A stretch of 64,000 nt of DNA from the human T2T-CHM13v2.0 reference genome, Homo sapiens. A program made the position numbers and the translations under genes. The stretch lies in NCBI RefSeq assembly GCF_009914755.1, contig NC_060938.1; one strand, 5' to 3'. Position 1 is the first letter of the stretch. Every line of letters starts with the position of its first letter. Positions 1 to 64,000 of the stretch are shown piece by piece. The notes beneath the pieces were generated by a model. That model worked only from the letters and a program-made list of their open reading frames with translations, had not been told where the DNA came from and ran no database searches.

Positions 1-1229
1 AAACTATCCAGTGGCTCTCTGTTGGTCATCTGGAGAGACCCCCATCTTTGAGGGGCCCACAGTGCCCTGCGAGCTCTAGCAGCAATTTTCTTCTCCAGCC
101 GCATCCTGCACCGGTTCCTGCCTCCCTGTTCCCTGTCTGCCATCTCAGCTTTCACTAGGGCTACTGAAGAGGCCTTTTTCTCCTCCTCTCAAACTGCTGC
201 CCCCCACTCCAAAGTTTCTGCCTGAGCTACCTCTATTGCACCCAGATTCTGCTTAACCCTCAGATTCCAGTATAGAACATTCCCAGGATGCCTTTCCTGG
301 CCATTCTTGACTAGATACAAGTCACAGTGGTTTTCTTTGGGAATTCACTAGTTTGTCCTTCAAGGCAGGTTGGGAGGGAACCAAGCCTATTTCTCTTACC
401 ACAATCATGGATGCCCTGTGGCCATTTCTCTCTTTGGATATAAACACCCTTTTGGGGGGCTTTGGAATCTGAAGCTCAGACACAAGACCACTCTTCCCCA
501 TTCCTGTATATGTGGTCTCAAGTGATAACTAAATTATAGGGCATCTAAAGACAGAGCTGGACAATCCCTTACACCAAGCTGTGTGCCCTCCTCCTGCATC
601 ACATGATTTATTGTGATTTTGCCAGGTCTCTTCAGCTGAGGAGGCCTGCCCTCCATGTATCACATGAGACTTTACAAACAGTCTGGGGATGCTGTCCTGT
701 ACCCGCATCCAGGAGTAGATCTCTGGGGGACAGAGGACATTTCTAAGTGACAGAGCTGGACAATATGTGGCATTAGGTTAAGCACATCAATAACTGCTCA
801 TAATTATTTGGTTTTATTTTCTCACGAGTAAAGTGAACATAATAATATTGACCCTGAATATTTTTGAGACTTAGAGAGAAAGGATATAAAAAGATCTGAA
901 GCAGTTGCAGAATGCAAAGCTCACCTGGTGAGCCCCAGCTGGCCCTGCAGACCTTCCTTAGATGGTTCCTGTAAGACCCTTCCATGCCTTTGTCCTCACC
1001 TCCCACCCCCAGGCCCCCGGGAGGGCCTGATAGCCGCATCGGCAAGGCAGCTTTTGGGAGTCCACTTCCTCTGCAGGGCCAACCCAGGCAGGGCAGGGAG
1101 AGCCGGGGCGGCTCCATCCTTTCATTTGTAAAATGATGAAGGGCCCATCTCTTCTGTGACACAGAGGAGGGTGACAGAGGGAGAGGCACACATGTATTGA
1201 CAACCCAGGGCCTTGCTACCTTTACCTTT

Positions 1230-1800
1230 TCGTTTCCTATTTGTACAATAACGGTAAAATGTTTTTACAGAGTAAGCCAACGGTGCTACGGAAACCGAAT
1301 TAGAGCGTCCTTAATTAATATGTCAGAATATAAGAAATGATGAAAATATGTATAATTAAATTCTTGCACTAAAACAGGATTCGAAAATGCGACAAAAATA
1401 GCAGCGCGGCTTTTTTTTTTTTCTTATTTCCCCCTCCCTCCCCAATGGCCTCCCTCCTCTTTCCCTCCCGAAAAACAATAATAATAAAAAAAGAAGTGTG
1501 AAGGCTGTGGCAGCTGCTGCCTGCGTCGACCTCAAAGAACGATTGGGTCACTGGAGCTGACAGGCTGGTCACCCCCAAATTTAGACACAAATTGTCGAGA
1601 TTAAAAATTCTCCCCCAATCAGGTGCCGCCTGCCTTATTTTCATACAAAGATGCCGCAGGCTGTGTGCTATGACAGCTGGACGTGTTGGTTCCCATACAA
1701 GCTCACACAGTGATAAGGCTGTTCAAGACAGGTGCTTGGGAAAGCCAAACTCCTGAATAAATATACAATTACAGTAGGACAACATCGAGAGAGGGAGTTA
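1230..1800. promoter_or_regulatory. Candidate conserved non-coding enhancer (CpG-retaining, repeat-free)
   Basis: 18 CpGs counted in 1230-1685 within AT-rich unique DNA; TTAATTAA 1311-1318, TGACAG 1558-1563 and 1671-1676, CAGCTG/CAGGTG E-boxes, TGATAA 1711-1716. Confidence 0.55.
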
Positions 1801-2435
1801 TTTATTTCTTTATTTTAGCTCCCAGTGTGACACAAAGATGTCCGAGGGCATGACCCTGAATGTTGGTGAGGAAATTAACCTAGGTTTAAGGAAGAATGCA
1901 CCCGGCTCCATCGCCCCTACAACCCCCGAAACCAAAACATGACTGAGTCCCTCCAGACCCAATCCCCCTCTGTCTCCAGAAAGTCCTGGGGATGAACTGC
2001 CTGTTTGTGCTCAAGAGGGAGGAACTTGGGGCTTTCTGAGACCAACAAGGGACTCAGACCCAGGAGCACAGGCATCTTCTCATCTAGGAAAAGAAAGGAG
2101 AAAACCCTTTTCTTATCCCTGGAGATGGAGCGTCACGAGATAGGCTTTTTGGTTTATGAGGAGGGAGTCGGGTGCTTTAGGAAATTTCTTTCTGGGGATT
2201 GCTGTCTCCACTTCACCACCATAAATGGCAATTCCCTACTCTAACCTCCAGAGAGGAGAAAGGGAGGCTCTGCCAGATGGGTTGCAGTTCTTACTGGGAA
2301 TAAGATGACCCATTAAGAGGGAAGTGTTTATAAGCCCACGGCAGACGAGGCCAGAGTCTTTAAAACAGAGACAAGATCCTTTCTGTAAAAGTGATCAGAG
2401 ATGTTCTGGGGCACCTGGTCAGGTGTGCGCATGGG

Positions 2436-2590
2436 AGATGGACCTCGATTCAAACCTTGGTTGCCACACACTCTCTGTGTGACTGTAGGTGAGTTACCAA
2501 CTAGGACTCAGTTTTCTCACCTATTAAATGGGAACCATGTTACTTACCTCCTGGGGTTGTGGTGGAAATTAAAGAATTATGAAAAGACCC
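2436..2590 (+). mobile_element. MIR SINE fragment
   Basis: Degenerate MIR core: ctgtgtgactgtaggtgagtta...ctcagttttctcacctattaaatggga. Confidence 0.7.
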
Positions 2591-4704
2591 GTAGTTGATA
2601 CAGAGACAGGCTGCCCAGAGACCCTTGCCAGGAAGTGATCCGCAGACAGCACCCAGATCTCAAACCCACGTGCTTGCCTTTCCAAAGACAGCACACATCT
2701 GGGGACTGAGCAGGGTGGAAATGCCTGGGCCCAGCTATCAGCCAGATGCCTTCTGGTCTCCTGGGGGTAATGCTCATCCCAGAGCTGGGCTGACCGACCT
2801 CTGCTGGGCCTACTGCCCTGCTTGTGGGTCTCCCCTGCCTCCTCTCTCTGGTGCAGATCCCTGATAGGCATCTTGTTTCCAAACTCCATGTCAGCATCTG
2901 CTTCCTTCCTAAGAACCCAATCTCTGCTAAGATCTTAGCTCCAGTTCTGGCCTAGGGTGAGCACTCCAAATGGGGGCTTAAGAATTTCCAGCACAGCCCT
3001 CCTAGAGGAGCCACACCGGAATGAGTTAAACCTGAGAAGATGGACACCTAATCAGTTGCACAGTGGTTTCAGCACGGAAGAAACACTGTGTACCCAGGAG
3101 GGGGCCTGGACTTCTGGGAGCCTATGATGGAGGGGGGTGGGGGGAAGAGACAAAAAAAAAAGAGAGAGAGAAAGAGTTCAAGAGACTGTGATTATTCAGC
3201 AGTCCTGGATTCAGGAAACCGGAGAATTCAGTCCCCGGAGAAGGGTTCTCAGCGGGATGAAGGAGACAGTCCCTCTGAGCACAGCCTACTCCCCATACCT
3301 TGTTTCTCAACTCGCCCAGCATCATCTTGATTCTCAATCTGGATTATTGAGTCCATTGACACTAGAAAGAAAAGGCGTGGAAGACAAAGGATACGATGAA
3401 ACAAAACTCTGGATCCTGGGAGGTTCCGTCTTAACACACCGACACGTGTTAAATACCAGCTGGAAGTGAACACCAGCCCCGCCATTTGTAAATGCCATCA
3501 TATGAGCCTGTGCTGAAGCTTCCCGAGCCTCATCTCCAGGCTCGTCCTCGGGAGGAGATGAGTGGATGTATTACAAATGCTCAGAACTGCTCCAGGCACC
3601 AAGTGGGAGGACAAGACATGGCCATTCCCCTTCCACATGCAGAGACCCTTGACCTTTGGGTTGGGGGCACTTGTAAGTCACTAGAAGGGGCTTCTAGTCT
3701 TTCTTCTGCCTGCTGTGAAGCCCTGAGGTGTATTGTCTCTAAAATTTATGTCAGATAGTCTATGACTCAAAGTCACTTCTCCTTCTCTGAGTGTCTTTAC
3801 CAACTAGTGCCATTTGTTTGGCTCTTGGTGTCCCTGGATCCCTGTGTCCCCTACAATGCCAACACACAATAGCTGCTCAAAAAATAGGTGAGTACATTCA
3901 ACCACATGTGGGACTGATGGGAAAAGTTCTATTTTTTTCTGGGTACCTTTCGGCTAATTCGAATGGCAAAGACACATGAACAGATATGTTTGCTTAGAGA
4001 TAAAGCAGCATGCTCCACTCCTTTCAATGTGACACACATTACCTCTGCCAGCAGAGGGTGGGTTCATCCCGTGCTGTGTTCTGGGAATTGTCCATGTGTT
4101 CTCTAACCTTGCTTGAAGTGTCCTCAGGCTACCTGGCCTGTGATATCAAGAATACCTTCTGCGGAAACTCAGTGCTCCCCCTGCCAAAGAACTTTCGCAT
4201 CATCTCCGTCACTCCCCACTCCTCAGCCTCTTCCTTCTCTGGTCATTCAGTCTTCATCACCTCCCATAACATTTCACCTGTTACCCACTGTTCATTCGCA
4301 GAGTAGATACCATCCTTCGTCCTTCATTCATTTGACAAGGAAATGCTAGTTAAATACCAGACAGCAGTGGTTAACCACTTCCATAGAAACACAGACTGTG
4401 CCCCAGGATAATTACAGCACAGGAAAGGACCACTCACAGTTACATATTAGACACTATATCAGACACTGCATCCATAGGTAAATGGACTATCCTGCAGCGT
4501 GGGTAGGTCCTGGGCTCACAGTCTCTCTACTTAGTACTTGCCCACCCCTAGAGGTTCATCCGTCTCTTCCTCAGATCAGAGAGTTTCCACAGTCTTCTCT
4601 CTCATGGCCCAAGAATTTCCAGAAAAAGATCCCTAAGCAGTTCCACACTATACAAAAAAAAAAAAAAAAACATGAATGTGCATGATATTTATGTGCTTAT
4701 ATAT

Positions 4705-5024
4705 GCTAAGAAAGAATAAATAAGAAAGAAAGGGAGAGAAGAAGAGAGTGAGGGAGGGATGAAAGAAGAAATGAAGGAAGAAAGGAAGAAAAGAAGGAAG
4801 GAAGAAAGGAAGGGAGGGAGGGAGTGAGGGAGGGAGGAGGGAAAGAAGGAAGGAAAAAAGAACAGAGGGAGGGAAGGAAGGAAGGAAGAAAGGAAGGAAG
4901 GGAGGGAGGGAGGAGGCAAAGAAGGAAGGGAGGGAGGGAGGGAGGAGGGAAAGAAGGAAGGAAAAAAGAACCGAGGGAGGGAAGGAAGAAAGGAAAGAAG
5001 GAAGGAAGGAAAGAAGAAAGGAAA
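4705..5024 (+). repeat. Polypurine (GGAA/GGGA/GAAA)n compound microsatellite
   Basis: About 320 bp almost purely A/G; an internal ~55 bp block is repeated near 4828 and 4935. Confidence 0.95.
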
Positions 5025-5124
5025 TGACTTTTATTATACAGAAAATTTTAACTCCCTAGTGTCTCAAATTCATCTTATAAGACCAGGCTTTCAGTCTTCA
5101 TAGCCAATAAGCCAAGTAAGCTAA

Positions 5125-5341
<217 letters not shown>

Positions 5342-5551
5342 GAAGATAAACTCTATCTATTCTCTGACCCCCTCCACACACACACAGCTGGAATAGAGAA
5401 ATGTCTACAGGAATCTTTAAAAATAACCTTTTGCTCATCCTCACCACACAAACACAGGGACAGGATTTGGATATAAACTTACCCAGACTCCTAGTGTGTT
5501 CTGGGCTCAGTTCTGAGAGCTTGCCATGAAACCTACAACAGTACAAGGAAG

Positions 5552-5670
5552 ATCCTATTTTTACTCAATTTGACAGATGAGGAAACATCTGAGAAAGTGA
5601 CATGATTTGCCTGAGCTGCTAAGTTGCTCAGTTGGAATTGAGTTGAAGGGGACTGGCTCTAGCATCCCCA
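5552..5670 (-). mobile_element. MIR fragment
   Basis: tttgacagatgaggaaac...gtgacatgatttgcctgag. Confidence 0.65.
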
Positions 5671-7029
5671 CCTGCTCAATAGCCTGACACACACACACAC
5701 ATGCGTGCATGCACACACACACACACACACACAGATACAGCCCTGGCATTTGTCGTTGATGTATAAAACACCACCTGTTCAACTTCAGAGGAGAAGCCTT
5801 TTCTGGGTCTGACTGCACAGTTCCCACTGACCCTCTGACATATAGCTGAAGCATAGCAGGTGGGTTCTCCACTGGCCGCTTCAAAGAGCTACCTAGAATT
5901 CAGCAAAGGGCACGTCCTCCAAGTCCCTGCCCATGGTCCCTACCCATGACCAAGCTGGAGTGAATGACTGCCCAGCCAGCCCTATCAGGCCCACGCTGCT
6001 TGGCCATTTCTCCAAGACACTCTGAGATTCATGCTTACGTTAGGTCAGCCCATGTGGGTGTTGTGTCTCTGCAGAGTTCTCAGAACCTCCCTAGAACTTC
6101 TCTGAGCCAGCACTGGCATTGCAGCAGCCCTCACTGAAAGAACTGGACTTCTCCAGAGGAAATAATTTGTTTTATTTTATGGACATAGGGACTCATGTGA
6201 CTAATTCTGTCTCCATCTTGGGATGTTCTGTGTGCCTCCGACTTCTACGAAAGACCTAGTGCCTCATGCTGGGTATTAACTTTACCCTGGCTTGATGATA
6301 TTTCTTTCTTTTATAATACTTTCAAATTTTCCTAAATTTTTTACTCATTTCTATTTTGTTGACCCAGGTGCATTACCGCAGCCTTTCTCAAGTCCTTTGA
6401 GAGTGAGGCTGAGTACCTGCAAATAGTCAAACAAAATCACCAATAAATTTTGATGGCCTTTGAAGTTTAAAAACGGAGACGATGTTTTGGCTAAGGTGGA
6501 CTACTCTATTTTTACTCTATTTGTCCAAGGCAGAGAAGCAAGTTTGTGTGTGTGTGTTTTTGTGCAGTTGGAAGGGAAGCAGGTGAATTTGCAATAAACA
6601 TATCCTGAAAGGCTTTCCTCCAGATGGCTGGAGGACTCCCCTAGTTTCCAAAGTAGCCAAAGGGCTGCCCTGGAAAGCAGGTGGATCAAAACAGTGTCAA
6701 TGGACTTGAGAAGCACTAGCCTCCCGGGCCATCCCCAGGTGGAGAAGTGGCCTGCCTTGGCCCTGAGGTGGGAAACCAGCCCAGCTACTGCTGGACAGGT
6801 GTTCATGTCTCAACCCTGCACCTGCTCCCAGAGGAGGTCAAAGGGTAAGAGGATCAGGTGTTCTTGCGAGTGCCCCCATGAAACCCAAGCTCTGTGCTGG
6901 GGAGTAGGGCTCGGGTCTCATCAGTGGGCCACCCTGCCAGCTGGGGCTGTGTGATGCCTACTAGTCGGGACGAGGAGGTGTCACAGGCAGAATCAAACTG
7001 CATGGCCACTGCGGCCATCTGTCTTGTTG

Positions 7030-7180
7030 CATTTGTGTGTTGCCTGTCTCCCCCACCAGACTGTAAAGTAGAACCTATATGCTCTACAAAAGGGGCACAT
7101 TTGCCTGTCTAGTTCACCTGTACATCCTCAGGGTTTAGAATAGGGCTATCGTTATAATAGGTGCTCAATAAGTCTTTGTA
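7030..7180 (+). mobile_element. L2 3' end
   Basis: ccagactgtaaag...tagttcacctgtacatcctcagg...taggtgctcaataa. Confidence 0.65.
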
Positions 7181-7398
7181 AAAGGAAGGAAGGAGGGAAG
7201 TAGGAAAGAAAGGATAGGGAGAGGAAGGGAGGGAGGAAGGGAGGAAGGAAGGAAGGGAGGCAGAGAGACAGGGAGGGAGGGAGGAAGGGAGAAGGGAAGG
7301 AAGGAAGAAAGGAAGGAAGGAAGGAAGGAAAGAAAGAAGGAAGGAAGGAAAGAAAGAAGGAAGGAAGGAAGGAAAGAAAGAAGGAAGGAAGGGAAGAC
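7181..7398 (+). repeat. (GGAA/GAAA)n polypurine microsatellite
   Basis: Direct reading. Confidence 0.95.
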
Positions 7399-7496
7399 AG
7401 AAACTTGAAGTTTTTAGTATTCAGTGGCCAGAGTTCACCTGAGTGGCTGTAGGATGTGTACACCTATCTAAGGTATATGTTACAATATAAAATATG

Positions 7497-7814
<318 letters not shown>

Positions 7815-7959
7815 TTATAATGGGGTGCAAACAGTAACCTAGGGGAACAAAGTGGGATGGGGGTGAGATTAATTCCAAACAGATCCAGAAGGGAAAGACT
7901 CCTCAGATGAGATGACTTTTTTTTATTGTGCTTTGAAAGCTGGAAGGTGATCTCTTATC

Positions 7960-8455
7960 TTTTTTTCAAAATATTTTTTCTAATTATAAGTTTAATACTT
8001 TTTCATTAGTGAGCAGTTGGATAATGAAGACAAGTATAAACACAAAATTAAAATTTTCCATAAATAAATGCATCATTCAGTTGAGAAGCACTATTATTAA
8101 CGTTTTGGTGTGTGTTTTATTCCAGTCTTGTTTTTTTCTGAATTTTTTCATAACTGAAGCCAATTATGTGTATTGTGTATTTTAATTAATACTGTATAAT
8201 GTGCATTTTTCAATATCTAAATATCTTGGCAAACGTTCTTAATCACCTTATCTCTTTCCTCATATGGATATTTCATAATTTACCTGACCGTTTCTAAATT
8301 ATTTGCTTTTTATATTGGTAAAATTTCCATTCTTATAAATATTTAGTTGGAAAACATCCTTTGTAGAATTATTCACATTTAGATTATTGCCTTAGAATGG
8401 TAAGTTAAAATGAAATAACTCAATTGAATATATGCTTTTAGACTTTGGTATAAAT
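7960..8455 (-). mobile_element. Ancient L1M (L1ME-like) 3' UTR fragment
   Basis: AT-rich with L1ME-type motifs (cataatttacctgacc, aacatccttt, ttagattattgccttaga). Confidence 0.5.
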
Positions 8456-8562
8456 GAAGAAGGAGAGGAAAGTCAGGAAGAATCTCATCGACTTGGAAAT
8501 TGGCATTAAGCAAAAGTGTTCTGACTCACATCTCTGTATAATCTTGAGTGCAAAAGATGAGA

Positions 8563-9172
8563 AGGTAGTGCTTGTTTTGGTAGTGGTGGTGGTTTTGGAG
8601 ATGGTGGTGAGGGTTTAGAGATGATGGTGGTGGTTTTTATGTGATGATGGTGGTGATAGTGTTTGATGTTGCATTGATGACAATAATGGTTAGGGTATTG
8701 AAAATGGCAGTGGATGATGTAGTGATTGTGGTGTCTTGGCAGTGGTGATAGTGGTGATTAATGTGGTAGAAGGGGATGTGGTTGTTTGAATGGTGTGAAT
8801 GATGGTGGCAGTGGGCATGATGATGATGGGAGTAGTGGTTGTGGAGGTATTAGTGTTGATGATGGTGACAGTTGTGGTAGTGATAATAGTACTGGTAGAT
8901 GTGGTTGTGATTGTGTTGACAGTGGTGGTGGTGGTTTTGGTTGTGTTAGTGGTAGTTGTTTTGACGGTGACAGTGAGTGTGATGATGGTAATGGCAGTAG
9001 TTGTGATGGTGGTTGTGGAGGTGATGATGTGGTAGTAGTGGTGATGCTTGTGATGGAAGTAATGGTGGCGATGATAATACTGGTAGATGTGGCTGTGCTG
9101 GTGTTGATGGTGGTAGTGATGATGGTAATGATGGTTGTAGTGATGGTGCTGATGGTATTGATGGTGGTAATG
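8563..9172 (+). repeat. Degenerate (TGG/TGA/TAG)n trinucleotide low-complexity tract
   Basis: About 600 bp of GGT/GAT/GTA triplets; source of the spurious poly-V/M and G/D/S ORFs. Confidence 0.92.
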
Positions 9173-9601
9173 TATATTTTTTCATTGGAAATGTGACAGT
9201 AAGTGGTACTGCTAGAAAACTTCCTTTCTTTGGCATCTCACCAATCTGTCAAATTTCAGTTTTGTTAATGATGTTCTGTCAACAATACCATTATTGGAAT
9301 GAAGATTCCTTTAATTGACTAAGATTACAATAATACTACGAAAAAGTAAATTTGCTAAACAAGATTCACAAGGGTCAGTCTGTGTGCAAATCCTTACTCT
9401 AGCCTAGTAAATGCGATTGGCCTCAGTCTTGCTTGTGCTTACAAAATCACATGTTCTAAGGAGAAAAGATTTTGATTTAATTATAAGTTCATTTAGCTTA
9501 ACAATGTTATATTAATCATCTTTTGTATCCATCTACAGAAGAATACATTATCCCCAAGAACGTTTATCTCTTCTTCTTCCTTCTCCACATATTTCTGTAT
9601 A

Positions 9602-10251
<650 letters not shown>

Positions 10252-10929
10252 CATTAGAGCATGCCCAGGTAAACAATACCTTTGGCGATCTAGGAAGAAT
10301 ATGTTGTAAACTGGCATGAGCTTGGACTCTGGAGTTAGTTGTGACACTAACTGCTAAAGTCCCTTCAGTCTCTGAATTGGGGAATTGATATTTACATCAG
10401 AATGAGAGCAGTAACCTTTTGAAATTGCCTTTACTATAGAAGTGCAGGGTATAAGCTCCTACCTAATCAAGCTAAATTTAAAATTTTGCCTTGATCTTCC
10501 TGGTAGCTAGGTCAAAAAGGGCAAGATGTTTAGCATGTTTATGGCCCAAAAGGAGTAAAGTTTTTCAGGCAAACTCTTGTCTGCCTAACAGTCTAGAGTA
10601 AATTATCATCACACAGGATTTCATAAAGGGACAAGTATAGTGTCCTTAACAGTATCCTCATGGTGCAGGTAGCACTGAGTGTTGCCCTGTCCTAAGGGAA
10701 GGATGAGGTCAAAAGATCAAAGGCCATTTAGTGAAAGAAATTCTGTGAGTTGGGCAAAATAGCGTGGACCAAATACCAACTCTCAGTAATTTTATTTACT
10801 TGAGGGGTAAAAGTGAAACAATAGATTGCCCACATGTCTTTTGAAAAGTCCTTCATAACTGCCAGCTCTCGTAAGCTTAGATGGCTAATACAGAAATATT
10901 CTCACCATCCTCTGTGTCATCAGGCCTAA

Positions 10930-11260
10930 GAGGCCTCAGCGACGGACTGAGAGGCTGAGGGGCGCTCTGCACTTAACCCAGTACATGGGCTGAGCCTCGG
11001 CCACGCAAATAAATCATCACGTATTTTCAATTAGTTTGCACTCTCACTAGCTGCTGTCCTGAATAATTAGGAAAACGATTCACATGCTGCCAGGAGCCGA
11101 TCTGAAGTGTTATCTCTGGGATAATTATCTGTCTGCAGTTCAGTCTCCCCTGCTCCTCCCAGGTCAGCCCGGCCGCAGGAGGACACCCAGAGAGCATTAA
11201 TGAGCTCTCATTGAAGATGTTAAAAAGCTTGTATTGATCTGTTTGTCCAAGAAGGAGATA
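10930..11260. promoter_or_regulatory. Candidate enhancer (GATA, PBX-HOX motifs)
   Basis: Repeat-free with several CpGs; ATAAATCA near 11009, TTATCT 11110-11115, palindrome GATAATTATC 11120-11129. Confidence 0.3.
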
Positions 11261-11451
11261 TTTAAGCCTCTCTGCTGAGGGCAGGAGAGACTGGCGAACC
11301 CTATCACAGAGCCTGTTAGCTGGCCTCTGCTGCTCCTGCCAGCCCCGCCCTCCTCCCTGCAGGTCTCCTTCCAGAGGTCAGACTTCAAACTCATCATGCA
11401 GCTTTCCAACCTGCCCCCTGTGCCACTTTCCCAGTGTTTGTTTTCTTTGAA

Positions 11452-11504
<53 letters not shown>

Positions 11505-11506
11505 GA
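11452..11506 (+). repeat. (TG)n(AG)n microsatellite
   Basis: Direct reading. Confidence 0.95.
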
Positions 11507-11519
11507 ATGAGGGAAGGAA

Positions 11520-13035
<1,516 letters not shown>

Positions 13036-13499
13036 TTTTAGAAGGAAGGGAGGAAGGTAAAAATGTAAGAAAGGAATAAAAAAAGGAAAGAAAGAGGACA
13101 AGAATAATAACTTGGCTTCCTTCCCAGCATGAAGGACATCGTACACTGGACTTGGCAAGGATAACTTTATAATAGGACTCTGGGGCCTTAGCCTGAATCA
13201 CAGGGTGTTCAGCTTAGCAGAATGTGCAAGGACTAAGATTTCAGCTTGCAGTTAGGAGAGCAGGAGTCTGGTTCCAACCCTGCTGTGAAGAAGAGAAAGT
13301 CCCTAAAACTCAGCATCTTGGGTTTCCTAGTCCCATCTACAGCTAGGGTTGGACTCTAGTGTGCAAATCCTTGTGGAGTCACCAAGCTTCCTTTGGAGTC
13401 AGCATAACTTAGGGTGGCTGGTGCAGATTCTTCATGCACCAGGCTACCATGCCGGGTGAGATAAGACAAAGAGACAGCATGAATGGAGGGACAGCATTA

Positions 13500-13930
13500 G
13501 ACCCGAAGCCAAGAGACCTGGGCTTTGTGCCCTGACTTCAGCAGGTGCCAGCTGTACCATTTTGGGAAATCATGTCACCTCTCTGAGCCTCAGTATTTGC
13601 ATCTGTGTAATGGGGGTACAGACGCAGGGCCTCGCTTGCACACAACAATCACTCACTGAATGGCATCTGAACTGAAAGACTCTGTGTGAGGATGGGGAGA
13701 GTCTCTGCGAGGTAAGGCAGAATAAAACAGTTCACAGTTGGTGCAGACTTTGGAGCCAAACGAAATGGGTTCAGTTCCCTCAAACAGAGCTGAGATTTGC
13801 TCACTACTTAATTCACTGTCTTGGTTTTCTTATCTGGAAAATGGAGACAATATGATGTGTCTGCCTGGGTGGCTGGAGGTTTCAAGATAGTGACAAATGC
13901 AAATGCTCTAGAAAGAACAAGCACTTTGGC
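13500..13930 (+). mobile_element. Two MIR fragments
   Basis: cacctctctgagcctcagtatttgcatctgtgtaatggg and ttggttttcttatctggaaaatggagacaata. Confidence 0.65.
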
Positions 13931-14529
13931 AACATTCACTTCCTCACTCCCCACCCCCACCCTGCTCTCCTCCTGCCCCCTCAAATGGAAGAGGTGATTG
14001 TCATTACTGTATTGCCTGGTTGATGTTGGAACAATTCCATCTTTGTCCCCAGGTCTTACCTAACCACCGGATCAGATTCTATTGACGTGACAACCCGCCC
14101 TCTCCCATCTGCCAGCTGAGAATATTCATGCTAAACTGCTGATTTCTGTCTCAGAATAAAGGCACACCCTCCCCGCAAATCTGCACGCTTCGGGTAAATT
14201 CTGAGAGGCGCCTAGCTAACTCGCGGAGGCTATAGAAGCAGGTGAGCCTGGGGGCTCTGCGTACACACCTTTGTGTCTCCTGAGAGGTCAACCAGCCGTG
14301 TGGCCCTAATTAAGAGCTTACATCTCACATCCATCTGCCCAACTTCATGATAGCTCTTCACTGGAAAATGTATTCCTTTGTCCCCCAGCCCCCGCCTGAG
14401 TATGCGGTCCTGTCAAAAGGTCACTGTTATGGAGCGTGGGACCGTGGAGACCTCAGGAGGAATAGGGGGATTGTGGTCAGCCCTGGTGGGAATGGATAGC
14501 TTCACCAGTCAGAGCAGGAGCTAAAAAAA

Positions 14530-14810
14530 ATCAGCAATAATAATAATAAATAAATAAAAGCTTGCACCAAGAGCATGCGTATCTGGACCAAACAATAGTT
14601 TGGAACCTTTTGAGAGGGGCAGTTCCTATCAAATAATGGCGTTTTATTGATATGGTAATTTTTATATTAACAAATGTGTGCTGGAAATGCTGTGATTTAT
14701 TTTTTTCTTGGAGGGGAAAAAAGTAGCTTGCATGTGGCATCAATAATGATATGCTAATGACCTGCTTCCAAATTTAGATTAAAAAATTTAATTGGCAAAT
14801 CTCAGAGCTG
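14530..14810. promoter_or_regulatory. Candidate conserved developmental enhancer
   Basis: AACAATAG 14591, TTTTATTG 14642, TGATTTAT 14693, ATCAATAA 14739, ATGCTAAT 14751; no repeat similarity seen. Confidence 0.45.
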
Positions 14811-15239
14811 AGAAGATGGCTTTCCTGATTGCGGCCCAGTTTTAAGGTCCAAATATAAGGTTTGGTAAACTTAAGATTTCAGGCAGGCCTCAATATAGGA
14901 TCTCTATAACTAGGATATGGACTTGTTTAGGGTTGTAGATTAATTATACTACTGGATCTGCGTATATCTCAAATTTAGATCATCCTGGTTTGACAGAATG
15001 GAAACATCCAACAAATGCTGACTGGGACCATTTTCCCCTTTCTGTGCACACACACAGACACACACACACACACATGCATATGCACACACATGTACACAGA
15101 AAGCCTAAAGGGGGCTGTGTAAACAAAAATGTTTGGTATGGACAGAGACAGCTTCCCTGATGAAAACAATGGCAAATTAGTCTTGTTATATTTTTTAAAT
15201 AACTTCTATACCTGTATATGATTTCACAATAACCTGGAA

Positions 15240-15300
15240 ATATATATATCTATATCTATATTTATATATATATATATACATATATAAATATATATAAAAT
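15240..15300 (+). repeat. (TA)n microsatellite
   Basis: Direct reading. Confidence 0.9.
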
Positions 15301-16289
15301 AAATGTTATTTGTCCATTCTATCCAGCAAGGCAGAAATATCACAAGATATCTAAATTAGGATTTAAAGAAGAGGGGGAAAAAAGAGAAATCTTTTGGATA
15401 ATAATGAATAAGCCCACCGTGTCCCTGGATTCATTCTTCCTGTTTCTTTCTTTTCCAACCTCTGTCTTATCCCTTCTCTTATTCACTCCTCTTTCTCTGT
15501 GCATCCTTTTTCATTTTTATTACATTCACTCTCTCATAATCACCTCATACTCTATGTATTCTCTTTCTTTCTCTCTCTTTTTTTCGTCTTTCTTTCTTCC
15601 TCTTTCCCCCATCCTCCTCCTCCTTCCCTCCCTTCCTCACTTCACTCTCTCCCCTTCCTTTATTTCTATGCTCCTTCCATTATGGCATTTAGGCAAGTGA
15701 TTTTCTGATTAACCATGATGGGTGGAGGTCAGGCTAGGCTGAGTATTGACACTTTTGATTAATCCATACAAATCACTGGTCAAAGGGAAACTTCTTGTTT
15801 GACTCTAGACAACGTTTATGCCAGAGTCAGAATTTCTTTCTTGGGAGGAAGCGCCCAGTGAATAAACCTGAATATTCTGATATAGCTCGAGGTCTTGACC
15901 TTTGGAGTCTGTTAGCATGGCTGAGGTAGAGTGGAGTCAGAGGCAGCCCTGGGGAGCCTCCTGCAGATGTAGCTTTGGTAACAGGGACATTAGCTGACAT
16001 AGAAGCTTTCTGGTGATTTCTCTCTTTCCCCTGGATGTTTGGAGTTGGAAAAAAAAATCAGTTCTCAATGGTTCCAGTACTTGGAACTATGCTCTATTTA
16101 GACAATTGCAATGTCTCTAAAGTGCTGTGTAATAAATTATAGCTCTTGGTTAAGTGCTATAGGTGCCAGGTGTTAAGAATGTAAACTCCGAATCACCCTC
16201 TGAGATGCTACTATTATATTCAGTAGAGCAGACCCTTTTCTGTAGGGCACCCTCCAGGTGACTGGCATACTTATGGGACATGGTGTTAG

Positions 16290-16445
16290 TGGTCAGGCCC
16301 CGCAGTCAGGACTGTGTGATTTCACCTCATTTCAGCCTCAAAATAACCTTTCAATGGTATGCATTGTTAATCCTATTTTGTAGAGAAAAACTGAGGCTCA
16401 GAGAAGGGACAATGACTGTCCCAAGAGCATCAGACCACAGCCAGG
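16290..16445 (-). mobile_element. MIR
   Basis: cctattttgtagagaaaaactgaggctcagagaagg. Confidence 0.75.
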
Positions 16446-16609
16446 GGAGGAAGGGCCAGGATAGGTGCGTGTGTGCCCACACCTGTGATTGATCTGTTAC
16501 TTCCCACTCTCCATCCCCAGTCTGCTGACCACACAGTACTGGGTCTGAACACATCTCTCTCCAGCCTCAGCACTGCAGGACAGCTGACCCATCACGTCTG
16601 CATTTCTCC

Positions 16610-17075
16610 TGGGAGCCTCCCAACAACCTTATGCACCCAGGCACACCTCCTGCTCATCTAGTTCACTCCCATTTACCCTTCTAATCTCAGTTTAGAAAAA
16701 TCTTCCTCCAGGAACCCTGCCTTGACACCCAAAACCTAAATTTGGTTCCCATGGCATCCTGTATCTCCCCAGCACCACCTGTCTCGCTCTCTGTTATTTT
16801 TTGATCTGGCTGTCTCTCTTTGGGGAATGTGAGCAACTTGAAGTCAGGGGCCTTGTTCTTTTGACAACTTTTGATAAACAACAGTCAGATACTGTTGTAG
16901 TCACTGCAGAGCCACATGCACAAGGCCCCCTCCCTGCTTCCATAGAATTTACGTGCTCTAGGACGAAACAGATAGAGGGCCCACATGGTTGAATCCCCAG
17001 GCTATACAGAGCACAGCAGCTGGCACACTGTAGGTGTTCAATAGATGCTTTTTGAATGGCTAAATAAATAAAATA
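16610..17075 (+). mobile_element. L2 3' fragments
   Basis: tcttcctccaggaaccctgccttgac...ctggcacactgtaggtgttcaataga. Confidence 0.6.
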
Positions 17076-18096
17076 ACGTGAATAAAAAAATTCATTTTGA
17101 TGAATCAATAATACCTTACCTCTGTATATAAACTGCCAGGGGACTATCAGCCCTATTTACTGATGAGGACACTCTGGCGGAGAGCAGGCTTGCGATTTGC
17201 CCAAGGAAGGAGCGGGAGGAGAAGGCAGGATTGGAGGCTAACTCGGAGGCTCCACAGGTTGCCTAATGCTCACCTCACTTGGCAGCGATGTCTCCAGCTT
17301 TGTTTCCAGAGCTTTGTCAGTGACAAAGGGGTCTTATTATTGACACTACTGGCCTGTGTCCTTGCTAAGTGCTTTCTGATTATTTACTGGAGACTGAATG
17401 AAGCAAACAAGGAAAATGACGGGGTACTTTTTTCGTAATTCACTTTAATGTCTGGGTCTTGGTTCTCTGGAGGCAGCTCCAAGGATCCATTTGTCTGCCA
17501 TGCGCAGTAAATACTGAAGAAGGGATGCACTCCTTATCCAGGGGCCTGAACAGAGCAAAGAGGGTGGGGCACCGGATATGCTGATCCCGTGGTTCCTGGA
17601 GCCCAGGAATCAGGGAGAGAAAGGAGGGAGGAGGTGACAGCGCCGGTGCTGCATTCCTTTGCTAAAGGACATTAAGACGGAAGAAGTAGCTCCCTCCTTT
17701 GTCACCATGCAAGCCAGGAAGTCATTGTGAAAAGAAGAAAACCTTCTAGGCCGAGAGTCACATGGGGTGCAACTTCTTTCCAAAGGTTCATATTGTGACA
17801 GACAGCAGTACCCACTAAAGCCCCTGACTTGTGGCATCCCATAGTCTGGTTCATATATGACTGCTTCTTAGTTCTTGGTTGTGGGCAAGTCACTGAATCT
17901 GCCTGTGCTTGGGATTCCCCATGCTACAAATGGGATAAGAGAATACCTACCCCAGAAGCTTACTGTGATATTAATTGACTAGCTCCGTGTCCATGCGTGG
18001 TGGTTCTCATTACTGGCAAATGAGAAAATGGGGTCTTCATCTTCACTGCCCTCATTTTACTCCCATTATCCCCAGTATCACCACTACCCTTGAGAA

Positions 18097-18350
18097 CTGC
18101 ATGTCCAGTTCAGTAGCCACTGGCCAGATGTAGCTGTCAAGAGCTTGAATGTGGCTGTTCCAAATTGACATGGACCCTATGTATATATAATGTGCACATA
18201 ATGTATATAATGTGTATATATAATTTATATAATGTGTACATAATGGAGTTTGAAGATTTAGTACAAAGAAAAGAACAGAAATTATGAATATTTCATTAAT
18301 AACATTTTACATTGATTACACATCTAAATGATAATATTGTGGACATATTC
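18097..18350 (+). mobile_element. MER33 hAT-Charlie element, 3'-truncated, with internal (TATAATGTG)-like microsatellite
   Basis: tgtcc...gtagccactggccagatgtagct...tttgaagatttagtac...attgattacac...aaatgataatattgtggacatatt. Confidence 0.8.
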
Positions 18351-18689
18351 AGTACAGGAAAGACATGATCCTTACGATGTGAAACTCCAACTGCTGCTGC
18401 TTATTTCCAAGCTCAAATCCCAGCAGCCCGTGGCTTTAGCTTCATTTATGCCTTGGGTTTCTGTTCCCTGTGGATGTTTGTCTTGCTTTTGACTGCCATG
18501 TCTGCTTTACTCTTATTTTATCTATGTCTGTCTTGCTATGTGTTTTGAGGTTGGATGGGCAAACTCAGCTTCAAAGTGTGAACTCACCCTACCGTCTCGC
18601 CCTGAAGTCGCCCATGGACTCTGTGTGCTGTCCCAGAGCTCCTGGACCCAGAAGACATTGTGCCTTTTGGCAAATGATATATGGAGACT

Positions 18690-18940
18690 GTCTGGATTAA
18701 TATTAACTGTGAAAGGTGCTCATTATTCATTTCTGGTTCAAGGTGACAGGGTTAAGCCTGATAGCATCCTTTTAGTAGTATTAGGCTGTGATAAAGCCCC
18801 TGGCACTGTGGCTGTGTTATCTGATGTCCCAGGAGCTCAGTGCTTGCACTGAGCCCAGCAAGCACTCAGCGTAAGCACTTAAACAAAACACAGTTACAAA
18901 TTTACAATCAGGGGACAGCCTGGGAAATTTCCCCCCCCGA
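18690..18940. promoter_or_regulatory. Candidate enhancer with T-box/GATA/NKX/FOX/NF-kB motif cluster
   Basis: AGGTGACA 18741, TGATAG 18759, TGATAA 18789, TTATCT 18817, CACTTAA 18876, TAAACAA 18880, GGGAAATTTCCC 18922-18933. Confidence 0.4.
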
Positions 18941-19042
18941 AAGCCTTGTTCACACCTTCTTTGTTTTTCCTAGTGCCAAAGGATAATGAAGGAGTTTAGT
19001 AAATATCTGGTATATGAATACATTTTTGAAAAAGGAAATGAA

Positions 19043-19407
<365 letters not shown>

Positions 19408-19659
19408 TCAAAGAATGAGTAAAAGAACCAATTAATTTTTGAATAACTGGATGAATAAAATATCAAATACATACATTTCTGTACCACTTATTGAGTAGCT
19501 GAAAGAATGGCTGGTTACTTGGTTGGAAGGACAATGGAGGAAGGAATACGTGAATGAATAAATGAGTCAGTGGGTGGGTGGATGGGTTCAGCATAATGTC
19601 TTAAGTGCTGCTTTTTCTGGCCTCTTGGTCTAACAGTCTACCTCTTCCCATTCATGATA

Positions 19660-19975
19660 TTCTTTTGCTTTTTATCTGTTTTATTTTTCCTTCTTAGTAC
19701 TTACTACTGTCAAACATGTAACATAACTTATTTTTTTTTTTGTTAATCTTCCTCGCTACTAGAAGGTGATTCCTAGAATAGTAGATAATGTTCTCTATTT
19801 CATGAACTGCTCTACCCCAAATGATAATATTGTGGACATATTAGGTTAAAAATATCCTTTAGGATGTGAAACCCCAATTGTTACTGCTTGATTCCAGACT
19901 CAAACCCCAAGATCTTTGAATAGCGAGGGGCATATAGTAAGCACTCAATAAATACCAGTTGAGTGGATGAATAAT
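19660..19975 (+). mobile_element. L2 3' end, interrupted by a ~90 bp local copy
   Basis: actagaaggtgattcc...aactgctctacccca [insert] ...ggcatatagtaagcactcaataaata...tggatgaat. Confidence 0.7.
19819..19910 (+). repeat. Local direct duplication A (copy of 18326-18422)
   Basis: First 24 bp identical (aaatgataatattgtggacatatt), then shared gatgtgaaac..caa..tgctt..ttcca..ctcaaa.ccca. Confidence 0.85.
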
Positions 19976-20923
19976 GGCTGGGTGGATAGACAGGCAGATG
20001 GAAGACAGATCAAAAAATTTATAGAAGAGACAATGGTACACAGACACATGTTCAGAGAGCAAGAGATTAAGGGTCTGAAGCCACAGAACATTGTTTTCCC
20101 TGCTGTTTACTACCTGTGTGTTTTGGGGCTGGTCCGAGCTGAGGGAGGTGGAACTTCTCTGGGTCATTATGCGTTTTCATCTGTGACGTGGGAGTGATGC
20201 AATCTCAACTGGCCACAAGTCTGTTATGGGGATTCAATGCTGAGGAGCAGGTGGACATGCTTGGTGCATGCTAAATCTCATGCCCATGCAGGCCACTGTC
20301 AGCCACTGGAGATGCCCAGCTCTGCAGGGGGGCTCTGGCATTAAAGCCTCTGTTTGTTCCGAACCTTCCCAGGAGGAGATGAAGCTGGCAGGGGTGATGC
20401 TGACGTGCAGTGAGGAAATCTAGAACTGAATTAAAGAGTGGTGGGCTGCAGACCCCGCTCAGACACTCACCTGCTTCAGCAAGTCTTTTCTCTTCTGGAC
20501 CTAATTTTTCTCATCTGTAAATCAAGGGGACAGGGGACTGGCTCCCATATCTTGAAAACTCATTTCAAGACACATTTCAAAGCAAACAATGTACAAGCTA
20601 TAACCCCACACAATAACTTCTGCTTTTTTATACACTCAAAATGATTTACCACTCCTTGTGGAAACATTAGCTGAGGGGACTGGACATTCACTCACATTGC
20701 CTGGTACAGATGGTGAATGTGTGTGACCAAATCAAGGAGCCAGAAAATGGATCAAGCAACTACTGACTGCAATACACCACAGGAATGCTGCTCGATCTGG
20801 TATTCCAAGTTACTTTTTTTTTTTCTTTTTGTAAGACCTTCTGCTGGTCTACCCAAATTGCATAGCAGAGATTGGGACTGCCAAAGACTTAGTAGGGAAG
20901 TAAGTCTTGACTTCTGTCCTTAG

Positions 20924-21310
<387 letters not shown>

Positions 21311-21813
21311 TGACTCTTCATATACAGTGCTTTAAAGGCATAAGACAAGCACATGTATGTGTATACCAAGAAAATAAGTAATAATAATTATTATTGTTAA
21401 TATTATTATATCATAATATTATAACAATTATTATTGCTAATAATTATTAAAATAATATTTCCTAGTCTGGTTTTATGTTGTTTTTTTTTAAAGTAGCTGT
21501 TTATCACAAGAGGCACTATCTAAAATGCTTTCAAAATGAGTTTTGAAATTATTTTTAATTTACTTTCAATGTTCAAGATTATCTTTCAGTGTTAAAGCTT
21601 GCCTGGTCCAACCAGCTTAATAAGCCAGAGGAAGTATAGATGAGATACATATTATCTTGTTAAAAAAGTATAAATTACTTTCCTTAACTTGTTCTATGAT
21701 ATGGTATCCATCAATCAACTGAATTGGGCTCACTTCTTCACCTATGAATTTTAGTAATTTCCTTAACTTAACATTCATGGTGTTCTTATAGCATATGAGG
21801 AAGTATCTAAGAC

Positions 21814-22315
21814 TGCAGTCCAAAGCATTAATAGTCCCAATTAGTCATCCTTCCCTGTAACCAGGTCTTTTGCTATGTGATTTTGCGGGGCCTGCTTACT
21901 GAGGGTAGGGAAGCCCTCCTTCCTTTTCATCTTGACTCTTGGTTTGAACAGTGGACTTGTTTGACCAATGAGATGTTGGTAGATGTGATGTCAGCAGACA
22001 GAAAGTGATTGCTTTCATTCATCTCTACTGTGGCATTGAGAAGACATCCCTGGGTTCCTTTGCTGGCTGCAGAAGGGGAATGGAGACCTGTGGAGCAGTC
22101 ACAAGCAGCTGTACTTAACCTAGGGCAGTTGATCTCTAGTTGGCCACAGACAAATGAATAAGCCCCATTCAAACTAGACAAGTGCAAACTAGATTAGCTA
22201 GCCTACCCCCAGCTGATGGACATTTTCATGAGTTAAACGCATGCTTATTATATGCTGCTGAGATTTTAAGGTTGTTTGTCACACAGCATTTATGTGACAT
22301 TAGCTAACTGTTGCA
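21814..22315 (+). mobile_element. MLT1 (H/I/J-type) MaLR solo LTR
   Basis: gacttgtttgaccaatgagatgttgg...ctgagattttaaggttgtttgtcacacagca...tagctaactg. Confidence 0.75.
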
Positions 22316-22959
22316 AAATAAATCATAGATTACTACAAGTGCTAAAATTCCACGGCTCTATGCATGATAGCTTAGTATGACAATATTTTGAGAATATTTT
22401 CATTTATAAATAATCCACTTATTGGCTTATGGAAGTAGATTGCTGATGATAAATTTTATCTGCAGAAGAAATACAGTGAGATCATTATTTGGTGGGAAGG
22501 TTGGTTGTGGCAAAGGATAAAATCTCCAGTGTCTTAAATGTCTCAGGCTTGAATGTTCATTTCTGCAAATGAACTGTGTCATTTTAATATGTCAATAACT
22601 ATGGGTTAACCCCCCACTCTCCTTTGAACTTACCCTGGATTTTTCAGATAAGAAGTCACTTCTTATTTTACCCTTTTCCTTCAGCTAGGTAAAGATATTT
22701 CCAAGTAGGACCAAGGGGGCTAGTTTCCGAATCCTGCCCCATTCTTACATAAAAAAGATCTCAACTACATGGGCTACATTGATGTCTTCAGAGGCGTGTC
22801 AGGAGTAATGTAATAATAGGTACACTGTGGGTGTCTGAAATGAACATTTGTTTAAAGCTTATTGAAAGTCACCTTTGTGATGGTGAAGCTCATTTCCCTT
22901 CCATCCACCATGCTGTCTCCTATGGGTGAGAAAGAGGCAAGACAAATACTGCTCATTGG

Positions 22960-23920
22960 CCAACCCCAAATCTTTTTCAATCCCCTTCTCCTAACACATT
23001 CCACTATAAAGGCTTACGAAGATAACATTTCACTTTGACAGCTTCCCTTGAGGCTAAGGGTGATGTTATGTGTTAAATTGTGTCACCCAAAAACATATGC
23101 TGAAGTCCTAACCCCCAGCACCTGAGAATGTCACCTTATTTGGAAATAGGACTGTTGAGGATAGTATCAGTTAAGATGAAGTCATACTGGAATAGGATAG
23201 ATCCTTAATTCAAAATGATCTGGGTTCTTATAAGAAGATGGGAATTTGGACATGGAGATATACAGATAGGAGGTGATGTGAAGACACAGAAGACAGATGG
23301 TCACAAGAAGAAGCTGTAGAGATTGGAGTGATGCTTCCATGAGTCAAGAATGTCTGGGGCTACCAGAAGCTGGAAGAGGTAAGGATGGATCCTCCCCTAG
23401 AGGCTTTGGAGGGAGTGCAGCTCTACTGATGTTTGATTTCAGACCTCTGGCCTCCAAACCTGTGAGACAATAAATTACTTTTGTTTGAAGCCTCCTAGTT
23501 TGTGGTACTTTATTACAGCAGTCACAGGAAGCCAATACGGATTGCCATATAAATATTCAGATTAATGACAAAAAGCAGGGATCTGCTAGGGACTTCTGGG
23601 AAGGGGTTAGGTTTTCTAATAAAAGGGAAAGATGTGGTTACTCCCAATCATTTTTCATTCTTTCCACTTTGTGTGCAGATGTGATGGTGGGTTCTAAGAC
23701 AGGACTCTTATAATCAGGTGGTAGTAGCTACCACGCTAGAAGGGAAAATACAGAAAGATTAAAAAGAGTCTGAGTTTTCAATGGAATTATTGAGCTACTG
23801 TTCCAGTCCTGCATTGACTAGATCTAGAATTTTAAATGTAAAAATAAGAATTTCCTAACTGTTCAATTGATTTCTTATTGGTCTTCCATCCTTTGCAACC
23901 CAAGGTATTTTTATCTGGTA
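22960..23920 (+). mobile_element. Old MLT1K/L-type LTR, interrupted by MLT1C
   Basis: cagcttcccttgaggctaagggtga | ...ctgctagggacttctgggaagg...attattgagctactg...ttgcaacccaagg. Confidence 0.55.
23064..23539 (+). mobile_element. MLT1C-type MaLR solo LTR
   Basis: tgttatg...aattgtgtc...gaagtcctaacccccagcacc...ccagaagctggaagagg...tttgtggtactttattacagcag. Confidence 0.88.
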
Positions 23921-24079
23921 TAGTAGAATGTAGCTTGCTGTCTACTTTTGGTGTATGCCAGAGGGATATTGATAGCCCCTTAGCAGTTTACTGACACCTA
24001 TATGTAAAATTTGTTGGATGGAAACAAAATGTTCATATATATATATATATATATATGCACACACACACATATATATATA

Positions 24080-24196
24080 TGATCAACAAATATTTATTGA
24101 GTACCTGGTATGTGCCCGTCACTATCCTAGGTGCTTGAGACATATCAGGAAATAAAACTGATCACAATCCCTGTCCTTGTAGGGTATCCATTCTAC
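24080..24196 (-). mobile_element. L2 3' end
   Basis: tcaacaaatatttattgagtacctggtatgtgcc...ctaggtgct. Confidence 0.8.
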
Positions 24197-24409
24197 CTAC
24201 CCCTCCCCTCTAAGTATTTCATTGGTACCATTGGTACTTCTAATGGAGTGCATGTCTCATGTCAAAGGTTTTCAGTTGTTTCTCAGAGGAAGAAAGAACC
24301 CTGAAGAGCTATTCCTTCTCACAGTGCCCCTCCCAAAGACATCACCCATTTCCTCCAACAAAGCTCCTCCTAGGGAATACCACCAAAGCCTTCATCACTT
24401 ACCACTTAA

Positions 24410-24717
<308 letters not shown>

Positions 24718-25389
24718 TGCATTTTCAGTTACTAAGATGGTTTTCCTGGTGTCAGTCTGAAAACAGAAAAGCTGTGGAATACAGTGAACAGGTTTCCCTT
24801 CTTCATGCCTCTCTGCTCTGGGCAAAGAAAGACCAGGGACATGTTACTGTAGGGAAAGGCTTAGGAACCATTAAAGATCATCTTCACTGTTTGAGCATGA
24901 TGACAGATTCTTTTGGCTTTTAAACATGATTTTTTGGGAATTGCCATTTGCCATTACTGTCTTTCTTGGGCAACAATGTCTCCACATCCCACCTTTTTTG
25001 TTTTTGGTTTTCTTTTTCTCACAGCCTGCTATGGGTCTTAAAATATTTTCAGGATCTCTGGGAGGTGTTCAAAGCATGGATGTGTGTTAGGCAGACAGTT
25101 GTATTTATTGGTGCCTTTTCTGACTAAAAAAAAGTCTACATCTAAATTTAGTGGGAAGAAAATATCTTCAGTTGGGCCGTTTCCTGAGAGAAACAAAAAC
25201 ATATATATACACATCTATATATATTTTATATATGTATGTGTATATATATATGCATATACGTACACTCACACACACATATTTACTCTTTTAATATTATAAA
25301 TATGTTTTTTCAGATGAGAATTGTTAGTGCAATTAAAAAAAAAGTTCAGCTTGTAATAAAAGAAAAACTTTCAAAAAAAAAAAAAAAAA

Positions 25390-25680
25390 AAGCAGACTCC
25401 ATAAATGGTTTCATTCAAAGGGCTGCTTTTAATTTGGCTGTGGTGACAGATTAAGAAGGAGAAACTTGAACCAGACCTTTGACCTGTCGTGGGGTCAGAG
25501 GTTTCCTCTGTCTGTGTTCGGACTCCTTTGACAACTTCCTGTATAATTTGACTATTATTTGCCTGTCTGGGCACCGTCTGACCCCACAGTCTGGAAAAAT
25601 GAGAAAGGCAGCCCGCATTTTGGTGCCATATGGACAACAGCAAGGGAGGGCACGTTTAATCAAATTTGGGTGGGAAACAC
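25390..25680. promoter_or_regulatory. Candidate enhancer with nuclear-receptor half-site array and TCF/LEF sites
   Basis: TGAACC-AGACCT-T-TGACCT-n6-GGGTCA at 25467-25497; TTCAAAG and CCTTTGA x2; TGACAG 25444. Confidence 0.45.
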
Positions 25681-28600
25681 TGTCTGATCCCAGGTTAGGG
25701 AAAGAAGCTTGCACGGGATTTCCAGCAGACTGGCGGAGAAAGGGTCAGATGACAGGCATGCTATGATTTAGGGTGTGTGTCCCCCACCAGACGCTGGTAT
25801 GGCTGAAACAAAATTTTGAATCTGGAAGCAGATCAATTATGAAAAAAAGAGAGGTGCTGGTGGCATTTCAAATTGCAAGTGGACTTCAGCCACAGAAGTC
25901 CAGAAAGATTGAATTTTAAAAATCCAAATAAATGTATCTCTAATGCAGACTCAAGTCATAAGAAAATGGGCACTTTCGTCAGAGACAAAGAATTTTTACA
26001 TTTTTTTTAACTTTAGGTCTGGTAGAAGACTGTGTTCACATCAAATAATAATTATACTCCATTTTCATAATTTCCACAGGAGTCTTCATGGTAAAAAAAT
26101 GTGTATATAAAAAAGAGCTTTACTTAGTAAATAATAATAAATATATTTCTCAATTTAGAGGACTTATAAAAAACACATATAACCATAAATCAGAGCTTCA
26201 GAACAGCCTGGAATAATTTGCATGGCCACACCAAGTTGCTGCTTTAACACCAGCAAAGGCAGGCCCTGGGTATTCAATTAGCCTGTAGGGTGTTCTCATG
26301 ATGTGTGAATGCACTCACAGACTTGAGAAGTCCCAGGTGTTAGTAAGGAAAGTTGTTGGGCCCCATAGCTTAACTTGTTACCAAGTATACTGGGGCATCA
26401 TCTTGTCTGACCCTCATCACAGCCCTCTGAGTAGGTGGCAACTGAGGAGGAGAATCAGGATGGGATCAGAAGACCCCGCAGTTGTTAGTTGTCAGTTGCC
26501 ACAGCTGGAAGTTGGGGCCAAGGATCTGGAAATCAGTTCACAGTCAAAAAAGGAAATCAATAAACAGTGCAAGACAAGTCAAACAAAACAGAACTGGTCC
26601 TAAGAGTCTATAATAGAATCTGGAGCAAAGCAGAAAGATCTTGGGGTGCAGCTAAGAGGCAGGAGGACGTCTGAGGTGGTGGGCAGGGCAGTAAGGGCCT
26701 GAGCTGGGCCTGAGAGGGCAACTAGATTCAGGAAAGGAAGAGAAGGGGAAGGGATGAGGCACAAGAAAAACTGAGATCAGAGCTACAAAAGACCCTTCAA
26801 ATGTCAACAACCAACTCTTTCCATTTTATAGACCAAGTAAGTGAGAGCGAACAAAGTTCAATGAGTTTGACGTAAGTTACCGAGTTAGTTAAAACAGACC
26901 TAGATTCAATCCCGTGAGATATGACACCCCAAGTGTCAGGCCCCAAGTTCATCTCAAACCAAGGAGCCCCAATCCTGTGCCTCTTATATGTTTCCTGATA
27001 CCTTCTAGTACAAATTCAGAAATATAATTAATCTAATATCTAAAATGTTTTAAGATCCTCAGGTGTTAGGTAAGTAAGCTAGCTTTTGGGTTTAGTGAGT
27101 GCACAGAAAGATAAAATGCTATAAAACAGGGAAGCACCAGCCTTGAGCTGTCTTTGACAGGGGCTAGTATCTTGGGGAAAAAAAGACTTATTTTTCTTTT
27201 CTAGGGGCAAACATTGCAAAACACTTGAGTTAATGCATGTGGAGCTATTTTATGTAAAATGCATCTCCTGGCTATTGAATTCTTTTGCATTTGACAGGAG
27301 TGGACGTTTACGAAGAAATCAGTCTCATGTAAGTAGACATCACTTACTGAGCATGTAACAATGTAGTAGATACTGTCCTATTGTTCATAAATGCATTTGA
27401 TCTCACAACCAAAATTGAAGATGCATATCCATATCAGCAACCTTGTTTCAGATAAGAAGAAACTGCGGCTCTGAGATTTCAATGGTGAGCCCAGGGCCCT
27501 GGCTTGCATGCTGCAGGATTCAAGCTAGGCCAGCCTCCTGAAGATTCTTTCCCCCCGCTCAGCACCCCCTGGCAATGACTCCTGCAACAGCATTTGATGC
27601 AAGTGGTCTTACTTCTCACATGAGTATTGCCTGCACTTTACATTTCATACTTTTGCTGGACTTTTTTGAAGCTTAATATTTTGTCTTTATGAAGTGAAAA
27701 CAGAAAGGAGTTATCCCATAAAAAGAGGACTAGAGTTGTAAGATGTGGCATTGAAGATCATGTCACGATACTCCTTGGAACAGGACCACATCAGTTTTTC
27801 TTCTGGGCTGCAATAACTTCAGCCAAAAGGTCAAGTGTATTGGGGAGCAGAGTGTCTCTGAGGATCCTTGCACTACATGTAGAGGGTTCTGTCTTCCCCT
27901 TTCTCTGTTGGCATTTTCAAGAACACAAGATCATTAGGAGGAGCAACATGTCACTGCTCATTTTTCCAAAGACCCAAGCCACTTTCTCCTTCCTAATGCC
28001 AAGGGATATTGAACTCAGGGCATGATGGTTAAGTTCTATGCCTTGGGTTGTTTTTTTTGTCAATGGTGGTGGTTTAGTTTTGAGAATCACTTCCTTCTTG
28101 GTCCCTGTGTCCCATTCTAAGGCAAGCCATGGTAATGTCAGGCTCTTATTAAATATCAAGACCCTCCATCTGCTTCTGTCTTTCCTCTGAGAAAATTCTC
28201 AGACAGCCAAGGTCATGGCCACATATCTTCTGCCACCCCCAGAGCAAAGGGGGAGGGGAAATGGGGGAGCCACCTGTCTACACTGAGCCAGACACAAAAG
28301 AACTGTTATTCAGAAGGTTTGTATGCAAAGTACATGGTTCAAAGTTTGTGGACCCATCACGTACATTCCCAAAGCCATGTTTTTACATTTTAATTTTTTT
28401 TGTGCTCTTCATCGTGGGGTCACAGATTCAGCTCAGAAATGAGGACTTACTCTGGGATCAACAAATGTAGACAAACTGGACACCTTTTCCCATTGCTTAT
28501 GTCTGCATCAGATCTTGAGGCCGGGGACAGTCGGCTTGGCTCCGGGCCCTACCCTGGAATTTGAGATTTGGTGTCCAAACTACTTGAGCCAATAGCTGAT

Positions 28601-30283
28601 TGATCCAAACATGCAGGAAGGCATGTGTATGACTTGGCAGCAAATTTTTTTTCTCTAAAGAAGAATGGTAATGAAGTACCACGAGATTCAAGTACAGGTG
28701 ACAAGATCTCCCACATGCCTGGCTTTCCTGGCTGGTGGTCCTGGTTAAGTCACATTGCCTCTGTCTGCTTCTATGAGCAATAATAAAATCTACTGCTTTG
28801 GGTTTCTGGGATTGGAGGAGGATTTAATGAATTAATACACTAGAACAATGATTGGCTCGTGGTGAGTTCACAACTAACAACAAACAGTGACTCTCAGCAG
28901 TATCATCACCACATGATGATTACATCATTGCCCTGAAGCCTTGGCATTCCACGCCATGAAATCTGGATAGAAAGAAGTCCTTGCTTACCTTGCAGCCCAG
29001 GGGAAGGATCAAAAGGGATAAAATGGACTTCCTAGTTCTTGGATCACAAGAAGTCCTAGTTCTATACCAGCGTAGGAGCTGTTTAAGAGAGGACTAAGGG
29101 CTTCCATAGCCCCAAGTCTCAACCTGGTTTTTCCCCTAAGTGCCATCTCATCATCAGAAAAAAGAGGAGAAATTAGAAGAGGAAAAATAAGCAAGTCACA
29201 ACTTGATTGTTGTCACTTGAAAGTCTTCATTTCAAGACTGTTCCCTCGGCTCTGGGAGTTCTTGTGTCATTACCTTCTGTTAAAAGGATTCAAATGACAT
29301 TATTTGCATGGAAACTCACATACCAATGATGTCATTTATGCCACGAAGTTGCATTACAATGAAGAGGATGATGACTGTGTCACATGGACCTGACATTCTT
29401 TATGCAGTTAAATTGAAAGTCAATGCTGGCAGTTCTTAACCACGCACATCCCTTGAAAATACATCACTTCTGATATGAAATGAATATTTTAGGATGCCAA
29501 GTCTCGACAGATCAAATGATGCTACCCGTAGTATCACTCTAGGGCAGGCAAAGTTTCCTACATTCAGGTGGACTTAGGGAGCCCTCTCTGAGTCAGAACC
29601 ATCAGATGGGCTAATAAACTATAATCTTTCCAACCAAGCCTAATCATGGTTTAATGACAGTCTCTTCGATGATGTCTTTTAAAAGCAGTTTCACTTGGAG
29701 ATGTCTGCAGAAACATTTAGAAATTCTTCTGTTGTATAAGAGGATGGCATAGAGACTTTGGGTGCACAAATCCAACATGACCTTCTATTAAATATACCAG
29801 TTCTAAAGGTTGGTCCAACAAGCCGAGTGCTCACTTGCTGCGTAGAGCAAATTCACAGTGTGGTCCAGTCAAAGAGCAATGGGTGCTGTGGAATGAGATG
29901 GAAGGAGACACATGGAAGGTATAACTGCATATTCCAGACAGGAGGTGGAGAAAACATACATATCAGAGAGGCCAACACCAAACACAGCATTATTATGAGA
30001 GATCTCAATGCACAGGAAAAGGGAACATGTACTACACAGGAGGCATCTTAACTTGGGGAGACAGGACAGGAGATGGAGGGCCACGTGTTTGTCAGAGCTC
30101 CTGACTTGGAGACAGGAGGCTGGAGGTGAGTCATTCTACATGCTAAAGTCTACCAGACTGACTCAGTACATGCATGACCCACCAGCAAAGTCGTGATGCA
30201 AATAAGAACAAAGGAAATAAAAAGAGTTATATTTTGATGGATGAATGCAGAATTTTACCATTAGATATTTAAGAAAGAACTGA

Positions 30284-31583
<1,300 letters not shown>

Positions 31584-31839
31584 CCTTGTTCCCATCTTTG
31601 ACTGACATGGCAGATGTGTCTGCTGGATGCTGCCCATCCTTATTAGGAAGTTGGAGCAAGTGTGCTCTTACAGGCTTAGTGTGTGCCTCTGTGATAGCAA
31701 GTGTCACTCACCGTTCTGGAAATGCCTGGCTGCTCCAAAGACCCCAAACAACTTCAGTGACGAGTTCCATCTTGTCTCCCACAGTGCCCAGCACTAAGAC
31801 TCTATGTCACTATCATGACAAGAGCAACCGCTGAGATGG

Positions 31840-32005
31840 TGTTCAACAGTGTGCCTGGCACTGAGGTCAGTACTATTTTTATTCTCACTTTATAGATGAG
31901 GAAACAGAGGTGCCCAAATAGACTAAGCAATGTTCCTGGGTCACCAGTGAGGAAGAAATACAGCCAGGAGTTGAATAATCAGCCCCAGAGTCATACTCCA
32001 ACCAC
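31840..32005 (-). mobile_element. MIR
   Basis: attctcactttatagatgaggaaacagagg. Confidence 0.75.
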
Positions 32006-32139
32006 AGCACATTGCTGCCTCTCTTAGAAGGTAAAACATAATCGAATGAAGCATGAAGGAGCCTGTCTTTTCAAGAGGAGTAATAAAAGAAGCCACCAAG
32101 GTCACCGTCCCACTGGGAAGGGCATATTTACCTGGTTCC

Positions 32140-32570
32140 AAATGAATTTAAGAATTCTCATTTTCTTGCAAACTAACTCCCTAACCTTTTTCAAACAACA
32201 CATTCAGTGACACAATGTCATGTCGGGATGCAGAAATTGAATATTATAATTAAAATTTTCTCTGGGGGGTCTTGCTGCCACGTATAAGTGTCCATGATGA
32301 TCAAGGGACAAAACATGAAAGTAGGGGGTGGCTGAAAGCTCCCTTAGCTCTTTTTATTTATTGATACCACTGAAATATAATAGAAACATCCTTCAAAGAA
32401 AGCAACACCAGCCAACCCTTCAGCTTTGATAGGGCTTTTTTAATCAGGAGACATTGTTGTCTCACAATGAACATGGAAAGCATTTAAAATATTTTGTAGA
32501 TGGAGTGCATTGCATCTGACCCCAGCCAAAAGACCACATTAAAAGGAACTGAAAGGAATTCACTTTGAGT
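32140..32570. promoter_or_regulatory. Candidate conserved enhancer
   Basis: TGACAcaaTGTCA 32208-32220, TATTGAT 32359, TTCAAAG 32392, CTTTGAT 32424, CATTGT-n6-ACAATG 32452-32469. Confidence 0.4.
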
Positions 32571-33449
32571 CCTCCGGGCTCAAAGAACCAAGGACATGCA
32601 GAACATGCTAAGGGTTGGATTCATTTGGAGGAAAAGGTGAAGCACCAAGTTAGAAAATGAGAGTCCAGATTTGCCTTGGGAGGTAGAGTATGGTTCCCCA
32701 GAGTGCAAGGGATGATAAGAGACACTGGACATTGCTACTGAGTCATTGATGTAATTGCTTTCTTTTGAGCATATGGAATCGGAGCTCAGTTTTCCGAGAG
32801 GTGACCAGTGGACTGCTGGTCGAGGGAATGCTTCAAAAATGCCTCTCTGTCACTTAAGTCTGGGACACATTCCATACTACCTCTGCCTCTGGTGACTGAC
32901 ACAGATGTATCCAAGGCTCTGAGGAGTTATTCGAAAAGGAGTCTCGGTAAGATTTTTAAAACTTTTAAAAAATATCCGCAGGGCCTTTTGCAGTCTGCAG
33001 GACGTAATTTGGGATGAGCCGCCAACTCATACAGGCACAGATCATAAGGGGTCATGAGAGGTCTGGAGTGACACACCTGGTTAGCCCTTGAACCTGTCTG
33101 CCCCAGTGAGTACTACCTTCTCCAAATCCCATTTCCCCCAAGCTCATCCAATTATACAAGTGACCAGGAATAAATCAAATGAAATTACTAGAGGGGTTTT
33201 TTTTTTTTAATAACAAGACATAGCTGATCTGATCTTATTAAAACAGGAGTTGGGCAGATTTAAGACATGAAAATAAATAACTAGAATACAAAGAAGAATA
33301 AAGCCAACGCCATAGACATTTGCCACAGTTCCTTAAGCATTTATGGGAGGAAGGAATGTCCTCTAGGTTGGGGAACTTGATGGGGTTGGGGGTACATCAG
33401 GGGAGGCTTCCTAGGGAAGGGATGGGAAGTAAAGAGCACCTTAAAGTGC

Positions 33450-34010
33450 AGATATTATTTTTATTAATAATAAAACCTTAATAATACTCTTTTCCAATTG
33501 ATAACATCTAGTATCTCATAAAATAAATTAGATTGTAAAGTAGAACAGAGAAAAATATTTCCCATTAGTCTAGGACTGAAAGATAATTCTGATATTCATT
33601 CTTTATATAAAACCCAACTGTTTTGGCAACACAGCTAATATATTGTGTCTGCAACTTTTTAACTTAATTTTCTGTTTTTTACTCTTTCAAAAAATTTGGC
33701 TTAACCTGGCAAAAGAAGCATATATTCTTTCCAATTACTCTCTTCCATCATTGTCTAATTTATTTTTAACTTGAGGAATCATGGTTTAACTAATCAATAT
33801 TGTCTTATTGAATAATTACTTTTTTCTAATTTTACATTTTAATGTTTTGCATAGCTCTGATAAAAACTTTGTACATGAAAGATTTTCTAGGTATATCAAT
33901 TTCTGCTCTTAAGGTAGATGGAGAGTCTTGATGTCTCCATTATTTGGTTAGAGTAGAGATGAATATCAAGTATGGTATTGATTTGGCATATTGGTATGCA
34001 AAGTGTACAA
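33450..34010 (-). mobile_element. Probable ancient L1M 3' fragment
   Basis: AT-rich with degenerate L1ME-like motifs. Confidence 0.4.
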
Positions 34011-34283
34011 TGCTGTGCCTCCACACCCCTGCCCCAAGGCTATACACATCGAATTTCTATGTTTCTACCAAAATGCCCTTCATCCAATTCAGATAGGAGT
34101 CACCCACTGTGTGGATAGAAGAGGATTGTTGGAATCTCAGAATCAAAGTTATGCATTTTTAACTTCTCAGTTGAAAAGTCATACTTCAAATGTTAGGCTG
34201 GAAAGTTTAGAAAAGAAGATGCAGGTGAGAGATGGTATATTCCCTCCCGTGTCCAACTACAAAAGCCCTTTAAGCTGGAGATG

Positions 34284-34318
34284 GAGAGAGACAGTGAGAG
34301 AGATAGAGAGAGAGAGGA

Positions 34319-34360
<42 letters not shown>

Positions 34361-34362
34361 GA
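34284..34362 (+). repeat. (GA)n microsatellite
   Basis: Direct reading. Confidence 0.95.
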
Positions 34363-35813
34363 GTTGGTGAAAGGAGTGGCTTTGCTCATTCTTGGCCCCC
34401 AGTCTTGGTACTAGGTGGGGAAGATCATGGAAACCCCACTTTGAGTCTGGGGAATCCAAGAGTTAGGAGGACCTGTACATCACCCATTCCATCTTCCTGC
34501 CTGGAATTCTGATAAACCACCATGTTGTCACCTTGACGTCTCAGCAAATCAAGGGGTGGGAATAACAGGGCTGAGATGAAAGCACAGGTGTGTCAAGGTG
34601 GCAGCATGCCCCCACCCCAAAGTCACCCAGGAACCTGAGAAAGTTACTGGAGAACAGTGAGCTCCTCCTGGGGCCAAAACAATGGAACAGTGGGCTAAGG
34701 AAGGGCCATTGAGTGTCATGGCCCTTAAAGGCTGGGGACCGAGGATGCCTCTGCGCAACCATAGGGAGAGACATGCACAGGATGACGAGGCCAGAGGACC
34801 GTGGTGAGGTGGCAAATCCTTGCAGGACCAAGAGGCAGACTCCCCCTGCCCACAGTAGTCCTGACCATATAAGAAGTCCCTGAGGGCTTCAAATATATAG
34901 CAAAAGATGAAGCTATCAAAAAGAAAAAAAAAGTGCCCATGGACAGCGGTCACACAAAGTTAGTTTTAATAGAAACGTCAGGGTTTGTCTGAACCCTTTC
35001 TTTTTATCTATGAGAAAACTGAGGCTCAGGGACTTGATGACACCCACATGACATGTAGGAGGAAGCGTGAAAATCAGATCATTGCATGAGGACCTCTCTG
35101 TCCACTCCATGGGAAAATCTACAGCAATTGACTGACCAAAGTGGAGTGCGGTTTTAGCAGTGTCTTAAGGGACTTGTGATCACCTGCAGGAGAAAACAGA
35201 TGGAAAGTAAGATAAATAATGATAACATGTGTCCCTGTGCACTGTAGGGGATCGACAGAGGCTCTCAGCTCATCTTGGTCAGTCACCAGGGGCCACAGTG
35301 AAGAGCTCAGGTGGAAGGGCCAGCTGTGAGACTCTCCCAAACAGTAGAGCAGTGGCTCCTCAGGCAGGAGCCTCCCAGCTTCTCTGGGCTTGCTTCTACT
35401 TACATAAACCAATAGCATTCACATTCTTTGCTTGGGGCTATTAGTCTTCCGATTTCAGGGTGGTGTGGACAAAATGAGGATGTTTCTGTGCACGAGACCT
35501 GTATTTCTTCTCTGTCCTTTTTATTCACTAGCTGCATAAATCACACAAGTCATTAAACCTCAGCTCAGTTTCCTCATCTGTAAAAATGGGGATATTGGCC
35601 CCCACTTCAAATGGGATATCACTTATAAAACAGGCAGCACAATAGGCAGTCATCTCATTCCATGGCAGACACTTCTCATGTGTTAATATCTCATTGACTC
35701 CTTGCAAATTGCCTTGTAAATGTTAATATCCATTTTATAGACCAGGGAGTGAAGGTTCACTAAATTGGGTCATTTGCCTTAGGCCTTAGAGTTACTGTCC
35801 TTGTTATTACATA

Positions 35814-36101
35814 CAGTCATGCCCTAATGCTGTATTTTTACTGTACCTTTTCTGTGTCTAGATATGTTTAGATACACATGTATTTACCATTGTGTCACAG
35901 TTGCCTACTGTCTTCAGTACAGTATCATGCTGTACTGGTTTATAGCCTAGGAGTACTGGGCTGTACCATATGGCCTAGGTATGTGGCAGGATACACTATC
36001 TAGGTTTGTGTATGTACACACTGTGATGTTTGCACAATGACAAAGTCACTCAGGGGCAAATTTCTCAGATTACACCCCTGTGATGAAATGATACACAACT
36101 A
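35814..36101 (+). mobile_element. Tigger3a-like TcMar DNA transposon with internal deletion
   Basis: ta|cagtcatgc...gtatttttactgtaccttttct...tagcctaggag...ctaggtttgtgta...atttctcaga. Confidence 0.85.
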
Positions 36102-36929
36102 TTTATTTTCTCTGTCCTGCAGGGGAACAATATATCTCAGTCTTCAGGCTGCAGTGACTGGTCCAAAGTGTGATCATGTGATCCAAGTCTGGCCCATCAT
36201 GCTCCTTTTGATTTGGAGCTAAAAGAGGGCTCATCACTTTTCTGTTCGCCAACCTGTGTTGCCTGTGGCTCTGTGGGGGCCACACAGTGGCTGATCTGAG
36301 GATTTGAAGGTGACACACACAGCAGAGATAAACACAGCAAAGAAGGTTTCATGCTCACATATCATTTATTCTCAAGGCCAGCTCCACCCCTGTCCACTTT
36401 GCGGTTTGACTCTTGACTCAATAACTTCCCTCTTTTTGCTTTGGCTAATCACAGTTAGGAATCTGTCACATACAACCCAAAGAATCCTGGTGAATACAGG
36501 ACTTGGACTTAGGTAATTCAATGCCTGTGTAAATGTAAATTCAAATGTAAATTCAAAGCCTGCCTGTGTTCCTTCTACTTCATAAAAAGGGAGAAAGGAA
36601 GGAGGGAAACAGACAGGGACAAAATACTTTCTCCTTAATTTGTCAAGCATCACATCGAAGCTTCCTCGGCTCTCCAGAGATATGACCTAGGTAAGCTTGA
36701 AATCTATGCTTGCATTTTCTACAGAGTGCCCTTTCTAAATCACCTTATTTTGATGTAACTGCAAAAGGCAGAACTATTTTGGGTTCTTGCTATGATAAAA
36801 CTGAAGCTGTAAGCTAGGGACTTTCATGAGAAATTGCACTGAAATGTCAACAGATGGCTTGCTAATCATGTTAAAAAATACTCATTTTTTTTCAAAAATG
36901 GCATTTCCCCCCAGTAAGTAGATCAGAAA

Positions 36930-37210
36930 GCAATGTTTATGATATAAAACATATTAGTCACAACGCCGTGTAATTATCCTACTTAATCATCAAGGTCATA
37001 ATGATAATTGTTTCTAAAAATTAACACCTCTTCCCTTAGCAAGGAAGCTAACCCAAAATGCATGGTCAGAAACTCAAAATCGCTGCACTTAAAAGGATGT
37101 GCACGTTAAAAGGAGATGCACGCAGCAACCACAGAGATTGGGCGTAACGATTTACAAAGCGCTTTGCAGTAATAGGCTGAGGAGTGCCGAAATATTTGTT
37201 GGTCCATTTT
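36930..37210. promoter_or_regulatory. Candidate conserved enhancer
   Basis: 9 CpGs in ~230 bp of AT-rich unique DNA; TCAAGGTCA 36990-36998, TAACACCT 37022-37029, several TAAT cores. Confidence 0.45.
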
Positions 37211-37838
37211 TGCCAAAATCAAAGTCCCTGTTTTTCTTTATTCAAGAGGAAGGACTGGAGTCTTAAGAGCATTTGATCATGATTCACCATTGGATCTACC
37301 CTATTTTCTTGTAAAGATAGCTGTCTCTGTAAATCGGCTGGAGTTGGCCAAACATTGAAGACCACACTGCAGGGAGAAGTCCCCCCGCCCCCCAGCTTCT
37401 GTTCCCGACTTGCACTAACCTGCCACCATCTGAAGTTGGACTCTGCTTCTTGGTTTTACTGTGAATCTTTTGCTAGCTTGTGTTGTGTGGCTCCATGACA
37501 CCAGTTCTGTCCTTACACTTCACACTCTGGGCTGTCTTCTACTTCTTTTCAAGAGTAGACTCTCTCCTCACAGTTCCAGCCCTCCAGGACCTAAATCCAG
37601 GAAGCAGCATTCTCAGCCAGCATCCCTTCTTATCCATCCTCCTCACCGCCAGCCCCCTTTGAGAGATGCTTCAAATGACTGTCATGCCCAGCCACTTAAA
37701 TGTTATCAAATAAGCTAGTTCATGCAGCATGGGCCTGAAGCTTATCTTTGCAAGTGTCCCAAACAAGTTTACCTCTTTAGTCATGAAGTCTGCCTGAAAT
37801 ATACCATGTAGACAAGAAATAAAATGTGCTTAGTGTTT

Positions 37839-38272
37839 TTAGGTTACTGCAAAAGTAATTGCTGTTTTTTTGCCATTAAAATGGCAGTAGAGATGGAGAC
37901 TACAGATTGCATGGATAACTGAAAACAAACTCACACAAGCAACCTCATTAAAAGAGAGGTGCTGGTTCATCTTCGGCACCAGACCCTTTCAGATACTAGT
38001 GATTTCCTGTGTGGGTGTCTGGCTGGACCCCAAACTCCCTACCTCTACAAACCAGTACATCTGCCTTTTTGTTAGTTGTGTTTACAAAGGTTGAGTGTTT
38101 ACATTTCAAATGCCTTGGGAGAAGAGGAAAAAACCCCTATCACCCTATTCATTCTGCAAATGCAGAATCCCCACAGGCAGAGTCCACACATAATGGGAAT
38201 TCAGTTTTTATGAATTTCCATTTTATGAATTTTTTAATGGCAAAACCAGCAATTACTTTTGCACCAATCTAA
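37839..38272. mobile_element. MADE1 (Hsmar1-derived MITE) split at its centre by captured host DNA
   Basis: Left arm ttaggttactgcaaaagtaattgctgtttttttgccatta; right arm taatggcaaaaccagcaattacttttgcaccaatctaa followed by TA. Confidence 0.9.
37888..38206 (+). repeat. Local direct duplication B (copy of 44420-44726)
   Basis: Collinear from tagagatggagacta to gcagagtccacacataatgggaattcagtt; about 85-88% identity by hand. Confidence 0.95.
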
Positions 38273-38520
38273 TAATTCATCATTATTTAGAATGTCAATG
38301 ACAGTACTGTCAGAGTGACTGTCAGAGCTACAAAGGGGGCATAGGACCATTTGATCACACACAGAAGGACACCAGGTTTTCTGTGCTTTTCAGTTCTTGT
38401 GTCACGCTATTAAATGTGTTCTTGAGTCCCTGAGTCTCTTGCTCTCAGGCTGCCATATCTGTGATTTCCGACAACTCCTCCCTTCAGGTGCCTGACTCTT
38501 CTGCAACAGCCTAAGATAAG

Positions 38521-39172
38521 AGGAGAGGATGTGGAGAAACAGGAATGCTTTTACACTGTTGGTCAGAGTGTACATTAGTTCAACCATTGTGGAAGACAGT
38601 GTGGCGACTCCTCAAGCATCTACAACCAGAAATACCATTTGACCCAGCAATCCCATTACTGGGTATGTACCCAAAAGATTATAGATCATTCTACTATAAA
38701 AACTCATGCACACGTATGTTTATTGTGGCACTATTCACAATAGCAAAGACTTGGAACCAACCCAAATGCCCATTAATGATAGACTGGATAAAGAAAATGT
38801 GGCACATATACACCATGGAATACTATGTAGCCATTAAAAAAGGTGAGTTCATGTCCTTTGCAGGCACATGGATGAAGCTGAAAACCATCATTCTCAGCCA
38901 ACTAATACAGGAACAGAAAATAAAACACAGCATGTTCTCACTCATAAGTGGGAGTTGAACAATGAGAACACATGGACACAGGGAGGGGGACATCACACAC
39001 CAGAGCCTGTTGGGGGATTGAGGGTAGGAGAGGGATAGCATTAGGAGAAACACCTAATGTAGATGACGGGTTGATTGGTGCAGCAAACCACCAGGGCATG
39101 TGTATACCTATGTAACAAACCTGCACGTTCTGCACATGTACCCCAGAACTTAAAGTTTAATTTAAAAAAAAT
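38521..39172 (+). mobile_element. 5'-truncated L1PA (PA6-8-like): ORF2 C-terminal remnant plus 3' UTR
   Basis: ORF 38545-38958 translates as L1 ORF2p end (LLHCW..LVQPLWKTVWR..DPAIPLLG..KTWNQPKCP..HSMFSLISGS); 3' UTR and A tail. Confidence 0.95.
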
Positions 39173-39299
39173 AGAGGTGGCCCCTTAATTTATTTGGTGT
39201 CTGAAGGGAATTTGGAGGGTTTCACCACAGAGCTGCTGCCTTGATGGAGGCTCCCTCACACTTCTTTCTTCCCTCTGCCTGGTGCCATGGTTGGGAGCA

Positions 39300-39495
39300 C
39301 CAAGAATGCCTGGGTGTAAATCACTGCCTTGCCAATAATGAGCTGGGTCATTTGGGGCAACTTAGTACATGTCTGTGTGCCTCAATTTTCTCTTCTGTAA
39401 AGTAGGAATAAGAAGGGTACTTAACTCATCAGGGTATCTGGAGATTAAATAAATTCCTATTTGCAAAGCACTGAACACAAATATGGTGATTGAAT
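39300..39495 (+). mobile_element. MIR
   Basis: tctgtgtgcctcaattttctcttctgtaaagtaggaataa...gcaaagcactgaac. Confidence 0.7.
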
Positions 39496-39835
39496 AACTA
39501 GGATTATTTACTTCCTTTTTGAGTCTCACTGCACCATCTACAAACATGAAGATAACAGTAACACTTTCCGTTTATTCTGTCAGTAGATGGTGAGATCCTC
39601 AAGAGAAAGGCACCACTTATCATTGGTGTCTTTTAAGGCTGTGTTTCGGATGCAGAGTTTCTTATCACCCCTTCTGACCATTCGCATAGCTGAATGACAT
39701 AGAAACCGTGTCCTGTGTCCTGTCCTGTGTATCTGTTTCTAGTCCTCTCTACCCCAACCATTCTGTCACAGATGATGAAACCAACAGTGACCATCTGAAC
39801 CTGGCTAACCCAACTAGTCTCCACTCTCCAGTGAA

Positions 39836-41323
<1,488 letters not shown>

Positions 41324-41650
41324 TCAGGGACCTCAACGCTGTGTGAATTGGCCAGAAAGGGAGCTGAGTCAAGGAGGTCTCTTGCCAAGAGTTGTGAAAC
41401 TGGAATTCTGAGTCTGTTGCCAAAAAGCTGTAGGGATCAGAGCTGAAAATCGTGTACACTGAGGACTGGGGGGTTCACTGGGGCATGTGTTTAACATAAA
41501 AGCAGAAAAGAAAAAAAGTTGATCAAGAAGGAGAGGGAGACAGGAAACAAACAAACCGTGGGCACGTTGCAAAGATGAAGGCCCCAGTCTTGAGGTCTCC
41601 AGAGAAGCACAGGAAATGTGTAGATTTCTCCAGAACTGCTTTAATGGCAA

Positions 41651-41710
41651 CCTGTTCTGAAGCCTGTTTTGAGGCCTTTTCTGAGGCCTGTTTTGGGGCC
41701 TTTTCTGAAT
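41651..41710 (+). repeat. 12-bp minisatellite x5 (cct(g/t)tt(c/t)tgagg consensus)
   Basis: cctgttctgaag cctgttttgagg ccttttctgagg cctgttttgggg ccttttctgaat. Confidence 0.9.
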
Positions 41711-43129
41711 CTCCAGGAGATCACTCTACATCTTCAGATAAATTCCATGACTTGAGCCTCTTCTAGTCAGTGCTTCTGACCTTCCACTGAAAAGTGTGCT
41801 AAGATATTTCTGTCTTTAGCTTTCGTACAGTTTCTTCTACCTCCATGGACTTTTTTTGCTTGGAAAAAAACAAATAGTAAACCATGGGGAAGGGGCCAAG
41901 GCCATTTCTGGGTTTGAACATTGGAGTTAACTGTGACGGCTTCAGGAATCTCTTTCAGTAGCTCTTAGCCATTGTTTGTCCCTTTTGCTGTCCTTTTCCT
42001 AGTCCTGGGTGGCTGAAATGATGCATGGAGTAGCTTTTGGATGAACGAGCACTTGTTCTTACATGAAGCAAGAGTGTGGATGATAGAATAAAATCTTAGG
42101 AAAAGCCGTAAGTTAATTTATGTCCACCCCAAGTCTAAGGTGGTTCCAAAAATAAATTCCTCCTTGGAAATCCACAAACACAGATAAAAATATCCAGAAA
42201 GAAAGGAAAATTCTTCCCTCTCAAATGTTATTTTCTCTGTCTTGTCTTCTTATTTCTTTCTCTTAATAAGCCTTTAGCATATGTTTCCAGTATATCAGGG
42301 ACTGCTCTGGTTACTTTGGGAAAACACAAAAATGAATACGACAAGAAGTCTCATTTCAATTAGTCGGCAGACTAGTAATTACCTGATATCCTTTCAAAAG
42401 CACTGACTTAAAAGTTCACCATCATGATGACCTTCACAAAGATGTGTTCAAAAATTAACCCCACCGAAGGTAATCACAAAATCCCCCTTTTTTTGTTGGA
42501 CAATACCATAATCTTATTTTGTTCTTTTCAGTGAAGGCATTTGAAAAACAGACATTTTTATAATCCTACAAAATGTTTCTCATAAATAAACATCCACATC
42601 AAAAATATATATTCCTCCCAAGACCATATATATTTCAACTTGAGTTTATTACATATCTGACAACCAATTAGGCACTTCCTAGTGCTGTTAGCTATCATCT
42701 CTGTGTCTTTGCCCTGCCTCCCGATTGGATCACAGTCTCTGAGGACAAGCATTATGTCTGCACAATTATAACATTCCATTCTTAGTCTTTCTATATGTCC
42801 TGTAAATGGTTTTGAATTAATTTTGCAGAGTTTGGATTGTAGGGCCACTCTCTTTATGGACTGAAGATTTTGTAATGACTTTTTTAGCACTATTTGCTTT
42901 TTCAATCTAATTTACAACCTGTATTTGATTCCTGCAAAATCTCTCTAAAGAAGATGGAAAGATGTTATTCTTATTATGACACATAAGAAAACTGAGACTT
43001 AGGAAAGTCCCAGAATTTACTAGCCACAAACAAGGATTGGCTAGTGGGAAATCTACCTGTCACCAGCTTCTTCCTCTTTCATCCAGATCATGGTGTCTCT
43101 TACAGACTCACTCCCCTATGTACAAATAT

Positions 43130-44056
43130 CTCACAAGTGTATGAAAAATGCTCAGCATCACTGATCATCAGGGAAATGCAAATCAAAACCACAGTGAAAT
43201 ATCACCTCACCTGAATTAGAATAGCTATTAGCAAAAATACAACAAAGGCACACATGCTGATGTGATGTGGAAAAATGGGAACCCTTATACACTATCAGAG
43301 GGAATGTAAATTAGTATAGCCATTATGGAGAACAGTATGGAGGTTCCTCAAAATATTAAAAATAGAACTACCATATAATCCAATAATCCCACTGCTGGGT
43401 GCTTATCCAAAAGAATAGTACAAAAAGGAAGTCAGTATGTCAAATAAATATTTGCACGCCCATGTTTATTGCATCAATATTGATAGTAACCAAGACATGG
43501 AATCAACTAAAGTGTCCATCAATAGACAAATGGATAAAGAGAATGTGGTACCTATATAGAATAGAGTACTATTCGGCCATAAAAAATGAAATCCTACCAG
43601 TTGTGGCAACATGGATGAGCCTGGAGGAGTTTATATTAAGTAAAGTAAACCAGGCCTAGAAAGACAAATATCACATGATCTCACTCATTTTTGGAATTTT
43701 TAAAAACTGATCTCATTGAAGTACAGAGTAGAACAGTGGTTACTAGAGGCTGGGGATGGTGAGCAGGGAATGAGGACAGATGTATTAATGGGTACAAAAT
43801 TACAAATAGATAGGAGAAATAAGTTCTATTGTATAGTAGGATGACTTTAGTTAACAATACTGTATTGTATACTTAAAAATAACTCAGAGAGGATTTTGAA
43901 TGTTCTTGCCACACACACACACACAAAGATGAATGTTTGAGGTGATGAATTAGCTAATTCCCCTGATTTGGTCATTACACATTGTATACATGTATTGAAC
44001 ATCACACTGTATCTCGTAAGTATATACAATTATTATGTGTTAATTAAAAATAAAAT
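43130..44056 (+). mobile_element. L1MA-type 3' fragment (ORF2 end plus 3' UTR)
   Basis: catcagggaaatgcaaatcaaaaccaca...atggaggttcctcaaaa...tgatttggtcattacacattgtatacatg...aattaaaaataaaa. Confidence 0.9.
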
Positions 44057-44063
44057 ACAACTT

Positions 44064-44390
<327 letters not shown>

Positions 44391-44419
44391 TTACCTGATA
44401 CCTGATGGTCATCAGGGCA

Positions 44420-44726
44420 TAGAGATGGAGACTATGGATTGCATGGATAACTGAAAAGAAACTCACAGAAACAATTTTACAAAAAGAGAGGTACTGGTTC
44501 ATCTTCTGCACCAGACCCTTTCAGATACTAGTCATTGCCTATATGGGTGTCTGGCTGGTCCCCAAGCTTACCCCTACCTCTACTTTTTCGTTAGATGTGT
44601 CTATAAAAGTTGAGTGGTTACATTTCACATGTCTTGGCAGAAAAGGAAAAAACACGTTATCACTCTATTAATTCTGCAAATGCAGAACCTCCGCATGCAG
44701 AGTCCACACATAATGGGAATTCAGTT
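44420..44726 (+). repeat. Donor copy of duplication B
   Basis: Collinear with 37888-38206; no MADE1 arms flank it. Confidence 0.92.
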
Positions 44727-47359
44727 CCATTCCCTTTAATTAATTTGTGAATTTATTAATTTGACTTGGTGGAAAAATTGCTTAAAGATATAAACTCTAT
44801 TTGATGGCCTCTGTCACCTCCAGGGCAAAGCCCACACTTCTTCCCACTGTATTCAGGGCCCCAGTAACTGGGTATTGCCATCTTAACTAACCTCCTCTTT
44901 GACTTTGGACGACACAGATGATTTCAGTTGAGTGACACAATGCCTGGGTTCAAGGCCAGCCTGACCTAGGTAGAGGGCCCCAAGACCGATGATGGTGACT
45001 TAGCCTTGCTGAAAATCACCTTCTGGCAGCCGCTTGGCAGAGCCGGGCTTGCAATCCATCTGATTCCAAGCTGAGACTTTTGCTCTTTCCAGATAGACTT
45101 CAGGGTGATCTTGTGCATGGTAGAAACTGGTGAGGGATCTGGTTTCAGAGATTGTGGACTCACTTAGGAATAAGTGAGCTTTATGCCTTTAGCACTAAAC
45201 TAGTTGTTTCTAATGAAGCCTAGGATAGATGTCCCTGGGGTCAAGGGAAGTACGTATTCCTGACATTCTGCCTGTAGTTACTTCTCAAGCTGCTGCTCTA
45301 ACTGGGCCCCCCGGTAGCAATTGGGCTTCTCTCCATTGGTTGTATGAACATGGTCATCCATAAGAGCTCAACAGTCTATAGAGAAGGGAAAATAGTCTTA
45401 GTCTCTGGCCTCCAGAAGGTGACTATAAGTTAAAACCCTGTTGTTGCTGATTTTTTATGTTGTTGTTCTGGTCACATGCAGGTACATCTATCAGACCTTC
45501 TGTCTTGTGTTGTGCTTTTCTGGAATGTTCTGAGAATGGCTAGAATCCCTAAGCCCCTCAGCTACCACTAAGTGCCCAAACAGTTTGTTGTCCATGGGGC
45601 TGTTTGTGAGTTTAGAGTTTTCTCCATGCCTCAGAAATTTAACAGCCAAGTAACGGTGGGGACAAGGAGACAATTCTTTTTTTTTTTTTTTTTTTCTGAT
45701 ATTGCTTTGGTTTTAACTTAATGAAATAAACGTACTCCTGAAAAAAAATAAACCAAACTCAGCATTGCACACGAGAGTCCCACAGACCGACTGTCAGCTT
45801 AAACCAATCTGAAAGCTATGCCTTTTAATGCAGACATTGGACATAAAAAAGGCCTTGTGGGTCATAAAGCTCACCCCCTGCCAATATCAGAGAAGCATTG
45901 GCTGGTTTGTGTGTGTGGTGGGGGGTGAACATCTCAAATTCCCTTCCATCCAAATCAAGGGAGGCTGGGCTGAGCTCTGCCTCCCATTAGTCACGCCCTG
46001 TGGGGTGAGACGCAGCCATTGCTGGAGCTTGCAAAAGACTTCTCCTGCGCAGCCTCCATTCACAGTCCTCAGATCAAAAGGACACGACAGCATCTCCTCC
46101 ATCCCTACCTGACCCTGGACTCTGGTCAAAGTCTTGGGCATTGGTTTTGAGTCTTAGGATGGTCCATGGAATGCTCAGTATCTCCAAGAGATCCAAGCTG
46201 GGTCCCCCAGTAGCCATGGGATAGATGCACCACTCCTTCTCTGCTATTCATCACATTTATCCCACGATGATCTGGTGGAGACAAAGTCCTGCAGGTCTTT
46301 ATCTCAGCTGGAGCTTATCTCCCATCCAGCCACCTCCCCATCCAGTGGGAAATGAACCTTCTAGATCCACCTTCTAAATCATGTGCCTACATGTGGGCTA
46401 GTTTTCATCTTTTGTCTGTGTTTCGGTTGTTTATAGAGAGGGGGTGGGGAATTTCATCTTGATTTTAAAACTGCCTGCTATTTCGGGAAGGCATAGCTCA
46501 GTGTCTCTTTGTCCAGTGAGTTACTGAAATTTGACACCCTTGGAGGAATATTTTTGTCATAACCCACTGCTTGCTGCATTGTTGATCCAATTATTTGGAA
46601 CAAGCAATCTGTCATTCTATTGTTCCTTTCCAATTGTTTGACTTCGGTGGCAGTTGTAGAAAAGAATCTACTTTCAGTTTAAAAGAGGGGGTGAGGAGGG
46701 AACCTAAAAGAGCACCTCAAATGTGTATATCTTAGGTTACTGTGGACCAGAAGTCTGTGACCTGTGCACATTAAAGAGAAAAGAGTATCCTTTTAGGTAA
46801 CAAATATTCTGGAGTAAGTAAACTCAGTCATGTGTTTTGGCCACTATAGAAATAACACTTTTCCACCCAAAGCCTCTGCCAATGCACATATCCCCCTGCT
46901 ACCAAAACCCGGCAGCTTCCGAGGTCTGTTTATGTGGGATGATCTTGTTAGTTCTATTAATTAAAAAAGGTTTTTGCTCACTCTAGTTTTGCTGGAATTT
47001 AGCTGTTGCCACGTGACAAACATTGTAAATTTATGAAATTCATTATAGACACATACACATACTTCTTTAGAACCTCAAACAGGATTCTTGATCCAGGAAG
47101 AGATCTTTTCTTTCTCATTTGTAAATTTATTTATTTAACATATTAAGAAATTATAAGAATTAAATTTAACATAATTCAATGACAAAAGGATTTTTTTAAT
47201 ATTGAAGGAGAGTTTAACATTCAGAACAAAAAAAGTATGAAATAAGTAGGTATGTAAAATTATGATGAGTCTATGAAAATTCAGCACATAAACTGATCAG
47301 AGTTTTGAGTTTGCAACAACAATGAAACACTCATGGGAGTGTTTTCCAACATGGCCCTT

Positions 47360-47945
47360 GGTTGCTTTGCTAGAGTTGGAATAGCAAAGGACCACAGGCT
47401 GAGCTGGCTGGTTCGAACAACAGATAATGTATTTTCTCACAATTTGGAAGCTGAAAGTACAAGATCAAGGCGCCAGCAGGGTTGATGACCACCTCTTTTT
47501 TGCCTCTTGATGTTGTCATCATCAGTCCTCTGTGCACATGTGATCCTGGTGTCTCTCTGTGGGTCTAAATTTTCTCTTCTGATAAGGACACCAGTCATAT
47601 TAGATTGGGGCCTACACCAGTGATCCTCTTGTAACATATTATCTCTTTCAAGGGCCTATCTCCAAACAAAGTCACATTCTGAAGTACTGAAGTGGAATGA
47701 TTCTTGTCTTAGACATCATGGTATTTTGGGCTGCAGTGGTTAAGAAAGTTTCAGAAAAAAAGAGGGATATTTGCCAGGGAGACCAAAATGAACCAATACT
47801 TGGAGCAAGAAATGTCTGAATGCTGACACAGTTCTTTGGCCACAGGGAAAGGCTGATGTTTCAATTGAACATCAAATTAACTTCAGTTTACATTCAACAT
47901 AAGAATTCAACAAAAGAATTTGGGGGGACACAATTCCCCATAACA
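47360..47945 (-). mobile_element. MLT1B-like MaLR LTR, interrupted by a ~200 bp local copy
   Basis: taaggacaccagtcatattagattgggg...gtcacattctgaagtactg [insert] ttcaac..gaatttggggggacacaattccccataaca. Confidence 0.85.
47699..47896 (+). repeat. Local direct duplication C (copy of 48821-49020)
   Basis: Shared tggttaagaaagtttcagaaaaaa, gagaccaaaatgaacca.tacttggagcaagaaatg, tttggccacagggaaaggc. Confidence 0.95.
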
Positions 47946-48820
47946 GGCCCTTTAAGCTATCCACAGCTGCCTCTGCATTCTCAGTGTTGGCTTCCAGTTA
48001 ACATTGGTCTGTGGAAGGTTCTAAGGGCTGGGTCCTAAAACCTGTGGTCTTCTCTAACGCGTCACTAACATCCTGATCTGCTCACAGACATCTGCGCCAT
48101 TTTCCATTTGTCCACACCCTTACATGTGGCCTCCACCAACCCTGCAGACCCGATACACATTTTCCTTCCAGCTTTTCTGCCTCTGCCTGCTCCAGGGAGC
48201 ATCTTCCCTCTGTGTCCCCACATCCTACCTGCTATTGCTTGGTTAGGGCCCATCAATTATGATCTTCTGGCTTCTTTGGGGTCAAGGGACTGCAACTCAT
48301 ATCATGGATAAGCTTTATATGTGGAATCAAATTCAATGAGATTACTCTGAAAAATAAGCTTGTTTGCAGGTCTATTTTAATTGTAATCACTTAAATTAAA
48401 TTTTAAGTGTGAACATTTACACCAGCCTGGTGGATTTTGAATTTCCGATGTGGATACAAATTTGAATGTATACTTTAGAAGCTGCACACATCAAAGCGAT
48501 TTTTTGCATGCAAAACTAAACAACCAACACTTTTTCAAACTTCAGATAAATACTTCGTTGTGATTTTTACTGCAACGTAAATGAGGCCCGAAAGCCAAAT
48601 ACATCATTAAACGTCTGAGAACAGGCCCAGGTCCCCTGGCTCCAACACCTTCCATTATTTGTCATCTTTTGGACATATGTCCTTTGGAATGTGTTCACAG
48701 GTTTCAAATTATTTGGGGGTAATGCGCTAAGTCCAAAGGACATGACATTCATTCTCAGAGACCCGTCAGCAGAAGGAGCAGTGCACATAGATAGATTGCC
48801 AAGTAAAAGGATATCTGCAC

Positions 48821-49020
48821 GATCCTTGTCATAGATGTCATGGTATTTCAGGCTGCACTGGTTAAGAAAGTTTCAGAAAAAAAGGAGGAACATTTGCCAG
48901 AGAGACCAAAATGAACCAGTACTTGGAGCAAGAAATGCCTGAATGCCAACACATTTGTTTGGCCACAGGGAAAGGCCGATGTCTCAATTGAACATTAAAT
49001 TATCTTGGGTTTACATTTCA
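48821..49020 (+). repeat. Donor copy of duplication C
   Basis: Collinear with 47699-47896; continues into a MIR fragment. Confidence 0.92.
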
Positions 49021-51587
49021 GTTCTTAGCCTGCTTTGGAAAGATCATGAACTTTTTTGTGCCTCAGTCATTTTATTTGTAAAGGGGAAATGGCAATCTGT
49101 CTCTCATGGTGACACATGGCTGAGAGAAAATACTGCAATAGGCCCAGCCCAGCACAGTCTCAGAAATGCAGTGGCTACTTAAAAAGGCTCTTATTAAAGT
49201 TTTACTACAGTGGAAATTTGACAGAATGCATAGGAGAAGATAAGACAAAGACTACAAAAATGTAGAGATAGACACACAAAAGAAACAGATTCCCTAGCAA
49301 CTGACAATTATCTAGAACTCAGAATGTAAATCATGCATATCTATAACTTATAGATGATAAGCATGAAACAGTTCCATGGCAAAAATCCAGGATTTTGCAG
49401 CCAAGGAAATACAGGAATACTATAGAGTCAATGGATTGTTTGCATGAAAGGGAATTTTCCTGTTACACCTAATGTGAGACTTTTATTTCACTTTCTCTTA
49501 AGACAGATTATATGACGTATCTCACTTCCATAATACACCATGCAACAGGGAAAGAGGCAGGTGCTTTGCAGAATGTCCTTGGAAAAGTGAACTTTTCTAA
49601 GCTTCAGTGCCATCCAAAGAGTCCTGTATCAGAAGGATTGGAGGCAAGAATTCAGATTGTGGGACTGTGCTTTGAAGTCTTAACTATGCAATACTGTCAA
49701 AGATAGCACAGAATGACTACAGTTGCTCTAGGGGCCTGATTTATGGAGGGAGAAACCCCAGTGGGGAAAAGCACTGGGTGGGGCCAAAGTAAGATAGGAA
49801 AGAAAATGAACAAATAACTCAGCACTGGATCAAAGAGGGAAGCACATGCTCAGGACACTTCCCAACCTGTTCCACGACTCAGTGGGGAACTTTCTTCAGT
49901 CCATAGTGAGAAGGGATTTGCGTTAACATCAGCCCATTACTTCTTGTGGTTTGCTTGGGTAGACTGCTTAAATTAACTACTTTGTAAGTTGAACCTAGCT
50001 GTGTTCTACTGTGAGGATTTCGACTTTTTCAGCCAAGTCTTTTTCTTGCTGTTATAAATCCTAAATTTAGGATTCTGATAGGTTTTTACTAACAAGATGT
50101 AAGGAGTTGTCAGGAAGAGTCCTTGCTATTTTATATACGTAGCCTCTTTACAGTTTGATAATCCTGACATATGCTATTGTGCCCATTTTATGGAAACAGC
50201 AGGGCAGAGGCTAGCATGAGGCATAGGAAACACACAGCGTGCAAAATTTAAGACGGCATTCACACCCAGCTGCCAACCTGGCATGCAAATGACCTTGAGA
50301 ATAAGAGCTGCCTTAGATTCTGCACCCTAGATGCCACCCTTAAGTCACCCCAGGTCTGGCTTTGGGGAATAGGTGCCGGGAGGCAGAGAACAAGCCTAAA
50401 CATGAAGGAGCTGGCTTGAGTTGGGCTTTGAATTCCTTTTAGGTGAAATCGGCTTTTTCTCAAGACTCTGGTGGCTCGAATATTATCCTGGTGAGATGTC
50501 CCCATAGAGAATGGACTCTGAACAATCTGAATGAGATCTATGTCCCATCAGATGAGTGTACGTTACATAAAATCAATGACAAGCCACAACAGCACTCTGT
50601 GCAAGGTCAGATGCCGTAAAAAGAACCACATCTGGTGCCCAAGGCCACCAAGAAGCATAGCCAAACGGAGGGAGATGATTTTATTTGGTCCCCTGTGATT
50701 GACTTGCCCCAAGCAGGAATGCAAAAGGGAAAACAAGAGAAGAGGTCCATGCTGATCCCCATCATGGAATCCAGTAAGGCTGCGGAGCAAGAATGGACAA
50801 GCAGGCCTGGGATGGTGGAGGTGGCAAAGGGTGGAACCATCCTCTGAACAGTTCTCCACCTACAGCAAAACTGTAATTACACCGTGGCCTGTGCAGAACA
50901 CGGTGTTCGGTCAGGTCGGACCGCTTCCCAGCCTGTTCTGAACTCAAGCCCAGCAACCTCCACCCAGGAAGAGAGCATGTGCTGTGATTTGTTGTTTGGG
51001 AGGGACATCTGTGATCTCCATGCTCCAGGCACTGGCTCTGGCAGGACACCAAAGCCACCCAGACATTCAGCTTGTCCCTCCGTCTGCCTGGGGTGGCCCA
51101 CAGCCCACAGGTTGAGCCATGGCCACCTGGGAGGCCACAGGTTGGGGTGCATGAGGGCATTCCAAGAATAAGATGTTATCTGTCTATTTATTTTGTAGCC
51201 AAATGACAGAAGGTAGATATGTGAAAGTTAGGAGTGCTTCCAGCTGGAAGTCTCCTTAGTGTTCAAGTAGCCTGGTGCTACCCTTCATAGTGCACAAGAA
51301 TTGGAAGCCCACATAAATTAAAGGACTCATGCAAGTCCTCAGGCAAGGCATCATATCTCCCAACTCAGTTCAATGCATTTCTATTCAATTCAATGAATGC
51401 ATATTTTTGGCTAGGACCTGCAGGGTCCTCAGAGGTTAACTGGATTACCATATGTGGTCATAGAACCCAAGGATCCATGTCCTCTTAAATCCTAAGTTAA
51501 ATTGGAAGCTATTTTCATTGATTTAGTAAACCCAAATGAAGACCAGCATACATATAGAAAATCCAAAGAGAAATAAGTCTTGCTAAG

Positions 51588-51951
51588 CATATTAGTCTGT
51601 TCTCACACTGCTATAAAGGACTGCCCAAGACTGGAGAATTTATAAGGGAAAGAGGTTTAATTGACTCACAGTTCCACATGGCTGGGGAGGCCTCAGGAAA
51701 CTTACCATCATGGCGGAAGGGGAAGCAAACATGTCCTTCTCCACATGGCAGCAGCAAGCAGAAGTGCAGGGGAACTGCCCTTTATAAAACCATCGGATCT
51801 CACGATATTATTCACTATCATGAGAACAGCACAGGGAAAACCTGCCCCCATGATTCAGTTACCTCCCGTGGGGCCTCTCCCATGACACATGGGGATTATG
51901 GGAACTACAATTCAAGATGATATTTGGGTGGGGACACAGAAAACCTTATCA
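51588..51951 (-). mobile_element. THE1C/D MaLR solo LTR
   Basis: tattagtctgttctcacactgcta...ggtttaattgactcacagttccacatggctggggaggcctca...tttgggtggggacacag; perfect 5 bp TSD ctaag. Confidence 0.95.
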
Positions 51952-52125
51952 CTAAGGCATGCATTTTTTTTGTTTGTTTGTTTTTTCTTAGCCTGCCCAC
52001 TTAACTCTCCAGAACTCTGACCCTGACCTCCTGGTCAATTGGTTCCACCTCTTTCGTTTATGTTTATACCATAGCAAAATGATTCTTTCACAAAATGACC
52101 TTTCACAATGACTGGACACATTCTC

Positions 52126-52413
52126 TTTTTTAAGACAAGGTCTTGCTTTGTCACCCAGGCTGGAGGGCACTGACATGATCATGGCTCACTGCAGCCTCGA
52201 CCTCTGGGGCTCAGGTGATTTTCCCACCTCAGCTTCCCAAGTAGCTGGGACCACAGGCATGCACCACCATGCCAGGCTAACTGTTTTATTTTTTGTAGAG
52301 ACAGGAGTTCTCCATGTTGCCCAGGCTGGTCTCGAACTCCTGGGCTTAAGTGGATCTGCCCACTTTGGACTCCCAAAGTGCGGGATTACAGGTGTGAGAC
52401 ATTGTGCCTGGCC
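52126..52413 (-). mobile_element. AluJ-type
   Basis: gatcatggctcactgcagcctcgacctc, ttgcccaggctggtctcgaactcctgggc; TSD tggacacattctct. Confidence 0.95.
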
Positions 52414-53429
52414 TGGACACATTCTCTGCTGTGAAAACAATATCCTTTTTGCTATACACAGTAAAGCAACTTTAATTTAAACACAGTATAATGATTATTA
52501 TTATATATTTATATGCAGTATAATCATTTTTATACACACATACACACTCACACATACAGAATAAAAATATTATGCACAGTATGAAAATTTAAACACAATA
52601 TAAATAACCACAAACTGAGGCATGCACAATAAGCCCTTTACCCCTTAGCAAAGTGTCATCAAAATAATTCTCTGTATTTGGGGACATTTAGACTTTTTTT
52701 CTGCAATTTGTTCGTTTCGTTTTTCATTCAATCATTGAATATTTGTGGACCCTTCGTATGTATTGGGTATATCCTGATTCCCTTTCCTTGGGTGCACCTT
52801 GATTTCCTGTTTTACACCGTATCAGCCACTTTGAAGCTATCCAGAAGCCGAGCTGCTGTTATAAAGTCTTTTGGAGTGTGTTACAGGGAATTCTTTGTTC
52901 ATTGAATGTCTACAGTAACAATTACAGCTATAACACATACCATCTTACATAGTGCAGAACCAAGATTGCTTACATTTCCAAGCACTCTGTCAAATGCTCC
53001 TTGCATGCGTTCTTCCTTCTCTGTTCTCTGCAATCTTTAATCTAACTTCAGTTGAAATGCAGAGGTGGAAGCTACTTCATAGCCTACTTGAGACTTAGCT
53101 GGGAGAGGGCAGTTTCCAGATTGAATTTGACCTGAAAATATGATTCTCGCTACACATAGTGCCCTATGAATTATGTGATCCCTCTTGATTCATAGTGTAA
53201 AACATCCTTTCCCTAGGCGGCAGGTGAGGCTGCCAAATTCCTTCAATGAAATCAGGTCTTGAAGCTTGTGTGGACTATGCAAACTTCTGTAGTGAGATGA
53301 GAAGCCTGCTTCTGGTCATCACTGTGAGAGATCCACTAAAGCACAGCACATTTTAACACCCTCAAGAAGCTTCTTAAAAAGAAAATTATACATACATATG
53401 TACTTGAGAGCAATGCAAAGGGAAACTAC

Positions 53430-53717
53430 TTTTGTTTTTGTTTTTTGACAGAGTCTTGCTCTGTGGCCCAGGCTGGTACGATCTTGGCCCATTGCAACCT
53501 TCGCCTCCCAGGTTTAAGCAATTCTCCTGCCTCAGCCTCCCAAGTAGCTGGGATTACAGGTGCCCGCCACCATGCCCAGCTAATTTTTTGTATTTTTAGT
53601 AGAGATGAGGTTTCGACATGTTGGCCAGTCTGGTCTTGGACTCCTTACCTCAAGTCATCCACCCGCCTGAGCCTCCCAACGTGCTGGAATTACAGGCATG
53701 AGCCACTGCATCCAGCT
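53430..53717 (-). mobile_element. AluS-type with a small internal deletion
   Basis: Dimer with linker gctaattttttgtatttttagtagag. Confidence 0.93.
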
Positions 53718-53948
53718 TGTTTTTAGTTTCTGTTGCTGTTGTTAATCAGGAAACAGAGTTTCTTAGAGTGAATTGACTGCTCAAAAATTATGTTAAAAAC
53801 ATCATTAAGTAATTTAATACAGTCAATATCTAAAGGATCTTGGTTCCCTACTTTACAAAACAATCTAATTTTTAGCTCCTTAATAAGCAGTGTTAAGATA
53901 AAGTGTCAATATTGTTATAATTTTATCACATATTCAAACCTCATGTAG

Positions 53949-54990
53949 TCATTATGTCAACAAATATTTATTGATCGGGCGCTATGGGGTGGGCATTCTT
54001 TTAGATAATAAGGATGAAGTGAATAGAAGAGCAGGCAACGTCCCTTCTCTCATGGAGCTAAAAATTTAATCAGAGAAGAAAGACAATAAGCTTAGTTAAA
54101 TAAAATAAAACACAATTTAACCTCTAGGCAAAAAATTATAATGGGGGATATGACAGAGAGTGACTAACTGGTGGCTTCAGGTTACCCGTTCAAGCAAGAC
54201 CTCTCTGAAGAGATGACCACTGAGCTGAATCTACATGACAGAAGATGACAGCTAGGCATAGAATGGAGAGCATTTTAGGCTGAGGAAACAGCCAGTTCAA
54301 AGGCCCCATAGCAGAAATTAGATGGTCAGGATCATAACACAGAAACAAGCCCAGTGCACAGGCAGTGGGAAGGCCAGGAGGGCAGGAGTCAGTAGTCAGG
54401 GCTGACATGAGTAGAAAGTAGCCAGACCAGGCTCCCTGAGCTTGGGTAGGGAGCTTGGATTATGTTTTGTGTGTGGTGGGAATTCACAGGAGTGAGACAC
54501 TGGTGTAACATTATTTGCATTTCAATAAAATCACTCCAACTACTATGTATGGAAGAATTGAAGGGAAGCATAGGTCTAAGCAGATAAACCAGGCGAAAGG
54601 CAGTCTGAGTTGCCCAGGAAGAGAGGGGGTGACAGTAGAAAAGACAGAACGTATCAGATAGCACTGAATGTGCTTAGGAGACATTTTATAGCAAGTTTGT
54701 CCAACCCACAGCCCATGGGCTGCATGCAGCCCAGGACGGCTTTGAATGAAGCCCAACACAAATTTGAAAACTTTCTCAAAACATTACGTGTGGTTTTCTT
54801 TTTTTTTTTTTTTTTTGCGATTTTCTTTAAGCTCATCAGCTATGGTTAGTGTTAGCGTATTTCATGTGTGGCCCCAGACAATTCTTCTTCCAATGTGGCC
54901 TAGGGAAGCCAAAAGATTGAACACCCCTGGTTTATAGCATTTGCTAATGGCCTGGATTTGTGGCACATGGAGAAATGCTTGAAGTTTTCA
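53949..54990 (-). mobile_element. L2 fragment, interrupted by MER30
   Basis: tcaacaaatatttattga...ctctcatggagct...acctctctgaagagatgac...aggaaacagccagttcaaaggccc. Confidence 0.8.
54692..54929 (-). mobile_element. MER30 hAT-Charlie MITE
   Basis: tgtccaaccc...cccaggacggctttgaatg...gggaagccaaaagattgaacacccctg; 8 bp TSD ttttatag / gtttatag. Confidence 0.92.
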
Positions 54991-55782
54991 AATTATGAGG
55001 TTTTCAAAAAATATAACAGCCAGGTAGAAGCAAGTCATAAAAATTACTTCTTGGGCTCAGCAAAGCTCCTTTTCTCAACTTAGACTTCACCCACTCCTTT
55101 GATGTCTTCTATTTTTGATTTTTTTGGGAACTAAGTAAACTCCAGGCAGTGTTTTAAGGACTCCTTTTATTTTTCTCACCCACATCCTTAGCACTGAAAT
55201 GAACCTTCTGTGTAACTGGATATAAAGTTTTGCATTCAGTAGGTGTTTAATGGGTTCCTCTGGGATTACACCAAGGATAAGAATAAAATACCTCATCCCT
55301 GTGAGTCAGACCCATGACCCCCACTCCCAGTGACCTGAGATCTGGCTGTGTGGAGGTGTGACCTTGCAGAGAAGGGAAGGGGGAGGGATAGGAAAAGTAT
55401 CTTCAATAGGAAGCCTTAGGCCCAGTTCTCAAAATAGCCTCGTTTTCAAGACATAGAGGGAGAGGAAGAGCAATCCTATCAGAGGGAACAGTAGAGAGGC
55501 AGAAGGGAACATAGGGCCCTCTGAGTAAGGCACTGGAAAGGGAGGGTTAGAGTTTTAAACCAAAGAATGGCACAATCAGGCTTGCATCCTTAGAAGAGAT
55601 CTGCAGTTGGGGTATAAGGAAAAGATGGGAGAGTTCAAGAGACGATGTGGTTAGGAGTGATTACATTATTCGAGGAGAGATTAGAAAATATCTTGGACTA
55701 TTATAACATTGGTGCCATATTTTTTGAGATGAGGTAACATTTTCCCAGCCTGGGCGACATTCTGAAATTTATGTATTTAAAA

Positions 55783-56093
55783 CCATGCTTTCCGATAGAA
55801 ACAACAATGCAAGCCACAAATAATTTTAAATGTTCTGGTAGCCACACTGAAAAGGGTAAAAATAAAGAGGATTTAATTGTAATAATAGATTTTATTAACT
55901 CAATATAAACAGAATGTTATTATTTTAATACATAATCAGCATATACTATAAATGAGGTATTTTACATTCTTTTCTTTTCAAACCAAGGCTTTGAAATCTG
56001 GTGTGTATCTTATACTCACACCACATCTCAACTTGCACATCTGTATTTCAAGTGCTTAATCGCCCTATTAGTGGCTACCACAGTAGACAGCTT
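55783..56093 (-). mobile_element. MER33 hAT-Charlie element
   Basis: ttccgatagaaa...gcaagccaca...tggtagccaca...tttgaaatctggtgtgtat...tttcaagtgct...agtggctacc. Confidence 0.8.
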
Positions 56094-56549
56094 AGCTCTG
56101 GAATATTCTAGAATTCCTACTTCAACATGAGCCAATGATCTCATGCAGAAATTCATTCCTGGTATATACTCTCAGATACAGGACCTGGAGCCAGGAGACC
56201 CCAGTTCTGGCCACTACCCTTCTACAAACCAGCTGCAGGATCTTCAATTGCCCCTTCTCTACCCCAAAGGGCAGGAAGTAATGATGTGTTTTTGCACTAA
56301 GTTTCTATGATGGAATCATTTTTCATCTGTAGTAGTGGAGGAAATTCCAGAGGAATTATTTTGAAGGTCTGCGACAGTCTACCAGTTTCGATGCGTGGAC
56401 ATTTTCTTCTGTGCATGCAGCAGTTTCGCCCTAAGCACTGTTCATATCTGATATGGAAAGACTGGTCTTCTTAGTCAGTTATTGGACAGAAAACCTTCAA
56501 GTGTGTCTCCTAGTCCGTGGGAAGTGGGCAGGGTGGTTCCGCTGCGGGA

Positions 56550-56610
56550 CTTGTCCCATGAGTCAGGGATAAGCTGAATAATGCCAGGGGGCACTAGCAG
56601 AGATAAGAGG
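56550..56610 (+). promoter_or_regulatory. Candidate CTCF site with adjacent AP-1 and GATA motifs
   Basis: atGCCAGGGGGCACTA 56581-56596; TGAGTCA 56559-56565; AGATAA 56601-56606. Confidence 0.4.
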
Positions 56611-57129
56611 CAGCTCGGACCAAATCTCAGGGCTCATCACTCGCTGTCCCAAGTTACTTCTTGCAAAAGGCTAGGTGTTAACCCATCTGGCCTGGCTGCA
56701 TTTCAGCATGGGGAATTAGTCTCAGCACCTGAATTTCTCTAAAAGCTTTAGCTGGCCAGAACTTTCTTTACTTCAGCTCCTCCTCCTTGGGATGTATTCA
56801 GCCTGAGAAAGGCCAAGTTTCAGGAGAAGCTGGAGTGAGATTGGTGTGTAAAAACCTTTCATGTTGAGCCAACTAAGATCTCTCAGTCAGTGGTAGTCTC
56901 TCATTTTGAGTGAAGAAAGGAGAAAGAATACTTACATAGATAAACAGATCCACAGATGGAGAGAGAGAAAGAGAGGGAGAGGGAGAGAGAGAAATTATGA
57001 CTATAGATGGACACTGACATCTGTGTCTTCAAAATTAACCATTGCTTGGGAGCCCCAAATCTTTAGGACATTGCATAGACCTGAAAGGTTAGCAAAATTT
57101 TACTTGGAGAGGTAAGCACAAATTTTACC

Positions 57130-57410
57130 ATGCCCATTCTTTCAAACTCTTGTACTTTTCACATTGGGGAAAACAATCCATTAGACGCCAATACAAGCTT
57201 ATTGCATGTTCCGTGCATGCCATTCTAACAGATCTGATTGACAGAATAATTATGATGTGAGTGAATGCTGACTTATATTGGGAATTTCTGTTTCCATTTA
57301 ATTGAGTCTGGGAGAGCGTCACAGTTCTGCCACCAGCCAAGTAGATGTGGCCAAGTCGCCATGAATTCTGTAGGCATCTGCAGGCATGAAGTGCTTTAAT
57401 ATGAGGTTCT
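57130..57410. promoter_or_regulatory. Candidate enhancer with PBX-MEIS/PREP decamer
   Basis: TGATTGACAG 57235-57244, AACAAT, TAATTA, TGCTGAC, GGGAATTTCT. Confidence 0.45.
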
Positions 57411-57789
57411 CAACCTGGCCTTCTTTCTCCATTTCTAGGTTTGCACATGCCACTTTCATTACCCTTTCATTGCCTGTATCTTTGTGTTATTCACCTTTGC
57501 AACTTAAAATGGTCTATGGAGTTGTTATCTATGATGAGAAAGCGCCATCTTCACAGTTTTCCAGTGTCTACTGAAAAGAGCATTTGTGGGCCCCACCCCA
57601 GGACTCATGACTGGCAACAGGGTTTGCTGGGCAGCAGCTGTCCAGGAGAGGCTCATGCTCCTTCAGCACTAGGAATGCTCTGGAGGGCCAGTGTTTCTCT
57701 TTCTCTGTGGCACATGGGACTTGCCTTTGGAGCTTAGAAAATACTGCCTGGGCTGCACCCTCAGCTATTCCAATTTAAGGTATCATGTG

Positions 57790-58722
57790 GACTCACAAAC
57801 AGACTCACAGTCACACACACATACAGACTGATACATACAGACTCACATAGACACACACAGACTCACACTCACACACTCACACATATAGACTAACACACAG
57901 ACTCACACTCACACACATACAGACTTACACACACACACATACACAGACTCACACTCACACACTCAGACTTACACTCACAGACATACACAGACACACACAC
58001 ATACAGATTCACACACATACAGACTCACACACACACAGACACAAAAAGGCTCACACCAGATTCACACACACAGACTCACACACGGACACACTTACATACT
58101 CGCACATACAGATTCACACACAGACTCACACACAGACACCCCCAGACTCACACTCACACACATACAGACTCACACATAGACTCACACGTATAGACTCATA
58201 CACACAGACACACACATATGGGCTCACACACTCACAGACTCACACACACATGCAGACTCACACTCAAACACACACAACTCACACACTCACACATATAGAC
58301 ACACACAGACACAGACTAACACACACTCATACAAACACAGACACACACAGACTCACACTCACACAGTCTCACACAGACGCATACAGACTCATACACACAG
58401 ACTCACAGACTCACAGGGACACACACACACGGATCCATACTCATGCACACAGACACACACACAGACATATAGATCCATACACACAGGTACACACTCACAC
58501 ACATACACACAGGCTCATATGTACTCACACACAGAGTGACATTTATGGGGATCTCACTCCCACACACACACAGACTCACACTCAGACTCATGCTCACACC
58601 CACATTGACACACACACAGACACACACTCATACACTCACACACAGACATACACACAGATTCTTACACAGATTCACATTCACACACAGACTTACACACTAT
58701 CACACTCACCCTCACACTCATA
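57790..58722 (+). repeat. Degenerate (CA)-rich tandem repeat (ACAGACTCACAC-like units)
   Basis: About 930 bp; source of the H/T-rich ORFs. Confidence 0.95.
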
Positions 58723-60287
58723 CCACCTGCACTGTTGTATCTGTCCAAGCCTTGCCACATCTCCACGCTTCCTAACAGGTGGGCCCAGTTATGATCTCCT
58801 ATGTCAGTCACACCTCAAACTTTAACACCTTCAAGCTGAAGCTTCATCTCATGAAGAAAATCCAGGACATATTAAAATATGAAGCAGTTGGAAGGATGTG
58901 TTCTTGCACTAACCATTTTTACTCACTTTGCTGCAACCTTCACTCATTAGTAAAAATTCCCATGCACAATGCCCCATGCAGAGAGTAAACATCCAAACGT
59001 ATCCCCACTCTCCTTTCCAATGGCTCCTCCAACCTGTGGAGCCCGCATTCTGGTGCTCCCCTATTCCCCATCCATATCCCAACAGTTATTTATATGATGA
59101 TCATTTTGAATGTCTTATTTCACTTCACGGTTCCACAGGAACAAAACAGTCTGGGCCCTGGAGTGAGGTGGTCTGAGTCCTGCTTAATAGTTGCTTAATG
59201 TTTGTACTTGAGAAATGAAATGCATTTCTTCCTGCCTAGTAAATATCTTCCCCATTGACAGTCTAATTTATTTTTCAGCTAGAAAGTTGGAGGCCATAGT
59301 TTCCTCAGGGGCAAGGAAATGAGTCTGTGGTTGACCAAGGCCAAGTGGAGGGTATGCCTTCAGAACAGCACACGAGCAGGGTTTCTCTGATATCCAAACC
59401 TGGCTTAGGGGACCCTGGGCTCCTTGTCACTGTTTTGGGCACCAGAATCAAAGCACAACACACACCCTTCCTGCAATAGTCCCTGCTGAGTATCCTCCCA
59501 GCTGCCCACATTTGCATGATGGGTATAAATTCCCTTGGCCATTTTGCCTGGAATCTACATTTACATAGACTGTTTTATCAAGTTGAAAACCTGACATTTT
59601 CTGTACATCTTTTCTTCCCCCTTTTCTTTTTTTGGATGTCTAAAGAGTGACTTTGTAGCATCTTTGATAAGGAAGATCATAGCACAAATTCCAGCCTATT
59701 ATGAAGTTTGAAAATATATCAATCCTGTTTTTCACAAAACCCCAAAATAAGCTGATAGAATTTCCGGTATCTACTAGGTAGGCAGATGGGAAGCCCTGGT
59801 AGGCAGGCAGATAAGAAACCCTGGTTTGTACCCATGTCCCTTTTCATTTAAAGGTTACTAACCTCTTCCTTCTTCTGCTGAAAAGTAGGTATGGAGCTGG
59901 TGAGTTAATAACACATCCTTCTTATTTGAGAGAAAATGATTTTTGCCTCTATATCTGGGTACTCTTCTTCTCATTTTTTGTATGTAGAATTTTCTTTTAA
60001 ATGGACTTTAAGTGGTATTGAATTGTGACTTAAGATTTAGTGAATTAATGAATTCTATAAGGTGTAAGTTAAATTTTTTAACCCTAAAAATAAAATTAAA
60101 CTTTTAGATTGAATAGTCTTTTTATAGCAAAATAGCAATAAATTGATCCTTTTACTTTTCTGCTGTCTTAATTTTTAAATTTTGTTTAAGGTCAAGCATT
60201 TAAATAAAAAGTATCCCCCCAATCATGTTCTCAAATGTCCTTGTTTCCGTATCTAAGGCCTTTGCTAAGTTAACTCAGTTGGAAGTG

Positions 60288-60900
60288 GTGGTAGACTGCC
60301 TCTAATGTGGCCCCAGTGTACCACCTTCGATGTGGTTCCTGTGAACCGCTTCTCCTGGTATTCACAGTCTTGTATAGACCCTTCCTACATCAAATCAGGG
60401 CTGGACTGTATGGTCAGCAGAATATGGCTGATGACTTCTAAGACTAAGTCCTAAAAGGTTCTATAGCACTCTTGGTCTCTTAGTTAGCTAATGCTGGGGG
60501 AAGCCAGCTGCCATGCCATAATGGCTAGGTTGGTCAGATATATCAAATACAAATATAGGATCAAATACAAATTTGGTATAGACTAAACTGGAATTTTTGA
60601 TAAACAATTTTTTTATTATAAGTATGTCCCAAGTACTATTTGAAACATGGAGAAGAACTGGGGCCCCCAACCAACAGCCACCATCAACTTGCCAACTGTA
60701 TGAGTGAGTCATTCCTGGAAGTTGATCCTCCAGCCCCAGTCAAGCCTTTATATAACTTTGGCTTAATGAGACGCCCTAAGCCAGAATTGGCCAGCCAACT
60801 ACTCTCCAATTTTTAACCTACAAACACTGTGAGAACTCATAAACTATTATTGTTATTTAAACTAAGTTTTGGAGTATGTTTGTACTCATAGATAACCAAC
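60288..60900 (+). mobile_element. MLT1E/F-type MaLR LTR, interrupted by half a MER53
   Basis: ggggaagccagctgccatg...gaactggggcc...ccaacagcc...gatcctccagccccagtcaagcc...ctaagttttggag...atagataac. Confidence 0.8.
60526..60648. mobile_element. MER53-like palindromic hAT MITE, one arm only
   Basis: taggttggtcagat...gaatttttgataaacaa...ttattataagtatgtccca..tatttgaaacat. Confidence 0.65.
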
Positions 60901-62018
60901 AAAGAAATTTTTTATTTTGGGAGGTTGTTGATAGATTGTTTTGACTTCTGGGTTTTTTTTGTAAAAATAGATGCATATTGCTGATATCTAACTAAGGGAA
61001 TTTTCAGACTCTTCCCTGGTTACTGCTCCTGGCAGAGGCAACAGCAGCAGTTGTATGTCTTGATTAAGACAACTTCAAGAAGGATAGTGCAAGGGTTTGT
61101 CAGCTAAAGGGCTTGGATTACAGCTAGGAATAATCCCTGAAGGGATAAAAGAATTAAATAAAATCTAGAGCTCTCTTAAGAGCTGAGTTGGTTAAAACAA
61201 GAAAAGTTGGCAAGCCTGGAAGTCAGGAGTTATCATGAAAATGAGTGGCAAAGGCGAAGTTAGGAGCTGGAAAGAAGCTGGTGCAAAATTAATACCAGGA
61301 GGGCAAATGAAGGAGGGGGTCTTGGCCAATTTTCTAGGAGCAACCTGGAGGCTTTTGGCTTGCCACAGTCAAACTTTGGTTTTCCTAACTTCTTGATACT
61401 CAGTTCTGCAGCGATGGTGCTTGTCATTTTGTGCAGGAGCTTAGAAACATCCTGGGAAAGAAAGTAATTAAAACACCCATTCTTCTCATGTATAGGTTCA
61501 GTATTATTTTAATGCCTTCAGTGAGTTTGATAGTCCTTTCTGAGGTCAGCCAGTGGGAAAGAACATCACATGGAAACTTATTGTTGGGGAAGCTGGACTG
61601 GGACATGGTTTCATCCTCAAGGCCCTGTCTTGTGGAAATAGCTATTTTCTAAATTGTATATCTGAACCCAGAGGCATCTCCAGACCTGGGCATCAAGCCG
61701 TATGGTCGCAACGGGTTTAAGTTTCTGGGCCTCTAAGTATAGTTCTGGTCTGAAAATTCTGGACTAGCAAGTTAATCACTTCAGAAGAGAAAAAAACATT
61801 CATTGGCAAATAAAGGACCCATATCCAATTCTGGTGCCCTGAGCCAATGATTAAGTCCCTCCACGCTTAGCATTAGGCATGGGAACTAACCACTTGGATT
61901 GAATCTTTGGTCTTTGCTTGGTTTAGGGAAATTTTATGACTTTAAGAGGGTGATATTGGCAGGCACACTAAGCTGGGTAGGTAGAAGATTCCATGGTAAA
62001 TTAGACTATAAATGTATA

Positions 62019-62215
62019 TTCTACTTAGGGAAGAAAAATGTATTTTGTATGTGAGGCAGTGTGTGGTTGGCTGGATGGAAGCTGAGATTTTCTACCTCCA
62101 CAACCAGACTTCCAGCACTGCATCTGCCAAATACCCTCAGCAGCTGGCATGAAAGGCAATAAGCAATGTTGAGTGGCTTTCTTCTTTTTTTCCCTTTGGG
62201 TGTCTCAAAAGATTT
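62019..62215 (+). repeat. Local direct duplication D, copy 1
   Basis: Collinear with 63053-63254; 53 bp identical core at 62096-62148. Confidence 0.95.
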
Positions 62216-62370
62216 TTCTCTCATATATATGAAATAGGACCATATTTGTATCTCAAGTGAAATCATTCATGTCAGTTGCATGTCCTATAAGGTAATCCTA
62301 GAAAGTGGTCTGAGGCTGGAATATGAGTTTTCTATTTTAGATTGAGAAGTTAGGGCTTAAGGCTGTAGGC

Positions 62371-62558
62371 CAGTGATTCTCAAACTTTACCAGCCACCAG
62401 AACCACCTTGTGAGCTTGTAAAAGCACAGTTGCTGGACCCCACATTCTGGAGCTTCTAATTCAGTAGGTCTGAGATGGGATCCAAGAGGCTGCATTTCTA
62501 ACAAGCCCCAGGTGATGCTCATGCTGTGGGTCCTGGGACTACACTTTGGGAATCACTG
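62371..62558 (+). mobile_element. MER5A hAT-Charlie MITE
   Basis: cagtgattctcaaact...ttcagtaggtctg...tgcatttctaacaagccccaggtgatgct...cactttgggaatcactg. Confidence 0.9.
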
Positions 62559-63052
62559 CTGTACATAGCTGGTGCCAGTGCTAAACTGAGGGAAGAAATA
62601 ACACCAACTGATAGAAAGCTCTAATTTAGAATTATAATACTGCAGCAAGGTAGAAAATCCAACAGAAAGGGCAGAGATTTAAGACCAAGTCCATTGGGCT
62701 GTTTATGTGCAATGATTAAAAACTGGGAAAATTTAAGGAAAGTCACTACAGAATATCTCAAATCTCTCTAAACACCCAGCACTTGTTGTTTGCTCTTTTG
62801 CTCTGATGAATGCCTCAGGCAAGTATCTGTCAAAGGACTGTGAAGACATTTGTGGTTGTGAGTGCAGGACGCAGGCTTTTCAGAGCAATGTGCCTATCAT
62901 CCCGTGTGGTTGGTAGAACTGATGTCTTGTTCCTTGTGCATGGTAAGACTAGGCTGAGGCAAAGAAGGTCAAAAGCCCTCACTTCAGAAAATTTCACACA
63001 GTGTGTTGCCAAACTGGCCCCTGAAATCCTCTTCTGCTCCACGAAGGGAAAG

Positions 63053-63254
63053 TTCTGCTTAGGAAAAAAAAAAATGTATTTTTGTGTGTGAGGCAGTGTG
63101 CAGTTGGCCAGACAGAAGCTGAGGCTTTTCTATCTCCACAACCAGACTTCCAGCACTGCATCTGCCAAATACCCTCAGCAGCTGGCGAGAAAGGAAGAAA
63201 GTAATGTTGAGTAGCTTTCTTCTTTTTTTCCCCGTTAGATTTCTCAAAAGATTT
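63053..63254 (+). repeat. Local direct duplication D, copy 2
   Basis: Identical core at 63134-63186. Confidence 0.95.
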
Positions 63255-63557
63255 AGACAGTTGAAATAATACCCTTTCTGCTCCTTGCCCCTGCCGTAAT
63301 GTAGTCCATTTGTCTAAATTACAGACTTGGCAATTATTTGTGTGTGTGTGTGTGTGTGTTTTCCAGATTGAAAAAAAAAAAAAATTATCTCCACTCTGTG
63401 TGAAGGTGGCCAAGCAACAACAGACTCAGACATCACACATCTGTAGAGAAGAGGAGAAATTTGTTCAGTACCTGTAATGTGCTACACATTTGGTCCATAT
63501 CAACTTGTTTAATCTTCACCTCAGCCTTATGAGTTAGATATTGTCATGGGCTCCAGT

Positions 63558-64000
63558 ATTTTTATTTATAATTTTTACAAAATAGGCCAGGTGCAGTGGC
63601 TTACGCTTGTAATCCCAGCACTTTGGGAGGCCAAGACGGGCGGATCATCTGAGGTTGGGAGTTCGAGACCAGCCTGGCCTACATGGTGAAACCCAGTCTC
63701 TACTAAAAATATAGAAATTAGCTGGGGGTGGTGGCGGGAGGCAGGAGAACCGCTTGAACCCGGGAGGCAGAGGTTGCAGTGAGCCAAGATCGCACCACTG
63801 CACTCCAGCCTGTGCGACAGAGTGAGACTGTCTCAGAGAAAAGTAAATAAAATAAAATAAAATTTTTACAAAATAGTTTTAGATTTATGGAAGAGCTGCA
63901 AAGATAGTACAGACGGTTTCTATGTACTTTAGCTTCCTCTAACATTAACATCTTACATAAACATGTTGTATTTTTTTTTTTAAACTAAGAAATTAACATT
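63558..64000 (-). mobile_element. L1MC/MD-type 3' end, interrupted by an Alu; runs off the window
   Basis: ttttagatttatggaagagctgcaaagatagtacaga...ttaacatcttacataa...aaactaagaaattaacatt. Confidence 0.75.
63585..63860 (+). mobile_element. AluSp/Sq-type with a ~30 bp internal deletion
   Basis: Perfect 15 bp TSD aatttttacaaaata (63570, 63861); ggtggcggg|aggcaggaga junction. Confidence 0.95.

What the first reader, a model, noticed from the sequence alone, without database searches (positions are those of the whole stretch)
37839..38272. MADE1 mariner MITE that captured ~320 bp of neighbouring host DNA (Pack-TIR-like composite)
Seen: two inverted MADE1 arms (37839-37886 and ~38231-38272, then TA) enclose a segment collinear with unique DNA 6.5 kb downstream (44420-44726). 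The break is at the palindrome centre, and aatggca occurs on both sides of the cargo. There is ggca microhomology to the donor at the left join and a ttttatgaattt micro-duplication at the right join (~38207-38232). Established: MADE1 is an ~80 bp palindromic Hsmar1 derivative, and SETMAR binds the Hsmar1 TIR core GGTGCAAAAGTAATTGCGG; the right arm matches this at 18/19. Inference: ~12-15% divergence between copies (hand estimate) fits a capture close to the time MADE1 was active. The likely mechanism is template-switching gap repair after a transposase cut or cruciform cleavage, producing a potentially mobilisable cargo element.
Basis: partly seen in the sequence, partly recalled or inferred. 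Interest (0 to 1): 0.8.

Follow-up and report, generated by a model that had tools for sequence, protein, structure and literature searches.

The report
MADE1 transposon split by copied nearby DNA
An old 80-base palindromic human transposon relic was broken at its middle and patched with a ~350-base copy of unique DNA lying 6.5 kb away; this is a real but one-off example of a kind of repair scar already described in animal genomes.

Summary
Two inverted MADE1 halves (37839-37881 and 38236-38272, then TA) enclose a segment, 37883-38238. That segment is a direct copy of 44416-44760: 83% identity with gaps, 12.6% substitutions, K2P 0.139. The cargo has only these two copies in the 3.1-Gb assembly, so it is not a repeat family. 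The break lies at the edge of the 4-nt loop of the MADE1 hairpin, with at most 6 of 80 bases lost. There is 2-4 bp of microhomology on the left and 4 bp (TAAT) on the right.

The kind is already published. Tan et al. 2021 described single-copy "Pack-TIRs" that lie near their parent, have microhomology at the joins and break inside the element, and explained them by transposition-independent gap filling. That work includes MADE1 cases. This locus is absent from their lists; it would fail their 90% identity filter and their filter against repeats beside the parent.

I found no sign that the composite ever moved. The dating (about 0.7-0.8 of mean MADE1 age) cannot show that transposase was involved. 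At least two other genome-unique local duplications of similar age lie in the same window, one inside a different repeat, so MADE1 may be a fragile target rather than a capturing agent.

Verdict: a real new member of a known kind, of modest interest.

The parts
37837..37838 (.). Left flank dinucleotide TT, a degenerate copy of the TA target-site duplication
   Evidence: Read. Most genomic MADE1 copies have TA at this place.
37839..37882 (+). Left half of MADE1: consensus positions 1 to 41/42, i.e. the left TIR plus the first spacer bases. 37882 (T) stands where both MADE1 and the donor have G.
   Evidence: 3 substitutions and a 2-nt insertion against the in-session consensus.
37846..37864 (+). 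Hsmar1 ITR core 19-mer (SETMAR motif), 3 mismatches
   Evidence: Listed in a published ITR table as hg38 chr14:97875327-97875345.
37883..38238 (+). Cargo: a direct copy of 44416-44760. It holds an extra 11-nt repeat at 38207-38217 and lacks 12-13 nt of the donor near its right end.
38235..38238 (+). TAAT microhomology shared by the donor end and MADE1 positions 43-46 (right join)
   Evidence: observed 4 bp; P(4 bp or more) = 0.026 in 100,000 random joins.
38236..38272 (+). Right TIR of MADE1 (consensus positions 44-80)
   Evidence: 3 substitutions in 37.
38247..38265 (-). Hsmar1 ITR core 19-mer, 1 mismatch (G18 to T)
   Evidence: Listed in a published ITR table as hg38 chr14:97875728-97875746.
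38273..38274 (.). TA target-site duplication on the right
44416..44760 (+). Parental (donor) copy in unique DNA, 6.5 kb downstream, same orientation
44017..44393 (.). Alu-type repeat ending 22 bp before the donor. It is not part of the copy.
   Evidence: Masked stretch in the hub's table. There are many window-internal matches to 44046-44385. The homology does not extend into it.

Best explanation
A MADE1 element (an 80-bp palindromic Hsmar1 derivative) was already sitting at this TA site. It suffered a double-strand break at the apex of its hairpin or cruciform. The left 3' end, ending ...AAAAG, paired through 2-4 bases with unique DNA 6.5 kb downstream on the same or the sister chromatid. 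It copied about 345 nt and then re-annealed to the right half of MADE1 through TAAT.

The result is a single-copy 'Pack-TIR' made in place by microhomology-guided gap filling (SDSA or MMBIR-like template switching). No transposase was needed and the composite never moved. The 350-nt spacer now prevents hairpin formation, so the product is stable.

Shown: the anatomy, the uniqueness of the cargo, the position of the break and the microhomology. Inferred: the cause of the break, the polymerase pathway and the timing relative to Hsmar1 activity.
For: Structure and uniqueness.

Break position: the MADE1 consensus folds as single-stranded DNA into a 38-bp stem with a 4-nt loop at positions 39-42 (-45.9 kcal/mol). 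The insertion lies between positions 42 and 43. Allowing for the microhomology it lies somewhere in 40-46, so 0 to 6 of 80 bases were lost.

Microhomology: 2 bp on the left (P = 0.17) and 4 bp on the right (P = 0.026).

Published class (Tan et al. 2021; main-text passages, sections 8 and 14, and Supplementary Data 4 read; Supplementary Data 1 searched):
- 56.9% of Pack-TIRs lie within 15 kb of the parent.
- 67.6% have microhomology at a breakpoint.
- The median gap is 4.6% of the TE, and breakpoints are skewed towards the inside of the element.
- In 91 of 97 primate cases the TE is found without cargo in outgroup species.
- 22 of 33 human cases arose after DNA transposons had gone silent.

Age: the half-distance of 6.3-7.0% compares with 9.4% (8.5% outside CpG) for 29 intact MADE1 copies.

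Independence from mariner: there are other genome-unique local direct duplications of the same age in the window, with K2P of 0.124 and 0.129. One of them splits a different dispersed repeat.

Fragility of the MADE1 centre in general: among 60 sampled ITR-core loci, 19 solo halves remained after I set aside 5 Hsmar1 ends and 2 Alu-split copies. 15 of the 19 end at consensus positions 40-56, and 12 of the 19 end at 40-49. 10 of 10 tested have no partner arm within 10 kb.

Non-spaced short inverted repeats stimulate repair in mammalian cells, and spaced ones do not (PMC3300023, passages read).
Against: No orthologous sequences could be examined, so neither the order 'MADE1 first, cargo later' nor formation in place is shown directly.

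The structure alone does not separate a spontaneous palindrome break from abortive gap repair after a transposase cut.

A centre hit has P of about 0.075 for a random position within 80 bp. The left microhomology is not significant on its own.

By my rough base rate (4 low-copy local pairs in this 64-kb window; 2 in 100 kb of other loci), a few such insertions would fall in MADE1 copies somewhere in the genome by chance. The MADE1 could therefore be a bystander.

The orientation of the spacer, and hence the exact joins, is ambiguous. The perfect 14-nt inverted pair at 37868-37881 / 38232-38245 is not fully explained by either orientation.
Confidence: 0.6

Rival explanations
1. Abortive gap repair linked to transposase. 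While Hsmar1 was active, the MADE1 was excised or nicked. The gap was refilled from the sister chromatid from both ends. Synthesis stalled at the palindrome centre and switched to the nearby template. The composite was then a mobilisable non-autonomous element that happened never to amplify.
For: The age estimate overlaps the tail of MADE1 activity. Filler DNA from nearby templates is the classic outcome of P-element and Ac/Ds gap repair (cited by Tan et al.; the rest is recalled). Both TIRs were kept whole.
Against: No second copy exists in the genome. The half-distance is nominally lower than the mean MADE1 divergence. At most 6 bases were lost and the break is internal, whereas Tan et al. 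expect larger deletions biased towards the termini after excision. Similar duplications in the window do not involve mariner ends.
Confidence: 0.25
2. The composite formed elsewhere, for instance next to the donor, and hopped here as a unit: a true transposed Pack-TIR moved by mariner local hopping.
For: Flanking TT...TA is compatible with a TA duplication. The donor is only 6.5 kb away.
Against: No MADE1 arm or ITR core lies near the donor: only 2 core matches exist in the whole window. It is a single copy in the genome. Multicopy or transposed Pack-TIRs are reported as distal to the parent, not close to it.
Confidence: 0.07
3. RNA-mediated or L1-mediated insertion of a donor transcript at the TTAAAA site in the MADE1 centre. 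That site is a common Alu target.
For: Alu insertions with target duplications spanning the MADE1 centre were seen in L014, L049 and L075. A 7-nt direct repeat AATGGCA flanks the cargo.
Against: There is no poly-A or poly-T at either end of the cargo in either orientation, and homology to the donor runs up to both joins. GGCA of the left 'repeat' is present in the donor itself. No gene is annotated at the donor (hub table).
Confidence: 0.03
4. Chance or artefact: the cargo and the 'donor' are independent copies of an old repeat family, or the arms are not MADE1.
For: None found.
Against: plus the positive control.
Confidence: 0.02

Closest known systems
Single-copy Pack-TIRs of animals (Tan et al. 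2021, Nat Commun, PMC8277862)
   Same: Host DNA of 100-5000 bp lies between two pieces of one TIR element. There is a single copy and the parent lies within 15 kb on the same chromosome. Microhomology marks the joins, the gap in the TE is tiny and the breakpoint is internal. MADE1 cases are listed: 7 rows in Supplementary Data 1, one of them human (PTPRE intron copied into the PVT1 intron).
   Different: This case is older: 83% identity with gaps and 87% counting substitutions only, against their BLAT cut-off of 90%. An Alu lies 22 bp from the parent, which their filter excludes. It is not among their 33 human cases, and no coordinate starting 9787, 9788, 9834 or 9835 occurs in their 12 held supplementary files. 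The cargo is intergenic and carries no gene fragment.
Pack-MULEs of plants, and filler DNA in P-element and Ac/Ds derivatives (abortive gap repair)
   Same: Terminal inverted repeats enclose copied host DNA. Template switching at short homologies is the proposed mechanism.
   Different: Those elements are often multicopy, mobile and made during active transposition. Here there is one copy and no evidence of movement. This comparison rests partly on recall and on what Tan et al. cite.
Centre-break revision of palindromes, and templated insertions at double-strand breaks (MMBIR, polymerase-theta end joining)
   Same: The break is at the apex of a short non-spaced inverted repeat. The insertion destroys the hairpin potential, the filler is templated and the joins have short microhomology.
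   Different: Templated inserts from end joining are usually tens of bases long; this one is about 350 nt. I saw the centre-break literature only as passages in PMC3300023 and as search listings.
Intact MADE1 / mir-548 hairpin loci
   Same: The same TIRs, and the same SETMAR core motif on the right arm at 18/19.
   Different: The hairpin is split by about 350 nt. No Rfam mir-548 match was found: only two sub-threshold chance hits to unrelated snoRNA models.

Membership tests
MADE1 (Hsmar1-derived MITE) | Terminal inverted repeats that carry the Hsmar1 ITR core 19-mer | tested here: met
   3 mismatches (left) and 1 mismatch (right), the only 2 matches in the window, against 0.02 in shuffles. 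Both are listed in the published ITR_10854 table.
MADE1 (Hsmar1-derived MITE) | Arms align with the 37-nt TIRs of the 80-bp palindromic consensus, including the MADE1-type inner end (...GCCATT / AATGGC...) | tested here: met
   Consensus built from 10 genomic copies. The arms have 3 substitutions plus a 2-nt insertion in 41, and 3 substitutions in 37. The element is interrupted at the spacer.
MADE1 (Hsmar1-derived MITE) | TA target-site duplication | tested here: inconclusive
   TA on the right, TT on the left. One substitution would account for the difference.
Pack-TIR as defined by the pipeline of Tan et al. 2021 | Internal sequence of 100-5000 bp flanked by two pieces of the same TIR element, each covering at least 10 bp of the consensus termini | tested here: met
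   356 nt between arms that reach consensus positions 1 and 80. Criteria read.
Pack-TIR as defined by the pipeline of Tan et al. 2021 | A unique parental copy elsewhere, with a length ratio of 80-120% | tested here: met
   Exactly one other genomic copy. 356 against 345 nt.
Pack-TIR as defined by the pipeline of Tan et al. 2021 | At least 90% identity to the parental copy (a recency filter) | tested here: not met
   83.1% with gaps and 87.4% counting substitutions only. This filter selects young cases. It does not define the mechanism.
Pack-TIR as defined by the pipeline of Tan et al. 2021 | No TE within 100 bp of the parental copy | tested here: not met
   An Alu-type repeat ends at 44393, 22 bp before the donor (hub mask). 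The homology does not extend into it.
Mobilised (multicopy) Pack-TIR | Two or more TIR-flanked copies of the same cargo | tested here: not met
   Only one TIR-flanked copy in this genome. Other primate genomes could not be searched.
L1-mediated (target-primed) insertion | A poly-A tail next to one target-site duplication | tested here: not met
   No A or T tract at either join that is not also in the donor.
mir-548 precursor (Rfam) | A match to the covariance model | tested here: not met
   no mir-548 hit at E up to 1.

The most novel reading that the evidence does not exclude
The apex of the MADE1 palindrome is a recurrent germline break point in primate evolution. Most of the thousands of solo Hsmar1 ITRs would then be products of centre breaks, and this locus would be a rare case in which the break was patched with a long copy templated in cis instead of losing one arm.

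If that is so, about 2,700 paired and 5,000 solo ITRs form a natural, datable series of palindrome-break repair outcomes.
Probability: 0.3. Interest if true: 0.5.

Novelty: new member of a known kind. Interest (0 to 1): 0.25.

Why it matters
On its own the locus adds one older, previously unlisted MADE1 case to the catalogue of Pack-TIRs. It shows that the published 90% identity filter and the clean-parent filter hide such cases.

It is a tidy textbook example: 0 to 6 bases lost, a break at the hairpin loop, microhomology at both joins and a parent 6.5 kb away. No gene is annotated in the window (hub table) and no function was tested.

The wider point worth testing is whether short perfect palindromes such as MADE1 are preferred break sites. 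My small sample of solo halves ending at the centre points that way.

Tried and rejected
(1) Repeat-family origin of the cargo: rejected (positive control).

(2) L1 or retrocopy origin: rejected, because there is no poly-A.

(3) AATGGCA as a 7-bp target duplication of another transposon: rejected. The cargo has no terminal inverted repeats. The donor copy has no matching flanking duplication. GGCA is present in the donor.

(4) Rfam scan for a mir-548 hairpin: nothing found, only chance sub-threshold snoRNA hits.

(5) Search for other split MADE1 copies with host cargo.
- Among 60 ITR-core loci, none had a partner arm at 60-1500 bp apart from 2 full-length Hsmar1 pairs. With a more sensitive alignment, one Alu-split copy also appeared (L049).
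- From the position lists, which show only the first 100 places each, I followed three close core pairs. They proved to be an Alu-split MADE1 (L075), a MADE1 with internal repeated pieces (L076) and a half element next to another MADE1 (L077). None carries host cargo.
- This sample is too small to estimate a rate.

(6) Extension of homology past 38206 by local alignment alone was weak: 37 of 2000 random pieces and 97 of 2000 shuffles scored as high. The 17-mer test settled it.

(7) SETMAR binding: both arms are in the published motif table, but no entry of the peak sheets starts with 9787. No SETMAR-HA peak is therefore listed within hg38 chr14:97.87-97.88 Mb in that study. I did not read which cells were used.

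(8) Orthologs in other primates: no tool holds them.

(10) Literature searches for a described MADE1 capture at this locus or a similar account found only Tan et al.. Searches gave general context only.

Full report
WHAT IS THERE

The window is C14:92,070,001-92,134,000 of a 3.1-Gb assembly that could be searched whole. This agrees with the hub's label.

At 37839-38272 two inverted arms enclose about 356 nt.
- blastn pairs 37836-37881 with 38275-38232 at 84.8% over 46 columns.
- The repeat finder gives a 34-nt pair at 85% and a perfect 14-nt pair, 37868-37881 / 38232-38245.
- The Hsmar1 ITR core 19-mer quoted in the finding occurs only twice in the window at up to 3 mismatches, once in each arm, facing inward. 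Shuffles give 0.02.

To avoid relying on memory I fetched 30 genomic places that carry the exact core. There are 781 in the genome and 0 for the reversed control. From 10 intact copies I built an 80-nt consensus: 37-nt TIRs and a 6-nt spacer, flanked by TA. Against it the left arm has 3 substitutions and a 2-nt insertion in 41 positions. The right arm has 3 substitutions in 37. The arms are MADE1.

THE CARGO

37883-38206 matches 44416-44726 in the same orientation at 83.1% over 325 columns, E 7e-94. Nothing else in 37700-38420 has a match in the window. Counting substitutions only, 39 of 310 positions differ (24 transitions, 15 transversions, 2 of them at CpG; K2P 0.139 +/- 0.022).

The copy runs on beyond the core.
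- After TTCAGTT the element has an extra 11-nt repeat.
- Then comes CCATT, as in the donor.
- It lacks 12-13 donor bases.
- Then it matches the donor again: the 17-mer at 38222-38238 has only three matches at up to 2 mismatches in the 64 kb, and one is 44744-44760.
- A plain local alignment of this AT-rich tail was only weakly significant.

The donor is therefore 44416-44760.

NOT A REPEAT FAMILY

- The cargo finds only itself and the donor in the whole genome (2 candidates, 2 scored).
- The donor with 1 kb of flank finds the same two places.
- A 24-mer that is identical in both copies finds, at up to 3 mismatches, the two copies plus one hit, against one hit for the reversed control.
- A 30-mer finds the two copies only.
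- The tool warns that very common words are skipped. However, it returned 40 dispersed hits for a real repeat, so it does report families of moderate copy number.

THE JOINS

As single-stranded DNA the MADE1 consensus folds into a 38-bp stem with a 4-nt loop at positions 39-42 (-45.9 kcal/mol).

Take the spacer in the orientation that needs the fewest later changes.
- MADE1 positions 1-42 lie to the left of the cargo and 43-80 to the right.
- The left join shares AG with the donor. 37882 now reads T where both MADE1 and the donor have G.
- The right join shares TAAT.

In 100,000 simulated random joins of donor-region and MADE1 positions, microhomology of 2 bp or more occurs with frequency 0.17, and of 4 bp or more with frequency 0.026.

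If the shared bases are credited to the donor, at most 6 of 80 MADE1 bases were lost. The other spacer orientation is possible but leaves 3-4 bases at the left join unexplained. It is better read as MADE1 bases plus the donor's own GGCA than as a target-site duplication.

MECHANISMS REJECTED

- An L1-mediated retrocopy would leave a poly-A next to a duplication. There is none in either orientation, although the MADE1 centre is clearly a favoured Alu target: L014, L049 and L075 each show target duplications spanning the centre.
- A second transposon as cargo is excluded, because the cargo has no terminal repeats and the donor copy has no flanking duplication.

WHAT IS KNOWN

Tan et al. 2021 (PMC8277862) defined Pack-TIRs in 100 animal genomes. 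I read main-text passages, sections 8 and 14, and Supplementary Data 4, and searched Supplementary Data 1.

They report:
- 33 human cases.
- 56.9% of cases lie within 15 kb of the parent.
- Microhomology is present at 67.6%.
- The median loss is 4.6% of the TE, and breakpoints are skewed towards the inside.
- 91 of 97 primate cases have the bare TE in outgroup species.
- 22 of 33 human cases arose after DNA transposons fell silent.

They conclude that most single-copy cases arise by transposition-independent gap filling at fragile sites.

MADE1 appears in 7 rows of their Supplementary Data 1. One is human: PTPRE intron copied into the PVT1 intron.

The present locus is not in their human list. 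None of its hg38 or hg19 coordinate prefixes occurs in their 12 held supplementary files. It would fail their BLAT identity cut-off of 90% and their rule that no TE lies within 100 bp of the parent. They mention 199 human candidates under relaxed criteria, but I found no list of these.

AGE

In 29 distinct intact MADE1 copies, positions 27-80 differ from the consensus at 143 of 1523 sites (9.4% overall; 8.5% outside CpG). These positions were not used to select the copies. Tan et al. give 0.10 for MADE1.

Half the cargo-donor distance is 6.3% raw, or 7.0% by K2P. That is about 0.7-0.8 of the mean MADE1 age, with a counting error of about 16%. The capture is thus no older than the MADE1 burst and is nominally younger. 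This does not decide whether transposase was still active.

MOBILITY AND BINDING

There is one TIR-flanked copy only.

Both arms are listed among 10,854 ITR motif sites in Miskei et al. 2021 (PMC8327481), at hg38 chr14:97,875,327-345 and 97,875,728-746. No entry of their peak sheets begins with 9787. The same paper counts 5,252 solo ITRs and 2,679 paired MADE1 copies.

IS MADE1 THE AGENT OR THE TARGET?

A self-comparison of the whole window finds four low-copy local direct pairs:
- the present one;
- 47699-47894 / 48821-49017 (K2P 0.124);
- 62019-62215 / 63053-63254 (K2P 0.129);
- 18326-18422 / 19819-19909 (K2P 0.177; its uniqueness was not checked).

The second and third are unique in the genome. 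In the second, the upstream copy interrupts a dispersed repeat. Two copies of that repeat elsewhere run straight across the break point (L078, L079). I could not name the family with the tools; it is not MADE1. Copying of a few hundred bases from 1-7 kb downstream therefore happened repeatedly here without mariner ends.

In 100 kb of other loci I found 2 such low-copy pairs, not verified genome-wide. The process seems general. A handful of hits in MADE1 copies genome-wide could be chance, and a central hit has P of about 0.075.

Against pure chance stands the sample of MADE1 copies. Of 60 ITR-core loci, 32 arms lie in intact elements, 2 pair at about 1.2 kb (full-length Hsmar1) and 26 lack a partner within 1.5 kb.

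From those 26 I dropped 5 that continue into Hsmar1 internal sequence, judged by eye against the two full-length pairs, and 2 that are split by Alu. Of the 19 solo halves that remain:
- 15 end at consensus positions 40-56;
- 12 end at 40-49;
- the 4 outside 40-56 end at 27, 37, 74 and 74.

None of the 10 tested has a partner arm within 10 kb: best alignment scores were 16-23, against 16-21 for a reversed-arm control.

Short non-spaced inverted repeats are known to provoke repair in mammalian cells (PMC3300023, passages read).

VERDICT

The best reading is an in-place, microhomology-guided templated repair of a break at the MADE1 hairpin apex, which left a single-copy Pack-TIR that never moved (0.6). 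The main rival is the same repair triggered by Hsmar1 excision (0.25).

It is a new, older member of a published kind. It has no evident function, and its interest is modest.

Noticed in passing
window 47691-47894 and 48821-49017: A second genome-unique local direct duplication (197 columns, 88%, K2P 0.124). The upstream copy interrupts a dispersed repeat between ...GTACTGA and TTCAACATA..., and two copies of that repeat elsewhere (L078, L079) are continuous across that point. It is the same kind of event as the MADE1 case but in a different, unnamed repeat.
   Followed up: partly
window 62019-62215 and 63053-63254: A third genome-unique local direct duplication (202 columns, 86%, K2P 0.129). 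Both copies have unique flanks, so the direction of copying is unknown.
   Followed up: partly
window 18326-18422 and 19819-19909: A fourth low-copy local direct pair (98 columns, 78%, K2P 0.177). Its genome-wide uniqueness was not checked. All four pairs have statistically indistinguishable divergence and none is younger than K2P 0.12.
   Followed up: no
loci L008-L071 (G000 chromosome 1 samples of the ITR core): Solo MADE1 halves are common, and their homology to the consensus ends near the palindrome centre: 15 of 19 at positions 40-56. 10 of 10 tested have no partner arm within 10 kb. Solo ITRs are counted in print (5,252; PMC8327481). I did not see the clustering of their ends at the apex described, and I ran no dedicated search for it.
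   Followed up: partly
L014, L049, L075: Alu elements are inserted at the MADE1 centre with target duplications that span the spacer (two successive Alus in L014). The central TTAAAA-like spacer looks like a favoured L1-endonuclease target.
   Followed up: partly
L076 (G000:C2:72762386-72762516) and L077 (G000:C1:107544086-107544190): L076 is a MADE1 whose interior holds repeated pieces of its own inner arm and spacer, as if made by repeated template slippage at the centre. L077 is a 37-nt half MADE1 followed 3 nt later by another MADE1 start.
   Followed up: no
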